Assembly: GCA_038227875.1 (NCBI GenBank)
Contig: JBBRPR010000035.1
Coordinates: forward strand, 22,336 to 86,335
Length of the DNA stretch: 64,000 nt
Source of the DNA: Planctomycetota bacterium
Lineage (GTDB): Bacteria; Planctomycetota; SZUA-567; H5-PLA8
Direction of reading: 5' to 3'
Below, piece after piece: positions 1 to 64,000 of the stretch (its first letter is position 1; every line of letters begins with the position of its first letter). The position numbers and the translations under genes were made by a program. Under the pieces are notes generated by a model. The model had not been told where the DNA came from, searched no databases, and saw only the letters and a list, made by a program, of their open reading frames with translations.

Positions 1-411
1 GATCAAGGAGAAGTCGCCCGCGCGCTCAACGATATGAAGGCGGATAACCCGGCGCTGACCGATGCCGCCAATGCCTCCAAGCAGGCGCAGGAGAATCTGG
101 GTGGCGACAAACCTCAGAGCGCACTGAAGGATCAGCAGCGGGTGCTTGACGCGATCAATTCCGAAATCAAGAGTGTCGCCAGCAAGATTGCCCAGCAGAG
201 CAAAAACGCGCCGAAGAAGGAAGGTCCGATGGGCCAGTTTGCCTACGACGCGGTGAAGACCATCGCCTCCGCCGACTGGACCGTCGCTCTTCCCGCCAAA
301 GATCGCGGCGACGTCGAGCAGGCCGTCAAAAACAAGATGCCACCCAAGTACGCCCGCCAGATCATGCTGTACTATGAGAACCTGGCCTGTGCGAAACCGG
401 AAGGCAACTAA
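1..411 (+). CDS. 3' end of a helical (DUF4175-like) protein truncated by the window edge; short paralogue of 25655..28462
   Basis: Frame 1 is open from base 1 (DQGEVARALNDMK...). C-terminus EGPMGQFAYD...W.VALP.KDR.DVEQA.KNKMP.KYA.QI.LYYENLA closely matches the end of the 935-aa ORF. Confidence 0.85.
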   Translation, partial: DQGEVARALNDMKADNPALTDAANASKQAQENLGGDKPQSALKDQQRVLDAINSEIKSVASKIAQQSKNAPKKEGPMGQFAYDAVKTIASADWTVALPAKDRGDVEQAVKNKMPPKYARQIMLYYENLACAKPEGN

Positions 412-603
412 ACGCGCGGAGCTGTGAGTCTGCGTGAGGACTTCGATGCTCCCGCATACTTAACGAGTCTACACAGCCGGTGCGAACTCAGAATTCGCCA
501 GATAGGGTTCCGCGCCTTCGCCATCACGTGGCGAGCGACGCGCCGTTGAGTCGCACGCTGCCGTCTCCGGACTGCATTCTCCAACTTACTTTCAATATCT
601 CCC

Positions 604-650
604 TCTCACCCCATTTACTGGGCGGCTTTCATTCTGATTGGGGTCCCAAT
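604..650 (+). pseudogene. Relic of a CHAT-domain C-terminus
   Basis: Frame 1 reads SHPIYWAAFILIG, the typical HPxxWAAFxLxG end motif of CHAT proteins. No start codon or rest of the gene is visible. Confidence 0.55.
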
Positions 651-805
651 TGGGACCGGCTACATACATTGTGATTCATATTTTAAAATTTTTGAACAGG
701 CGTTGAACTACGGTGGTCGACAAGGCTCGGGAACTTATATTAGGACTACTACCGTATTGCACGTTCAGCAGTGAGTCCGCCAGGTTTATTTCGAGGAGGT
801 GAAAG

Positions 806-1753
806 ATGGCAGAAATCGACAACCTTCGCTACACGAAGATGGCCCTCAATACGGGCTCGGGCGCCATGCCTGCGCTTGGATTTGGCACTTTGATTCCCGA
901 TCCGGTTGCAACCAAAATCGCGACCAAGGCGGCTCTGGAGGCGGGATTTCGCCAGCTCGACGCTTCTGAACGTTACCGCAATGAAAAGGAAGTCGGCGAA
1001 GCCATTCAGGACGTGTTCCAAGCGGGTAAGATAAAGCGCGAAGACGTGTTTATCGCCACGAAGCTCTGGAACAACAATCATCGCCCTGAACGCGTCAAAC
1101 CGGCCTTCGAGGCCAGCCTCAAAAAACTCCAGCTCGATTACGTTGATCTCTATCTCATCCACACCCCTTTTGCATTCCAGCCCGGAGACGAGCAGGACCC
1201 GCGCGATGCGAACGGCAAGGTGATCTATGATCAAGGCGTCACGTTGCTGGATACGTGGAGGGCGCTCGAGCGCCTGGTGGACGAGGGCAGGTGCAAGGCC
1301 ATCGGATTATCCGACGTGAGCCTGGAACAGACGAAGGCGATTTTCGATGCGGCCAGAATCAAGCCCGCGGTCGTTCACGTCGAGTCTCACCCATATCTGC
1401 CCCAGTGGGAGCTCTTGGATTACTGCAAAAAGAATCGCATCGTGTTCCAGGCTTTTGCGGCACTGGGACACAGTAGCGAGCCCAACGTGCTGGAAGACCC
1501 TGTCGTCACCTCCATCGCCCGGCGAGTCCACAAGACTCCCGCGCAAGTCTTGCTCGCGTGGGCCATTCAGCGCGGCACCGCACTGCTGACCACCTCCAAG
1601 ACTCCCAGCCGAATCAAGGAGAACGCGGACGTCTCCACCCTTCCTCAAGACGCCATCCGGGAGATCAGCGAAGGAATCACGACACGGGTCAGGTTTAATG
1701 CCGTGGTTGAGACCGGCATTCCCGGGTTCATTCCGCGGGAAAAGAAAGCTTGA
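806..1753 (+). CDS. Aldo/keto reductase
   Basis: MPALGFGT, D...Y.NEKEVG, REDVFIATKLWN, LDYVDLYLIH motifs. SD GAGGAGG upstream. Confidence 0.95.
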   Translation: MAEIDNLRYTKMALNTGSGAMPALGFGTLIPDPVATKIATKAALEAGFRQLDASERYRNEKEVGEAIQDVFQAGKIKREDVFIATKLWNNNHRPERVKPAFEASLKKLQLDYVDLYLIHTPFAFQPGDEQDPRDANGKVIYDQGVTLLDTWRALERLVDEGRCKAIGLSDVSLEQTKAIFDAARIKPAVVHVESHPYLPQWELLDYCKKNRIVFQAFAALGHSSEPNVLEDPVVTSIARRVHKTPAQVLLAWAIQRGTALLTTSKTPSRIKENADVSTLPQDAIREISEGITTRVRFNAVVETGIPGFIPREKKA

Positions 1754-2385
1754 AACGGCTGACCGCGAAGCGCCGATTTGTGGATCCAGTTTTGTCCACC
1801 CCGTGGAAGCCCACCAAGGCCCAGCTCCTGGCGGCGCACAATAAATTCGTTCCTGATCTCATCGCCAAAAACCTGATCGTGCTTTTCGCCGGCATTAACC
1901 CCGGTCTCTACACAGCGGCCATCGGCCGTCACTTCGGCCGACCCGGCAACCGCTTCTGGCCGGCCCTTTATGGAGCCGGCTTCACCCCCCGCCTCTTCTC
2001 GCCTTTTGAGAATGCTCGTCTCCTCGACCTCAAATTCGGCATCACGAACATCGTCGAACGCGCCACTGCCCGCGCCGATGAACTCACAGCCGACGAACTT
2101 CGCGCCGGCGCCCAGCGCCTCGAAGCCAAAGTCAAACGCTGGCGTCCCACCGTCGTCGCCTTCGTCGGGATCGGTCCCTACCGCATCGTCTCCGGCGTCA
2201 AAGACGCCCACGTCGGACTCCAACCAAATCTCTTTGGCGGCAGCCATGCCTGGGTTCTCCCTAACCCCAGTGGCCTCAACGCCCACTACCTGCCCGCCGC
2301 CCTCGCACAACTCTTCGGAGACCTACGCCGCTGGGCTATTGCCCAGCACCGGCACCGCCAAAGGCACCTAACTTCCCAGCCCTGA
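1750..2385 (+). CDS. mug: G/U mismatch-specific DNA glycosylase
   Basis: GINPG, HFGRPGNRFW, GITNIVER and LPNPSGLNAH motifs. Overlaps the AKR stop. Confidence 0.92.
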   Translation: MKRLTAKRRFVDPVLSTPWKPTKAQLLAAHNKFVPDLIAKNLIVLFAGINPGLYTAAIGRHFGRPGNRFWPALYGAGFTPRLFSPFENARLLDLKFGITNIVERATARADELTADELRAGAQRLEAKVKRWRPTVVAFVGIGPYRIVSGVKDAHVGLQPNLFGGSHAWVLPNPSGLNAHYLPAALAQLFGDLRRWAIAQHRHRQRHLTSQP

Positions 2386-2514
2386 CAAGGAAGCCAGCAT
2401 CGACCACCCTTCGTTCTCAACACGGGTAAAAATTGCTGTACTATTTGCAGTACTACGGTGTATTTCATCCATGTTCGACATATCGAACATGTGTTTCATG
2501 CTTCGGAGGTGACT

Positions 2515-5397
2515 GTGGCCCCTTTAAAATCCATCCTGCGCGGCATCCTGGCGGTTGTGGCAATCCTCACGGCGTCCCGACTGGCAGCCTCGGACTTGGA
2601 CGAGTTCAAAGTCAAACGTAAGGAAGTCTTCGAATTTACGAAGCGCCCGACGGTGGCCCGCGCTGCCGATACGCTCAAGATTTCGTTCGCGGTAAAAGAC
2701 TTCTGCGACGCCACGATCGCGATCGAAAGAGAAGACGGTACGATCGCCTGCCATCTCGCCAGCGGCGTGCTCGGAGCCAACGCGCCGGAACCGTTCCAGA
2801 AAAATAGCCTCTCCCAGACGGTCACGTGGGACGGCAAAAATGACCAGGGCGTACTGGTGATCAACAAGGCGGCGCACACGGTCCGCGTCTCGCTGGGTTT
2901 GAAGCCGGTCTTCGAAAAGAACCTCTACAATTCGCCCTACAAACGCATCTCACAGGCCGCGCCGCAAATCCAGGCCACAGAAGAAGGCGTCCTCGTTTAC
3001 GAAGGCATGGGCGTGGACTCGGTCAAATTGTTCGATCACGCCGGCAAGTACGTGCGCACGGTCTATCCCTTTCCCGCCAGCAAGCTCAACGATGTGAAGG
3101 GGATTGAGTGGCGCGATTTTCCGCAGGGCTTTCACCTGCCGTGGAAGCTGAGCATCTATCAGCAGACGCTGCTGACGTCCGGCGACAACGCCTGCTGGAC
3201 CGACGAAGGTGGGCGCACGGGGCGAGCAGCGACGGGCATGGCCGTGCGCGGAAACCGCATCGTCCTGGCCTACAAGAAGCTCAACCGCCTCAGCACCGAC
3301 GGCAGCACGGGCGGGATGGAACTCACCGGCGGGAAGGCCAGCGTGATGCTGGAAAAAATGAACACGCGATTTGGCCAGATCAATGCAGACACCGGGCCCA
3401 GCAGCGTGGCCATTTCCCCGGACATGAAAACGGTCTACATGGCCGGCTACTCCTACCGCTTTGCATCCAACTTTGATACGCAACATGGCGTCATGAGCAT
3501 GCCGCTGGAAGGCACGGAAGACGCGAAAGTATTCGCCGGTGCGTTTGGTCTCGTGGAAGGCAGCCGGGCCAAGGGCGAAGGAACCGAGCCGGGAAAATTC
3601 GGCAACGCCACGTCGGTGGATTGCGACGCGCAGGGTCGCGTTTACGTCTCGGACTTCATGAATCAACGCATCCAGATCTTCTCGCCCGACGGCAAGTACC
3701 TGAAGGAACTCAAGACCCCCAACCCCGCTCTGGTGCGGCTCAACCGCAAGAACGGCGAGATCTACGTCTTCAGCTGGACAATTCCATCCTGGATGTGGAG
3801 CGCCTCCTCCCCGCAGCCCGGCGAAATTGCCGTTACGCGCTACGGCGCGTTCGACGACCCCAAGCAGATCGCCCGCTACGTCATTCCCGGCGCTGACGGC
3901 AAGCCGATGCAGTACCGCTGCGACGGCGGCCTGTACCTCAACCTCCCGCATGCGTTGTACTTCTCCGGTGAAATCGATTCGTGGACCGACACGCCGACGA
4001 TCTGGTTTGGACGCGATTGCCGCAACGACCTCGAGTTGGGTCTGGCCGGCGGCAACGGTGCCCGCAGCACCGCCTGGGATCAATGCGGCATCAAGGTCTA
4101 CAAGGAAAAAGACGGCAAGCTCGAGATGGTCCGCGACTTCGGCAAGGATACGATGAAAGAAGCGTTCTTTGCCAAGCCTCCCAGCAACGCGGTGCAGCAT
4201 TGCTACGTCAATCCGGTCACGGGCCACTTGTTCCTGGCGGAAGCCGACAGCGCGCCGACCTGCAAAGCCAGCACACACTGGCTGGACATCGATCCGGAAA
4301 CCGGTGCGATTCAGGACGTCAAGCTGCCGTTCAATCCGGTTGACGCGGCCTTCGATCTCGATGGCAACGTGTACCTTCGCAACACCAATGTGATCGTGCG
4401 TTACGACCCAAAGACCTGGCGCGAAATCCCATGGGACTACGGCGAGGAACTCGAACATGTCGGTGCCGACGGCGGTATCGGCGGTCATGCCACCGCGGTC
4501 ACGTCGGGGCTGGTGCTCCCGTCGATGTCCCCCGTTTGCTACCATCAGGGCGGCATCTTCGTCTCGCCCAAAGGTTATGTCGTAGCCTCGTGCGCTTACC
4601 ACTACACGGGTCTCAGCCACGTGCCCGGCGAAACGACGATCGACGTGAAGTCCCTGTCCAATCTGGGCAAGCCGTACGTTCCCCATATGTTCCCCGGGCG
4701 CGCGGTGTCGTCGCTCACGCCCTGCATCCATGTCTGGGATAAGTTCGGCAAGCGCGTCTACGAGGACGCCGTGCCTGGCGTCGACCAGGTTGACGGCATC
4801 GCGATGGACCGCAACGACGCCTTGTACTTCATGCACAAACCCACCCGCATGCTGGACGGGAAGCCCTACATCAATTCCATGTCCGAAACGATGACCAAGG
4901 TGCTGCCCAAGAAGAGCACCGTGATCTCCGCCAGCAACGCCGCGATTCCATTGGATGCCGCAAGTACGCCCACCCGCAAACAGGACGGCACCGGCGTATG
5001 GATTGACAACGCGGAATGGTTCTACGGCGGAGTCGGTTTCGCGGGCTTCAACGCCAGCCAGGCCGGCGGCGGATGCGCGTGCTGGTTCTCGCGCTTCAGC
5101 CTGGATCTCTATGCGCGATCCTTCGTGCCGGAGCCGCAGCAGTTCGGCATCGCGGTGCTCGATTCCAGCGGCAATCTGATCCTGCGCATCGGCCGCTACG
5201 CCAATGTCGACAGCGCCGGTCCCCAGAGCCTTCAGCCGCTCGGCGGCGACGAAGTCGGTCTCTTTCACCCGCTCTACACCGGCACCTATTCCGACCGCCG
5301 GTTGTTCATCGCCGACTATGGCAACGGGCGACTGGTCAGCGTCAAACTGAACTATAACGTCGACGAAAAGCTCCCCGTGCCGGGGGCAGGCAAATAG
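2515..5397 (+). CDS. Large secreted hypothetical protein: FlgD-like Ig segment plus NHL/beta-propeller repeats
   Basis: Signal peptide after GTG 2515 (SD GGAGG). VTWDGKNDQG motif and NHL repeat VDCDAQGRVYVSDFMNQRIQIFSPDGKY. Confidence 0.75.
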   Translation: MAPLKSILRGILAVVAILTASRLAASDLDEFKVKRKEVFEFTKRPTVARAADTLKISFAVKDFCDATIAIEREDGTIACHLASGVLGANAPEPFQKNSLSQTVTWDGKNDQGVLVINKAAHTVRVSLGLKPVFEKNLYNSPYKRISQAAPQIQATEEGVLVYEGMGVDSVKLFDHAGKYVRTVYPFPASKLNDVKGIEWRDFPQGFHLPWKLSIYQQTLLTSGDNACWTDEGGRTGRAATGMAVRGNRIVLAYKKLNRLSTDGSTGGMELTGGKASVMLEKMNTRFGQINADTGPSSVAISPDMKTVYMAGYSYRFASNFDTQHGVMSMPLEGTEDAKVFAGAFGLVEGSRAKGEGTEPGKFGNATSVDCDAQGRVYVSDFMNQRIQIFSPDGKYLKELKTPNPALVRLNRKNGEIYVFSWTIPSWMWSASSPQPGEIAVTRYGAFDDPKQIARYVIPGADGKPMQYRCDGGLYLNLPHALYFSGEIDSWTDTPTIWFGRDCRNDLELGLAGGNGARSTAWDQCGIKVYKEKDGKLEMVRDFGKDTMKEAFFAKPPSNAVQHCYVNPVTGHLFLAEADSAPTCKASTHWLDIDPETGAIQDVKLPFNPVDAAFDLDGNVYLRNTNVIVRYDPKTWREIPWDYGEELEHVGADGGIGGHATAVTSGLVLPSMSPVCYHQGGIFVSPKGYVVASCAYHYTGLSHVPGETTIDVKSLSNLGKPYVPHMFPGRAVSSLTPCIHVWDKFGKRVYEDAVPGVDQVDGIAMDRNDALYFMHKPTRMLDGKPYINSMSETMTKVLPKKSTVISASNAAIPLDAASTPTRKQDGTGVWIDNAEWFYGGVGFAGFNASQAGGGCACWFSRFSLDLYARSFVPEPQQFGIAVLDSSGNLILRIGRYANVDSAGPQSLQPLGGDEVGLFHPLYTGTYSDRRLFIADYGNGRLVSVKLNYNVDEKLPVPGAGK

Positions 5398-5458
5398 TCG
5401 ACTTTTAAAGCAAAATGAGCCCTAAGCTGTCGCACGCGTCATTCGTCACACCATTACA

Positions 5459-6082
5459 ATGCGAATGGCGCTTTTCATCACACTTCTGTCGGTCAGCGCC
5501 CTGGCGTTCGCGGAAGAAACTCCGCCCGAGCCGCCCGATGCTGAATTAAGATCAAATGTTTTGCAGCTCATCGAGAAATTGGGGAACGACGAGTTCGAGT
5601 GCCGTGAACAGGCGCAAAAGGAACTGGCTGCATTGGGCCCGAAAGCGGCCCTGATCGTCGATAAACTCCCCGCCTCCGCAGATGCTGAAGTCAATTCAAG
5701 ACTCCAGCGGTTCCATCTTCAATGCCGGCTTTACGCGGCGAATTCCCTCCCCGAATTATTGACACTCAGGCAACTGTTCCTGACTGCCGAAAACACCGAG
5801 CTGGCGGATGCCGCGCTGAAGAAAGCCGAGACACTGGCCTCACCGCTCGAACTGGCCTCAGCGCTTTTTGAGCGGAGCATGACAGACCACAGAAAGGTAA
5901 AACCGGACATCACCTCGCGCTCAGCGACCATCGCGCTCATTCAGATCGAAACCGATTTGAACCTCTGCATCGATTACTACGACGCCCATTTGAAACTTCA
6001 TCCGGATGACAAGGACGCCGAAGATCGGATGACTGAAGCTGCCATGATAAATTACGCCTGCCGGAAATACTCGAGTCTCTAA
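5459..6082 (+). CDS. Secreted helical hypothetical protein (HEAT/TPR-like)
   Basis: Signal peptide; LIEKLGNDEFECREQAQKELAALG HEAT-like start. Confidence 0.7.
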   Translation: MRMALFITLLSVSALAFAEETPPEPPDAELRSNVLQLIEKLGNDEFECREQAQKELAALGPKAALIVDKLPASADAEVNSRLQRFHLQCRLYAANSLPELLTLRQLFLTAENTELADAALKKAETLASPLELASALFERSMTDHRKVKPDITSRSATIALIQIETDLNLCIDYYDAHLKLHPDDKDAEDRMTEAAMINYACRKYSSL

Positions 6083-6148
6083 CGTCATACTTGTCGTCTG
6101 GTGTTATCGCTCCGATCGTCCACACTTTGGACTTTTCGCGTGTGAGCC

Positions 6149-8761
6149 TTGAACTATGCTTCTCAAATGCCCTATCGCGTTCTTCATCCACTCTTTCGCC
6201 ACCTGAACATCATCCTCTGTCTTTCCGGCGCTGCCGCGACAGTTGTAGTGTCATGGCTGACCAACCCACATTCCGCGCCGTGGCTTGTGGATATTTATGT
6301 ATCCGTGATTTTATTGCTGGCAACGTTGAGGAATTTCAAAAAGTCGCCGCTTCATCGTTCGTTTGCGCTCTACCTCAGCGCCTTGATTTTGTATCTGATA
6401 AACGTCTGGATCCTCCACGTCTTGATCCCAGGCAGGCCGCCCGAAGCAATAAAGTCGCAGATCAATCCGTTGGTGAAAATTGTTGGCCTGGGCAGCGTCT
6501 ACATGGCCGTCGCACTCTATCATTTCACTCTGCGATTCGCGCAGGCGCGATCCGGGATTTTGCGCGTGATTGAATATTGCGGTTGGGCCGCAAATACCGT
6601 GTTCTATGCGCTGCTTCTTCACGGTTCGCTTATGGGAGACAATGTCTGGGCCGGCTTCACCTGGGTGCCGGTGATGAACTCCGCCTACAAAGCATTTTTC
6701 TATCTCACCACGATCTTCGTAACGTTGGGCATTGCCATTCCGCTATTCAGCGTCTTTACTGCCACGGATCGGCAGCGGAGACTTCAGCTCTTTTACTTTT
6801 TGCTGGGTGGTGCGCCGTTGTGGCTCTCGTGCTGGGGACATTTCCTGATCAGCCTGGGTATTAATATTTATCCAGCCGGCGGAGTTATTTTTCTGCTGCA
6901 CGCGCTGATCCTCTCTTATGCGGTGCTTAAACACCAGGTCTTCGACATCACCATTCTGATTCGCCGCGGTTTGGCATACGCCGCACTGTCACTTTTTATA
7001 GGAATTCTTTATGGAGGTTTGCTGCTGATCTTGTCCACCTGGACCGCGGCCTTTCATGCGAGCCTGATTTCCAGCGTCATCTTTGTATTTATGGTCGGGA
7101 TGATCTACGCCCCGCTTTTAAGTTATCTACAACGTCTGTTCGACCGACTGCTATTCAGACAAGCTTTCGACCGGCAGAAAATGATCGAACAATTTGCCCG
7201 TGAGTCGGCCGAATCCATTGATTTAAACTCACTCACCCATTCCCTCTGCACACTGATTGCGCAGAGTCTCGATCCCCGCGGCATTCGTGTTTTTATGGAC
7301 ACAGGCAACGACACCTGCGTTCAATTCTGTTCGTATAGCGACGGCAAATATTTTTCCTCCAATTGGCCCGAAGGTCCGCAGTTCCCTGAACGATTCACAC
7401 ACGATAAATTTACTCCCCAGGGCGCCTATCGAATTCACTTCTCTGCGCCGAAAACGGTTGGCCAATCACTTCAGCTCACGGAAGGTGACGATGCGCTGGT
7501 TGTTCCGATCACCCATCGCCAGCGCCAACTCGGCTACCTGATTCTTGAGCCCAAACGCGCCGACGATCCGTATTCCGACGACGATATTCGAATGGCGGAG
7601 ACGATCGCCGCACAGTCCGCTACCGCGCTTCAAAACGCCCGCTCCTTCGCCCAGATGGAAAATCTCCAGGACTTCACCCGCACCATGCTCCAGAGCCTGA
7701 CCACCGGCGTGCTCGTGGTTTCGTCCACTGGCGCGATCGAACAGTCCAACCAGGCGGCGTGCTCCATTTGCGCGCTGGACGCCTCATTTCCGGCGAATTT
7801 GAATGAACTCGAGAAGTCCCATCCGGAACTCGTCCGTGAAATTCGCGTCCTGCTTCAAGATGGAAAATCCTCCGACGATATCGAAGTGCGCACCGCCGGC
7901 AGTCGTCCGCGCAACCTGCTGCTCAGCTTCCGCCGCATGGGTCAGCGCGATGCCGACGCCCTGTTCCTGGTCGTGATTCACGACGTCACCAATTACAAGG
8001 AGTTGGAAGCCGAAGCCTTGCGCCGCGAAAGTCTGGCGCGCATCGGCGAAGCGACGGCCGGCATCAATCATGAAATCAAAAATCTGCTCCACCCCATCCG
8101 CCGGCAGATGGACCGCCTGGCGCGCGTGGACGTCAACGATTCCGCGGCTGTTAAGCACGAACTGGAACGCGCCAACTCCGTCATCCCCGGGCAGGTGCAG
8201 TCCCTCGAGCGGATGCTGCTCAACTTGAAAACACTCGGTCGGCCACTGGTGCTGCGCTGCGGTCCGGTCGATCTGGAGTCCATGGTCGCGGCCGTTTGGC
8301 AGGAAGTCCTGGCGACCGTGAGCCCCCGGGAGATCGCGTTTGCCACGCAGTTCTCCAACGAGGCCCGCGAAGTCATCGCCGACGGCGCGTGGCTGCGTCA
8401 TGTCCTGCATAATCTTCTGATGAACGCCGCGGAAGCGACGTCGGGAAGAACTCCCGCGCTCGTCTCCGTAAAATCCGAACGCGATGGACAGGTCTTCAAG
8501 CTCTCCATTTCCGACAATGGATCCGGCATCGACGACGCTTCCAAAGGGCGGCTCTTCGAACCGTTTTTTTCGACCAAGGGCGAAGCGGGAACGGGTCTGG
8601 GACTCTGCGTCTGCCGTCGCATTATTGAATCGCACGGCGGCCGGATTGTCATGCAATCCATCAACGGTCAGACGATCTTCAGTGTGATTCTTCCGGCGCA
8701 GCAGAAGCTCGCTGCCGGCGAAACCCATCAAAACGATCCGCGCCGTCTGGTGCTCAATTAA
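6149..8761 (+). CDS. Membrane sensor histidine kinase (multi-TM N-terminus, GAF, PAS-like, HisKA, HATPase)
   Basis: H-box INHEIKN, N-box NLLMNAAEA, G1 DNGSGI, F-box LFEPFFSTK, G2 GTGLGL. Confidence 0.92.
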   Translation: MNYASQMPYRVLHPLFRHLNIILCLSGAAATVVVSWLTNPHSAPWLVDIYVSVILLLATLRNFKKSPLHRSFALYLSALILYLINVWILHVLIPGRPPEAIKSQINPLVKIVGLGSVYMAVALYHFTLRFAQARSGILRVIEYCGWAANTVFYALLLHGSLMGDNVWAGFTWVPVMNSAYKAFFYLTTIFVTLGIAIPLFSVFTATDRQRRLQLFYFLLGGAPLWLSCWGHFLISLGINIYPAGGVIFLLHALILSYAVLKHQVFDITILIRRGLAYAALSLFIGILYGGLLLILSTWTAAFHASLISSVIFVFMVGMIYAPLLSYLQRLFDRLLFRQAFDRQKMIEQFARESAESIDLNSLTHSLCTLIAQSLDPRGIRVFMDTGNDTCVQFCSYSDGKYFSSNWPEGPQFPERFTHDKFTPQGAYRIHFSAPKTVGQSLQLTEGDDALVVPITHRQRQLGYLILEPKRADDPYSDDDIRMAETIAAQSATALQNARSFAQMENLQDFTRTMLQSLTTGVLVVSSTGAIEQSNQAACSICALDASFPANLNELEKSHPELVREIRVLLQDGKSSDDIEVRTAGSRPRNLLLSFRRMGQRDADALFLVVIHDVTNYKELEAEALRRESLARIGEATAGINHEIKNLLHPIRRQMDRLARVDVNDSAAVKHELERANSVIPGQVQSLERMLLNLKTLGRPLVLRCGPVDLESMVAAVWQEVLATVSPREIAFATQFSNEAREVIADGAWLRHVLHNLLMNAAEATSGRTPALVSVKSERDGQVFKLSISDNGSGIDDASKGRLFEPFFSTKGEAGTGLGLCVCRRIIESHGGRIVMQSINGQTIFSVILPAQQKLAAGETHQNDPRRLVLN

Positions 8762-8772
8762 TCTGCGGCGTT

Positions 8773-9384
8773 CTAGCGCTGAACCAGGTCATCTGGCATC
8801 GCTTTGATCGACGCTTCGATCTTGTTGTTTTCCACCTGGTCGAAAGTCGGTGCTCCCGTGAACGAGTACGTCGGCGACGCATCGATGCCGTTTTTGCGGT
8901 CGTAACCGTAGGACCAGGTGATCATTTTCACGTCCGCGTAGTCGCCGGCGCTCACGGCTAGAAATCGCACGATCACCGGAGTGCCGAAATCATCGACCAG
9001 CCGGCCATTTTTCAAATTGCTCTGCTTGCAGTGGAATTCGCACGTCGACTCCAGCACTTGCACAAATTCGCTGTTGTCTTCAGTTCCATTCGCCGGCTGC
9101 CCCATCGGCGCGCAGGGCGTCTGATAAAAATCGGCCGCCGTCACCCCATCGAATCCGTGCCCGCCGGGCTTGATGGGATAAGTGCCGCTTCTGAATTTAT
9201 ACTGATTCAACGCGATCGACATGCCGTCCAGCATGGCTTTGCTCGACACTTCCTGCGCATGCCGCTTGACCAACATCACGACCGGAACCAGGATTCCCAT
9301 AAGAACCAGGATGATTGCAATCACGATCAACAGCTCAATCAGCGTGAGCCCACGGCCGCGGACACTGCTTCGATGGAAGTTGAT
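8773..9384 (-). CDS. Prepilin-type N-terminal cleavage/methylation domain protein (start uncertain)
   Basis: RG|LTLIELLIVIAIILVLMGIL motif. SD AGGAGG (9398-9393) lies 8 nt before an in-frame ATC at 9384. Confidence 0.8.
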   Translation of the reverse strand: MNFHRSSVRGRGLTLIELLIVIAIILVLMGILVPVVMLVKRHAQEVSSKAMLDGMSIALNQYKFRSGTYPIKPGGHGFDGVTAADFYQTPCAPMGQPANGTEDNSEFVQVLESTCEFHCKQSNLKNGRLVDDFGTPVIVRFLAVSAGDYADVKMITWSYGYDRKNGIDASPTYSFTGAPTFDQVENNKIEASIKAMPDDLVQR

Positions 9385-9538
9385 AAGATATCCCTCCTCA
9401 AATAGGCACCTTGAGGTGGATTCCCACCCGCGAACTCGGACATAAATTTCATTAAGACAATATCTTCCTGAGCTACTTTCTACACCCGCCCTCCGTCCAC
9501 CTGTTCCACCTGCTCTCCACTCCACTGTTCTCGGCCGC

Positions 9539-10771
9539 TCACTTCGGCGGCTTGCAGATGTAAACCTTCTTGTCCGCGCCGGCGATCCACGCCAGGCATT
9601 CCAGCTTCGGCACATAGCACAGGAAGGAATACCATGCACCCGTGATTCCGGCCGCGTCGCAGTCGGGCATCTCCTGATTCAATTTCACCGTCTCGGTGGT
9701 CCACGGTTCCGTGAGCGGATTGGCGGCCGGCGGTTTCAGCCGGATCAGCGTCGCGCCGCCGTTTTTCACGGGCCGAAAGTAGAAGCAACCATCCGGCGGA
9801 TAAAACACGAAGCGGTTGGGCTCCGCGCCCGATTCAGGCAGCTTGTCCTTAAATGGCAGAACCTTCCAACCTTCACCGGGCTTGTCGAGCTGAAAGGCGT
9901 GAAGCTCGTTTCCAGCGACGTCAATGATCAGGCGCCGCACCGGATCCAGAAACGCCTGCCCGCCGCCGCCAAACGCGGGCCAGCCATACTGCGGCGTCGT
10001 GGCGTTCAGCTTCGACCAATCCGCCGCATCGTAGTACGGCAGATCCTTGCGCTTCTCGATTCCGCCGATGCCGTAATACCGGCCCAATTTTTCATCGAAG
10101 ATCACCGCTGTATAAATCCCACACAGACGGGGATGGTCCGCGGACGTCAGCCGCGACCACTTTTTCGTATCGAGGTTCAGCACGTGCGGTCCGCGTCCGC
10201 CGCCGCCGTCTCCCGTGACCGCTCCGCGTCCCAAAATCAGCACCGAACCCTTCGGCCCGCCGCCCAGCGCTTTGGGCAGCTCCGATTCGTTCAGGTACGG
10301 ATGCCCCGGCAGCGGCACCTCCGAGTCCTTCCATTCCTGCCACGCATCGCCAGTGGAATGCTGCGCACAGTAAGCCGTGCCGCCACTGACTGTGGGGACG
10401 CCATTGGCGTTTTCGAAGCCCTTCCACTTCGCGTCATCAAAATCGAAGATCGCCGCGCCCATGACCTGCACCGGCGCCGCGTGCCCGCCCGTGCAGGTGA
10501 TCACATAAGCGCCGCGCGTCGAATAATCGCGCACGAACGTTCCGCCGCCAAACGCACCGAAAAACGCAATGCCCATGCTCTCCGGCTTCAGATTGAAAAC
10601 CGCCGCGATGTCCGTCAGCTTGTTCTCGCCAATCGCCGTAACGTTCCCCGGCGTCGGCACCGCGTACGGCGGCTCCGCTCCACGCACACTGACGCAGAGC
10701 ACCAGCACCGATAGCGCCAATACCATTCTGATTCGTGTGAGTCCCATTGCCTCGCGCTCCTTCAGATTCAT
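9539..10771 (-). CDS. Secreted beta-propeller-like hypothetical protein
   Basis: Signal peptide, Gly/Trp-rich repeats; ATGA overlap with the upstream stop. Confidence 0.65.
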   Translation of the reverse strand: MNLKEREAMGLTRIRMVLALSVLVLCVSVRGAEPPYAVPTPGNVTAIGENKLTDIAAVFNLKPESMGIAFFGAFGGGTFVRDYSTRGAYVITCTGGHAAPVQVMGAAIFDFDDAKWKGFENANGVPTVSGGTAYCAQHSTGDAWQEWKDSEVPLPGHPYLNESELPKALGGGPKGSVLILGRGAVTGDGGGGRGPHVLNLDTKKWSRLTSADHPRLCGIYTAVIFDEKLGRYYGIGGIEKRKDLPYYDAADWSKLNATTPQYGWPAFGGGGQAFLDPVRRLIIDVAGNELHAFQLDKPGEGWKVLPFKDKLPESGAEPNRFVFYPPDGCFYFRPVKNGGATLIRLKPPAANPLTEPWTTETVKLNQEMPDCDAAGITGAWYSFLCYVPKLECLAWIAGADKKVYICKPPK

Positions 10772-12642
10772 TCCCGCACCACCCGCAAAATCATCGTCGC
10801 ACACGGCGCCAGCCGCAGCGGCCCGTCCATCGGAATTTCACGCGTCGTCAGGGGGTCCAGCCACGTCTGCTTTCCCCGCGCGGCGACCTCGACCGAAAAC
10901 TCCAGCGCCGTCGTCGCTTCATGACAGAAGATGTAGAAGTCTTCGCCCGACTTCCGCACGTGGCGGCAGCGCAGCTTGGGCTGCGCGGGCGTCACCGTCA
11001 CATCCGCGCGCATCAGCACACCCAGCGCCGAGAGCAGCGCGTCCGGCGTGGCCGTGTCCACTGTTCGCGGAGGAAGATTCGCGGCTTTGGTTCCGTACAC
11101 AATCAGCCGCCCCGCGTTGGCCAGAATTTCCAGCGCCGGCAAGGCCTGCGCCGGGACGCGTTCGAAGCCATCGACAATCAGCGCCGAATAATGCTGCCCG
11201 GCGATGCGAATGCCGGAGGCATCCGTCCGCGCGTCCTCCCAAAGGTGCCGCGCTTCCAGATAGTTAAAGTCACGCTGCTGCGCAAAACACGCAGCGGCGG
11301 CGCGCCACGGCAGCGCATCGGATTCACCCAGGATCGAGATGCCGCAGACGTGTTCGCAGTCGGTGTTCAGCCACGAAAGCCGCCGGCAGAAATCCGCGTA
11401 CGCTTTGTACTCGCCCCACCACGCGCTGTTGGGCCCCACGTCCGGCGGGCGTTCGTCTTTCCGACAGCCGCGGATGGAATAGTAAAACGCATGAGGCACG
11501 AGCAGATTAACGCCGCGCACGAAGCACCAATCGGTCAGCGCTTTCATTTCGTCCCACGTCAGTTCGTGGCCATACGCGCCGAAGCATTCGTTGGAATTTC
11601 TGCGCCGAGCCAGATGCAGCATTGCCGACGAGCCGCACTTCCCCTGCGTGGATTCCTTGCCTTCAATGGCGCTGGCTTCGTGAGCCAACACGCGTCGCCA
11701 GACCAGGTCCTGTCCCGGAATGTGAAAGTACCGCTCCAGCCCGATATCATCCGACTCGCCCGGATGCCCCGTTAGAAAAACGTTGTGCTTCGTGCACCAC
11801 ACTGAGAGCTGCCGGTAGTACGTCTGCTCCAGCCGGAAACCCAGCGCGCGGTGGTAGTCTTCACGGAAGCGTTTCGCGTCCGGCTCGTCGTCAAACCACA
11901 ACGCGGGAAGATGCGGCGTGAAGTCGTAGCCGAGAAACTTGTTGACGTGCTCCAGAATCCCCGTCGTGCCGGGCTGGATCCGCTTCTCATTGCAGCGGCC
12001 GACCAGACTGGGTTCGTCGGTGAAGATGCCAATGATCGTCGTGCCAAATTCCGCGCCGAATTCCGCCGCGAACTTATCGTAAACCAGACGGATGAACGAC
12101 CGTACCGCCTCCGGATTCAGCAGATCGCTGGCCGGCGGCTCGTCTTCGTCCGGTCCTTCTCCGATCAAATGAATGCCGCGGATCCCCGAATTGATCGGCC
12201 GGTCGATGATCGCCACACGCTGGCCATTCCGGCGCGGCACCGTAGCCAACAACGTCCAGCCGGGTTTCAGCACCGGCGCTTCGCCGTTGACTTCCACGCA
12301 CGCCAGTCCGCGGCAGGCGTGGGCCGGATTGGCCGCCACAACCTGGCCGCTCGACGACCCCGACGGATACATGCCCTCGTCGTAGAGAATGACGTAAAGC
12401 CCGCGCGCCTTCGCCTCATCGACGGCCACGTGGACGAAGCCCAGCAACTTCTCCGACATCCACCCCGTGTCGCGCGGCAATCCCACGCGCGGATGGATCA
12501 CGAACCCGTAGACGCCGTGCGCTTCGAAGTCGGCGATCTGCCGTCGGATCTCGGCGGCATCGAGCGTGTCGTTCCAGAACCAGAACGGCAGCACCGAAAA
12601 CTCGCGCGGCGGGTTCCGAAATTCATCCAGCAGTGCGGTCAT
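10768..12642 (-). CDS. Glycoside hydrolase, GH106-like
   Basis: PFWFWN, GFVIHPRVGL, LYDEGMYPSG, GIFTDEP and NECFGAYG motifs. Confidence 0.75.
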   Translation of the reverse strand: MTALLDEFRNPPREFSVLPFWFWNDTLDAAEIRRQIADFEAHGVYGFVIHPRVGLPRDTGWMSEKLLGFVHVAVDEAKARGLYVILYDEGMYPSGSSSGQVVAANPAHACRGLACVEVNGEAPVLKPGWTLLATVPRRNGQRVAIIDRPINSGIRGIHLIGEGPDEDEPPASDLLNPEAVRSFIRLVYDKFAAEFGAEFGTTIIGIFTDEPSLVGRCNEKRIQPGTTGILEHVNKFLGYDFTPHLPALWFDDEPDAKRFREDYHRALGFRLEQTYYRQLSVWCTKHNVFLTGHPGESDDIGLERYFHIPGQDLVWRRVLAHEASAIEGKESTQGKCGSSAMLHLARRRNSNECFGAYGHELTWDEMKALTDWCFVRGVNLLVPHAFYYSIRGCRKDERPPDVGPNSAWWGEYKAYADFCRRLSWLNTDCEHVCGISILGESDALPWRAAAACFAQQRDFNYLEARHLWEDARTDASGIRIAGQHYSALIVDGFERVPAQALPALEILANAGRLIVYGTKAANLPPRTVDTATPDALLSALGVLMRADVTVTPAQPKLRCRHVRKSGEDFYIFCHEATTALEFSVEVAARGKQTWLDPLTTREIPMDGPLRLAPCATMILRVVRE

Positions 12643-12679
12643 GCTCGTCTCCAGAGGTCTGTATCAGCTTTGCATTCCA

Positions 12680-12818
12680 AACAGGTGGGATCGGGGATCG
12701 GGGATCGGGCATCGGTCAGTTCGGGGGCGCCCGTTACCTGCATCGCATTTTCGCTTCGATTGAGCTTCACGGACGCGCCTTCCAAAAAGCAGATGCCCGA
12801 TCCCCGATCCCATCTGTT
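12680..12818. repeat. Inverted repeat built from (GGGATCG)n heptamers
   Basis: Left arm aacaggtgggatcggggatcggggatcgggcatc; right arm gatgcccgatccccgatcccatctgtt. Confidence 0.85.
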
Positions 12819-12847
12819 CCTTTGGCGTCCCATTTCCTTGGGAAGTA

Positions 12848-15031
12848 TCATTTCTTGTAGCGGTACGCGTATGGCACATTGTTTTCGAGGAAGATAATCG
12901 CGTTGTGCCGCACGTCGTAGCCCGACGGCATGTTGTCGGTCAGCGGCGGCATCTTGAAATCCGCGGGCAGCTTCGGCGTGATTTTCTCCCAGCGGTTTTC
13001 TTTGACGATGTACGCCCACATGTCGTTGGGGTTGCCGCCGTTCCAGTGCGTGCCGCCGCCCAGTAGAATCGCCACGTCGTTCTTCGAGTCGTAGACCAGC
13101 CCGTATTTGTGATTTCGCGTCGGAGGCTGTCCCTGCGCTTTCAAATCCGTCCACGTGTTCGTCGCCGGGTCGAAGGACATCGTGCGGTTGGGCGTGTCCT
13201 CCTTATCGGTCACGCTCGACAGTGCCAGGAAAAACTTCTTGGTCGTGATGTAGGGCATGTGCCGGTACTCCGGGCCTCCCGGCGCGCCCGGCGTGTCTTT
13301 GACATTCCACGCTTGAGCTTTGATGTCGAAGACGTGCGTCTTGTCCTTATCGACGGTCACCGCAGCAACGAGATGATCGGGATCTTCCTCCAGCCCCGTG
13401 TTGTGTCCGGGAAAGGTTCCGCCGCCGGGCACCAGCGTGAATTTGTCGGCTCGCGAATCGTACGTAAACGAGCCGTCCGTGTAGCCGGGCATCGGGCAAG
13501 CCGGTCCGGAACCCGCGCCGCCCATGAACCAGAGAAGCTTGCGGCTGGAATCATGAAAGATGGAGCGTGAACACGCAGTGCGCGGACGCAGCGCGCCGGC
13601 CACATCGCACACACGCCGCACCAGCCAGCGCTCGTGGCCTGGATCGTAGAGCGACAGGTTATTTCCATACCCGGACCAATAGGGACTGACTCCGTTGCCG
13701 CAGCCGCCGTACTTCGCGAAGACTCCCAATTCCGGATCGTAACACCACGGCACTTCGGCGCCGAGCATCACGCCGCCGCCGAGCGGAATCAGCGTGTTGT
13801 CGCCCATTTCCGTGAGGTGTGGATTGAGCGGCGAGGGCAGCGTCTGGCGAATTTCCTTCAGCGAATCCGCGGCACCTTCCGCGGGCGGATTCGACGCGGC
13901 CTTGCCCACCGTCGGCACAAATCCATTGGCGATGCATTCCTTGCCCGGCTCCGCGGCCGGATCGTAACGGAACGCCCAGACGCCCAAGTCCGCGTCGGCG
14001 AGCAGGAAGCGTTTGCGGTCGGTGTCGTATGCGAGTGCCTGGCGGTAGCACATCACCGTCGGAGGGTCGGCGCTTTTCATCGGCGTCGGCCCCGGTGTCT
14101 TGATTTCTTTCCATTCTTTCTTTGCCGTATCGAACACCCACGTGTCGTTGAGCTGATCGGCGTTGGGTCCCTTGTCGCCAGCGCTGAGGCCATGGAGTAT
14201 CACGACTTTGTTGTCCGGATCGTAGGCGATCACCGAACGCATGCGCACGGAGGGACTGGCGCCGGTTGTCATCAGTTTTTCCCACTTCTTTGCCTCTGGA
14301 TCGAAGCTATACGCGAGCATGCTTTTACTCTTGTCGAAATCGCCGTCGATCGAGATGACCCGGCCCAGTCCCGCATCGAAGGTCATCGAAAGAATATGTC
14401 CGCCCCACGCCGGTTGCGGGCCCTGCGGTGTGTTCACGGTCTCCCACTTCCCGTCAGTGAGATTACAGACCATCGTCACGGCGCCCAGGCCCGTGCTCGC
14501 AGGCCACGGCGCAGCGACGGCGATGCCGTGAACCGGATCGACGCAAACTTTCCCCAGGTTCTTCGGCAGTTCCTTGCTGATCGGCTTGAAGTTATTCCCC
14601 GCCGGGTCGTAGCTCCAGATGCCGGTGCTGCCCGTAAACCCGCAGGCCAAACCGCCGGCCAGCAGCACGCGTTTACTCTTCTCGTCGTAGCGGATGTCCC
14701 AGCTGCAGCCGCCGCCCGGGCGGTCGTCGGGATAGTTCTCGTCTTCCGCAAAGAGGCGCTTCCATTTTCCCGTCGCCGGATCGAACTGATCGAGCGCATT
14801 GGAAAAGCGCGGCGTGTAACCGCCGTAGCGCAGGAAGACTTTCTTCACTGGCTCGTAGCACCACGTCGCCGCGCGGCCCGGCGGAATTTCGCGCCCTTCC
14901 GCGTCGCCGGGACAATCGGCGATGCGCACCCACGTGTTGGCCGGAATGTCCGCCCCTCGCGCCACACCGCGAAGCGCAGCAACGCAGAGCACGCAAGCCA
15001 GCAGTAATTTCGTTCGCAGTCGATGCATCAC
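12848..15031 (-). CDS. Secreted Kelch-repeat protein
   Basis: Signal peptide; repeated YD....LxGG.....W.YD....W units. Confidence 0.8.
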   Translation of the reverse strand: MMHRLRTKLLLACVLCVAALRGVARGADIPANTWVRIADCPGDAEGREIPPGRAATWCYEPVKKVFLRYGGYTPRFSNALDQFDPATGKWKRLFAEDENYPDDRPGGGCSWDIRYDEKSKRVLLAGGLACGFTGSTGIWSYDPAGNNFKPISKELPKNLGKVCVDPVHGIAVAAPWPASTGLGAVTMVCNLTDGKWETVNTPQGPQPAWGGHILSMTFDAGLGRVISIDGDFDKSKSMLAYSFDPEAKKWEKLMTTGASPSVRMRSVIAYDPDNKVVILHGLSAGDKGPNADQLNDTWVFDTAKKEWKEIKTPGPTPMKSADPPTVMCYRQALAYDTDRKRFLLADADLGVWAFRYDPAAEPGKECIANGFVPTVGKAASNPPAEGAADSLKEIRQTLPSPLNPHLTEMGDNTLIPLGGGVMLGAEVPWCYDPELGVFAKYGGCGNGVSPYWSGYGNNLSLYDPGHERWLVRRVCDVAGALRPRTACSRSIFHDSSRKLLWFMGGAGSGPACPMPGYTDGSFTYDSRADKFTLVPGGGTFPGHNTGLEEDPDHLVAAVTVDKDKTHVFDIKAQAWNVKDTPGAPGGPEYRHMPYITTKKFFLALSSVTDKEDTPNRTMSFDPATNTWTDLKAQGQPPTRNHKYGLVYDSKNDVAILLGGGTHWNGGNPNDMWAYIVKENRWEKITPKLPADFKMPPLTDNMPSGYDVRHNAIIFLENNVPYAYRYKK

Positions 15032-15060
15032 ACACCCCCGAAAAAATCATGGTTCAAAAT

Positions 15061-15687
15061 TCAAGACACGAGCGCTGTACGAATCGCCGCCGCTACGGAC
15101 GTCGCCAGCGCGGCCGATCCGGCCTCGGTAAAATGAACGTTCATCGGGCACTGAATTTCTGCCACACGCGCCTGCGCAAAAGCGAAGAGGTCGTGGGTCG
15201 GAATTTTAAGCTCGTCCATCACGCCGGCCGCCGCGTGGTTATAAAGCGGCGCGTCTTTCGCATTTCGCGGCGGCGAGAGATTGTCCTCGGGAACCGGCGT
15301 GGTGCTGCACCAGACCACCCGCCGCGCCGCCGCCTGGTAACCGCGCGCGAGCATCTTCAAATTCGCCGTGTACTCCTGCAGCGGGACCTGATTGACGCCG
15401 TCGATCAACTTCATGTCATGCAGGCCGTAGTTGAAATGGATCACGTCCCAGCGCGTCTGCCCCAGCATCTCCGCATTTTTCTCCAGCCCCGTGCGCGTAT
15501 GCGCGCAGTTGTAGGGCGGACGGTGCACGTTGGCCGTGCCGGCCAGCTGCGCGCGCACCGGCAGCGTGTAGCCGATGGAAATTGAATCGCCGAGCAGCAG
15601 CACATTTGGCAATCCCGCCTGCACCACAGGCGGCAACAGCGCCGGATCCACTTTCTGTTCACCGCCCGGTTCTGGAACCAAAGCCAT
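15061..15687 (-). CDS. SGNH/GDSL hydrolase
   Basis: LLLGDSIS, HFNYGLHD and NVHF motifs. Confidence 0.9.
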   Translation of the reverse strand: MALVPEPGGEQKVDPALLPPVVQAGLPNVLLLGDSISIGYTLPVRAQLAGTANVHRPPYNCAHTRTGLEKNAEMLGQTRWDVIHFNYGLHDMKLIDGVNQVPLQEYTANLKMLARGYQAAARRVVWCSTTPVPEDNLSPPRNAKDAPLYNHAAAGVMDELKIPTHDLFAFAQARVAEIQCPMNVHFTEAGSAALATSVAAAIRTALVS

Positions 15688-15714
15688 CGCGTCAACTCCT
15701 CAATCGTTTTGAAT

Positions 15715-16812
15715 TCAACGCGTTTTCGGCGCTTCGTCCGACAGCCGCAGTCGCGCCGGAACTTTCAGCAGCACCGTCGGCAACTGCGCATTCATGCGCC
15801 GCTCCACCAGCCGCGCGATCGCCAGCCGCGTCAGCTCCGTGGCGCTCCACACCATCGCCGGCGGCACCGGTCCGCCGCCAAACAGCGCGCAGTACTTGGA
15901 GTACTCTTCTTCCGGAGTCCAGCCGATCACATCCAGATCGCGTCCCAACACCAGGCCCAGCTCGTTGGCCGCACGCGTGATCTCGCTGACCGCGTCGGAC
16001 CAGAGTGCCAACACCGCCGTCGGCCGGTCCGGCCGCGAAAGCATCGCGCGCGCTGTCGCTGCGACCATCGCGCGCGGCGTGTCGAGCATCAGCTCCGGTT
16101 GAAACAAGCCCGCCGCGCTCAGCGACGCCGCCACTCCGCCGAAGCGCTCGTGGCTCTGCACCGTCTCGCTGATCGGTCCCAGCCAGCCGATGCGTTTGTG
16201 ACCGCGTGAAATCAGATGCCGCGTCGCCACCATGCCGCCCTGGAACGAATCCTGCACGATCGCATCCAGGCGCATCTCCGCATCCCACGAATCCATCATC
16301 ACCGTCGGCAAGCCCATGTTCGCGACCTCATCGAGCAGCGCCGCGTTCATGCTGTCGATCACCAGCCCGCAGACGCGCCGCTCGCGCAGTTGCGTCACGA
16401 TCTCCTTGCTCGAACGTTTGCCAGCACCCACGGCGAGCAGCGACCAGCCGCGATCAGAAACGGCCTTCTGCACGCCCGTTACCAGCCGTGTGTAAAATTC
16501 ATTCCACTGATCCACACGCTCGACCGTCGAGACCAGGAACGCGATCGGCATCCCGCGCTCCGGATCGTTGGCGCGCGCCATCACCCGGAAACCGTGGCGC
16601 GGTTCGGAGGAGAGCAAGCCTTCCGCGACCAACTGCCGCGCCGCGCGCCGTGCCGTCTCCGACGAGACGCCATGCTGCGCGCCGAGTTCCTTCATCGACG
16701 GCAGCACGTTCCCGACGGCAATTCCGCCCGAAGCCAGGAACGCACGGAGCTGCTCTGCCAGCCACTGGTATCCTTTATCGTGCGTCTCGGGGACGTTTTC
16801 AGTGACAACCAT
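15715..16812 (-). CDS. GntR-HTH plus LacI-type ligand-binding regulator
   Basis: LPSMKELGAQHGVSSETARRA HTH; HLISRGHKRIGWL and RPTAV motifs. Confidence 0.9.
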   Translation of the reverse strand: MVVTENVPETHDKGYQWLAEQLRAFLASGGIAVGNVLPSMKELGAQHGVSSETARRAARQLVAEGLLSSEPRHGFRVMARANDPERGMPIAFLVSTVERVDQWNEFYTRLVTGVQKAVSDRGWSLLAVGAGKRSSKEIVTQLRERRVCGLVIDSMNAALLDEVANMGLPTVMMDSWDAEMRLDAIVQDSFQGGMVATRHLISRGHKRIGWLGPISETVQSHERFGGVAASLSAAGLFQPELMLDTPRAMVAATARAMLSRPDRPTAVLALWSDAVSEITRAANELGLVLGRDLDVIGWTPEEEYSKYCALFGGGPVPPAMVWSATELTRLAIARLVERRMNAQLPTVLLKVPARLRLSDEAPKTR

Positions 16813-16964
16813 TTTTTAGCGTCCATGCACCGTTATATTTGGTATTAATTAGCCTCTGGTGACAACATCTACTTCAATCGGTGAAAACAATACACCGTGT
16901 CAGAGCGCCTGTCATCACGAATCCGGAAGGATTTTTCGATTGCGAGCGGGGAGGGTATAAAAAG

Positions 16965-17002
16965 CGTGGAACCCTGCCGCCAATTGGCGGCAGGGTTCCA
17001 CG
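16965..17002 (-). terminator. Probable intrinsic terminator of hsp20 (38-bp perfect palindrome)
   Basis: CGTGGAACCCTGCCGCCAATTGGCGGCAGGGTTCCACG followed by CTTTTT on the minus strand. Confidence 0.75.
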
Positions 17003-17064
17003 GACGACCTTAAGATTGTCAGGCGCACGGAGCGCCTGTGCGACACTGGTTTCCAGCCAGTGTT

Positions 17065-17553
17065 TTACGCGGACTTGACGGCGATCTTCCGCGAGCTGTT
17101 CTTCGCTTCGAAGGTCTTGGGAAGTTTCACCGTCAGGACACCGTTCTTGAAATTCGCGTCCACCTTTTCCATCTCCACCTCCCGCGGGAGCGTGAAGGAG
17201 CGTTGGAAGCTGCCGTAGCTGCATTCGTAACGGTGGAAGTCCTTTTCCTTGGCTTCCTTCTCCTCCTTCTTCTCGCCGCGAATGGTCAACACGCCGTCGT
17301 CCAGCGTCACGTCAACGTCCTTCTGATCGACGCCGGGCAGTTCGGCCGTGACCTGAATCTCCTGGTCGGTCTCCGCGATATTTACTTTCGGGGACCAATT
17401 CTCGTACTTTCCGGCATTGGCCGGCGCGAGATTAAAGTTGCGATTGAACTGTTCGAACATCCTGTTCATCTCGCGATGCATGGCGGTGAACGGATCTTCG
17501 TTCGCCTCGGGCCGCCGGGCCAACGAGGCCTTTGCTTTCTCCAACAGGCCCAT
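17065..17553 (-). CDS. Hsp20/alpha-crystallin small heat-shock protein
   Basis: AELPGV, LTIRGEK, YGSFQRSFTLP, ANFKNGVLTVKLPK. SD AAGGAG before ATG 17553. Confidence 0.95.
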   Translation of the reverse strand: MGLLEKAKASLARRPEANEDPFTAMHREMNRMFEQFNRNFNLAPANAGKYENWSPKVNIAETDQEIQVTAELPGVDQKDVDVTLDDGVLTIRGEKKEEKEAKEKDFHRYECSYGSFQRSFTLPREVEMEKVDANFKNGVLTVKLPKTFEAKNSSRKIAVKSA

Positions 17554-17622
17554 GATAGTTTCTCCTTGCACCCTTAATCCGAATTCCGCCAGAGCCGCTC
17601 TCTGGCGTCCGAAAAAAGCAGA

Positions 17623-17638
17623 AGCAGACGGAATGCCA
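17623..17638 (-). promoter_or_regulatory. Putative sigma54 (-24/-12) promoter of hsp20
   Basis: TGGCATTCCGTCTGCT with exact GG-N10-GC spacing, about 70 bp upstream of the ATG. Confidence 0.55.
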
Positions 17639-17856
17639 TTGAAAATCGACCTGCAGTTCTTGCTGCAAACCGCTGCCGTCTACTTCATTACGCGAGTCTG
17701 CATGGCGTGCAGTCCGCGCTGATTTTTGGCGCGCTTGAGTTTACGATTGCCGCGCGCGAAAAAGTGTTCCGCGCTACGTTGTGCTTACTTTTTTCGAATC
17801 TGAAAAACCGTCACGCATAGGATGTCATTTCTGCAAACCAGTTGCATTCCGACCCG

Positions 17857-18777
17857 TCAATTTGACACATTTCGTTTCCGCCATTCCCGCGGAGAGCACT
17901 CCTTTCGTTTCTGAAACTGGCGATTGAACGACGAGAGCGTCTGGAAGCCCGTGTCGTAGGCGATCTGGGTCACCGGGGCCTTGGTTCCGGTGAGCAGACA
18001 CGCCGCCATCGAGATGCGATAGCCGAGCACGTAGTCCCGCGGACTAACACCCAATTGCGACGCGAAGACGCGGCGGAAATGGCTGCTGCTCATGAAGCAC
18101 GCCCGCGCCAGCCGGCTCAGCGCCAGCGGTTTGGCGTAATCACGCGCGATCAGCTTCAACGCGGGCTCCAGCGTCTGCATGCGCTCGTACGAGCGCGCTC
18201 CAGGGGCGGCACTCAACTCGGGCTGCATGTGGGCGTTCGAAAGTTGCGCACGGCGGTGGAGTTCCACCAGCACGCGGATCACGTGGGCGTGAATCGCGTC
18301 GCGAAAGTGCGGGCGTCGCGCGCGGAATTCATGGATCAGTTCCTTCACGGACGCGCAGAGTTCCGGCGACGCTTCCGGACGAAAGCGGTTGTCGAAGCGC
18401 GCCCCGCAGCAGCTGCTCAAGTCCAGCAGCGCCGGATCGGCCGCCGCGCCGAGCAGCCGGACGGGGTCGACGAACAGGAACGTCCAGTCGCTGGGCGTGC
18501 CGCACGGCGGGTACGCGAAGTGAGCCTCGAGACTGCTGATCACGTAAATGTCGCCGCCGCGAAACGGGTAGACCTTGTCTTCAACCATGAAAACACCGTC
18601 GCCGGAATGGCAGACGCCGATCTCGAGGACATCATGGACATGAAACGGTCCGCGATCGCGCCGCTTGTGGGTGTAGTCGACGACATGAAAAGGAAAGGCC
18701 GGGTCCAGCTTCCAGGGCTCAAAGGTGACCTGCCGCTGACTTGAGCGTTTCTGCATAGTTTTGGAGCGCGTCTGCAT
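17857..18777 (-). CDS. AraC-family regulator with cupin domain
   Basis: HVHDVLEIG cupin; IAYDTGFQTLSSFNRQFQK HTH. Confidence 0.93.
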   Translation of the reverse strand: MQTRSKTMQKRSSQRQVTFEPWKLDPAFPFHVVDYTHKRRDRGPFHVHDVLEIGVCHSGDGVFMVEDKVYPFRGGDIYVISSLEAHFAYPPCGTPSDWTFLFVDPVRLLGAAADPALLDLSSCCGARFDNRFRPEASPELCASVKELIHEFRARRPHFRDAIHAHVIRVLVELHRRAQLSNAHMQPELSAAPGARSYERMQTLEPALKLIARDYAKPLALSRLARACFMSSSHFRRVFASQLGVSPRDYVLGYRISMAACLLTGTKAPVTQIAYDTGFQTLSSFNRQFQKRKECSPREWRKRNVSN

Positions 18778-18806
18778 AGCTTCTCCCTTATGACGCCGAC
18801 TATACT
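18743..18806 (+). promoter_or_regulatory. AraC-type tandem sites plus -10 of the divergent gene
   Basis: GAGCGTTTCTGCATAG and GAGCGCGTCTGCATAG at 21-bp period; TATACT at 18801-18806. Confidence 0.55.
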
Positions 18807-18852
18807 GTGCACGAACGATCGAGGCAATTCTTAACCCATTTTCTCATACGGA

Positions 18853-19614
18853 GTGAAACTGAAGATGCCGACGCCCCGTCAAAGTGTGCTCGAAAAAGGT
18901 TACGTGGTGCTGGAACGCGTTTACAGCGAGCAGGATTGCCGCGAGATGCGCGCGATTTTCCGCGAGGTCTGGGAGCGTTCGGGCAAGCCGGGAACCGGCT
19001 CAACGTTCGGGTTCGTTATGCACCCGGTCCTGAAGTACGCCCCGGAACTCGCCCGCTTCTACGCGCGGCAAGACGTCGTGGACGCGCTGACCGATGTCTT
19101 TCAAGACGCGCCACGGCTGGCGCATTCCGGCGCGCTGATGAGCGACAGTTCGCGCCACTTCACCGACTGGCACTACCACCGTTCCGACATCACCGATGCC
19201 AGCGCCTGGAATCCCGCGCGCACCGACCGGCCCGCGGGAATCGAACGCGTGCTGGGCAACATCTACGTCGACGGCTCCAACGACGACTTGGGACCGCTGC
19301 TGCTCTATCCCCGCCGCATCGACGACGTCCTCGCTCCGCCCCACGCCGCGCGCACCGGCGACTGGCCGGGACAGACGGTCCTGTATGCCCCGCCGGGTTC
19401 GATGGTGATCTTCGAACAGAGCGTCTGGCACGCCGCGCGACCGGCCCGGACGAACGGGCTGCGCCATCTCTTCGGCGGACACTATCAGGCCTGGAGCAAC
19501 TCCACCCCGCACCGCGAAGACAATCACTACGATGGCGAGGATCTGCAGCGCTACAAAACGGAACTCCCCCTCTTTAAGTCGCTCGTCGAACGCGCCGCCT
19601 GCCCGGTGAGCTGA
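18853..19614 (+). CDS. Phytanoyl-CoA dioxygenase (PhyH)-like protein
   Basis: EKGYVVLE, DWHYH, GPLLLYP and GSMVIFEQSVWHAA motifs. Alternative start ATG 18865. Confidence 0.75.
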   Translation: MKLKMPTPRQSVLEKGYVVLERVYSEQDCREMRAIFREVWERSGKPGTGSTFGFVMHPVLKYAPELARFYARQDVVDALTDVFQDAPRLAHSGALMSDSSRHFTDWHYHRSDITDASAWNPARTDRPAGIERVLGNIYVDGSNDDLGPLLLYPRRIDDVLAPPHAARTGDWPGQTVLYAPPGSMVIFEQSVWHAARPARTNGLRHLFGGHYQAWSNSTPHREDNHYDGEDLQRYKTELPLFKSLVERAACPVS

Positions 19615-19620
19615 ACGACG

Positions 19621-20727
19621 TTACTCGTCGTCCTGAGGACGTTTTTTCGGCGCGGGCTTGGCGGCGACGGGGATCGGATTGGCGTCGACCTTCGGCGCGC
19701 CGTCGCCGACCGTCACCGTCACTTTCTTCCGCGCCGAGCGGTGTTCGACATCGGTGGCTTCGACGGTCAGCGCGAACGCCCCGGCTTTAGTGGGCGTGCC
19801 GCAGAGGTTGCCGTCGGCCGTTCCGATCAAGCCGGCGGGAAGGTCGGTGAACTTCCAGAGGTACGGCCCGAGCCCGCTCTTCGCTTTGAACGGGACTTTC
19901 AGTTCCTTGTTCAACGCCGCGTCGAAATTGGTCGTCGTGATTTCGACGTTGAATTCCGGCTTCTTGCCCAGCGGCTGAAGTTGCTCGACCTTGATGCTGT
20001 CGGGATTCTTCGGCGCGGTGGCGGCGTAGTACAGGTTGAGCGTTGGTGCGTTCTCCGACTCCTTGCTGAAGAACCGCGCGTAGGCTTCGCTGCCGTCTTC
20101 GAGCGTCAGCAGCATGCCGTAGTTGGGATACTGTTTGTTCTGCCAGCCTTGGACCAGCGGCGTGACGTCGATGTCGAGGTGCTGGCTTTTTCCCTGCTCA
20201 CGCCCCAGCCGCCGCGCGCAGCTCACCACCGGTTCGAAGTCGCCGCCGAGATTGCTCCACGGTTCGCCCTCCGCCGCCAGACCCCACGACGCTGAGCTCT
20301 CCGAAAACGGACGCAGCAACCGCTGGATGCGCAGCGCGGGTTTGACCTTGTTCGGCCAGATCTCGTCGGCTTCCAGATGGAGCATCGCGGTGGTGCAGGG
20401 CGTCTTCGCTTCTTTCTTCAGTTCGAAGTAGATGAGAATGCGATGCGCGTCGCCGGACTTTGCCTGCAGGTCCATCGTGCCCCGCGCGCCTTCGCCCGGC
20501 CATTGAGCCGCCGCGTTGGCGGAGTAGATCGTAACGTCCTGCGTCGGCTTGAGGACGATTGGGTCGTCAACCGCACCCGCGGCGAGGCAGCTCAGCAGAA
20601 GCGCTGTGCAGAAAACGGAATTGTGGTGCAGGCGTCCCGCCTGCAAATACCTTGCATGAAGCCTTTCCACGCGATCCGTGTTCAAGGAATCTGCAGGCGG
20701 GACGCCTGCACCACAATTAATCGCCAT
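19621..20727 (-). CDS. Secreted DNRLRE(CBM96)-like plus Ig-like domain protein
   Basis: DIDVTPLVQGW...NYGMLL...FFSKE...PTLNLYY; LPAGL...GTPTKAG Ig repeat. SD GAAAGG before ATG 20727. Confidence 0.75.
   Translation of the reverse strand: MAINCGAGVPPADSLNTDRVERLHARYLQAGRLHHNSVFCTALLLSCLAAGAVDDPIVLKPTQDVTIYSANAAAQWPGEGARGTMDLQAKSGDAHRILIYFELKKEAKTPCTTAMLHLEADEIWPNKVKPALRIQRLLRPFSESSASWGLAAEGEPWSNLGGDFEPVVSCARRLGREQGKSQHLDIDVTPLVQGWQNKQYPNYGMLLTLEDGSEAYARFFSKESENAPTLNLYYAATAPKNPDSIKVEQLQPLGKKPEFNVEITTTNFDAALNKELKVPFKAKSGLGPYLWKFTDLPAGLIGTADGNLCGTPTKAGAFALTVEATDVEHRSARKKVTVTVGDGAPKVDANPIPVAAKPAPKKRPQDDE
20619..20718. mobile_element. REPIN-like 100-bp hairpin inserted in coding sequence
   Basis: Perfect 27-bp inverted repeat 20619-20645 / 20692-20718. 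Each arm is GTGG followed by the palindrome TGCAGGCG-TCC-CGCCTGCA. Confidence 0.8.
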
Positions 20728-20950
20728 GGCTGGCACCTTTCTAAAAGCAGTTTTGAGTGTTGAGTTTTAGTTTTGAGTTACTGCTGCGAGAGAACGTAGC
20801 GGTGATATTTGAGGGAACAATAGCGGGGTGCGAAGGTGTGCCATCTGCGGGACGAAACGGCCGAACGGACAGTCATCGTGTCCGTTCGGCGTTGCATTGG
20901 TGGTTTTTAACCCTGGCACAAATTTGTCCTGGGGTCTTATCGTCTAGATA

Positions 20951-23431
20951 TCACTCCTCGATCTGATACGTCACGTCTTTGCTACAGACGACGATCTTGC
21001 CGCCGAGGGCAAGGACCGAGGCGAGACTCGCATCGCCCTTGATCAGCGCGAAGTACTCGGGGCTGAAGAGCTTCACGACAGTCATCTTCGCATCACTCTT
21101 GGCGATCGAATCGACCCAGACTCCGCCGCGGTTATAGAAGGTGCGGGATCCGACCTGCTTGACTTGGGCGGCCTGCGCCTGAGCCATTTGCTCGCCGGCC
21201 TTTTCATCGCTTTCTTCGACCGAACCTCCGCCCGAGGCAGCTCTCTTTGCATCGGCGCGCATCGCGGCGCCCATCGAGCGGTTCATTTCCTTCCCGGCCA
21301 TTTGCTTGGACTTGTCATCAGAGTCCATCTTGAAGCCATTGGTTGAAGGCGTCGAGCTTTCGGCATCCTTCAGTCCCTTCTCCACCGTCGCCAGCGCTAC
21401 GGCGACATCGCCGGTCTGCATGGTCTGCGCACGCTCGCGGATGGCGCCGGCGCCGTCGGCGATTTTCTTCATCTGTTCACTGTTCCGGGAGAGGGCTTCT
21501 TCCGCCTTCATGGGCGCCACAGCCGCCGGTGTATTCGTCGCGCCGAAGGTGTCGTCAGTGCGGGGATCGCGCGGCGCCAGGCGCCGGTCAGGAACAGGCT
21601 GGCCCTGGCCGGGTTCGACCACCAGCTGGCTGGTATAGGGCGTCACGATGCCGTGGCGCTGAGCCAGCGCGACGAGCTCACTGACGATCTCGGTGTTGTT
21701 GCCGTGCAGGCGCAGGTCTTCCATCAGGTGGCCGATCTTGCGCATCGCCCAGACGCGGGGCAGGTACGCGTTGTCGACTTCGCGCGAGGGCCAGTTCACA
21801 TCGAGGTGGATCTGCTTCTGTTCACCGGCGACATTGCCGCTGAGCGTGATGTGGCCGGGGCCGGAGCCCTTGAAGCGGCCGACGAGCAGGAATTCGGTGC
21901 CGCGGTAGAGCGCGTTGAGCTTGCGCGGGTAGATGCTGCTGGCCTTGCCGCCATCGCCGTAGTCGACGGTGACTTCGGTCATGAACGGGTTGCGGATCTT
22001 GTTGTAGAAGTCGCTGACCTTCACTTCGATGTCTTCGCGCGGGGCGACATAGGTCGTCGCGCCGTCGTTGCTGTTGGCGAGGATGTCCATGAAGTGCGTA
22101 TTGACGTCGTTGCCGACGCCGAAGTTGATGAAGCGGATCTTGTTCTTCTTGTTCGCGTTCTGCACCGTCTGCAGGATTGAATCCGGATCGGTGGTACCGA
22201 CCGTGGGCAGACCGTCGGTCATGAAGACGATCATCTTCGTGGTCGCGCCGCCGTCGGTGAAGTCGTTGGCGAACGCCGCGCGCAGCGCGCCGTCGATGTT
22301 GGTGCCGCCGGTAGCTTCGAGCTGATCAACATTGGTGACGGCCTTCTTGATGTTCTCCTTGGTCGCGGGCAGCAGGTTGTTGGCGAAGACCGAGACGTCC
22401 GTCGAGAAGGAGATGAAGTTAAAGCGGTCCTGTTCCTTCAAGGAGTTGAGGCAAAACTTGATCGCGTTGCGCGCTTGGTCCATTTTCTCGCCCTGCATCG
22501 AGCCGGAGATGTCGAGGACGAAGACGATTTCCTTGGGGATGATCTTGGCGTTCACCAGCTGGCTGTCAGCGCGACCGACGAGCATGAAGTAACCGTCTTC
22601 GCCGTCGCTGCCACGATGAGTCAGCAGCTTCATCGCGACGTCGTTGGTGGCCGGAGCGAAGAGCAGGCGGAAATCCTGGTCGGAGGTGATGTTCGTCCCC
22701 GTGAGCTTGATCGAAGCCGTGTTCTCATCGGGGCGGTCGACCTGGACCTTGTGCGACGGGCTGTAGACCGGACCGATGGCGCTCTTGGAATGGATCTGCA
22801 CGTCCAGGTTGAAGTTCTCGACGCCGTGCTGGTAGAGCGCCGAGCCGGCGAGAATGTGGCGGAGATCGTAGAGGCCGCCGTCGAGGGTCAGCACCTGCGT
22901 GTAGCTGAATTTAAATTTCTTCTCTTCGTTGGGCGCGACGGGGAAGATGCGCGCTTCGTACATGTTCTCGCCGGCGAAGCGGAGCAGCGACGGGTCCTTG
23001 CGGCGGACGACGATCGATTCGTAGATGCTCTGCGCTTCCGTGGCGTTGTGGAGCTGTCCTTCGATCATCGTGCCATTCATGGAAAGGGACGAGGCGTTGA
23101 CGGAGGCGCCGTTGGGCAGCGGGATCATCACGCGCACTTCCAGATTCTGGCCGCTCAAGTTCTGGAAACTCTGCTCCATTGTGGTCGTCGCGACGTTCTC
23201 GTCGATGCGGACGTGGACGGTCGAGGCGACGATGCGGAAGGGCAGGTTCGTCTGCGGCGGTATGAACGGGCGGTGGCGGACGTCGTCGATGGGTGGCGGC
23301 GGCATCGGAAGCATGACTTCGTTGTTGAGGACCGGCATCAAGACCGCCTGAGCGTTGGCCCGTTCGGTAACGACGATGGCCATCGTGGTGATCAGGATCA
23401 GGAGCAGGAGTTGGAAGCGTCCCATTTTCAT
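20951..23431 (-). CDS. Secreted VIT plus VWA domain protein (inter-alpha-trypsin-inhibitor-like)
   Basis: N-terminal VIT; MIDAS DISGSM ... GGTNI ... MTDG; IVTPYTS. SD AAAGGA. Confidence 0.9.
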   Translation of the reverse strand: MKMGRFQLLLLILITTMAIVVTERANAQAVLMPVLNNEVMLPMPPPPIDDVRHRPFIPPQTNLPFRIVASTVHVRIDENVATTTMEQSFQNLSGQNLEVRVMIPLPNGASVNASSLSMNGTMIEGQLHNATEAQSIYESIVVRRKDPSLLRFAGENMYEARIFPVAPNEEKKFKFSYTQVLTLDGGLYDLRHILAGSALYQHGVENFNLDVQIHSKSAIGPVYSPSHKVQVDRPDENTASIKLTGTNITSDQDFRLLFAPATNDVAMKLLTHRGSDGEDGYFMLVGRADSQLVNAKIIPKEIVFVLDISGSMQGEKMDQARNAIKFCLNSLKEQDRFNFISFSTDVSVFANNLLPATKENIKKAVTNVDQLEATGGTNIDGALRAAFANDFTDGGATTKMIVFMTDGLPTVGTTDPDSILQTVQNANKKNKIRFINFGVGNDVNTHFMDILANSNDGATTYVAPREDIEVKVSDFYNKIRNPFMTEVTVDYGDGGKASSIYPRKLNALYRGTEFLLVGRFKGSGPGHITLSGNVAGEQKQIHLDVNWPSREVDNAYLPRVWAMRKIGHLMEDLRLHGNNTEIVSELVALAQRHGIVTPYTSQLVVEPGQGQPVPDRRLAPRDPRTDDTFGATNTPAAVAPMKAEEALSRNSEQMKKIADGAGAIRERAQTMQTGDVAVALATVEKGLKDAESSTPSTNGFKMDSDDKSKQMAGKEMNRSMGAAMRADAKRAASGGGSVEESDEKAGEQMAQAQAAQVKQVGSRTFYNRGGVWVDSIAKSDAKMTVVKLFSPEYFALIKGDASLASVLALGGKIVVCSKDVTYQIEE

Positions 23432-23902
23432 GATGGTGATTCCTTTCAATAAGCGCTGCACGCCAGTGTTCAGGCTTTGGACTGGCGAGAGGCGTCGGGG
23501 TTTCGGGGATTCCGGATATTTCCGAGGAGGTGAGCCGTAAACCTGGGATGGGCTGTCCGGTTAAATCGGAAGAACGGCTCCGATTGCACGGTGCAATGTT
23601 ACGGAATGTTACAAGAGTCGGGGCCTCCTGCATGGATGCCCGGTGTGCGTGGCGGGAACGGGACTATGGAAGGACGATTGGACTTGTACCGCGAGTAGCA
23701 GCATGTGTATGTCTCTTGGAATTTTGTAGAGGGCTTGTTAGCAGGCGCGAAGTGCCGCTGGCGGTTTCGGGGGGTGATTCGGGAATCTGTCCGGCAAACT
23801 TAGCCCCTGCCCTTTTCAAGGGGGGAGAATGGGCCGAGTGAGCTTCCGTGTTCTCGGGACGTTTCTTGGCGGAGTCGACTCGCCGACACCCTCGCGGGAA
23901 CG

Positions 23903-23936
23903 AAAAAACGCGCCGCTACATGCGACGCGTTTTTTT
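23903..23936. terminator. Bidirectional-type intrinsic terminator
   Basis: AAAAAACGCGCCGC-TACAT-GCGACGCGTTTTTTT. Confidence 0.75.
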
Positions 23937-23975
23937 CGGAATTCGACGTTCGACTTTCGACTTTCGACTTTCGGT

Positions 23976-24284
23976 TCAGCCGAACAATTGCGAATCGTCG
24001 ATGGGTGAGAAATTGTCTTTCACGTCCTTGAGCAGGTGCTGAACGTAGGCCATCCACTTGCCTTGGCGGAAGAGGGTCGGTGTGCCGCCGGCGACGGTTT
24101 TTAGCACCGTTTCGCGGCCATTGTTGAATTTCAGCGTGACGGTCAGCACGTCGAGACCCGTGTCGAAGACGATTGAGATTTTTTCGTCGTCGTAGACGTA
24201 GGCACCACTTTTCTTGTCGCCGTTGACTCCGTCGCGGTGTGTACCCAGCAGCGTGGCCACCGTCTTGGATTCTTCAATCGCCAT
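23976..24284 (-). CDS. Small hypothetical protein (102 aa)
   Basis: SD AAGGAG, typical codon usage, followed by a terminator. Confidence 0.75.
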   Translation of the reverse strand: MAIEESKTVATLLGTHRDGVNGDKKSGAYVYDDEKISIVFDTGLDVLTVTLKFNNGRETVLKTVAGGTPTLFRQGKWMAYVQHLLKDVKDNFSPIDDSQLFG

Positions 24285-24513
24285 ACCGTCTCCTTGGTCG
24301 AAGGCCTGTCTCTGGGGATATAGTGCTTAGACTATGTCAGATTCTTCCTGCAGAAGCAATAGCGCAGCGGCGCGCAGCGCGCTGACGCGCGAGGGGCCAG
24401 GGGCCAGGGGTCAGAGGTGGGCGTGAGTTAGGGGGCTGAGTGTGTGTTGAGCGCGGTCAGAGCTAGAACGCAGAAGGCAGAAGGCAGAAGGCAGAAGGCA
24501 GAAGTGCCGTTCT

Positions 24514-25557
24514 TCAGCGCTGGTAGATCGGCAGGTAGCGGTACGGGACGCCCAGCATCAGGCAGCAGATACCGGTGCTCCAGCAGCCGTAACCGAGCGG
24601 AAATTGGCCGCGGTTGGCGCCGGACTTGGCCTGCTTGCTGATGATGTCGCGGGAGACGTCGGGATACCACTTCTTCCAGTATTCCAGGAACTTGCCGCCC
24701 TGGCCACCGGCGCGGTACATCGCCACGATGCCGTAGTAGTGGCCGTAGGCGAACCAGGGGCTGCCGACGTCTTCCTTGCGTTCGCGGGCTTTGACGAGGT
24801 AATCGAGCGGGTCTTTGAGCGCGGAGGCTTTGTAATCGCCGCAGAGCAGCAGACTGGCGCAGCCGGCCGCGGTGGTCGACCACGTGCGGCCGCCGCCGGA
24901 GTACGAGAAGCCAGAGAGGCCTTCGCCGTCCTTGGGCGTGCGCAGCGTTTCGATCAGCGTCAGCGCGCGGTCGATGGTTTCCTTCGGTACGGCGATTCCG
25001 GCGTCCTTCGCGGCGCGCAACGCCATCACCTGCATCACGACGACGGACAAATCGTACGAGGGCATGCCGGGCTGATAGTGCCAGCCGCCGGCGTTATTCT
25101 GGCTGCGGATGATCAGATCGACGGCTTTCTTCAGAGCGGTGGCGATGCGTTTGTCGCGGGTCTGGCCCCAGGCTTCGGAAAGACAGATCGTGGCCAGGCC
25201 GTGGTGGTACATTGAACCGTCTCTGCCTTTGAACAGGAAGCCGGACGCCTGCTGGCAGCTGATGATGTATTCGACGGCCTTGGAAACGTTTTTACCGTAC
25301 TGTCCTTCGCCGGGCAGATTGCCGGCGACCATCCACGCCATGCAGCCGGCGGCGACAATGCCGGTCGTGTTGCCCATTTCGCCGCCGAAGGAGCCGTCGG
25401 CGCGCTGGTTGTTGGCGAGGTACTGCATGCCCTGTTCGATTGCGGCTTTGCCTTCGCGCGAGAGTTCCACTTCACCGTAGTTGGCGGCTTGAGCGCGGAA
25501 GGAAAGAACTACAACAAGGGTGGCACACAACAGTGAGACTGCGAGTTTGCGTAGCAT
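24514..25557 (-). CDS. Secreted prenyltransferase/squalene-oxidase repeat protein
   Basis: QW-like repeats YLANNQRADGSF, YIISCQQASG, LIIRSQNNAGGWHY; signal peptide. Confidence 0.88.
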   Translation of the reverse strand: MLRKLAVSLLCATLVVVLSFRAQAANYGEVELSREGKAAIEQGMQYLANNQRADGSFGGEMGNTTGIVAAGCMAWMVAGNLPGEGQYGKNVSKAVEYIISCQQASGFLFKGRDGSMYHHGLATICLSEAWGQTRDKRIATALKKAVDLIIRSQNNAGGWHYQPGMPSYDLSVVVMQVMALRAAKDAGIAVPKETIDRALTLIETLRTPKDGEGLSGFSYSGGGRTWSTTAAGCASLLLCGDYKASALKDPLDYLVKARERKEDVGSPWFAYGHYYGIVAMYRAGGQGGKFLEYWKKWYPDVSRDIISKQAKSGANRGQFPLGYGCWSTGICCLMLGVPYRYLPIYQR

Positions 25558-25654
25558 CGTGAGCGGTTCCTGGGCATGGCCAACCAGCGGGCGGGTACGC
25601 CCGCGCTTTTTTCAGGTCTGCAGCGCGCCGCTCCTGTGAGCGGCGCGGTGATGT

Positions 25655-28462
25655 TCAGTTCTCGGCCTTCGCGCCGGCCAGATTTTCGTAGTAGAGCTTG
25701 ATCTGCTTGGCGTACTTCGCGGGCATCTTGTTCTTGATCGCCTGTTCGACGTCGGCGCGGTCCTTGGGAGGCAGCGCGACATTCCAGGCGTCGTTGCCGG
25801 CGACCTTGTTCTGGTCGTAGGCGAACTTGCCCATCGGACCTTCGCCCTTCTTCTGGCCCTTGGATTCCTTGGCGGCCTTCGAGGCCTTCGATTCCTGTTT
25901 GGATTCCTGCGCCTGCTGCTGGGATTGTTGCGCCTGCTGCATCGCAGCCATGGCCTGCGCCTGCGCCTGCTGCGCCTGCTGTTTCTGGCCCTGCTGCATG
26001 GCCTGCGCGGCCTGCTGCATGGCCTGGGCGGCCTGCTGCATCTGCTGCTGCGCTTCCTTGGACATCTGCTGGTTCTGCGCTTCGGCCTTGGCCATGTCGG
26101 CCATCGCCTGCTGCTGCGCGGCATCCTGCTGCATCTGCTGCGCGTCGTCGCGGGCCGTCTGCTGCTGCATCTGAGCTTCCTGCGCCTGCATGTCCTGCAT
26201 CATCTGCGAAGGATCCGTCTGCTGCGCCTGCTGCTGCATGGCCTGCTGCAGGGATTCCATGGCCTGCTTCTGCGAGGCCTCGGCTTTCTGCTTGTCGCCC
26301 GCCTGCATCTGCTGGGCGGCCTGCTTCATCTGCTGAGCGGCCTGCTGCATGGCCTGCTGCGCCTGAGGGGACATCTGCTGGTTTTCCGACTGCTGTTGTG
26401 CCTGATCAGCGAGCTGCTGCTGCTGGGACGCGTCCTGTTGCATCTGCTGCTGGGTATCCTGTTCGGTCTTCTGTTCCATCGCGCCTTCCTGCGCGGCCAG
26501 CTTCTCCATGTTTTCCATGGCCTGGTTCTGCGCGGCCTGCGGATCGGCGGCCTGCTGCTGCTTCTGCTGCGCTTCCTGCAGCTTTTCCATCGCCTGCTGC
26601 TGGGCCTGTTCGGCCTTGGGTTTGTCGCCCTGCTGCATGGCCTGCGAGGCTTCCTGCATTTTCTGGCTGGCCTGATCGAGCGCCTGGCGCGTTTCCGGGG
26701 CCATCGCCTGCATCTGCGATTCGGCCTTGGCCTGGTCGGCCAGCTGCTGCTGCTTGTCGGCGTCCTGCTTCATCTGCTCCGGGCTTTCCTGCTTGGTCTG
26801 GTCGGCCGTCTGCTGTTCCTGCTGCTGGAGCTTGTCGAGCATCTGCTGCATGGCCTGCTGAGCCGACTGCGGATCAGCCTGATTGAGCTTGTCCAAGGCC
26901 TGCGATTCGGCCTTGCGCAGTTCTTGCAGCGCCTGCTTCTGTTCCTGCTTGGCTTCGTCGGGCTTCTGGTTGGCCAGGTCCTGCGCGGCCTTGTCCATCG
27001 CCTGCTGGGCATTGTCGACGGCCTGCTTTTCGTCCTTGTCCTGCTGTTTCTGCTTGTCGGTGGCGGCCGGGTCTTCAGGCTGCTGCTTCATCTGATCGGC
27101 CAGCTGCTTGGCGTCGTCGGCGAGCGCTTTTTCCGGCTTGGCCAGGCTCTGGGCTTCTTCGGGCTTGGTCTTGTCGGTGTCGGCCTTCACGTCCTGCTGC
27201 TTCTGGATCATGTTCTGAATCTTTTCCAGTTCAGCGGCCTTCTCCTGCCCCTTCTCCTGCTGGTTTTCGACCTGGGCGAGTTCGTTCTCTTTCTTCTTGA
27301 TCTCGTCGTTGAGTTTGTCGAGGACCGCCTGCTGATCCTTCTGCGCGTCCTTGGATTTGTCGTCGCCGAGCTTGTCCTGCGCGGCCTTGGACTTTTCTTC
27401 GGCTTGCGCCAGTTCCGGCGCGTCCTTCTTCATCTGGTCGAGGGCCTTGGTGACGTCGCCCTGATCCTTCATCGCGTCAGCAACGGCCTTGTCGTTCTTG
27501 TCGTCGAGCTTCTGGGTTTCGGCCAGCGCCTTCTCCTGCTTGTCCTTGGTCTCTTTCAGATCCTTGATGTTCTTTTCCAGTTCGGCGGCGCGGTCGCTGC
27601 GGTCGGCCAGCTGCTTGTCGGCCTCCTTCATCGCCTGCATCACGTCTTCTTCTTTTTGTTCGGCGGAGCGGAGCTTGTTTTCCGTCACGTCATCCTTGGC
27701 TTCATCGGCCTTCTTCTGGACTTCGGCCTTTTCGAGCTGCTGCAGCGCCTTCTGAATCTGTTCGGCGGCGTTCTTGTCGGTCGCTTCGGCGTTCTTGGCC
27801 TGCTCCTGCAGATCCTTGATCGCCTTCTTCAATTCGTCGGACGCTTCCTTCTGCTTGTCAGCGGCTTCCTGGAGCGCCTTGCGTTCTTCCTCGGTCAGCT
27901 TCTCGCGCGGCTTGCCTTCCAGCTTTTCGTGCTGCAGGCGCGTGTCCTTGGCCTTGTCGATCGCTTCCTTCTGCTTCTTGATCGCGTCGCCGAGTACCCG
28001 TTCGGTCATCGAGGACTGGACGTTGCGCTTGAGCGCCGACGTCACCGTCAACAGGTCCTTGATGATCGCATCGGAGCCGGACATGCCGTCGCGCAGGCCG
28101 CCCTTCAATTCCTTGTCGTCGGAACGCGCGCGGCGCAGGGCATCGGTGACAACCTGCACGCGCTTGGAGGAAATGTCGTCGAGCTTGTTGGTGGCATCGG
28201 AGAGGCCATCCTTGGCCTGCAATTCGACGCCGGCGTTCTGAGTCAGATCTTCAAGCAATTCGGTGATGTCGTCGGCGGACTTCTTGATGTTCTGGCCGAC
28301 ATGGGTCTGCTGGCTTTCCAGTGGCTTGATTTCATGCATTGCGGCGTCGGGCTTGGGGGTCGGGTCTTCAGACTGCGCGAAGGCGGGCGCGCCGAAAGTC
28401 AGCGCCGCTCCCAGCATTCCAGCGGCAACGGACTTCTGCAGAATCTTGTTGAACATGACCAT
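25655..28462 (-). CDS. Secreted long helical Gln-rich repeat protein (DUF4175-like)
   Basis: Signal peptide (PAFA|Q), ~110-aa helical repeats, conserved C-terminal P.KY...I..YY..L motif. Confidence 0.85.
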   Translation of the reverse strand: MVMFNKILQKSVAAGMLGAALTFGAPAFAQSEDPTPKPDAAMHEIKPLESQQTHVGQNIKKSADDITELLEDLTQNAGVELQAKDGLSDATNKLDDISSKRVQVVTDALRRARSDDKELKGGLRDGMSGSDAIIKDLLTVTSALKRNVQSSMTERVLGDAIKKQKEAIDKAKDTRLQHEKLEGKPREKLTEEERKALQEAADKQKEASDELKKAIKDLQEQAKNAEATDKNAAEQIQKALQQLEKAEVQKKADEAKDDVTENKLRSAEQKEEDVMQAMKEADKQLADRSDRAAELEKNIKDLKETKDKQEKALAETQKLDDKNDKAVADAMKDQGDVTKALDQMKKDAPELAQAEEKSKAAQDKLGDDKSKDAQKDQQAVLDKLNDEIKKKENELAQVENQQEKGQEKAAELEKIQNMIQKQQDVKADTDKTKPEEAQSLAKPEKALADDAKQLADQMKQQPEDPAATDKQKQQDKDEKQAVDNAQQAMDKAAQDLANQKPDEAKQEQKQALQELRKAESQALDKLNQADPQSAQQAMQQMLDKLQQQEQQTADQTKQESPEQMKQDADKQQQLADQAKAESQMQAMAPETRQALDQASQKMQEASQAMQQGDKPKAEQAQQQAMEKLQEAQQKQQQAADPQAAQNQAMENMEKLAAQEGAMEQKTEQDTQQQMQQDASQQQQLADQAQQQSENQQMSPQAQQAMQQAAQQMKQAAQQMQAGDKQKAEASQKQAMESLQQAMQQQAQQTDPSQMMQDMQAQEAQMQQQTARDDAQQMQQDAAQQQAMADMAKAEAQNQQMSKEAQQQMQQAAQAMQQAAQAMQQGQKQQAQQAQAQAMAAMQQAQQSQQQAQESKQESKASKAAKESKGQKKGEGPMGKFAYDQNKVAGNDAWNVALPPKDRADVEQAIKNKMPAKYAKQIKLYYENLAGAKAEN

Positions 28463-28772
28463 GCGAAAGGACTCCCCTCACGTCGATTTTGGACGTTCTG
28501 ACGTTTCTCAGCCGCGGTCTGCGACACAATTTACATAGGTGCAGAAGGACACAATGCGCCCTATGTTTTGATACACCAGATGGGACGGAGGCGGTCGAAG
28601 TTTCTTATGTTTCTTTTCTAAAATGGGCGCGAGAAGAAGAGGCGTCTCACTAATGGCCGGCACCTATGGTTTTTTGATGGCGAGTGGTCGCTGAAACGGC
28701 GTCAAGAAACCATGCTTTCGCCAGCATTATTGAAATAATGATAGCAGTATTTTGAAGGTTCTGAACTGTTCG

Positions 28773-29915
28773 TCAGCTTTTGAGCAAGTTGCGCGCAATC
28801 ACCAAGCGCTGGATTTCGCTAGTGCCCTCATAAAGCGTCAGCACACGTGCATCGCGATAGAGGCGTTCGACGCGGTATTCGCGGCTGTAACCGTAGCCGC
28901 CGTGAACTTGGACGGCCCGATACGCCGAGCGATTGGCCGCTTCGCTGGAGAACAACTTCGCGACGGCGGCCTTGTCGGTAAACGGCTGACCGGATTTTTT
29001 AGTCCATGCCGCCGAGAGCGAGAGCGTTCGCGCCGCTTCGTGATCGACGACCGTGTCGGCGAGCATCCATTGGATCGCCTGCAGATCGGCGATCGGCTTG
29101 CCGAAGGCGATACGATCCTTGGCGTACTTCTTCATTTCGTCGAGACACGCCGCGATCAAACCGGTGCTCAAACTGGCGATGCCGATGCGACCAGAATCCA
29201 GGGCGCTCAGGGCGATCTTGATGCCCGAGCCTTCCGCGCCGAGTAGATTGGCGGCGGGAATCACGCAATTTTCGAAGGCGACTGCGCAGGAGTGGCTCGC
29301 GCGCTGGCCCATTTTCGGTTCGGATTTTCCGACGCTTAAGCCCGGCGTGTTGCCTTCGACAATGAACGCGCTGATGCCTTTGCGCTTGTCCGGAGATGGA
29401 TCGGTGACCGCGACGACCAAGTATGTGCCGGTCGCCGTGGCGTTGGAGATCCACGTTTTCTCGCCGTTGAGCACGTACGTCTCGCCTTTTTTCTCGGCGC
29501 GCGTGCGGATGGCCTGGACGTCGGAGCCGGCGTGCGGTTCGGTGAGCGCGAAGGCGCCGAGTCCTTCGGGCAGGTTCAGGCGACGGAGGTACTTTTCCTT
29601 CTGCGTGTCGTTGCCCCACTGCGAAATGGTTTCGGCGACGAGATTGTTGACGGAAAGAATCACGGCCGTGGAGGCATCGGCACGCGCGATTTCCATGATC
29701 GCCAGTGCGTACGCAACGGCGTCGAGCCCCGCGCCGCCATAGGTATCGGGAATGAGCATGCCCAGCAGACCGAGCTCCGCGAGACCGGCGATCGCCGCCG
29801 TCGGGAATTCCTCATGCGCATCGAGGTGCGCGGCCAGCGGGAGGAGTTTCTTCTCGGCAAAGTCGCGCGCGGTATCGCGGGCGGCTTGCTGTTCGTCGGT
29901 GAGATTCAGGTCCAT
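28773..29915 (-). CDS. Acyl-CoA dehydrogenase
   Basis: AFALTEPHAGSD, LNGEKTWISN, GRIGIA, QVHGGYGY, LYEGTSEIQR motifs. Confidence 0.95.
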   Translation of the reverse strand: MDLNLTDEQQAARDTARDFAEKKLLPLAAHLDAHEEFPTAAIAGLAELGLLGMLIPDTYGGAGLDAVAYALAIMEIARADASTAVILSVNNLVAETISQWGNDTQKEKYLRRLNLPEGLGAFALTEPHAGSDVQAIRTRAEKKGETYVLNGEKTWISNATATGTYLVVAVTDPSPDKRKGISAFIVEGNTPGLSVGKSEPKMGQRASHSCAVAFENCVIPAANLLGAEGSGIKIALSALDSGRIGIASLSTGLIAACLDEMKKYAKDRIAFGKPIADLQAIQWMLADTVVDHEAARTLSLSAAWTKKSGQPFTDKAAVAKLFSSEAANRSAYRAVQVHGGYGYSREYRVERLYRDARVLTLYEGTSEIQRLVIARNLLKS

Positions 29916-30020
29916 GGGGATATTAGAACGGGAGGAACTGCCATTTTCCATCGGTCATTTTCCATTTCCCATTTTCCATTTGGAACTACATCGCGCGCAG
30001 GACGAACGACGTGTGTTTAT

Positions 30021-30174
30021 GTGTCGGGGAGCAAGCGGCTGTTTGCTTGCTCCCTGCTCAGCGCAACTCAATTCCGCTAGAATACCCTCCTCGATAACAA
30101 GTTCCTAAACTGCTTGCGCGTGAGTCCCGAGCGCCAAGCAAGGAGCAAGCTAACGGCCGCTTGCTCCTTGACAC
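30021..30174. repeat. REPIN-like intergenic inverted repeat (second family)
   Basis: gtgtcggggagcaagcggctgtttgcttgctccctgct ... agcaaggagcaagctaacggccgcttgctccttgacac; each arm is itself palindromic. Confidence 0.75.
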
Positions 30175-30190
30175 ACAGCCGCACGCGGAT

Positions 30191-30253
30191 TCATCACTCA
30201 TCACTCATCACTCATCACTCATCACTCATCGCTCATCGCTCATCGCTCATCGT
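30191..30253. repeat. Heptamer array (TCATCAC)5(TCATCGC)3-4 overlapping a stop codon
   Basis: Nine period-7 units; supplies the final codons and TGA of 30240..31805. Confidence 0.95.
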
Positions 30254-31805
30254 TCGCTTTCAGTGTGGCGAGTTGTTTCCTGGCTTCTTCCACTGCGGCT
30301 TTGAAGCGGGCGAAGCGCGGGTCGAGGGCGGCTTCGAAGAAGGGGATGGACTCGGCGGCCAGGCCGCTGGCGCGGAGCGCTTGACCGGTGGTTACCAGGA
30401 GCGGGCCGGGAGTGACGTAGAACTCGTTGAAGTTCCAGCAGTGGCGCGCCTTATCCGTGGCGGAGGCGATGGTCAGGGCCAGCGTGCGCATCTCGTCGGG
30501 TTTGTGCTCGGTCGCGGCCTTGGTCCATTCGGGGAAGAGCGAATTGGCGAATTGGCCATAGGCAAACGCGTTGCGCGGCGCTTTCTGGGTGGCATCGAGC
30601 ATCACGTTGATTTCGCTGGCGAAGAGCATCCCGCGCATGAAGCCGAGCACGCCGACCACCAACAATACCAGCGCCCACACGGGCGGATGAAACGCGTCCT
30701 CACCGCGCGCCGTCGCGATTTTTTTGAGCAGAACTTCAACCAGCAGAGCCGCGCCGAGAAAGAGAAACGGCAGCGCCATGTATTGAAAGCGGTCGTAAGC
30801 GGGAAACGTGGTGGCGGAGACGTTGAGCATCGGCCCGAGCGCCAGCGCCCAGGCCAGGGCGCAGAAGATGAAGAGTTTGCGCTGGGCCGCGCCGGCAATG
30901 GCGATGCCGGCCGCAAAGAGCGCGATGACCGCGATCAGTTTTCCGAAAAACGCCGGGTCGCTGAATTCCAACACGCGGTCGAGATCCTGAAAGAAGCTCA
31001 CCGTCCACGGCAGAAATGCGGTGCGCAGGTAGATCAGCAACGTGCCGGGCAAGTTGAGCACTGTGTCGCGGGCGCTCCATGCAATGGCGTCTTCGGTATC
31101 GTGATTGGCACGCAGCGCGACATACGCAAAAAGCGCCGCGAGCGCGAGAAACGGAAGTGTCGCGAGCAGATTACGCTTCGGCGCAGCCTCGTTCGTGCCT
31201 GGTAGCAGTGGCGCGCAGAGTTCGTAGAGCAATACCAGCGGCCCGACGACGAGCGCAGGCGACTTGCCAAGCCCCGCCAGTCCGATTAACAAAAGTCCGC
31301 CAACGATGCGTACCGCGCGGGAGCGGTCCGTGTTAAAATAGAGCGCCAACGCCGCGAACGAAAACAGTCCGCACCACAGCGTTTTCTGTTCGGTGATCCA
31401 AGCGACAGATTCAGGCTGAATGGGATGGACCGCCCACAGCGCTGCCACGCCCAGCGCCAGCGTCGGACGGCGCGTGAGATTTTTGAGCATCGTAAAACAC
31501 GCCAGCGCCGCGCCCGCGTGGAGCAGGACGCTGAACAATCGGTACCCGATCGCATGCGCGCCAAAGACCTGCCACTGCGCCCAGATGAGCAACTCATGCA
31601 GCGGCGCGTAATGCCCAAAATGCGCTTTCGTAAAGATCCCCGACAGCGGCGCCGAACCGTTGATCGCCGGGTTATTCACGATCATCGAATGATCATCGAC
31701 CCAATAGAACGGCGCACCCAGTGAACCGAGTGCGGGAACGAAAGCAGCGACGACCAGCAGCGGAAGAGCGAAGCGCGAAACAAGCTCCGGCCGTTCATTC
31801 GCCAT
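30240..31805 (-). CDS. TMTC-like GT-C membrane glycosyltransferase
   Basis: WVDD...NNP, YAPL, HPIQPESVAWI, DRFQY motifs; many TM segments. Confidence 0.8.
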   Translation of the reverse strand: MANERPELVSRFALPLLVVAAFVPALGSLGAPFYWVDDHSMIVNNPAINGSAPLSGIFTKAHFGHYAPLHELLIWAQWQVFGAHAIGYRLFSVLLHAGAALACFTMLKNLTRRPTLALGVAALWAVHPIQPESVAWITEQKTLWCGLFSFAALALYFNTDRSRAVRIVGGLLLIGLAGLGKSPALVVGPLVLLYELCAPLLPGTNEAAPKRNLLATLPFLALAALFAYVALRANHDTEDAIAWSARDTVLNLPGTLLIYLRTAFLPWTVSFFQDLDRVLEFSDPAFFGKLIAVIALFAAGIAIAGAAQRKLFIFCALAWALALGPMLNVSATTFPAYDRFQYMALPFLFLGAALLVEVLLKKIATARGEDAFHPPVWALVLLVVGVLGFMRGMLFASEINVMLDATQKAPRNAFAYGQFANSLFPEWTKAATEHKPDEMRTLALTIASATDKARHCWNFNEFYVTPGPLLVTTGQALRASGLAAESIPFFEAALDPRFARFKAAVEEARKQLATLKANDER

Positions 31806-31877
31806 CCGCGCTAAAACCCCAAAACAAAATCCGTAACCGTTCTTTGCGTCTTAGCGGCTTTGCGTGAGATTGAAAAC

Positions 31878-33446
31878 TCACCGCATCCGCAAGCGGATCA
31901 GCCCCAGCCCCACCATCTTCAGCAGCATCCAGCCATGTTTGAAGCGGCTGATCTGCGTCTCGCCGTAGACGCGTTCGCGGTAGCGCACCGGCAGGTCGAC
32001 GATCTTCAGGCCGAGCTTCGACGCGCCGAAGAGCAGATCGAAATCGCCGAAGGGATCGAAGTTCCCAAAGTAGGCGCGCTGCTTCGCCAGGCGTTCGTAA
32101 TCAGTGCGCAGCAAAACCTTCGTGCCGCAGAGCGTGTCCTTGACGTGCTGACCGATCAAATACGAAAAGGCCATGCTGAAAAACTTGTTGCCGAGAAGAT
32201 TCAAGAAACGCATCGCCTTGCCTTCCATCGGGTAGACCAGGCGCGATCCGTTGACGAACTCCGCGCCGCCTTCGGCAATGACGTTGAAGAATTTCGGCAG
32301 GTCTTCGGGCACAACGGAGATGTCCGCGTCGAGGATCAGCAGCACGTCGCCCTTCGCTTTTTCAAAGCCGAGCCAGACCGCATCCTTCTTGCCCTTGCCC
32401 GTCTGCTTGTAGACGGAGATATCCATCTCGGGGTGATCGGCTTTCGCTTTCAAACAGGCGTCGTAGGTCTCGTCGGCGGAATTGCCTTCGACCAGGATCA
32501 GTTCGGTATGCGCGCCCATTTTCGGAAGACGTTCGACGATGCCCGGAATGTTCCCCGCTTCGTTGCGGCAGGGGCAGATTACCGAAACGGTGATCGGCTT
32601 GGCCAGCGCCACCGCAGCCGCCGGATTGTTCTTCGCCACGCCGGTCAATCCCGGAGCCAACGGCAGCCGCGCGACGATCCAGTTGGAGACGCAGAACCAT
32701 TTGAACGGCTTGAACGGCGCGAGGACCGTGTTGCAGAGCCCCGAAAGCAGCGGAATCCGCTTGGGCAGCAGCACGCGCGAATCAGTGCTGACGACTTCGA
32801 AGCCCGCGAGTCCGAGCAGGTTGGCGACATCCTCGGTCGTCACCCAATTGAGCGTTGGCTGGCGGTACTTCATCCCCAGCGCTTCGGCCATCGCGAGGAT
32901 CGGCTGCCAGAGCCGGCTGTGCATGTTGATGATCAGCCGCGTGCGCGCGTGGCAGAGCGGCTTCAAGTGTTCGAAGAGCGCGTGGATATCGAACGTGAAG
33001 CCGAGGAGATCGGAGAGAATAATGTAATCGAACGTTTCGCCCTTCCAATCGGCCTTCTCCGCCGCGACCGCTTCGAAGCGGAATTGCGGATACTTCTGCC
33101 GCGCGACGTTGACCATCTCGGGGCTCAGATCGATCCCGACGCCGACCGACGGTTGGAGCGCCGCGAGCATGTCGCCGGCGCCGCAGCCGATTTCAATCAC
33201 GCGCGAGCCGGGAACGACGTGGTAGCGGGCGATGCGTTCGAGTTCCTGGTGGTAGCCGAGATTCTTGTTGCGCCAATATTCGCGGTCCGGCGCGAAGTTG
33301 TCGAAGTAGCCTTGCAGCCGCTCGAGGCATTCGTCGAGCTCCGACGGGCGGTACGCTGCGCGCTCCCCATGCGTAATGGGACCGCTCGCCACGGGGGCGG
33401 GTGCCAGGGCGGTTTCCGGTTTGGGCTGCTCGAGGTCGGTCTTCAT
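31878..33446 (-). CDS. Class I SAM methyltransferase plus GT2 glycosyltransferase fusion
   Basis: EIGCGAG; SVICPCRNEAGNI, LDADIS, DTLCGTK motifs. Confidence 0.92.
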   Translation of the reverse strand: MKTDLEQPKPETALAPAPVASGPITHGERAAYRPSELDECLERLQGYFDNFAPDREYWRNKNLGYHQELERIARYHVVPGSRVIEIGCGAGDMLAALQPSVGVGIDLSPEMVNVARQKYPQFRFEAVAAEKADWKGETFDYIILSDLLGFTFDIHALFEHLKPLCHARTRLIINMHSRLWQPILAMAEALGMKYRQPTLNWVTTEDVANLLGLAGFEVVSTDSRVLLPKRIPLLSGLCNTVLAPFKPFKWFCVSNWIVARLPLAPGLTGVAKNNPAAAVALAKPITVSVICPCRNEAGNIPGIVERLPKMGAHTELILVEGNSADETYDACLKAKADHPEMDISVYKQTGKGKKDAVWLGFEKAKGDVLLILDADISVVPEDLPKFFNVIAEGGAEFVNGSRLVYPMEGKAMRFLNLLGNKFFSMAFSYLIGQHVKDTLCGTKVLLRTDYERLAKQRAYFGNFDPFGDFDLLFGASKLGLKIVDLPVRYRERVYGETQISRFKHGWMLLKMVGLGLIRLRMR

Positions 33447-33743
33447 TGAAAAGGAGTATATTTCAAAGGGAGTGAAAAGCCGAAGGAAAATGAGGGAGCG
33501 GGTCCTGGCTCTTGGCTCTTGGCTCTTGGGAGACCTGTCGGGCAAAGTGGCACCATTGGCGTGAGTTGGCGCCACAGGTACGGAGAATTCTGAGCGTAGC
33601 GAAGAATTATCCTTACCAGTGTGATCGCAGTGTGATCGTGGTGGTGAATAACATCCGGCCAAGGCACTGGCACCAAATTATTCCTGAGCCAGGAACCGCA
33701 TTAAACATTTACACACATAACACCTAAATTTGCGGAATTCGTA

Positions 33744-33771
33744 TTGACACGCCTATTTGTTAGGGTATTAT
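33744..33771 (+). promoter_or_regulatory. Sigma70-type promoter
   Basis: TTGACA-N16-TATTAT, then SD AAGGAG. Confidence 0.7.
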
Positions 33772-33797
33772 TTGGGTATCTAAGGAGAGCTTATGCC

Positions 33798-34028
33798 ATG
33801 AAACAAAACTATCTGCGCGCCAAGGACATGCTCATCGCCATCAAGCAGTTCTATGGCTACGACCTGGGAATGGCGACGCTCAACCGCTGGCGCAAGCGAC
33901 ACCCGCTGCCGTCGCCGGCGCAGTTGAAGGAACTCTGCCATTGGTTCGAGCACCGCATGTCGGAAAAGCGCGGCGGTGAAATGTTGATGCGCTCGACTGG
34001 GAAGCGGACGGCGCGACGGAAAAAGTGA
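33798..34028 (+). CDS. Small basic putative HTH protein (76 aa)
   Basis: Own promoter and SD; ATLNRWRKR segment resembles Xis/MerR-type HTH. Confidence 0.7.
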   Translation: MKQNYLRAKDMLIAIKQFYGYDLGMATLNRWRKRHPLPSPAQLKELCHWFEHRMSEKRGGEMLMRSTGKRTARRKK

Positions 34029-34113
34029 AGAGCGTGTTCCTTCACCAGATCGGGAAACTGTCCGGCCAAGGCACTGGCACCAGTTCCGAATATTCAGGCC
34101 GACGCCCCCGCAT

Positions 34114-35712
34114 TCACCGTAGTCCAGTTCCTTCCACTTGGCGCAGACCGGGCGTGCCGTCGAAAATCAGCAGGCGCGTCGCGATCTTGTCGATAAAAAA
34201 TCGATCGTGGCTGACCACCATCACGGCGCCGGGGAAATGGGCGAGCGCGCGCTCCATGACTTGCGTGCTGGTGAGGTCGAGGTGGTTCGTCGGCTCGTCG
34301 AGAATCAGCAGGCCCGCGCCGGAGAGCAGGCACAGCGCCAGCGCCACGCGCGCTTTCTGGCCGCCGGATAATTTTCCGATGCGCTGCTTCATGTCCAGTT
34401 CCGAGAAGCTGAACATCTCGATGAACTCCTTCACCTCTTTGCGTGGCGCGCTGGCGACGATGCCGTAATTGCCGCCGATCACTTTCGACAGCATCTCGTT
34501 GGGATCCAGATCGCGCAGGATGTGGTTGAACGAAACGCCCGAAAACGCGAAGCCGTTCCCGGTGCTCAGCCACTGCACGCTTCCGGCGCTCGGTTCTTCA
34601 TCGCCGGTGACGATCCGCAACAGGCTGCTCTTGCCACAGCCATTGGGGCCGACGATCGCCAACCGTTCGCCTTTGCTGATCGTCAAATTCAATCCGCGGA
34701 AGAGTTCCTGCCCGTCGTAGCTCTTGGCGAGGTCCTTGATGCGCAGCAGTTGTCCGGAGACGCGCAGATTTTCGTAGATACTGGTAATGATCCGCTCCAT
34801 CGGCGGCGGCTGAACGCTTTTGCGGATGTTGGCCAGTTTCCGCTTGAGCCACGCGTTGGGTGATTTCGCGGCCTCCTTACGGTCGTCGATCGCTTCCGCT
34901 TCGTACACGAGCAGTTCTTCCTCGTGGCGGTGCTGCGCCTCGATCATTTTCAGCCGCAGTTTCCGCTCGCGCACGTATTCGGCGAAGCTGCCAGGGTATT
35001 CGTGAATGTGGTAGTTCTCCAGCTCGACGATGCGAGTGACGATGCGTTCCAGGAAATGCCGGTCGTGCGAGACAACTAAAATGGCGCCGCGGAATTTCTT
35101 GATCCACGACTCCAGCCAGTCCATGCCTTCGACATCAAGGTAATTCGTCGGCTCGTCGAGCAGCAGCGCGTCGGGTTCTTCGAGCAGGATTTTCGCGAGC
35201 GCGGCGCGATTGCGCCAGCCGCCGGAGAGCTGCGCGATCTGGCGGTGCCGATGCTCTTCTTTAAAGCCCAGCTTGGAGAGCACCGTATCGATCTTGTTCT
35301 TCCAGTTCCAGCCGTCGCAGTGTTCGATTTTTTCGAGCAACTCCGCCTGGCGCGCGAGCAGCGCGTCCATGTCCTCCGGATCCTCGCCCATCTTCTGCTC
35401 AATCTGTTCGAGCTCGGTCATCATGGCCTTCACGTGGCCGAGCACGTCCTCAAGGATTTCCTGGATGCTCGCTTCGGAATCGAGTTCGGAAAATTGCGAG
35501 AAGTAGCCGATCTTGACGTTTGGTTCGAGCTCGACCTCGCCTTCCGTCGGCTCTTCGCGGCCGAGGAATAGATTCAGCAGCGTGGTTTTGCCGCAGCCAT
35601 TGGGACCAATCAGGCCGACGCGATCGCCTTCGCCCATGCGAAAGAAAATCTCTTTCAGCACGAGCCGGTCGTCGTACTTCTTGGTGACGTTCTTGATGCG
35701 AACCAGACTCAT
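34114..35712 (-). CDS. ABC-F family ATP-binding protein
   Basis: Two ABC cassettes (GPNGCGK, LSGG, LDEPTN), no TM segments. Confidence 0.95.
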   Translation of the reverse strand: MSLVRIKNVTKKYDDRLVLKEIFFRMGEGDRVGLIGPNGCGKTTLLNLFLGREEPTEGEVELEPNVKIGYFSQFSELDSEASIQEILEDVLGHVKAMMTELEQIEQKMGEDPEDMDALLARQAELLEKIEHCDGWNWKNKIDTVLSKLGFKEEHRHRQIAQLSGGWRNRAALAKILLEEPDALLLDEPTNYLDVEGMDWLESWIKKFRGAILVVSHDRHFLERIVTRIVELENYHIHEYPGSFAEYVRERKLRLKMIEAQHRHEEELLVYEAEAIDDRKEAAKSPNAWLKRKLANIRKSVQPPPMERIITSIYENLRVSGQLLRIKDLAKSYDGQELFRGLNLTISKGERLAIVGPNGCGKSSLLRIVTGDEEPSAGSVQWLSTGNGFAFSGVSFNHILRDLDPNEMLSKVIGGNYGIVASAPRKEVKEFIEMFSFSELDMKQRIGKLSGGQKARVALALCLLSGAGLLILDEPTNHLDLTSTQVMERALAHFPGAVMVVSHDRFFIDKIATRLLIFDGTPGLRQVEGTGLR

Positions 35713-35942
35713 CGTGACGCGCTCCACCGTTCCAAATGACAATCAAGACGCGAAGTCTACCGGATCGCGTCGGAATTGCTGCTCCGGCGCAGGGAGAAGA
35801 TGTTTTTTCTGGACATTTGCATGTGGAAAATGGCGACAGTTTGCCTCGAAGAATCCGATCCGGGACTTTTTCGTCTTCAATACATTCGACGAAAGAGTGT
35901 ATTACATCGCGGACCCTGATCTGGACTCCGGAGATTCCCGCA

Positions 35943-38717
35943 ATGCGCTTCGCCCTTTTAGTGTTGCTGTCCTGTCTGCTCGCGACTGCCTGCCACGCGG
36001 AAACCGCGACGCTCAAATCGACCGCGAATATCTGGGTGTCCGACGCGCCCAGCGAGGTGGACACCAGCGGCGGCAAGTGCGGTGTGTTCAAAATCAAAAG
36101 CATCCAGGAAATGGCGATGATCCGCTTTGACGCCACGCCGGCGAAGGGGAAGGAAGTCCTCAAGGCCCGCCTCTGGCTGCACCGCGAAGGCCCCGATCAG
36201 CTCCGCTACATCCGCATTTCCACGGTCGCGCAAAATTGGGAGCAGGGCACCGCGAGCGCCCCTTATAGTCCGGGCAACGGCGCGACGTACAACCACGCTG
36301 ACGCGGCCAGCAAGCGGCCGTGGACGTTTCCCGGATCACAGATCTGCGACGCCTGCATGTCGTCGGGGAATACGCTGGCGTCGTGGGCCGAACGCAAAGA
36401 AGAAGCGGAGGGCTGGATCTCCGTCGACGTGGCGCCCGATCTAATATACGCCCTGGTGGCCGGTGACACCGACGGCTTCGCTGTCTGCGATGGCGGCACC
36501 CTGCAACTGGCCAACAACATGATCGCCAGCGTCCAATCCGGGAAACCGCCGCGCCTCGAAGTCGAACTCGGTGCCGCGTTGATTGAAATCCCACTTCTGC
36601 CCGTCATCAAGGCCACGCCCGCGCTCGATCATGCCCACATGGATGCCGGCGCGATCAAGCTCAGCATCGCCGAATCCAAAGGCGTGCTGTGCTGGCAGAT
36701 GAAGAACAACGGCAAGCCCGTCGACCGCTGGCGCGTAGCTCATCCGGCGAAAAAAGGGCCGACGGAATTCTGGATCGAAGACCTGAAGCCGGAGGAGTCG
36801 TGCAATCTCGAAGTCACCGCCATCGCTCGCGGCGGCGCGGCCTCGCCAACCGTAAAAATCAGCCTGACGGCGTCGCCGGCGCTTGATGCGAAAGTTCAAC
36901 TCAATGAATTTCGAGAAACCAAATCCGCCGGCGAATCGCCCAGTGACGGAAAGATGAAGGTCTGGGCCTGTCCCGGGCTGCTGAAAGTCAGTCCAGAAAA
37001 ACCGGAGCTCCTCTTCAAGGACGAGGGCGGATCCGAACCGATCCAAAACGCCAACTCCGTCTGGAACGGCAAAGAGATTAGCCTTTTCGGCTGCAAAGGC
37101 GAATACGTTTCATACCAGCTCTGCATTGAGAAACTCGCCGAGCCGCTGAAGGGCATCGCCATAAAACCCGACGTATTGAAGTCCGCCGAGGGTACGACCA
37201 TTGGGCTCGGCGACATCGAACTTTCCCAAAACTGGTATGCACAGAACGGCGCGAAGCAGTGGCAGCCGGCGTACTGCCTGCCGCTGAAAGCCGATCAGAC
37301 TCTTGCGATTCCCGATGCCAAGCGCGCACTGGCCTCGCAGCAAAATCAAACCGTGTATGTCGACGTTTACATTCCCAAAGACGCCAAGCCCGGCGAATAC
37401 ATCGGCACGGTTTCGATTCAGGCCGAGAACGCCAAGACTGTCACACTGCCGGTCAAACTCACAGTGCTCGATTTTATGATGCCCGACAAGCTCAGCTTCT
37501 GGCCGGAACTCAACGGTTATTCGACGCCGCCGCACGTACAGGAATGTTTCGTCGCCGCGCACCAGCACCGCTGCGTGGTCAACCTCAACAACAGCGTGTG
37601 GGCGCCGGAACTGCAGGGCGCGGGCAAGGACATCAAAGTTGTGTGGGAGAATTTCGACAAGAACGCCGGTCTGCTCCTGTCCGGCGAACTGTACAAGAAC
37701 AACCGCCGCGCGAGCGTGCCGGTGGAGGTGATGTACCTGCCGTACGCAGACAGTTGGCCGACGCCGTTGACTCCGGAAACGTACAAGTATCCCGGGCACT
37801 GGCCGGGCCGCGGCGAGAAAGCCGACTTCATCACTCAGCAGATGCTGAAGGCGCCGTACATCGGCGATGCACTGAGCCAGTCTTACAAGGACGCGTTTCT
37901 CGCGGTCGAGAAGCAGTACATCGAACATTTCAAAGCAAAGGGGTGGAATCAGACGGAGATGCAGTGCTTCTTTGGCGGCAAGAGCACCCATCGCATCGAT
38001 TACGGCGCAAACATGTGGTGGACCACCGACGAGCCCTACCATTGGGAAGACTGGCTCGCGCTGCAATTTTTCTGCACGCTCTGGACGGAAGGCCGCGGCG
38101 ACGCGAGTTCGAAAGTGTGGGCTACGCGCGGCGACATTTCGCGACCCAACTGGCAGGGCCGCGTGCTCGACGGCGTGCTCAGCACGATGTACATCGGCGG
38201 ATTTTCATCGCCGGCCAGTTACCGCCGCGGCAAATTGCTTCACGAACAGACCGGCGTGAAAATCATGGCTTACGGCGGCGCCAATCCCGACACGGTCAGC
38301 AACACGCGCTCGGTGGTGCTGGAACTCAACACGTGGCTCAACGGTGCCAACGGCATTCTGCCGTGGCAATGTTTCGGCCCTGACGCCGCGCTGGATTCCA
38401 ACGACGCGCCGGCCGGAGGCGGCAATGCCTTGCTCGTCCCCGGCGACCGCCTCGGTCTTCCCGTGGCCGTCGACCTGCGCGTGAAAGCGTTGCGCGATGG
38501 CGAGCAGTTGATCGAATACCTGGCGCTGCTGGCGCAACAGCGTCACCTCGAACGCGAGCAGGTGAAAGCGCTGGTGCTGAAGGCGGTGAACCTCAAGGCC
38601 GGGCGCAAAGCCGGCGCTGGAGCCGACAACGCCGACGCGTTGGAATTCGGCTCACTGCCGGCGTGGCAGATTTCCGAACTGCGTCGCACGTTGGCCGAGC
38701 TGATTCTTGCGAAGTGA
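35943..38717 (+). CDS. Large secreted hypothetical protein (DNRLRE-like N-terminus, possible GH123-like C-terminus)
   Basis: Signal peptide; GEYVSYQL, VYVDVYIPKDAKPGEY, DEP and LRVKALRDG motifs. Confidence 0.65.
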   Translation: MRFALLVLLSCLLATACHAETATLKSTANIWVSDAPSEVDTSGGKCGVFKIKSIQEMAMIRFDATPAKGKEVLKARLWLHREGPDQLRYIRISTVAQNWEQGTASAPYSPGNGATYNHADAASKRPWTFPGSQICDACMSSGNTLASWAERKEEAEGWISVDVAPDLIYALVAGDTDGFAVCDGGTLQLANNMIASVQSGKPPRLEVELGAALIEIPLLPVIKATPALDHAHMDAGAIKLSIAESKGVLCWQMKNNGKPVDRWRVAHPAKKGPTEFWIEDLKPEESCNLEVTAIARGGAASPTVKISLTASPALDAKVQLNEFRETKSAGESPSDGKMKVWACPGLLKVSPEKPELLFKDEGGSEPIQNANSVWNGKEISLFGCKGEYVSYQLCIEKLAEPLKGIAIKPDVLKSAEGTTIGLGDIELSQNWYAQNGAKQWQPAYCLPLKADQTLAIPDAKRALASQQNQTVYVDVYIPKDAKPGEYIGTVSIQAENAKTVTLPVKLTVLDFMMPDKLSFWPELNGYSTPPHVQECFVAAHQHRCVVNLNNSVWAPELQGAGKDIKVVWENFDKNAGLLLSGELYKNNRRASVPVEVMYLPYADSWPTPLTPETYKYPGHWPGRGEKADFITQQMLKAPYIGDALSQSYKDAFLAVEKQYIEHFKAKGWNQTEMQCFFGGKSTHRIDYGANMWWTTDEPYHWEDWLALQFFCTLWTEGRGDASSKVWATRGDISRPNWQGRVLDGVLSTMYIGGFSSPASYRRGKLLHEQTGVKIMAYGGANPDTVSNTRSVVLELNTWLNGANGILPWQCFGPDAALDSNDAPAGGGNALLVPGDRLGLPVAVDLRVKALRDGEQLIEYLALLAQQRHLEREQVKALVLKAVNLKAGRKAGAGADNADALEFGSLPAWQISELRRTLAELILAK

Positions 38718-38791
38718 AAACAAAACCGGCAGACCAGAGTGATTCTGGACTGCCGGAATGAGTCTGAAAAACGCGTGGGTCGAAAAGGTTT

Positions 38792-38902
38792 TTACGCCTT
38801 CTTCGGCGCCTTGGCGGCATGCTTCTCCGCGGTGGCGTCCATCTTCATCTGGATGCGCCGCTTCTTCTTGCGTTCCCAACCGGTGTGCTTCTTCTGAGCC
38901 AT
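38792..38902 (-). CDS. Unannotated 36-aa Lys/Arg-rich protein MAQKKHTGWERKKKRRIQMKMDATAEKHAAKAPKKA
   Basis: SD AGGAG; promoter TTGCAT-N16-TACAGT (38956-38929); all Lys codons are AAG. Confidence 0.75.
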   Translation of the reverse strand: MAQKKHTGWERKKKRRIQMKMDATAEKHAAKAPKKA

Positions 38903-39096
38903 GGTCGATCTCCTATTTTTGTCGCCGCACTGTAGTCGGTGAGCCGGGAGATGCAAGAGGAAGGGGAAAGGGAGTCATTGGTCATTGGGTATTGGTCATC
39001 GGTCATTTTTTATTTAACGGCGCTTCGCCCTTGAGCGAGCATCCTCGAGGATTTAATTCCCATCCGCGTGCGTTTTTGAATTTTGAATTCTTAATT

Positions 39097-40239
39097 CTAC
39101 TTTTGAATTGCTTCCGTCTTCTTCGGCTCGTCTCCCCCGCCCCCGCCCTCTCCCTCTTTCTTCGGTTCGAAGCGGTACGCGGGCTGGCCCATCACCGACG
39201 CGTACAGAATATCATTCACCGGGTCCCACGCGAAGTTGCCGAACCAGCCGCGCTTGTCGTATTTGAATTTCTCCGGGTACGGCGCGATCAGCTTCCAGTG
39301 CTCGCCGCCATCCGTCGTGCGGAAGAGGCCCTCGTGACCGGACACGACCATGTTCTTCTCGTCCTTGCCGAAGTACGGGCCGGTCGACATCTCCACGGGC
39401 GCGCCTTGAATGGCCCATTTCTGGCCCTTGTCCTTGCTCACCAGTAGCCCGCTGGCCGAGGTCCAGTACCCGACGCCTTTGAAGACGCGCATCACGCGGC
39501 CGGACGGTACGATCGTCGAAACTTTTTCCCACGTCGCGCCGCGGTCTTCGCTGCGCTGGATGCCGGGGTCCTTGGTTTTCGCGACGACCAGCGTGCTGTC
39601 GTCGAAGATTCCGATGCAGTCGAAACCGGGGCCGCAGTCCTTCCACGTCTCCGCGCCGTCGAAGCTCATCCAGCCCCAGCTTTTCGTTTCGTGGCGGACG
39701 GCGAAGAGCGTTTTTCCGTCGGTCCAGTCGATGGCACCGTAGTCCATATTGGAGGCCGGCGATTTCACGACTTTGAAACCGTTATCGAAAATCACCGCGC
39801 TCGACCCGGTGGCCATGAAGCACAGCACGTCCTTGCCGGCGGGATTGACGTCGAGCGAGAATCCGGTTTCAGCGCGGCCGGAGACGTTACCCTTGTCGAT
39901 GCGCACGTACGTCGCGCCCTGATCGGAACTGCGCCAGACGCCGTTGTCGGTGACAACGAGGTAGACGTCGCCGGTGGTGCGGTCGCAGGCAATGCCGCCG
40001 GCCTGGCCGGGCCACTTGGTCGGCTTGCCGTTGGTCTTTTCGATCGCAGCGACGAGCTTGTCGGAGATGCTGACCCACTTGCCCGGCGGCGCCTCCAGCT
40101 TTTTGGCCGGCGGCGGAGTTTCACCCGGGGCCAACGGAGGGCCGGGAGTGGCCGGGTCTGGCGGAGGCACCGGCGGGTCGTCGGCGCCGCGTGCTGCGAA
40201 GACCGCGCAGAGCGTGAGCAGAATCGCGAATCGAATCAT
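39097..40239 (-). CDS. Secreted BNR/Asp-box beta-propeller protein
   Basis: Repeated SxDxGxTW boxes (SSDQGATY, SFDGAETW, SEDRGATW, TTDGGEHW). Confidence 0.85.
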   Translation of the reverse strand: MIRFAILLTLCAVFAARGADDPPVPPPDPATPGPPLAPGETPPPAKKLEAPPGKWVSISDKLVAAIEKTNGKPTKWPGQAGGIACDRTTGDVYLVVTDNGVWRSSDQGATYVRIDKGNVSGRAETGFSLDVNPAGKDVLCFMATGSSAVIFDNGFKVVKSPASNMDYGAIDWTDGKTLFAVRHETKSWGWMSFDGAETWKDCGPGFDCIGIFDDSTLVVAKTKDPGIQRSEDRGATWEKVSTIVPSGRVMRVFKGVGYWTSASGLLVSKDKGQKWAIQGAPVEMSTGPYFGKDEKNMVVSGHEGLFRTTDGGEHWKLIAPYPEKFKYDKRGWFGNFAWDPVNDILYASVMGQPAYRFEPKKEGEGGGGGDEPKKTEAIQK

Positions 40240-40354
40240 AGGCTCGCCATTCTCGCTGAGGTGAGGCCGGCAAGCAAGCGGTTGAATCGCTGTCTGACAT
40301 CAACTACGATGAGTTACGTTGTGTTTCGAAACGGGCGCAGGAAGACTTGATCGC

Positions 40355-41146
40355 GTGATCCGTATTGGCTCAGTCCCCTACCTGAATTCGAAGGTGCTCG
40401 TCTACGGCCTTCAGAAATCCACGTCGGAATACACCTTCGAAACACTCGTCCCCAGTTTGCTCGCCGCGAAGCTCCACGCCGGAGAACTCGACGTCGCGCT
40501 GGTCAGCTCGATCGAATACTTCCGCCACCCCGATTACTGCATCCTGCCGGATCTCTCCGTTTCCGGTGTGCGCGAAATGTGGAGCATTCAGTTGTTCTAC
40601 CGCGGCGATTTGAAAGCCGCGCGCCGCGTCGGGCTCGATCCGTCCTCGCAGACGACGAACGGTTTTCTCCAGATCATCCTCTACGAAAAGCTGCAGCTTG
40701 GGATTGAACTCGTGACACTGGCGCTGGGCGAAGACCCGCTCGCGCGCACGGACCTCGACGGTTTTCTGAAAATCGGTGATCCCTGTCTCACCTTCAAGCC
40801 GCCGTCGGGCTACGCGGCGCTGGATCTGACCTCGGAGTGGCATCAATTCACGAATCTGCCGTTCGTCTTCGCGGTATGGCTGGCGCGCAAGGGCGTGGAT
40901 CTGGAGGGCGTTAACAAAACGCTCTTCCTCGCCAAGCGCGAAGGCATGCGCAACATCGACACCATCGCGCGAGCCGAGGCGCCCAAGCTGGGACTGGATC
41001 TGGCCTATACGAAAACCTACATTGGCAAGATCGTGCACTACGACCTGGGACGTGCGGAGCTCGGCGGTCTGGACCTGTTCCGCCGGTACCTTGTCCGCCA
41101 GCGCCTGGTTGAAGAGAGTAAAGGCTTTGAATTTTACACGCGCTGA
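40355..41146 (+). CDS. mqnA: Chorismate dehydratase (futalosine pathway)
   Basis: RIGSVPYLN, IGD, W...T.LPFVFAVW motifs; adjacent to mqnC. Confidence 0.9.
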   Translation: MIRIGSVPYLNSKVLVYGLQKSTSEYTFETLVPSLLAAKLHAGELDVALVSSIEYFRHPDYCILPDLSVSGVREMWSIQLFYRGDLKAARRVGLDPSSQTTNGFLQIILYEKLQLGIELVTLALGEDPLARTDLDGFLKIGDPCLTFKPPSGYAALDLTSEWHQFTNLPFVFAVWLARKGVDLEGVNKTLFLAKREGMRNIDTIARAEAPKLGLDLAYTKTYIGKIVHYDLGRAELGGLDLFRRYLVRQRLVEESKGFEFYTR

Positions 41147-41182
41147 ATATACCACGCGCGGCAAGCAAGGAGCAGTGAAGCG

Positions 41183-42283
41183 ATGAGCACCGACAGTGGC
41201 GTGCAGAAGATTCTCGACAAGGCAATCGGCGGCGAGCGCATCACGTTCGACGACGGCGTCGCGCTGATGGAGCGCGCGGATTTGAATTCCCTCGGTCGCG
41301 CCGCGCTGGCCGTGCGACAGCGGCTTCATCCGGAATCGATCGCGACCTACGTCATCGACCGGAACATCAATTACACGAACATCTGCGTTGCCGACTGCGA
41401 TTTCTGCGCGTTCTACCGCAGGCCCGGCGATCCGGAAGAATATGTGCTGCCGCGCGAGCAGCTCTATCAGAAGATCCGCGAGCTCCGTGAGATCGGCGGC
41501 ACGCAGATCCTGATGCAGGGCGGCCACCATCCGTATTTGAAGCTCGATTGGTACGAAGCGCTATTGCGCGACATCCGCCAGACGTTCCCCGACATCCACG
41601 TCCATGCGTTTTCGCCCAGCGAGATCGTCCACTTCTCGCACATTTTCAAAATGCCCGTGCGGGAAGTGATCAAGAAATTGAAAGCTGCCGGTCTGCATTC
41701 GATTCCCGGCGGCGGCGGCGAAATTCTCGTCGACCGCGTCCGCAACATCATCGCGCCGAAAAAAGCGATGACCGACGACTGGCTGGGCGTGATGATCGAC
41801 GCCGCGAAGGAAGGCCTGAAGGGCTCGTGTACGATGGTGGTCGGCCACTTCGAAACGCTCCGCGAACGCGTCGAACATCTCGAACGGTTGCGCAGAGCGC
41901 AAGACGAGTTCAATCCGTTCAGCGCGTTCATCGTCTGGACGATGCAGCCGAAGCACACCAAGCTGGAAGGCCGCGTCGACGCCGCCGGTTCGTTCGAATA
42001 TCTGCGCAGCCTCGCCGTCGCGCGTATTTACCTCGACAACGTGCCAAACGTGCAGTCCAGCTGGGTGACGCAGGGCGCGAAGATCGGGCAGCTCAGCTTC
42101 CTCTACGGCTGCAACGATTGGGGCGGTTTGATGATGGAAGAGAACGTCGTCAGCCAGGCCGGCACAGTCCATGACGTTCAGATCGAGCAGATGAAAGCGC
42201 TGAGCGCTGATATCGGACTGACGTTGCGCAAACGCAACTTCTTCTATCAGCTCATCGACGAACCGCAACCCAGCGCGGCCTAA
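41183..42283 (+). CDS. mqnC: Cyclic dehypoxanthine futalosine synthase (radical SAM)
   Basis: TYVIDRNINYTNICVADCDFCAFYR, QGGHHP, SIPGGGGEIL, QSSWVTQG, MEENVV motifs. Confidence 0.92.
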   Translation: MSTDSGVQKILDKAIGGERITFDDGVALMERADLNSLGRAALAVRQRLHPESIATYVIDRNINYTNICVADCDFCAFYRRPGDPEEYVLPREQLYQKIRELREIGGTQILMQGGHHPYLKLDWYEALLRDIRQTFPDIHVHAFSPSEIVHFSHIFKMPVREVIKKLKAAGLHSIPGGGGEILVDRVRNIIAPKKAMTDDWLGVMIDAAKEGLKGSCTMVVGHFETLRERVEHLERLRRAQDEFNPFSAFIVWTMQPKHTKLEGRVDAAGSFEYLRSLAVARIYLDNVPNVQSSWVTQGAKIGQLSFLYGCNDWGGLMMEENVVSQAGTVHDVQIEQMKALSADIGLTLRKRNFFYQLIDEPQPSAA

Positions 42284-42383
42284 CATTCAGGCCAGCTGGC
42301 CTGAATGTTCGACAACCACAACTAATGGTAGAGTTGTACCTGAAGTACAGCTTATGGACGATTGTCCCTAAGGTCATTTGACG

Positions 42384-42414
42384 AAAAACGCGCCGCAAAT
42401 TGCGGCGCGTTTTT
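42384..42414. terminator. Bidirectional terminator between mqnC and the ThuA gene
   Basis: AAAAACGCGCCGC-AAATT-GCGGCGCGTTTTT. Confidence 0.8.
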
Positions 42415-42435
42415 CTCAGTCCTCAGTCCTATCCC

Positions 42436-43155
42436 TTAAAGAATACTCTTGTGGTGATCGTACTTCACCGGCGGCGCGCCGCAGGGGGCGGCCCAGCGGA
42501 TGCCGTTGGTGATCACCGTGCGAATATTCTTGTCGAAGTACGTCGGGTACGTTTCGTGCCCGGGGCGGAAGTAGAAAATCTTCCCTGCGCCGCGCTGAAA
42601 CGTCACGCCGCTGCGGAAGACTTCGCCGCCTTCAAACCAGCTGATGAAGACCGTCTCCTCCGGCTCCGGAATGTCGAAGTGTTCGCCGTACATTTCTTCG
42701 GCCGGCAGCACGAAATGATCCTCGATGCCCTGCGTGATCGGGTGGCCGGGCTTGGTGACCCAGAGAATTTCTTTCTTGTCGTCTTCGCGCCATTTGAGGC
42801 TGCAGCTGGTGCCCATCAACAGTTTGAACGGCTTTGAATAATGCGCGGAATGGAGCGCGATCAGGCCCATGCCTTTCTGCACGCGCTGCTGCACTTTCGC
42901 GGCGATTTTATCGTCGACGTCGCCGTGAGCCGTGTGGCCCCACCACGTCAGCACATCGGTGTTGGCGAGGACTTCATCGGTCAGGCCGTGGCTGGGTTCG
43001 TCGAGCGTCGCGGTGCGGACTTCCAAATCGGCCTGCGTGCGCAGATGCTCGGCGATCGCCTCGTGCATGCCTTTGGGATAAACCTCGGCGACTTTTTTGT
43101 TCTTCTTCTCGTGGCGGTACTCGTGCCAAACCGTCACGCGAATCTTTTTGGACAT
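42436..43155 (-). CDS. thuA: ThuA-domain (trehalose utilisation) protein
   Basis: VTVWHEYRHE, WWGHTAH, LHSAHYSK, GGEVFRSG, RPGHETYP motifs. Confidence 0.9.
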   Translation of the reverse strand: MSKKIRVTVWHEYRHEKKNKKVAEVYPKGMHEAIAEHLRTQADLEVRTATLDEPSHGLTDEVLANTDVLTWWGHTAHGDVDDKIAAKVQQRVQKGMGLIALHSAHYSKPFKLLMGTSCSLKWREDDKKEILWVTKPGHPITQGIEDHFVLPAEEMYGEHFDIPEPEETVFISWFEGGEVFRSGVTFQRGAGKIFYFRPGHETYPTYFDKNIRTVITNGIRWAAPCGAPPVKYDHHKSIL

Positions 43156-43324
43156 GACTTTCTCCTGGAGGGTGAATGAATGTGTCCCATTGAGTGGACA
43201 GCCGGTTACGATGTACCGAAATGCTAAGGATTTGAGAAAATGTTACCACACACAAAAATTATCCGCACCGTTCCCGTCCTCTTTGGCGAGGGCCAGCAGA
43301 GCGCCGAGCACCCCGAGGTTGGGC

Positions 43325-43921
43325 ATGGGAATGGGAACACTGATCGCAACACGATGGGCGGGCGCCACGAACGTGGCTGACACCGGCCCACGCTCCCCCC
43401 GGCCGCTGGCGCGCGCGGAGTTCGAGCGTCTGGCGCTCGAGCATCGCGGCCGGGCGTTCCGCTTTGCGCTCGCGTATCAGGGCGACCGCGATGTGGCGGA
43501 AGACCTGGTCCAGGAGGCGCTGGCCCGTTTGTACGAGCGCCGGGAGCAGTACCCGCTTGCTACGCATTTCGGACCGTACCTGGTGAAGATGATCGCGCGG
43601 CTGTGCATCGATGAAAAGCGGTCCCGCTCCGTCCGCGAACGGCGCGAGCCGGAACGCCACCGCGCGCGGATGCAGCCGGACGATCCGTCGCAGCATGCCG
43701 TGCGCCAGGAACGTGCTCAGATTTTACAGCAGGCGATCGGCCAGTTGCCGGAACGCGAACGCGCCTGCCTGCTGCTGACGGTGTGTGAAGGATTGTCGTA
43801 CCGCGAGGCCGCCGATGCGCTCTCGCTCTCCCTGGCGGAAGTGAACAACGCCGTTTACCGCGCGCGCATGGCTTTGCGTGCGCAGTTGGGACCGATATTG
43901 ACCGGAGAAGGCGGCGCCTGA
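43325..43921 (+). CDS. ECF RNA polymerase sigma factor
   Basis: AEDLVQEA (region 2); LPERERACLLL...EGLSYREAA (region 4). Confidence 0.9.
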   Translation: MGMGTLIATRWAGATNVADTGPRSPRPLARAEFERLALEHRGRAFRFALAYQGDRDVAEDLVQEALARLYERREQYPLATHFGPYLVKMIARLCIDEKRSRSVRERREPERHRARMQPDDPSQHAVRQERAQILQQAIGQLPERERACLLLTVCEGLSYREAADALSLSLAEVNNAVYRARMALRAQLGPILTGEGGA

Positions 43922-43957
43922 GCGCGCGCCTGACTTCAGACGGAGAGGAAACTGACC

Positions 43958-45079
43958 ATGTCTGCTTTGCATGATGATACGACCGGCGCGCAACTCAGTG
44001 CGTGGCTCGACCACGAACTGCCCGCCGATGAAGCTTTCAAAATGGAGACGGCCGTGCAGCTCGACGGTACGTTGCGCAAATCGGCCGCGGAATTCCGGCA
44101 GTGCGATGCGCTGCTGCGGGAGTGGTACGCGGACCTGCCGGCCGAAGAATCCGCGCGCCCGCTTGCGTTTCCGCTGGCGACGGCGGGAAAATCGCGGCGC
44201 GCGGCGCGCTGGGCGTTCTTCTCGGCCGCCGGCGTCGCTGTCGCGGCGGTGGCGATTGTGCTCTTCGCGTTTCCGTCGCTGCAGGGACGGCATGCGCAGA
44301 CGCTGGCTCAATACGCGATGGACAAGACGGCCGAAGCGCTCTCGCGAACCAGGGGCATGACCGCCGACGTTCACGTGGCGATCGTGCGGCACCTCGACAC
44401 GCCCGACGAAAATGGAAATACCGAGGAAAAGCGCACCGCCAGCGGGCGCATCACGTTTGCCAATATCGCCGCGCCGCGCTTGAAGTTCATCAGCACCGAG
44501 CATTGGGACGCCGTCGGCAAGGAGATGCCACTGACGCGCGAATGGGGACAGAGCGACGACGAGCAGTGGCTCTCGGAGTCGCAGGGTGGCAGCACCAATG
44601 CCTTCAGTCTGCAACAGACATTCGCTACAGATGATCAGACTCCGCTGGTGACGTTCAGTGGTGACCGCGACGACGGTTCGCCGGTGGACGTGCGGACGCG
44701 CCAGGCCGTCGAAGGGCTAGCCACGCTGGTGCGGAGTTTTTCGCGCGACCGGTTTCTCTCGTGGATGGGCTGCCAGTGGACTTTTGCCGGCGGCACGGGC
44801 GTGAAGGGCGACGCGTGGCTGTACACCGTCCAGCCGTTCGCCAAAAACGGCGCCACTGCGAGCCCCACGGTCTGGACGCTGCGCCTGTGGTCCGGCCGCG
44901 CCGATGGCGTGATCGATGGCGTCGACCTGGAAGAATCGGTGTCGAACGCGGCGACCGGGGCGCTGGAGCAATCGTTCCGGACTACGTACAGCCTGAAGCT
45001 TTCGGATGTCGAATTGGAGACGAGTCACGTTGACAAGGACGCGGCGCCAGCGGCCAGCAAAGATGACGGCGGATTTTAA
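43958..45079 (+). CDS. Putative transmembrane anti-sigma factor
   Basis: LSAWLDHEL N-terminus, single TM segment, follows the ECF sigma gene. Confidence 0.75.
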   Translation: MSALHDDTTGAQLSAWLDHELPADEAFKMETAVQLDGTLRKSAAEFRQCDALLREWYADLPAEESARPLAFPLATAGKSRRAARWAFFSAAGVAVAAVAIVLFAFPSLQGRHAQTLAQYAMDKTAEALSRTRGMTADVHVAIVRHLDTPDENGNTEEKRTASGRITFANIAAPRLKFISTEHWDAVGKEMPLTREWGQSDDEQWLSESQGGSTNAFSLQQTFATDDQTPLVTFSGDRDDGSPVDVRTRQAVEGLATLVRSFSRDRFLSWMGCQWTFAGGTGVKGDAWLYTVQPFAKNGATASPTVWTLRLWSGRADGVIDGVDLEESVSNAATGALEQSFRTTYSLKLSDVELETSHVDKDAAPAASKDDGGF

Positions 45080-45117
45080 CTCAGCTACGATTACACTTTT
45101 TGCGGGGAGGAAATGCA

Positions 45118-46959
45118 ATGCGGGTGCACGAAAAATGGATCGCTTTAATCCTGCTGGCCGCGCTGCTGGGCATTCGAGCCGGTGCGGAAGAACTTACGTA
45201 CACGCCGGAACAGTTGGCGGAGATTCGGGCCATTGCCAGCAAGCATATGGGCAAAAAAATGGCGGCGATGTCCCGCGAGGACGACGCCGCGCTGGGGAAA
45301 GCCGTGCCTATCGTCAGCACGGACAAGGACTCGCTTGCGTTGAACGGTTTCGGGATACCCGGTGGGAGATTCGGCAACTCCGACGCACTACAGTGCGAAC
45401 AGGGACTCTTAACCGTCTCGAACTCGACGTATTTCAATCAGCGCTACCTTAGATTCGCGTTCGATCCCACGCGTACGTTCGCCGTGGTGATCAAGGAACA
45501 GATCGACGACATGGCACCGTACCTGGCCATGAAAAGCATGACTCCGGCGTTGCGTCAGAACCTTCAGTCGCAGCTCGACATATTGAACCGGGTACACTCG
45601 CAGTCCGAGCTGCAGGTTCATCAGACACTGCAAATGTACGGCCAGAGGCTGACGGGTAACAATGCCATGACCCCTGCCCAGTCCAGCGCTCTGGCGGCGT
45701 TGATGGAACATCGCCAGGTGATGATTGAAGACCTCCAGAAACTCGCGGCTGCTCATCAGAAATCACCCCACGACGCGGCGCTGGAAGCGAAACTGTTCGC
45801 GAAGTACGACGAGTATTCGAAATCGACCAGGAGCAGTCTGCTGACGAACAAGGAATTTTGGTCGCCGGGCCAGCGTCGGGCATTGGGGCTCGATCCCGAT
45901 CCCAACGCCAAGCCTCGCCAACATACGGTGGTATCGTCCAGCGCCAGTGCAAGTTCGAGTGCCTCGTCGGGAGGCGACGAAGAGATTGCGGACGCCGCGG
46001 CGCGGGCGTCCAAATACGAGGCCGAGGAGAAAGCACGCCAGAAAAGGCACCGCGACGAAGCGAAAATAAAGTTCGCGCTCAAGGGCACGGACGCGCTCAC
46101 GCTCTCCGTTTCGGTCGACTGCCCCAACGGCACACTGTGGCTGTACGCCGATGCGTTACCCGACAATTCCGGCGCAAGTTACACCGTGTACCTCGATGAA
46201 TCCGACACGTGGGCCAAACAAAAAGAGGATTGGAAGAAGAACTACGATCTATCAAAGCCTGACCAGGCCGCCGCCGCGCAGCGGCTGGAAACAGCTACGA
46301 GCAAAGCCTTCTTTTCGTGGAGCCAACCCGTCGAGGAGCTGAGAAAGAAAACGCAGTCAGTGCCCGACGATGTCCAGCAGCGACTCACGGCGATGATCAA
46401 GGAACTCGACGCCGCCGCCGCGGCCGCGCAGCAGCTCTATCAACAGACGCTTGCGAAGCCGGCGGATGCCGCGCTGCAACGGCAGCTCTTCGAAGCCGTG
46501 AGAACCGCCTGCATTATCGATCGCAAAAACAGCGCGCTGACCATGCGCAGCGCCTACGATGAAGAAGGCGTGCGCGACGATCTTCCGTGGCTGCTGAATC
46601 TCGATCAAAGCGACGTAGCAGCCTCCGGGCAGCTCAGCACCGCCAGCGAGATGAGTGGCGGCAGCCGTGGTTCGATCTCCGTCTCCGCGCGACCGGCCGG
46701 CGATAAGCAGTATGTGGGCATCAATGCCTCGAGCGCCACAGTGGGGAGTCTGGCCGACGAGGTGGAACACGCCGCGCGCAAGTATTTTCACAACCACAAG
46801 CTCAAGCTGACCGTCGATGCAGCTGCTTCCGACAAGCCGCTGAAAGGAATCGTCGAAGGCAAGTCGCCCGAGGAGCTGTTCAAATCTTTCGCGCAACGCG
46901 CCGGAGTGAACATGGTCAAGGACGAGAAAAATCCGGATGCGTACGTGCTGAAGCTCTAG
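45118..46959 (+). CDS. Secreted hypothetical protein
   Basis: Signal peptide; SD GAGG. Confidence 0.7.
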   Translation: MRVHEKWIALILLAALLGIRAGAEELTYTPEQLAEIRAIASKHMGKKMAAMSREDDAALGKAVPIVSTDKDSLALNGFGIPGGRFGNSDALQCEQGLLTVSNSTYFNQRYLRFAFDPTRTFAVVIKEQIDDMAPYLAMKSMTPALRQNLQSQLDILNRVHSQSELQVHQTLQMYGQRLTGNNAMTPAQSSALAALMEHRQVMIEDLQKLAAAHQKSPHDAALEAKLFAKYDEYSKSTRSSLLTNKEFWSPGQRRALGLDPDPNAKPRQHTVVSSSASASSSASSGGDEEIADAAARASKYEAEEKARQKRHRDEAKIKFALKGTDALTLSVSVDCPNGTLWLYADALPDNSGASYTVYLDESDTWAKQKEDWKKNYDLSKPDQAAAAQRLETATSKAFFSWSQPVEELRKKTQSVPDDVQQRLTAMIKELDAAAAAAQQLYQQTLAKPADAALQRQLFEAVRTACIIDRKNSALTMRSAYDEEGVRDDLPWLLNLDQSDVAASGQLSTASEMSGGSRGSISVSARPAGDKQYVGINASSATVGSLADEVEHAARKYFHNHKLKLTVDAAASDKPLKGIVEGKSPEELFKSFAQRAGVNMVKDEKNPDAYVLKL

Positions 46960-47033
46960 TCACCGTTGCGGCGGTGCGTTTATGAACTTCGACTTCTCAC
47001 TCGATTCGCGCCGCGATCCATTGCGGCGCGAAA

Positions 47034-48743
47034 TTATTTATTCGGTTCTGGAGCAGGAGTCGGCGTAGGTGCCGGCGCGGGCTTCGGAGCGTCCGGGGCA
47101 GGCGTGACCTTCGGTGATTCCGGAGCGGGCGTGTTCGGCGCGTGGCCCGGCGGGAAAAGCGAACTGGCCGGGACCGGCGGCGGCGGAGCGGGCACGCCTT
47201 CGGCGGGCGCGCTGATCGCGGCGCCGCCATTGGGACCACTAATGGGAACGGGCGCGACTTCGGTCTGATTGACGCTCAAGCCACAGCCGCAGCTGGAATC
47301 CCAACCACCACCGAGCGCCTTGATCAAACGGACCGTGGCGATCTGACGCTGGCCGAGGACCTGCGTGGCCTGTTCTTCGACCACCAACTGCTGGCGCTGC
47401 GCGTCGACCACGTCCAGGAAACTGACCTGTCCATTTTCGTAGCGCGTGTTGGCGAGCTTGGTGACCATGCGGGCGGATTCGATGGCGTCGTTGAGCGCCT
47501 TGGCCTGTTCGGCGCGCAGACGGATGTCAACCAGTGCGTCTTCGACGTCCTTGAAGGCCACAAGCACCTGCTGGCGGTAGACGGCGAGTTGTTCGTCGTA
47601 ACGCGCCTTGGCGGCCTCCAAGTTCGCGCGGTTGCGGCCGCCGGTGAAGACCGGCTGCGCCAGATTCGCGGCAAACGTCCAGACCGTACTGGGCCAGTTG
47701 AACAGCTTGCTGAGTTCCGCGCTTTCAAAGCCGCCGGAACTGGTCAACGAGAAGCGCGGATAGTACGCGGCCTTGGCCACGCCGATTTCTTCGCTGAACG
47801 CCGCGAGCAGCCGTTCGGCGTGCGCGACATCGGGGCGGCGCAGCAGCAGCGTCGACGGCAGGCCGGCCGGCACTTCCGGCGGAGCGTCGGTCAGCGGTTT
47901 GAACTCGATCTTGAAATCCGAGGCGTTCTTGCCGCAGAGGATCGAGATGACGTTGGAGATCTCTTCGCGCTGCCGTTTGACGTCGGCGAGGCTTGCTTGA
48001 GTCGTGAACACGTCGGTCTTGGCGCGGTTGACGTCGAGTGCATCGACGACGCCGTACTTGAATTGATTGGTGACGAGTTTCAGCGATTCGTTGCGCAGAT
48101 CGAGTGAACGTTCCAGCACGTTGATCTCGGCGTCGAGCGCGCGCAGCAGGAAGTAATTCGCGGCAACGTCGCTGGTGACGGAGAGAATGATCGTGTGGTA
48201 GTCGGCGACGCTGGCTTCAGCGCGCGCGCCTTCGGCGGCGTACTGGCGGCGGATGCGGCCCCAGACGTCGGCTTCGTAGGACAAATTGAGCGGCACGATG
48301 AAATTATTGTGCGGTTCGCGAAGGCCGGGGACAGTCTTGCCGCCGCTGCCGGGCGAAAAGCCGTTGCGCGATTCTTCGCTGCGGGTGAAGCCGGGGTTGG
48401 CGGAGATCTGCGGATAAAAATCGGCCTTGGCAATGCGTGCCAGCGCCCGCGCCTGATCCACGCGCGCGACGGCGGCCTTGATATCCTGGTTGGCTTCCAG
48501 CGCCACGGATTCCAGATCGTTGAGCACCGGATCGTTGAAGACCTGCCACGCGGGACCGGATTGAGCAATGTCCTGCAGTGCGGCTTTCTTCCACTTCCAG
48601 TCCGCCGGAGTTTCACTGACCGGGCGCACATAGTCGGGTCCCACGCGGCAACCGCAGAGCGTCAGGCTCAGTGCACCGACCGCCATACACGCGCGAAGAT
48701 TGACTTTCTTGCTCGACCATCCAGGAAAGAAACGCTTCATCAT
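47034..48743 (-). CDS. RND outer-membrane factor (NodT/OprM-type lipoprotein)
   Basis: Lipobox LCGC-RVGPDY; LLRRPDV; LIKALGGGW motifs. Confidence 0.95.
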   Translation of the reverse strand: MMKRFFPGWSSKKVNLRACMAVGALSLTLCGCRVGPDYVRPVSETPADWKWKKAALQDIAQSGPAWQVFNDPVLNDLESVALEANQDIKAAVARVDQARALARIAKADFYPQISANPGFTRSEESRNGFSPGSGGKTVPGLREPHNNFIVPLNLSYEADVWGRIRRQYAAEGARAEASVADYHTIILSVTSDVAANYFLLRALDAEINVLERSLDLRNESLKLVTNQFKYGVVDALDVNRAKTDVFTTQASLADVKRQREEISNVISILCGKNASDFKIEFKPLTDAPPEVPAGLPSTLLLRRPDVAHAERLLAAFSEEIGVAKAAYYPRFSLTSSGGFESAELSKLFNWPSTVWTFAANLAQPVFTGGRNRANLEAAKARYDEQLAVYRQQVLVAFKDVEDALVDIRLRAEQAKALNDAIESARMVTKLANTRYENGQVSFLDVVDAQRQQLVVEEQATQVLGQRQIATVRLIKALGGGWDSSCGCGLSVNQTEVAPVPISGPNGGAAISAPAEGVPAPPPPVPASSLFPPGHAPNTPAPESPKVTPAPDAPKPAPAPTPTPAPEPNK

Positions 48744-51700
48744 TCGTGATTGTTTCCGTTGCTTTTCTGAGAGGCGCTCGCAACGTGTTCCGGCTGCGGC
48801 TCCACTGCGTTGCGGCGGCTTTCGCGAACGTACGGAATCGGCGCGCTGACATGGCCCTGCACCGGCGCATGACCAGCGCCCGCCGGACCCACGTGATGCG
48901 AACGGAAAAATGGAACGAGGTCCATCACGTTCATCTGGAACCACTCCATGAGGAGGTAGATCACCGGCGTCACGTAAAGTGTAATGAGCTGGGAGACTAT
49001 CAGACCGCCTACAATGATCAAGCCCAACGGGCGGCGGGAAGCGCCATCGGCGCCAAAACCCATGGCGATGGGCAGCGCGCCCATCAAAGCGGCCAGCGTG
49101 GTCATAATAATCGGGCGGAATCGGTCGACGCTGGCGTCATGAATCGCTTCGATCGTGGTGCGGCCTTCAGCTTTCCGCTGCAGCGCGAAGTCGATCATCA
49201 TGATGCCGTTTTTCTTGACGATGCCCATCAGCATGAAAATGCCGATGGCGGCGTAGAGCGACAAAGTTTCGTTGAAGATGTAGAGCGTCGCCAAGCCGCC
49301 GACCAGTGCCACGGGCAGCGACGAGAGCACCGTGATCGGATGGATGTAGCTTTCGTACAGAATGCCGAGGATCACGTACATGATGAAGAAGGCCAGCGCC
49401 ATTAGTATTTTCAGAGTGCCCATGGTGTCTTCGAAATCTTTGGCCTTACCCTGCAGCGCGCCGCGGATCTGGGGAGGGACTATTTTCGCGGACGCCTGCT
49501 GCAGAAAGTCTGTCGCCTCACCGATGGCGACGCCGGGGGCCAGGTTGAAGAAGATCGTCACCGAGGTGAACTGATTGATGTGATTGACCGATTGCGGGCC
49601 GGTTGTCTGTTTCCAGCGCGTTACGGCCGACAGTGGGACCACGCGCTTTCCGTCGTCGCTGCGGACGTAGAGCAGGCGCAGGTCGTCGGGGTTGGCGCGG
49701 TTCTTGTCTTCGACTTCCATGATGACTTGGTACTGGTCTTCAGGTCGCTTGATCAGGTAGAGGTAGTTCTGCGAATACCCGCGGCGCAGCAGCGCTTCGA
49801 TTTTCGACGCGGAGATGCCATAGGTCGACGCCTGGTCGCGGAGGATTTCGATTTCGAGATTAGGCGTCGAATCGTAGAGGTCGGTGAGGATTGGCTGCGC
49901 GAAGCCGAGGATTTTCTGGCCGTTCTGTTCGACCATGAAGCCCATCATCTCCGCCTTGAGTTTGCGGGAGACGGCGTAGGTTTCTTCCGGGTCGATGCCG
50001 GAAAGCGTGTAGGCGTATTCGCCCTGCAAGTTGGCTGTCGCGCCCGTGCTGATTTGGAGGACCGGCTGCGGATTCATAACGCAGAAGGCCGGCACGGGAC
50101 TCAAGCTGCCCATCAGGTTGTGCGCGACGGCGGTAATCGGCGGCGTCGGAATATCGCCCATCGGCGTTTTCAACGGCGGCCGGTCGGCGGGATCTTTCAA
50201 AAACGCGAGCAGGATGCCCTGGTTGGACTGCAGGAACTGCGAATTGCCGGTCATCGAGAACGTGACGTCGACATTGGGATCGGCCTGCATGATCTTGTCG
50301 GCGGCGGTCTGGTATTCGTGCATCTGAACGTGCGACGTGCCCTGTTGTCCGATCATGAAGCCGAAGATGAACGAGCTGTCGCCGAGCGGCAAGAACGAGC
50401 GCGGCACTGCCGAGTAAAAAAAGCCCGTGCCGATCAGGCAGAAGACCCACGTGAGCGCCGAGATCCACGCATGCTTCAAAAACCACGTCAGCGTGCGCCC
50501 GTAAAACGCGATGGTCGGATCGATGATCGCGTTGGCGAAGCGTTCCATCAGCGTCTTTTTGCCGTGTTCGCCGCGGGCGGAGAGCAGGCGTGCGCACATA
50601 AGTGGTGTGAGCGTCAGCGAGACGATGCCGGAGGCGATGATCGAGACGATGATGGTGACGGCGAATTCGCGGAAGATGCGGCCGACGAGTCCGGACATGA
50701 AGACCAGCGGCAGGAAGACCACCGCCAGCGAAATGGTCATCGAAAGAATCGTGAACGAGATTTCCTTGGCGCTGTTGAGCGTCGCGTCCATCGCGTTTTC
50801 GCCGAGTTCCATGCGGCGGACGGTATTTTCGAGAAAGACGATGGCGTCGTCGACGAGGAAGCCGATCGCCAGCGTCAGCGCCATCAGCGAAAGATTGTCG
50901 AGACTGTAGCCCAGCATCGACATCGCCAGGAACGTCAGCAGCAGCGACAGCGGCAGCGCGATGGAGGGAATCAACGTGTCGGTGGCGCGGCCGAGGAAGA
51001 CGAAGATCACGATCACGACCAGCACGAAAGCGATGATCAGCGTTTCTTCGACGTCGGCGACGGAGTGAACGATGGAGAGCGAGCGGTCATAGATCGGCGC
51101 GAGCTTGATCGAGGGCGGAAGCTGAAGTTCGATCAGCGGCAGAATGTTGCGGACGGACGCGGCGACTTCGACGGCGTTGGCGCCGGCCTGTCGGTAGACG
51201 CCGAGCACCACGGTCGCGGAGGGAATTTCATGACCGCGCGCCCAGAAGTGCATCGAGACGCGCTCGTCGGCGACGGAGTCGGTGGCTTCGGCGACATCGC
51301 GGAGGTAGACGTTCGCACCGTTCTTGCGCGAGATGATCAGGTTGTTGTACTCGGACGCCGATTCGAGCTGCCCCTTCGGCTGCAATAGGAAGGTGCGATT
51401 GGCGCTGTCGAACTGTCCGGCGGCCTGGTAGGTCGTGCCGGCGCCGATGGCGTCGGCGAGGTCATCGATGGTAATGCCGCGGATGGCCATCGCGGACGGA
51501 TCGACCTTAATGCGGATGGCCGACTTGGTGCCGTAAATGTCGACGCGCGAAACACCGGGAAGAATACTGATGCGCTGCGCGACTTGCGTGCTGCCGTAGT
51601 CGTAGAGTTTTCCGGCCGTGACGGAATTGGTGGCCAGCGCGATGTAGAGAATCGCCTGGTCGTTGGGATTGGTCTTCGAAAATGTTGGTGGCGAAGGCAA

Positions 51701-52066
51701 GTCGACAGGGAGTTGTCCCGTTGCCTGCGTGATCGCCGTCTGGACGTCGGTCGCGGCGGCGTCGACGCTTTTATTCAGCGCGAACTGCAGCGTGAAACTG
51801 GAATGCCCCTGCGAACTCTGCGAGGTGACCAGCTCGAGTCCGTTGATCTGCATGAACTGGCGTTCGAGCGGCGTGGCGACGTTGTTGGCCATCGTCGACG
51901 GGCTGGCGCCGGGGTAATTCACCTGCACCTGGATGACGGGATAGTCGACGGCCGGAAGGTCGTTGACCGGCAGGCTCTTGAACGCGATGACGCCGAACAG
52001 GATGACCGACACCGTCAACAGGGTGGTCATCGCCGGTCGGCGAATGAACGGTTCTGAAAGACTCAT
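48740..52066 (-). CDS. RND efflux permease (MdtB/MdtC-like)
   Basis: FIRRP, GFLVDDAIV, GIVKKNGIMMIDFA, RFRPIIMTT motifs. Confidence 0.95.
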   Translation of the reverse strand: MSLSEPFIRRPAMTTLLTVSVILFGVIAFKSLPVNDLPAVDYPVIQVQVNYPGASPSTMANNVATPLERQFMQINGLELVTSQSSQGHSSFTLQFALNKSVDAAATDVQTAITQATGQLPVDLPSPPTFSKTNPNDQAILYIALATNSVTAGKLYDYGSTQVAQRISILPGVSRVDIYGTKSAIRIKVDPSAMAIRGITIDDLADAIGAGTTYQAAGQFDSANRTFLLQPKGQLESASEYNNLIISRKNGANVYLRDVAEATDSVADERVSMHFWARGHEIPSATVVLGVYRQAGANAVEVAASVRNILPLIELQLPPSIKLAPIYDRSLSIVHSVADVEETLIIAFVLVVIVIFVFLGRATDTLIPSIALPLSLLLTFLAMSMLGYSLDNLSLMALTLAIGFLVDDAIVFLENTVRRMELGENAMDATLNSAKEISFTILSMTISLAVVFLPLVFMSGLVGRIFREFAVTIIVSIIASGIVSLTLTPLMCARLLSARGEHGKKTLMERFANAIIDPTIAFYGRTLTWFLKHAWISALTWVFCLIGTGFFYSAVPRSFLPLGDSSFIFGFMIGQQGTSHVQMHEYQTAADKIMQADPNVDVTFSMTGNSQFLQSNQGILLAFLKDPADRPPLKTPMGDIPTPPITAVAHNLMGSLSPVPAFCVMNPQPVLQISTGATANLQGEYAYTLSGIDPEETYAVSRKLKAEMMGFMVEQNGQKILGFAQPILTDLYDSTPNLEIEILRDQASTYGISASKIEALLRRGYSQNYLYLIKRPEDQYQVIMEVEDKNRANPDDLRLLYVRSDDGKRVVPLSAVTRWKQTTGPQSVNHINQFTSVTIFFNLAPGVAIGEATDFLQQASAKIVPPQIRGALQGKAKDFEDTMGTLKILMALAFFIMYVILGILYESYIHPITVLSSLPVALVGGLATLYIFNETLSLYAAIGIFMLMGIVKKNGIMMIDFALQRKAEGRTTIEAIHDASVDRFRPIIMTTLAALMGALPIAMGFGADGASRRPLGLIIVGGLIVSQLITLYVTPVIYLLMEWFQMNVMDLVPFFRSHHVGPAGAGHAPVQGHVSAPIPYVRESRRNAVEPQPEHVASASQKSNGNNHE

Positions 52067-53478
52067 TTTTTGGCGTCCCCGCCCTTCGAGTTGGGGTTGG
52101 GGTCGCTCGATTCCGCTGCGTCACCGTCCTTGGCGACTTTGATTTCTGCCGCCTTGCCTTTGCCATCCGGCGCGGGAGCCGCCACCACGGCCGCACCGCT
52201 CTGCACGGCGACCTTCACGCCGGGGTAGAGCATCATCTGCCCGGTGACGATCACGTCTTCATTGCCGGCGACGCCTTCATTGATCACGACCTGATCGTCG
52301 TGGCGCTGGCCGAGTTTCACCGGGCGCAGTTCGGCGGTGGAATCGGCTTTCACCACGTAGACGAACGGACCCGTCTGCGCGATTTGCGTGGCGACGTTGG
52401 GAATCAACACGGCGTCTTTTTTGGTGCCGAGCAGCAGGCGAATATTCACGAACTGGCCCGGCCAGAACATGCGGTCGGGATTGGGCACGACCGCGCGGAG
52501 ATTGATGGTGCCAGAGCCTTCCAGCACAGCGTTGTCAAGGAAGGACAGATCGCCGACACGCATGCTCTTGGAGTCGGGAATTTGCGTCTCCACCTTGAGT
52601 TGCGCGGCCGCCATGCTGTTGCGGACGTTGGCGAGTTCGGTTTCGGGAATCGTGAAGTCGGCGTAGATGGGATCGAGACGCTGAATCACGACCAGCGTCG
52701 GCGCGTTCATGGTCTGGACGACATTGCCCACATCGACGAGCCGCTGACCGCAGCGGCCGTCGATCGGCGAGGTGATGGTCGTGTATTCAAGATTGATCTC
52801 GGACGTCCGGATCGCCGCTTCGCTGGCGGCGATGCGCGCCTTGGCCATGGCGATGGCAGCGACGCCCTGGTTGAGCTGCGCCTCGGTGACCGACACGGAC
52901 GCGCCCATGGCGCGGACCTGCGATTCTCCGACGGTCTGCGCCATTTCCTTGGAATCGAATTCCTGCTTGGAAACGGCGTTCTGGTCGAGCAGATTTTTGG
53001 CGCGCTTGGCCTCGATTTCGTTCAGCGACTGGCGGTTCTTGGCCATGGCCATGTTAGCCTGCGCTTCTTCCAACTGCGCTTGATTCTGTTTCAGCGACGC
53101 TTCAGCCTGGGTAAGTCCGGCCTTATTCAACGTCAGATCGGCCTTGGCCTGCTCCAATTGCGCCTGAAACGGTCGCGGATCAATGGTGAAAAGCTTGTCG
53201 CCCTTCTTGACTTCGGCACCGTCCTTGAAAAATATTTCAATGATTCGCCCAGCGACCTGCGGTTGAATCGAAACGATTTCGGGCGCGGCGCACTTTCCGA
53301 TCTCGTCGATATAGATCGGCACGTCTTTGGCAACAGACTTCGTGGCGGTAACCGACGGCGGCGGCCGCTGCTGCATCTGCGGCGGCCCCTTTTTTTCACA
53401 TCCTGCCACAATCAGCAGAACAGCGGCGGCGCTGAGAAGCAACGGAGCGCGCAGAGTTTTAATGAGGGACGGTTTCAC
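52063..53478 (-). CDS. RND periplasmic adaptor (MFP)
   Basis: GDKLFTIDPRPF, ITSPIDGR, WPGQFV motifs; SD AAAGGA before GTG 53478. Confidence 0.93.
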   Translation of the reverse strand: MKPSLIKTLRAPLLLSAAAVLLIVAGCEKKGPPQMQQRPPPSVTATKSVAKDVPIYIDEIGKCAAPEIVSIQPQVAGRIIEIFFKDGAEVKKGDKLFTIDPRPFQAQLEQAKADLTLNKAGLTQAEASLKQNQAQLEEAQANMAMAKNRQSLNEIEAKRAKNLLDQNAVSKQEFDSKEMAQTVGESQVRAMGASVSVTEAQLNQGVAAIAMAKARIAASEAAIRTSEINLEYTTITSPIDGRCGQRLVDVGNVVQTMNAPTLVVIQRLDPIYADFTIPETELANVRNSMAAAQLKVETQIPDSKSMRVGDLSFLDNAVLEGSGTINLRAVVPNPDRMFWPGQFVNIRLLLGTKKDAVLIPNVATQIAQTGPFVYVVKADSTAELRPVKLGQRHDDQVVINEGVAGNEDVIVTGQMMLYPGVKVAVQSGAAVVAAPAPDGKGKAAEIKVAKDGDAAESSDPNPNSKGGDAKK

Positions 53479-53546
53479 GAGACATCCTTTCAAAACAACG
53501 CTAAGTGCGCACTTACTCACATATCCCTAACACGCCCGTCAGGCCC

Positions 53547-54227
53547 TCAATTGGGTGAGAGCAAAGCCAGGGCCTTGGGGTTGTAAAACCGTTCCACCGC
53601 CTCATCTCGTAACCCCAAGCCGGTCAGGCAGAAGACCACAGCATCCTCGGCGAACTTCTCTTTACTCACTTTGTAATTTACGGTCGGCTTATCGGAAATA
53701 TGCATAAAGCCGAGCATCAAGACCAGGTGCTGGGTCAGCCACGCTCCGGACTTAAGGTGCGCACAGTCCGGACGCATATCGCCAGCTTTTTCAGCGGCCG
53801 CGAGACATTCGCGGAGCTTGGGAACAAAGGTGCTGCCGATGTGATCGAGAAAGACGCGCGCAAATTCGCCATCTTCGCTCAAACTGCGCAGCAACAGCCG
53901 GTGAAAATCATTCGTTTCATCGGAACTCAGCAGCTTGGAAAAGAGAAAGTGGAGCATCACGGTAAGCGTCGATGTCGACGGTTCAAGCGCCAGCAGTTTA
54001 TGGTAACCGGCGGAGATCTCCGTCTTATGGCATTCGTCGAGCATGGCCGCGTAGATCGCGGCCTTATTGGGGAAGTGCTTGAACAGCAGCGCCTCGGAAA
54101 CATCGGCGGCGCCGGCGAGTTCACGCGTGGTCGTGCCGTGGAAGCCCTTTTCGGCGAAAATCGTGCGGGCCGCATCGATGATCGAATCGCGTCGGGCTTC
54201 AAAAGAGAGTCTCGTCTTCTGTTTCAC
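53547..54227 (-). CDS. TetR/AcrR-family regulator
   Basis: FAEKGFHGTTTRELA...VSEALLFKHFPNK HTH. Confidence 0.95.
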   Translation of the reverse strand: MKQKTRLSFEARRDSIIDAARTIFAEKGFHGTTTRELAGAADVSEALLFKHFPNKAAIYAAMLDECHKTEISAGYHKLLALEPSTSTLTVMLHFLFSKLLSSDETNDFHRLLLRSLSEDGEFARVFLDHIGSTFVPKLRECLAAAEKAGDMRPDCAHLKSGAWLTQHLVLMLGFMHISDKPTVNYKVSKEKFAEDAVVFCLTGLGLRDEAVERFYNPKALALLSPN

Positions 54228-54238
54228 ATCTCCCTATG

Positions 54239-54256
54239 TAAGCGAACACTCACTTA
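54239..54256. promoter_or_regulatory. Putative TetR operator (second copy at 53502-53519)
   Basis: TAAGCGAACACTCACTTA and TAAGTGCGCACTTACTCA are 13/18 identical imperfect palindromes; the first abuts a TTGACT -35. Confidence 0.6.
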
Positions 54257-54450
54257 AGTCAAGAACGGATTCAACTTCCATTTTCCATTGAAAGGCCGGG
54301 TGCGCTGCTTCGTCCGCCAGCGCGATGGAAAATGGAAAGACGCCCTTACCCGGTTCCATATGGTAATGACACAAGATCTGGATATGATTCCAATTGATCA
54401 GTGTGGTGATTTTAATTTGGCAGTCGGATTAATCTCCCCCAGGGCGCGCC

Positions 54451-56673
54451 ATGCCGACGATTGGGTTCCTGAGTACAGCCCTCTACGACGAATACCTGAT
54501 TCAATTGATGAGCGGCGCGCAGGAAGCGGCGACGCAGAACGGTTGCAACTTCATCGGTTTGGTTTCGCACGGGCAACATGCGTTCCTGAAGATGGCCAGC
54601 GCGCGGCGCTTTGACGGCCTGGTCTTCCCCACTCACTATCTATGCTGGAACAAAACCCTGCCGCAGGTGAGCGAGTACGTTCGTTCGTATAATGTTCCCG
54701 CGGTTTCCATCGGCATCGCGCTGGAGGGTGTGCCAAGCGTTACGATCGACAACTCCACGGGTTTTTACGCGCAAGTCGTGCACCTGATCAAGGACCACGG
54801 GTTCCGCAAGTTCGCGTTCTTCGCGGGGCCGACGTGGAATCCCGAAGCAGAAGTACGGCTGGCGGCATTTCGGCGCGCGCTGGCCGACCATAATGTTCCG
54901 TATGATCCCTCTTTGCACTACTTTACCGAGTGGGGACATCGCCAGGCCGAAGGTCTGATCGCGCAGTTGCTGGCCTCAGGAAAGAAACCCGACGCCATTG
55001 TCTGCTCCAACGATCAGCAGGCGTGCGATGCGCTGCACGCACTGGCGGCGCATGGTTTGAAAGTGCCGCGGGATTTTGCCGTCGTGGGGTTCGACGACGC
55101 TGCCGAAAGCAAACACGCCTCGCCGCCGCTCACGACCGTGCGCCAGCCCATCTTCGAACTCGGCGGCACCGCGGTGAACCTGCTGCGGAGGATGCTCAAC
55201 GGCGAAACGGTTCCGGCCGAGACGCGGCTCGATACGGTCTTCATCGTGCGCCAATCCTGCGGCTGTCTGCCGGTCGACGTGAAGCAGGCAGTGACCAACT
55301 GGCGCATGGAACGCGGGACCAGCCGCGAATTGGAAAGCGCGCGCGCCAAGGTCGTCTCCGAAACGCAGACGCTGTTCAATCTGCCGGAGTCCGATCACAC
55401 CCTGAAGTGGGCCAACGAACTGTTCGACGCGTTCACCTCCAATTTGACCTCCGACGCGACGCAGGTATTCGTCAACGTGCTGGACCAGATGGCGCGCGGC
55501 GATTCCGAAGGCGAGGACCGCGACCTGCTGGTGTGGCAGGCGATGATTTCGATTATCCGGCGAAATGTGCTGCCGCTGATTCCCGAACGCGAGCAGATTT
55601 TGAAGGCGGAAAATCTCTTCCACCAGGGCCGCGTGATCGTGGCCAGCGCCACTGCTCTGTCGATCGTGATGAAGTCGCGCCGCGCCGGCATGTACCTCTG
55701 GAAACTGATGGCCGATAATGAACAGCTGAGCGCGTGCGATTCCGTCGAGACGTTCCTGAATGTCTTCTCTTCGACGCTGCAGTACATCGGCGTCGAGCGC
55801 TGTTATGTGGTCCTGTCGCGCAACCGGGAGTTTGGCGGCGAAGGCGAAGTGCTGTTCGAATTTCACAAGCATCACGGGAAGCAGCCGGCCGAATCTCGCG
55901 TGTTCAACATGGAGGAAGTGGTGCCACGGGACATGCTCGCCGATCCGTTCAATGTCATCGTTCAGCCCATATTCTCGCGCACGGGGTTGCTGGGTTATAT
56001 CGTGATTGAAATGGAGGCGTTCTACCCGCAGGTGATGCTCGACGTCCGCCGCCAATGCAGCATGTCGCTTAACAGTGTCGTGATGCTACGCGAAATGAAG
56101 GAGCAGAATTACAAACTCGAAGCGGAGATCAAGGCGCGCCAGGAGATTGAGAAGGAACTGGAATTTCGCGCCTTCCACGACGCGCTGACGAAACTGCCCA
56201 ACCGCGCGCTGTTTCTCGACCGCCTCCGGCAGGCGCAGGCGCTGGCGGAACGGAAGAACGATTTTATATTCGCGGTGCTCTTCGTGGATCTTGACGGTTT
56301 CAAACGCGCCAACGATTCGCTGGGCCACGAAGCCGGCGACGAAATCCTGATCGGCGCCGCGACGCGCCTGCGCGGCTGCGTACGTTCCGTCGATACGCTC
56401 GCGCGCCTCGGTGGTGACGAATTCACCATCCTGCTTCATGACATCCGCAGCAAAGAAGACGCAGCCGTCGTTGCACAGCGCGTGTTGGAGGAACTGAGCC
56501 GGCCCTTCACCATCAAAGGCCAGACTCCGGCGATCTCTGCCAGCATCGGCATCGCCCTGAACGACGGCAACGCACCCTCCGACATGATCCTGCAAAACGC
56601 GGACGTGGCCATGTACCGCGCGAAGAACGCGGGCAAGGGACGCTTTGCGTTCTTCGGAGATCGCGTGTTGTAG
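54451..56673 (+). CDS. Diguanylate cyclase with LacI-type sugar-binding domain
   Basis: PDAIVCSNDQQA, VVGFDD, PPLTTVRQP; DLDGFK and ARLGGDEF motifs. Confidence 0.92.
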   Translation: MPTIGFLSTALYDEYLIQLMSGAQEAATQNGCNFIGLVSHGQHAFLKMASARRFDGLVFPTHYLCWNKTLPQVSEYVRSYNVPAVSIGIALEGVPSVTIDNSTGFYAQVVHLIKDHGFRKFAFFAGPTWNPEAEVRLAAFRRALADHNVPYDPSLHYFTEWGHRQAEGLIAQLLASGKKPDAIVCSNDQQACDALHALAAHGLKVPRDFAVVGFDDAAESKHASPPLTTVRQPIFELGGTAVNLLRRMLNGETVPAETRLDTVFIVRQSCGCLPVDVKQAVTNWRMERGTSRELESARAKVVSETQTLFNLPESDHTLKWANELFDAFTSNLTSDATQVFVNVLDQMARGDSEGEDRDLLVWQAMISIIRRNVLPLIPEREQILKAENLFHQGRVIVASATALSIVMKSRRAGMYLWKLMADNEQLSACDSVETFLNVFSSTLQYIGVERCYVVLSRNREFGGEGEVLFEFHKHHGKQPAESRVFNMEEVVPRDMLADPFNVIVQPIFSRTGLLGYIVIEMEAFYPQVMLDVRRQCSMSLNSVVMLREMKEQNYKLEAEIKARQEIEKELEFRAFHDALTKLPNRALFLDRLRQAQALAERKNDFIFAVLFVDLDGFKRANDSLGHEAGDEILIGAATRLRGCVRSVDTLARLGGDEFTILLHDIRSKEDAAVVAQRVLEELSRPFTIKGQTPAISASIGIALNDGNAPSDMILQNADVAMYRAKNAGKGRFAFFGDRVL

Positions 56674-56681
56674 GCTCGACT

Positions 56682-56756
56682 GCCGGGAATCGGGATTCGG
56701 GATTCGCCGAATGCAGACGCGCGGCTAATCCCGATTCCGGAATCCCGAATCCCGGC
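56682..56756. repeat. Heptamer-built inverted repeat between convergent genes
   Basis: (GGGAWTC)3 ... (GAATCCC)n. Confidence 0.85.
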
Positions 56757-56761
56757 CGTGC

Positions 56762-57607
56762 TCACACCACCCACCCTGAATTCTGCCTGCGATAGACTTT
56801 GGGCGGCACGCCCGTGTTCGCTTTAAACTCACGGCTAAAGTGGTACGGATTCTGAAAGCCCGTGGCGGCAGCGATTTCGAAGATGGGTTGATCGGTGGTG
56901 ATCAACAGCTGTTGCGCTTCTTTGACGCGGACGGTCTTGACGTAGTCCATCGGCGAGAGGCGCATGTGTTCGCGGAAGTACGAATGGAAACGCGAGCGCG
57001 ACAGTCGCGCGACGCGGGCCAGGTCATCGATGCTCACCGGTTCGGCGAAATGGTCGCGGACGAAAGAGAGCACCGGCGCAAGTCGCTCGGCCTGCCGCAA
57101 AAACGCCTCGCCGAATTCGCTCAGCGGCGCCGCTTCACAGAGCAGACGCAACGCGCGGAAGCCCAGTTCATTACGTAGCGCCAGCGCGGTCAGATTGTTG
57201 TGCGGTGAGCGCTGCAACTTCAAAAGCTCCGAAATAAGCGCGCCGAATTCGCGGCCCAGGCGCGGCCCGACGTTGGGTGGCAGCGCCAGCAGCGAAACGA
57301 AGTCGACGGTGGTGAAGAGCAGGAATTCGGCATGCAGCCAGTGCGCGTGCATTTCGCCGCCTCGGTTCGCGGCGTGGTGAATGATTTCCAGCGGCTGGCC
57401 TGTTGTCGCCAGAAATGCTTCCTGCTCGCCGGAGAACGAATTCACGCCCAGCGAATTCACTTCGTAACGGCCGAGCAGCGGCTGCGCGATAATCGTGCAC
57501 GGCGCGGTCTTGCGGTGGACGTAACCGTCCTTGAATTGAAGGAAGGTCCCCGCTTCCATAAAGACGATGCTCACGGCACTCTGGGGTATTTTATCAAGCA
57601 CGGCCAT
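56762..57607 (-). CDS. AraC-family regulator
   Basis: IAAATGFQNPYHFSREFK HTH. Confidence 0.92.
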   Translation of the reverse strand: MAVLDKIPQSAVSIVFMEAGTFLQFKDGYVHRKTAPCTIIAQPLLGRYEVNSLGVNSFSGEQEAFLATTGQPLEIIHHAANRGGEMHAHWLHAEFLLFTTVDFVSLLALPPNVGPRLGREFGALISELLKLQRSPHNNLTALALRNELGFRALRLLCEAAPLSEFGEAFLRQAERLAPVLSFVRDHFAEPVSIDDLARVARLSRSRFHSYFREHMRLSPMDYVKTVRVKEAQQLLITTDQPIFEIAAATGFQNPYHFSREFKANTGVPPKVYRRQNSGWVV

Positions 57608-57740
57608 CTATGGTGTTTCCGGACGATAAATTTCATTGATAGGACTTATGGATATCTTTTTCGAATTTCCAGCCATTTCAAGCGGCAATCCGAGGATGTA
57701 GAGTTTCCTTGTCGAACGTAGACCTCTGGAGAAACCTCAC

Positions 57741-58568
57741 ATGCGATTCGGAACGTACATCGGAGATGTTAAGAGCGCCGAGGAGCAAGCCGCGAAGGCC
57801 CGGCTGTTTGGCTATACGGCGATGGGCGTGCACGCGGAGTTCGCAAAAGACGACGATGGCGTGAAGCACTACCGCGACGTCGCGAAGAGATTTGAGCTGG
57901 TGCTGGCGGAAGTCGGGGCGTGGAGCAACCCCATCAGCCCGCTACCCGACAAGCGCCGCGAAGGCCTGGAGCTTTGCAAGAAGCACCTCGCGCTCGCCGA
58001 TGCGCTGGGCGCCCGCTGTTGCGTCAACATCGCCGGTTCGCGCGGCTTGAAATGGGACGGCCCCCATCCCGCGAATCTCACCCGCGAAACGTTCGATCTG
58101 ATTGTCGCCTCGGTGCGCGAGATCATCGACGCTGTGAAGCCGACGCGCACTTTCTATACGCTGGAAACCATGCCGTGGATGTATCCGGATTCCGTCGAAT
58201 CCTACGTCGCGCTGGTCAAGGCGATCGATCGGCCGGCGTTTGCCGTACATTTCGATCCGGTCAATCTCATCGCCAGCCCGCAGTTGGTCTACACCTCCGG
58301 CGCGCTAATCCGCGACTTCGTCGCAAAGCTGGGCTCCAAGATCCGCAGCGTCCATGTGAAGGACATCAAGATCAATGAAAACCTGACCGTCCATCTCGAC
58401 GAATGCCGTCCCGGCCTGGGCGTGCTCGACCACCCCACCCTCTTCCAGGAATTGTCGAAGCTCGACGCGGATCTTCCCGTGATCATGGAGCACCTGCCCG
58501 AAGAAGAGTTTCCACTCGCTGCCAAATACCTGCGCAGCGCGGCCGCCAGCGTGGGAGTTTCACTATGA
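57741..58568 (+). CDS. Sugar phosphate isomerase/epimerase (AP_endonuc_2 TIM barrel)
   Basis: LETMPW, HFDPVN, HVKD and MEH metal-binding motifs. Confidence 0.88.
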   Translation: MRFGTYIGDVKSAEEQAAKARLFGYTAMGVHAEFAKDDDGVKHYRDVAKRFELVLAEVGAWSNPISPLPDKRREGLELCKKHLALADALGARCCVNIAGSRGLKWDGPHPANLTRETFDLIVASVREIIDAVKPTRTFYTLETMPWMYPDSVESYVALVKAIDRPAFAVHFDPVNLIASPQLVYTSGALIRDFVAKLGSKIRSVHVKDIKINENLTVHLDECRPGLGVLDHPTLFQELSKLDADLPVIMEHLPEEEFPLAAKYLRSAAASVGVSL

Positions 58569-59554
58569 AAGAATTTGAAATCGCCATCACCGCCAACGAA
58601 CGTGCCGAGCTGCTGCCGCTGCGCGAAAGCGAAGCCCATCCCGGCGGGACGCTGGGGGAAAACGACGTTGCCGGCCACACGCTGGTCTCCGCCGTGAGTC
58701 CCGGCACGGAGCTCTCGTGGGCCTTTACCGGGAAGAATTTCCCGGCGTATCCCGGGTATGCCTCCGTGATCAAAGTCGAGGCCGTCGGTTCGAAGGTGAC
58801 CGACATTCAGCCCGGCGATGCGGTCTTCACCATGGGCAATCACCGCTCGTTCCAGCGCCACGGCCGCAAAGGCGTCGTGAAAATTCCAGCAGGGCTCGAT
58901 CCGGCCAAAGCAGTGCTCACGCGATTGATGAATGTGAGCATGTCGACGCTGGTCACCACCACCGCGCGTCCTCCGTCAACCGTGCTGATCAGCGGCCTGG
59001 GCCCGGTCGGCAATCTCGCGGCGCAAATTTTTCATGCCAGCGGTTACCGCGTGGTCGGTTGCGATCCGGTGGAATGGCGGCGCAATCTGCTCGCGCAATC
59101 CGGCGTCGCAGTGCTTCCGGGAATTCCCTTCGCTGATGCCAACTATGTCGACAAGGTCGATCTGGTCGTCGACTGTTCCGGTCACGAAGCCGCGGTGCTC
59201 GACGCCTGCAAAACCGTCCGCAGGCGCGGCGAAGTTGTGCTGGTCGGCGTGCCCTGGCGGCAGCGCACGGATCTGACGGCGCAGGCGCTGCTGAGCGCGG
59301 TGTTTCACCGTTACGTGGTGCTGCGCAGCGGCTGGGAATGGGAGCTGCCGATGGAATCGACGGAGTACCGGCCCGGCAGCATCATGCAAAACCTCGCCGC
59401 GGGATTGGACTGGATTGCCGCCGGCAAGATTCGCGTCGAAGGCTTCGCCGACAAAGCATCGCCCGCAGACGCACATCGCGTCTACACGGAGCTGTTGCAC
59501 CAGCGTACGCAAACACTGACAACGGTGTTCAACTGGAGCGGAGTGGCGAGGTAG
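58565..59554 (+). CDS. MDR-family (zinc-binding-type) dehydrogenase
   Basis: VSPGTE, PGY, GLGPVG, DCSG motifs; ATGA overlap. Confidence 0.85.
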   Translation: MKEFEIAITANERAELLPLRESEAHPGGTLGENDVAGHTLVSAVSPGTELSWAFTGKNFPAYPGYASVIKVEAVGSKVTDIQPGDAVFTMGNHRSFQRHGRKGVVKIPAGLDPAKAVLTRLMNVSMSTLVTTTARPPSTVLISGLGPVGNLAAQIFHASGYRVVGCDPVEWRRNLLAQSGVAVLPGIPFADANYVDKVDLVVDCSGHEAAVLDACKTVRRRGEVVLVGVPWRQRTDLTAQALLSAVFHRYVVLRSGWEWELPMESTEYRPGSIMQNLAAGLDWIAAGKIRVEGFADKASPADAHRVYTELLHQRTQTLTTVFNWSGVAR

Positions 59555-59818
59555 TGCAAGTTTTGTCAGGAGAACTCTAGGACACATTGTGCGCGAAATC
59601 GTGGTCGCAAATTTGCGACCACGAAAAACCAAGCGATCGGGGTGAGTATTAGGTCGCGCGCGCCGATTCACTCTTTCTCGTTCGTCGTTCTGAACTCCCC
59701 GCCGCCCCTCCGTGAGTTGACTTTCCTCCTCAATCAATTATTTCTCTTCACTTCACATTATTAATGCGTCGCACGTTTTACACGTCGACGATCCCTTCAT
59801 TAATTGAGGATTGCAGTC

Positions 59819-61318
59819 ATGTTCAAATCGTCTCTTCGCGTCGCGGCTGTGGGTGGATTGCTCTGGTTGGGCATGGTCAGCGCGGAGGACGCTCCAGCTC
59901 CGGTTCCGGCTCAAAATGGGAGTACAAAAGATAGTACGACTCCCGCAACTGCACCGGCATTAAAATCGACTCCAACACCCGCCCCGGCGGCCCCGGCCGC
60001 TCCCGCGGTATTGCCCGACGACTTGAAGGACGTCACGAACCCCGATTACCTATTCGAACTCGCGCAGGTCCATCTGCGCTTCAATGGGTTCGATCGGGCC
60101 GAGCCGCTCTTCCGCTTCGTCGCCGAAAAAGGCAAGGACGGTCAGCAGAAGACGGCCGCTCATGAAGCACTTGCGAATTTGCTGCAGAAGAAGAACGACG
60201 TCAAAGGCGCCACCGCGGAACTGGAAGCAGCGGTCGCCGGCGCGTCGACGCCCTTCGACAAGGGGCGCATTTCGCTGACTCTCGCCCAGAACTACGTCCG
60301 CGCCAGCGATTGGGATAACGCGGAAAAGCTGCTCGTGGATGTCGCAATGACCGATCCGGGCGTGCAGAATGGCCGCTGGCTGCAGCAAAGCGCGCTCTCG
60401 CAGCTGCCACAGGTCTGGAAGAACAAACCCGGACACGCCGACGCATTCATCAAGCAGACGGAAGACGCGTACGCTAAAAATCCCACCGACACCGCGTTGA
60501 TGGAACGGCTCTCCGATCTCTACAGCAACGTCAAACACGATTACGCCAAGTCGGCGGAGCTCACGGAGAAGCTGCTGCCGCAGCGCCCCGACGACCGCGG
60601 CCTGCAGTACAAGCTCGCTGCGCTTTACCAGCAGAGCCACCAGTACGACAAGGCCGTGGACCTGGCCAAGAAGATGATGACCGGTCCGAACGTCACCAAG
60701 GACGATGCGCACAGCCAGAGCTACCAGATCGGCAACCTGCTGATTCAGGCCGGGAAGAAAGACGAGGCCATCGCGTGGATGAAAGAATCGTTCGCCAAGG
60801 ACGCGGCGAGCGGCCGCGACTACTGGATGCTGGGCATGTTCTACGAGCAGGCCGGACTGCACGCGGAAAGCGAAGCGGCGCTGGCGAAAGTCCAGGAACT
60901 GGCGAAGACGCCCAACGAAAAAGCCGACGCAAAAATTCTGACCGCCGAGTTCGCTCTGCGCCATCGCGACCTGCCGAAGGCCGAAGAAGCAGCCAATGCC
61001 GTGCTCGCGGAGTTCAAGGACAATCAGAACGTGACGATGCGCGCGAACATGGTGCTGCAGCAGGTGACGGCGCAGAAGAACGCGCTGGCAGCCAAGCCCG
61101 CTCCGATCAACATCGAAAAGATCGGACCGAAGCCCGCGCCCGCGCAGCCCGTGGCCGGACCGGCGCCCGCGCCGACTGCGCCAGTGGCGGGACCCGCGCC
61201 AGCCCCTGCGCCCACACCGGCTCCAGCACCCGCACCGGCTCCGGCGCCCGCTGTTGCGCCAGCACCAGCACCGACTGTGGCTCCTGCACCGGAAGCAAAG
61301 GTGGAAAAGAAAGAGTAG
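59819..61318 (+). CDS. Secreted TPR protein with Pro/Ala-rich termini
   Basis: Signal peptide, TPR-like helices, (PA)n tail. Confidence 0.85.
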   Translation: MFKSSLRVAAVGGLLWLGMVSAEDAPAPVPAQNGSTKDSTTPATAPALKSTPTPAPAAPAAPAVLPDDLKDVTNPDYLFELAQVHLRFNGFDRAEPLFRFVAEKGKDGQQKTAAHEALANLLQKKNDVKGATAELEAAVAGASTPFDKGRISLTLAQNYVRASDWDNAEKLLVDVAMTDPGVQNGRWLQQSALSQLPQVWKNKPGHADAFIKQTEDAYAKNPTDTALMERLSDLYSNVKHDYAKSAELTEKLLPQRPDDRGLQYKLAALYQQSHQYDKAVDLAKKMMTGPNVTKDDAHSQSYQIGNLLIQAGKKDEAIAWMKESFAKDAASGRDYWMLGMFYEQAGLHAESEAALAKVQELAKTPNEKADAKILTAEFALRHRDLPKAEEAANAVLAEFKDNQNVTMRANMVLQQVTAQKNALAAKPAPINIEKIGPKPAPAQPVAGPAPAPTAPVAGPAPAPAPTPAPAPAPAPAPAVAPAPAPTVAPAPEAKVEKKE

Positions 61319-61319
61319 A

Positions 61320-61508
61320 TAGGCCCAGCTGGATTCGAACCAGCGACCAAGGGATTATGAGTCCCGATTCTCCCTCTATGAAGATTTTTCCAACATAGAG
61401 TCAACATAGAGTTTTTGCATAGAGTCCGGCACCGCTTTCTTTCAGCTCGTTCCGGCCTTGCCGCCGATGAGCTTGTGTAACATCGAACAGACCTCCGAAT
61501 GCAAAATT
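61320..61508 (-). mobile_element. Miniature tRNA-integrated element or remnant: att-like duplicate of the tRNA 3' part plus arm-like repeats
   Basis: 61320-61359 is identical to 61512-61551 and continues AGTCCC (= exon 1, 61795-61800). CAACATAGAGT x2, CATAGAGT and an inverted CATAGAG lie inside. Confidence 0.7.
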
Positions 61509-61827
61509 TGGTAGGCCCAGCTGGATTCGAACCAGCGACCAAGGGATTATGCAGGAAGCCTTGGCTTTCGCCGGCCGATCACTTCCTCGGACTATGCCTT
61601 CGCCCGTTCTGGGCGGCTCGCCGTCTAGTCTCTACGCCTTCCCGGATTGCGCCGGGCTTGGTTCGGCGTTGGCCTGCTTCTTTCGAAGTTTAGCGTTCGC
61701 CGAGTTTGACGAGCTACTCGCCGGGCATTCCTGCCTGGCGGACCCTGACTGTTTCAGCATGAGCGCTTTCGCGCTGTTAGCCTGACAGCCCTTAAGTCCC
61801 CTGCTCTCACCGCTGAGCTATGGGCCC
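61509..61827 (-). tRNA. ileX: tRNA-Ile2 (CAU, lysidine type), intron-containing; exons 61827-61795 and 61551-61509
   Basis: Spliced sequence GGGCCCATAGCTCAGCGGTGAGAGCAGGGGACT|CATAATCCCTTGGTCGCTGGTTCGAATCCAGCTGGGCCTACCA folds as a full cloverleaf. C4-G69/C5-G68 pairs and overall likeness to E. coli tRNA-Ile2. Confidence 0.9.
61552..61794 (-). ncRNA. Group I intron (IC3/Azoarcus-like), 243 nt, no ORF
   Basis: Core GTCAAACTCGGCGAA...AACGCCGAACCAAGC...GTAGAGACTAGACGG...GAAGGCATAGTCC. P7 GACTA/TAGTC, IGS GGTCC pairing exon GGACT, terminal G. Confidence 0.93.
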
Positions 61828-61972
61828 AACCGTATACTCTTGTATCCGAACCGGCGCGCGCGCTCAAGCTGGAAGCGCGCCAAGGACTCGCGACGAGTTT
61901 GAACATTCGCGAAATTGTTGTTACGTTAATCCTTTCCGCTACATCGGCAGGTCGTATCGACGAGGTTGGAAT

Positions 61973-63680
61973 ATGAGTTCTTCCGAAGACGCTCCTCTTG
62001 ATGCCAAACTGCAGGCCGCGCATGCGCCGATACAAAGCGGCTACGGACAAATGGGCGAAAGAGCAGGAAAAATGGGATTCAACCAGAGCGTTCTTGAAAG
62101 CCATTCTCGAGTGGCGCCAGCAGAACAACTATCAGGATTTTCAGAAACACCTTCAACAATTGCTTGGCGTCCGGGAAACAAGGGTTGACCAGTATCTCGC
62201 CGCCGCTCGATTCGCGGCCGAACCCGTTCCGGTTTTGCCGGATGGAGGCAACGTCCGGATCATCGATCTCGAAAAACACGTCGAGTGCCCTACAGTTTCG
62301 CAAATGGCCCAATGTCATTCGCTGTTGAAAAGCAAAGACAAGCGCAAGCAACTCGCTGCCAGGCGGGCGCTGCTACTGGCCATCAACGGTGAAAAACTGA
62401 AGTCGGTCAAGAATCTTGAGAAAACCGTCAACAAGCGGCGGTTTGAATACACGATCAGAGGACTCTCGGCGGCTCCAGACGACGCGTTGCGCGTGATTGC
62501 AACGTTTTTGAAAGAACTCGTTGCGCTCGGAGACAAGCAAGCCTTGTCGATCTTGAATTCAATGAAGATCGCCGTAGCGACCGGCGGTAAGGTCGAGGTT
62601 GCTCTAAAGGGAGTTTATAAAGGCCGGGTGGATGCCAATGTTGACTTGGCGAAAGAGTTTGTGGCGCCACATCCCAACGACGAAGCAGTCACTTTGTCAG
62701 ATCAAAAGGAACTTGCCCAGATTCATTGGTTGCTTGAAGGCGGCGTGCCGGCGCCGAAGAAGCCTTTAGCCCGCAAAGCGAATCGAGAACCCGGTGTATT
62801 TGATCAAGTTTTGATGGATCGAAATCGTCGTATCCAAGAGCGGGGTCGGCTCATTTCCTCCTATACTGATGACGCAGCCCTGCCAATCTTCACCGGAAAG
62901 GATTCGCTGGAAGCTATGCTGAACGGACTTCTTCCTAGTTGGGAAGGTCCCGAATCGCAGACTTTCCGATTCATTACGTCCGCATCTTTTGACGCCGCGG
63001 ACGCTCCTTTGCAGTTCGGAGACGATCTTTCCCATTACGACAAGGGAACCCAAGGAAAAAGAATCGGCTCATTGATCTTTCCTTTTAAGACAACGGGTAA
63101 GCATCGCAGTGACAGAGAGTTTCAATGTTTCGTTGAAAACGGAACTGTCACAACAATGATCGAATGTGCCTTAAAACGATGGGGGGCTCATGTAGAACCA
63201 ACTTTTGATTATGCGGATATTGTAGCTGAGTCGCAGGCTGACGCTCGTGAGCGATTCGAAGAGGTGCTTAAAATCTTAAAACGATCTTTTGCTGACACTC
63301 ACGTCGGATTCTTAATTTTTCCGCGCTTACCGCAGGGAGCGGTCGAATCACGCTTGCTTGCTGAACGCGGCAGGACCAAAGCGATTGAAACCTACGAAGA
63401 ATCTGTACCTCACATTGATTTGGCGCGCTTTACTGACGAATTCTGTAAGATGTACTCTGTTGTGCCCACAACTATTGCGCACGAGTCCATTCGGAGCGCG
63501 TATGACAAATTAAGAAAGCAGCTCAATGGTGAGCCTACCGAGTCAGAGCTCATTCGCATGAGTTGGTCGGTGGCATGGAAAACATTGAAGAAGATGAAGG
63601 AGTTCAGGCCAATTATTCACTCACTTGAGTCATGGAATAAGGCCAATGAGTTGAAAAGCCGTAACGATGCTCATTTGTGA
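61973..63680 (+). CDS. Low-GC hypothetical protein, probably frameshifted near 62027 (main ORF 61998..63680)
   Basis: 560-aa open frame, visibly more AT-rich than its neighbours. SD GAGG plus ATG 61973 are in a different frame. Confidence 0.6.
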
Positions 63681-64000
63681 TACCTCAGGGGTGTCTTTGT
63701 CGCAGTGAAGAATACATGCTGACAGGAAGAGCACTTTCGTTTGTAGCCCAATTCTTTCTGATCCCATTCGACAATCCTTATTTTTCGAGACTTACATGAA
63801 GGGCATTTGCACGCCTCGGCTCGTTGCTTCGGTGCGGCCTCAGGAAATGGTACCGCATAGCTGTAAACGGCGGTCGAAAACTGGAGCGGAGGGCGGGCGA
63901 AAAACGTAGCACTCTGCCCAACGTACTGCTTCCTGCTGGAATGTCTATTCCGCCTGGTGAGACGACTATTTAGTTTCGGATTTAGAGGGCTCGTCGCCGC

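Follow-up and report, generated by a model that had tools for sequence, protein, structure and literature searches.

The window analysed here is a stretch of 64,000 nucleotides of contig C35, from a Planctomycetota metagenome-assembled genome (MAG) of 9.34 Mb (176 contigs, 88% complete, 4% contamination). Towards its end lie a tRNA gene split by a group I intron and, beyond a short spacer, a partial second copy of the same tRNA; a chromosomal gene stands on one side and what appears to be the edge of a mobile island on the other. The features of this region, with the attachment-site (att) and arm assignments as predicted, are as follows:

59804..61318, plus strand: gene for a TPR-repeat protein of 504 aa (an ORF matching 14 TPR-type Pfam families), in the chromosomal flank and convergent with the native tRNA 3′ part
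61320..61365, minus strand: putative attR, the 3′ part (positions 28-73, without CCA) of the host's intronless tRNA-Ile2(CAU), as an exact spliced-form copy
61352..61365, minus strand: 14-bp common core GGGACTCATAATCC, tRNA positions 28-41, common to attR and to the putative attL on contig C31
61366..61508, minus strand: predicted P arm of 143 bp, with three direct ACTCTATG and one inverted CCCTCTATGAA (61372-61382)
61509..61551, minus strand: 3′ exon of the island tRNA-Ile2(CAU), positions 34-73, with an encoded CCA, as read from the printed sequence
61552..61794, minus strand: group I intron of 243 nt between U33 and C34, assigned from Rfam, fold and covariation
61795..61827, minus strand: 5′ exon of the island tRNA, positions 1-33, identical (33/33) to the orphan 5′ half on C31
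61998..63680, plus strand: island ORF of 560 aa belonging to no family (no Pfam, PHROGs or PADLOC match)
63671..64000, minus strand: partial ORF running off the contig end, with a weak zinc-ribbon signal, every match being under the curated cut-offs
63860..64000, no strand: contig-end assembly repeat, the final 139-141 nt being common to the ends of contigs C13, C71, C96 and C156

Read on the plus strand, 61320-61365 is the reverse complement of tRNA positions 28-73, with 46/46 nucleotides exact in direct slices of the sequence, in a repeat search and in a string search of the whole assembly; exactness over 46 nt rules out chance. Forty of the 46 nucleotides correspond to the 3′ exon (61512-61551) and the final six (61360-61365) to the end of the 5′ exon (61795-61800). 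Hence, the copy reads through the ligated junction GGGACT/CATAATCC, which is not contiguous in the intron-bearing gene (all parts on the minus strand). A spacer of 143 bp (61366-61508) separates the copy from the CCA of the split tRNA(CAU) gene; the copy itself has no CCA and begins 2 nt past the TAG stop (61316-61318) of the convergent TPR gene. An earlier note on this DNA had reported both an exact spliced-form copy 143 bp beyond the CCA and its position, lacking CCA, against the convergent TPR stop, and we could confirm both, the latter with a 2-nt gap after the TAG. When the 46-nt piece was compared with 5,426 E. coli genomes, the best matches were annotated as tRNA-Ile (86-90% identity over 42-44 nt), indicating that the split gene is of the tRNA-Ile2 type with a CAU anticodon. 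ARAGORN, run without intron search, left the window without a tRNA call, and Rfam reported nothing there at its gathering score. A weak Rfam tRNA match over the copy and spacer (23.7 bits, gathering score 29) can be put down to the real 3′ part together with a chance D-arm-like stretch.

The insert between U33 and C34 has the features of a group I intron. In E-value mode, Rfam matched Intron_gpI (RF00028) to 61616-61715 on the minus strand with 22.9 bits (E = 0.0017; gathering score 50). The match covers model positions 48-158, and the alignment spans P3-P8 with an AGACUA-type J8/7; the working threshold for the group I model in the preprint by Williams is 18-20 bits (10.1101/2020.01.27.920355). 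In the minimum free energy fold, G29-U33 pairs with GGGUCC at intron nucleotides 50-55 (window 61740-61745), giving a P1 that places a U33-G wobble at the 5′ splice site, and the intron's last base, at 61552 directly before C34, is the omega-G. Since spliced-form copies of the tRNA exist, the intron boundaries are unambiguous. The intron is short (243 nt) and contains no endonuclease gene. A pattern scan with one genome per species identified an insert at the same site in similar tRNA(CAU) genes at 11 loci, nine of Burkholderiales type and two in Planctomycetes MAGs; within 6 kb, none of the 11 has a partial tRNA copy, and none has a homologue of the two integrase families tested. In an alignment of the window intron with six of the same-site introns, 15 of 39 consensus pairs keep pairing through two-sided changes. 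The intron is predicted to be self-splicing. Among 40 relatives searched, each listed tRNA match was intronless and none covered the intron part of the query, and a search of 400 other genomes of the phylum with the intron DNA returned only two matches, one a tRNA-Arg(UCU) intron and the other coding DNA, neither being related to the tRNA-Ile2 intron.

The missing 5′ part of the displaced tRNA lies on a second contig, C31. The minus strand of C31, at about 5127-5087, reads as tRNA positions 1-41 with the exons joined and with no mismatch to them; beyond position 41 the DNA is unrelated, and about 155 bp from this orphan 5′ part begins an intact integrase ORF of 494 aa (C31:3447-4931, minus strand). 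The ORF matched PHROG_1 (E = 4e-25) and PF00589 (26.6 bits, E = 6e-6, cut-off 27.1). Its candidate catalytic residues, R322, K363, R449-H450 and Y481, are invariant across six family members (five homologues aligned with it), and a sequence search of the PDB returned no match. In the whole assembly, the tRNA is represented by its complete intron-bearing gene, a single orphan 5′ part (positions 1-41) and a single orphan 3′ part (positions 28-73). These two orphan parts overlap by 14 bp, with the DNA beyond each unrelated to the tRNA, and the 14-bp core occurs exactly twice in 9.34 Mb, both times on the minus strand: in the attR on C35 and at C31:5089. The putative attL ends at tRNA position 41 and the attR starts at position 28, and ARAGORN called no tRNA at either.

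The two contigs also share repeats in the DNA next to the core. The window spacer has CAACATAGAGT repeats at 61391-61401 and 61402-61412, and a third repeat, CATAGAGT, at 61418-61425; on the minus strand these include three direct ACTCTATG at most about 60 nt from the core (reverse complements of 61394-61401, 61405-61412 and 61418-61425). The C31 arm, from the core to the start of the integrase, contains three more ACTCTATG in the same orientation: two stand immediately ahead of the start codon, and the other is 4 nt from the core. Thus the two arms, of about 150 nt, hold 6 of the 49 genome copies of ACTCTATG, and on both contigs every one of the six is on the minus strand. The 12-mer ACTCTATGCAAA is present in three copies in 9.34 Mb, against 0.4 expected from composition; the C31 arm accounts for two of them and the window arm for the third, on the same strand. 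As a sequence pattern, this fits what would be the P and P′ arms of one attP after integration. Because the arm repeats are on the same strand, the order would be C35(+), island, C31(+), that is, TPR gene, attR, island, attL and C31 chromosome, and we infer that the ends of C35 and C31 are the two ends of a single island. The earlier note had read the copy as an att-like duplicate left by a tyrosine integrase that crosses over in the anticodon stem-loop, had derived it from an intronless allele, had taken the CATAGAGT repeats for arm-type sites and had suggested a search for an integrase with similar sites. The search found the C31 tyrosine integrase, with the same rare repeats in its arm; the same-strand repeats shared by both arms support the reading as arm-type sites, and the other two proposals are likewise supported.

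The copy is most likely the attR of a larger island, with the 143 bp as its predicted integrase-binding P arm. In the structural model that we propose, and regard as highly probable, the island, by means of its tyrosine integrase, would have entered the host's intronless tRNA-Ile2(CAU) gene at the anticodon stem-loop. The attP would match the host gene over the 14-bp core only (tRNA positions 28-41) and, since identity is limited to this core, neither junction would rebuild the tRNA. The attL, on C31, would begin with tRNA 1-41 and continue into the P′ arm and integrase gene, and the attR, at window 61320-61508, would join the P arm to tRNA 28-73. Integration would destroy the host gene, and the complete tRNA-Ile2 of the island, 143 bp inside attR, would supply the tRNA.

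The position of the intron may matter to this arrangement. The intron sits in the middle of the core, so that the DNA of the spare gene has no contiguous 14-bp core; the spliced RNA would give a normal tRNA despite the split DNA. An intronless spare gene would present a perfect core in direct orientation 143 bp from attP, and intramolecular recombination between attP and the spare gene would cost the island its P arm and leave neither the gene nor attP intact. A split core would keep the island integrase, and also other anticodon-loop integrases, off the spare gene, and hence the intron would act as a shield against the integrase. On balance, we consider the whole account, including this protective role of the intron, to be probable. 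Our most general suggestion is a tentative one: that a split core hides a replacement gene from the integrases of its own island and of rivals while the RNA matures normally, which may help to explain the loop position of bacterial tRNA introns. Since attL and attR both keep the core, excision should remain possible, rebuilding the intronless host gene. The intron is therefore not a device that "locks in" the element, as had been suggested, because attL and attR have an intact 14-bp core and only the tRNA gene of the island is split. Similarly, the 190 bp had been taken for a tiny or collapsed island; instead, this stretch is most probably the P arm beside attR, with the island on the other side, reaching to the orphan 5′ half on C31.

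We compared the locus with those of relatives. Among 17 genomes of the family, integrase relatives (E ≤ 1e-40) were found at 20 loci in 9 genomes. Seventeen of the 20 loci adjoin an intact tRNA, nine with its 3′ end facing the integrase (the classical arrangement) and eight with its 5′ end (the mirror arrangement). The three exceptions are the window island; L050, which has arm repeats and in which no tRNA piece was seen; and L052, which has an attP-like site, a tRNA 3′ part with direct repeats on both sides. One relative, G008, has an intact intronless tRNA-Ile2 with an integrase 41-43% identical just downstream and, 30.8 kb from the tRNA-Ile2, a 28-73 copy that has three direct repeats at about 24 nt from its core. 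On that contig there is also an orphan 5′ half (1-38) 34 kb upstream, beside a second, mirror-type integrase. Thus tRNA-Ile2 is a busy landing site in this family. The repeats at the G008 attR are built like those of the window spacer, suggesting that the 143 bp are a normal P arm and not an island.

An exact scan of metagenome contigs for the chromosome-attR junction gave 0 matches, and neither an empty site (attB) nor a circular junction (attP) was detected in metagenome scans or in sequencing-run unitigs. Loose ends at 61364/61365 in the sequencing runs are mixed tRNAs of other organisms, and no empty-site allele was singled out. The flank proteins of both contigs had no match within 1.5 kb of the tRNA at 19 relatives' loci, the ABC1 kinase of the flank was not found in five relatives at 1e-30, and TPR homologues in relatives sit far from the tRNA-Ile2 gene. 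The flanks are non-syntenic in family relatives, and synteny is uninformative at such divergence. The comparison with relatives proposed in the earlier note gave intronless alleles and a classical island (in G008), but no empty site.

A metagenome scan for the arm-core pattern picked out four loci. Two of them, L043 and L045, match by chance within coding sequence, and a third, L042, is an AT-rich tRNA junction with no relation to the window; the only related locus is L044. On a contig of 25.4 kb, L044 has both the split tRNA and the 28-73 copy of the window, separated by about 130 nt of spacer. Its likeness to the window is a module of 554 nt at 88.6% identity that ends on both sides, with unrelated flanks: upstream of the tRNA are a different integrase (PF00589, E = 3.9e-14) and a DUF3102-like gene, and downstream of the copy is a LacI-type gene. 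Within the module, the two introns differ at 10 positions, including compensatory changes within a hairpin, while the arm-repeat block is near-identical, the tRNA-proximal half of the spacer has diverged and the CCA is absent. We detected no attL within the 6 kb examined. The presence of the module at the edge of mobile DNA in two chromosomal contexts fits an island end joined to the tRNA 3′ part of each host, and does not fit a vertically inherited collapsed island. In sequencing run X4, the L044-type intron contig had a depth of 20.2, compared with 4.7 for the flank contig, which hints, from one 371-nt unitig only, that the element is commoner than that junction. Viral contigs gave 0 matches to the intron-tRNA junction and 0 to the arm-core pattern, and the integrase profile found only four distant relatives among them (25-35% identity).

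At least 7.7 kb of the island can be seen (window 61366-64000 and C31:1-5086), encoding the tRNA, the 560-aa ORF, the zinc-ribbon-like fragment, a helicase of 1089 aa and the integrase. The helicase matches HamB of the Hachiman system over its full length (PADLOC, 1270 bits). A search for HamA (PF08878) gave no match in the MAG, and likewise none in control genomes. The 560-aa ORF has one partial paralogue, 44% identical, on contig C116. No phage structural or lysis genes were found in the 7.7 kb of island seen, the middle of the island being unassembled. With HamB present and phage genes absent from the 7.7 kb, the element looks like a defence island, judged by its gene content.

The exons of the island tRNA are identical to the host fragments (33/33 and 46/46), and the mature sequence is the same as the host's. 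ARAGORN found no other tRNA of this sequence in the MAG; there are two different tRNAs with a CAT anticodon, on C25 and C112. It also predicts a tRNA-Ile(UAU) elsewhere in the MAG, and hence the spare tRNA-Ile2 gene may be non-essential. We had considered the encoded CCA as a mark of foreign origin, and dropped this since the L044 copy has no CCA.

Both C35 and C31 stop in repeats of 139-141 nt that are common to many other contig ends; hence, the island was not assembled as one piece and its middle is absent. In the probable source run, a 212-nt unitig spans 61330-61541, starting in the copy, crossing the spacer and ending in the 3′ exon, with zero differences, at a depth of 11.1 versus 13.4-14.3 in its neighbours. 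This speaks against an assembly collapse, which the earlier note had proposed to check with reads, although the check shares its data with the assembly and is not independent of it. An artefact, with C31 and C35 stemming from two separate organisms or strains or with a chimeric path from copy to spacer to tRNA, would be in keeping with a MAG of 176 contigs and 4% contamination and with the repeats that terminate both contigs. Nevertheless, we consider it very improbable, since the source-run unitigs cover the path without differences and at even depth (the same non-independent check), the same path is found on the independent metagenome contig L044, and C31 and C35 share identical tRNA pieces and a 12-mer absent elsewhere. 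At 88% completeness and 4% contamination, there may be a second, unassembled attR or a binning error.

We considered three further readings of the locus. The split tRNA could be the native gene, the 190 bp a tiny or collapsed island and the C31 junction a separate event. A direct repeat of the 3′ part, placed downstream of the intact tRNA, is indeed how islands are classically recognised, and classical islands of the same integrase family lie at the same tRNA in G008. However, the C31 junction would then need an extra attR, which is absent from the assembly, whereas the arm is single-copy by unitig depth (11.1 versus 13.4-14.3) and the rare repeats of the 143-bp spacer recur in the C31 arm. 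In addition, L044 repeats the short spacing and the arm sites between unrelated flanks, where collapse or vertical inheritance fails, and the "attL" of such a mini-element would have an intron-split core. A native split gene is therefore improbable. Far less probable still is an event at the RNA level, with the copy serving as a reverse-splicing target or decoy for the intron if co-transcribed. The copy does contain the GGACU that pairs with the guide sequence of the intron, but this follows simply from its being the ligated junction; a recombination junction fully explains the copy, and fragments of the same type are found at intronless tRNAs in relatives.

The remaining reading keeps the island layout and differs on the intron: the captured tRNA-Ile2 would already have had it, and the split core would have no selected function. 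Bacterial tRNA group I introns are usually seen as neutral passengers. Homologous introns at U33/C34 are found at the 11 loci that, within 6 kb, have neither a partial tRNA copy nor an integrase of the tested families, so that capture of an already split gene would give the same picture. On the other side, the exons are identical to the host's own tRNA halves (33/33 and 46/46), and no intron was found in the 40 relatives searched, with only the two unrelated matches among 400 other genomes of the phylum. Moreover, the intron lies inside the 14-bp core; at no other site would it abolish the perfect attB look-alike that would otherwise stand 143 bp from attP. The exon identity and the rarity of the intron in relatives would speak for more than chance, without being proof. 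We regard capture of a split gene without selected function as rather unlikely, and prefer the account in which the intron protects the replacement gene.

These results correct the annotation of the locus: a small repeat becomes the edge of an island with a defence gene that would destroy and replace an isoleucine tRNA gene. They also suggest that tRNA-dependent integration, so far seen in actinobacteriophages, reaches an island without the look of a phage in a different bacterial lineage, and they give a bacterial tRNA group I intron a concrete candidate role, protection at the DNA level from site-specific recombination. Full-text literature searches found no paper in which a tRNA group I intron is said to protect an att core or is connected with tRNA-dependent lysogeny.

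Classical tRNA islands and prophages, as reportedly described by Williams in 2002, have an attP with the tRNA 3′ part and include an anticodon-loop class. Like them, the window island would cross over in the anticodon stem-loop, has direct arm repeats flanking the core and encodes its integrase next to a junction. In contrast to them, the attP identity ends at position 41, the integrase junction is an orphan 5′ half, and the intact tRNA of the window is a separate complete gene inside the island. A classical island fills the space from the intact tRNA to the displaced copy and has its integrase beside the intact tRNA; here, that space is just 143 bp of non-coding arm DNA.

The classical classes of bacterial tRNA introns in the anticodon loop are Leu.3Ug, Arg.5Ug, fMet.2Ug and Ile2.5Ug (10.1101/2020.01.27.920355). 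The window intron resembles bacterial tRNA group I introns in its anticodon-loop site and in the bases at -1 (U) and omega (G). It is of type "2Ug" (loop position 2, after U33), whereas the classical Ile2 intron (Azoarcus type) is "5Ug", in a comparison that covers the classical classes; the preprint adds 17 new ones. Unlike the genes of classical tRNA introns, that of the window intron adjoins an attP on a mobile island.

An archaeal study ties the integration of elements to tRNA gene disruption (Sugahara et al. 2012, PMC3293823). The likeness is in a recombinase-encoding element that separates an orphan fragment of the tRNA 5′ part from a full copy with an intron. The archaeal introns are spliced by proteins, and the model of that study proposes that introns are gained through integration, whereas the window intron is a group I intron that splits the att core of an element-borne replacement.

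The closest known system is the tRNA-dependent lysogeny of actinobacteriophages, with its short core, a tRNA that is not rebuilt and an element-borne tRNA. In this system (Guerrero-Bustamante & Hatfull 2024, mBio, PMC10865867), a tyrosine integrase uses an attB in a host tRNA gene, no functional tRNA is rebuilt at attL or attR, and some of the phages target tRNA-Ile2-CAT. The window island has the same combination of a tyrosine integrase, no tRNA rebuilt at either junction and a tRNA of its own. It differs from the actinobacteriophages in that it carries HamB, has no phage genes in the 7.7 kb seen and has a host that is not an actinobacterium. A further difference is that its replacement tRNA has a group I intron splitting the core; in PMC10865867, the word "intron" stands only in the title of a reference. 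What is new here is short-core integration into a tRNA gene together with an element-borne replacement whose core is split by an intron.

The 11-mer CCCTCTATGAA is present in exactly two copies in the assembly of the source MAG (G000), one near attR in the window and one near the orphan tRNA 5' half on contig C31, the proposed attL end of the island:

Window 61372-61382: first copy of CCCTCTATGAA, 6 nt inside attR
G000:C31:5132-5142: second copy, in inverted orientation, on the chromosomal side of attL, separated by 3 nt from the 5' end of the orphan tRNA half

Motifs of the CTATGAAAA type, which are related to CCCTCTATGAA, also flank tRNA-Ile2 junctions in three relatives, G008, G009 and G013. 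On the chromosomal flank of attR, the TPR protein's C-terminal tail is encoded at window 61123-61290; this segment is built of imperfect 12-, 18- and 33-nt tandem repeats (families D1, D3 and D4), which give a Pro/Ala-rich low-complexity linker.

In 8 of the 17 tRNA-adjoining integrase loci of the family (L051, L054, L056, L057, L059, L062, L067 and L068), the integrase gene is located at the 5' end of the tRNA and is transcribed away from it. In G008, the region G008:C1 about 90023-124126 also includes an orphan tRNA 5' half (positions 1-38), at a distance of 34 kb from the intact tRNA. Together, the 5'-end layout and this orphan half suggest a mirror-image mode of integration, with the tRNA 5' half contributed by the element. 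As for abundance, the contig carrying the intron tRNA of the type found at metagenome locus L044 has a depth of 20.2 in the small soil run X4, which was compared with window 61317-61830, whereas the 371-nt contig carrying the chromosomal junction of that element has a depth of 4.7; this weakly suggests that the element outnumbers this particular insertion in the run.

The part of the island on C31 includes a defence gene, immediately preceded by an assembly repeat:

G000:C31:147-3416, plus strand (locus L021): full-length HamB helicase of the Hachiman system (PADLOC PDLC00174, 1270 bits)

A PF08878 search found no HamA in the MAG, and likewise no match in the control genomes. The gene for this partner may be located in the part of the island missing from the assembly, or an insertion may have separated it from HamB. 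Both contig ends (window 63860-64000 and G000:C31:1-140) are repeats of 139-141 nt, common to four other contig ends for the window and to seven for C31, with the first 41 nt of C31 common to four further contig ends. These repeats probably represent the termini of multi-copy insertion sequences, the internal parts of which are absent from the MAG.

Across the whole G000 genome, ARAGORN predicted 81 tRNAs, including tRNA-Ile(UAU), tRNA-Ile(AAU), one tRNA-Pyl(CUA) and two tRNA-SeC, and part of this set may be false calls or element-borne. Elsewhere in the phylum, a different genome has a group I intron that scores well (RF00028, 56.1 bits) in a tRNA-Arg(UCU) gene, 3' of the anticodon (L048, G162:C528, about 1455-1649, minus strand).
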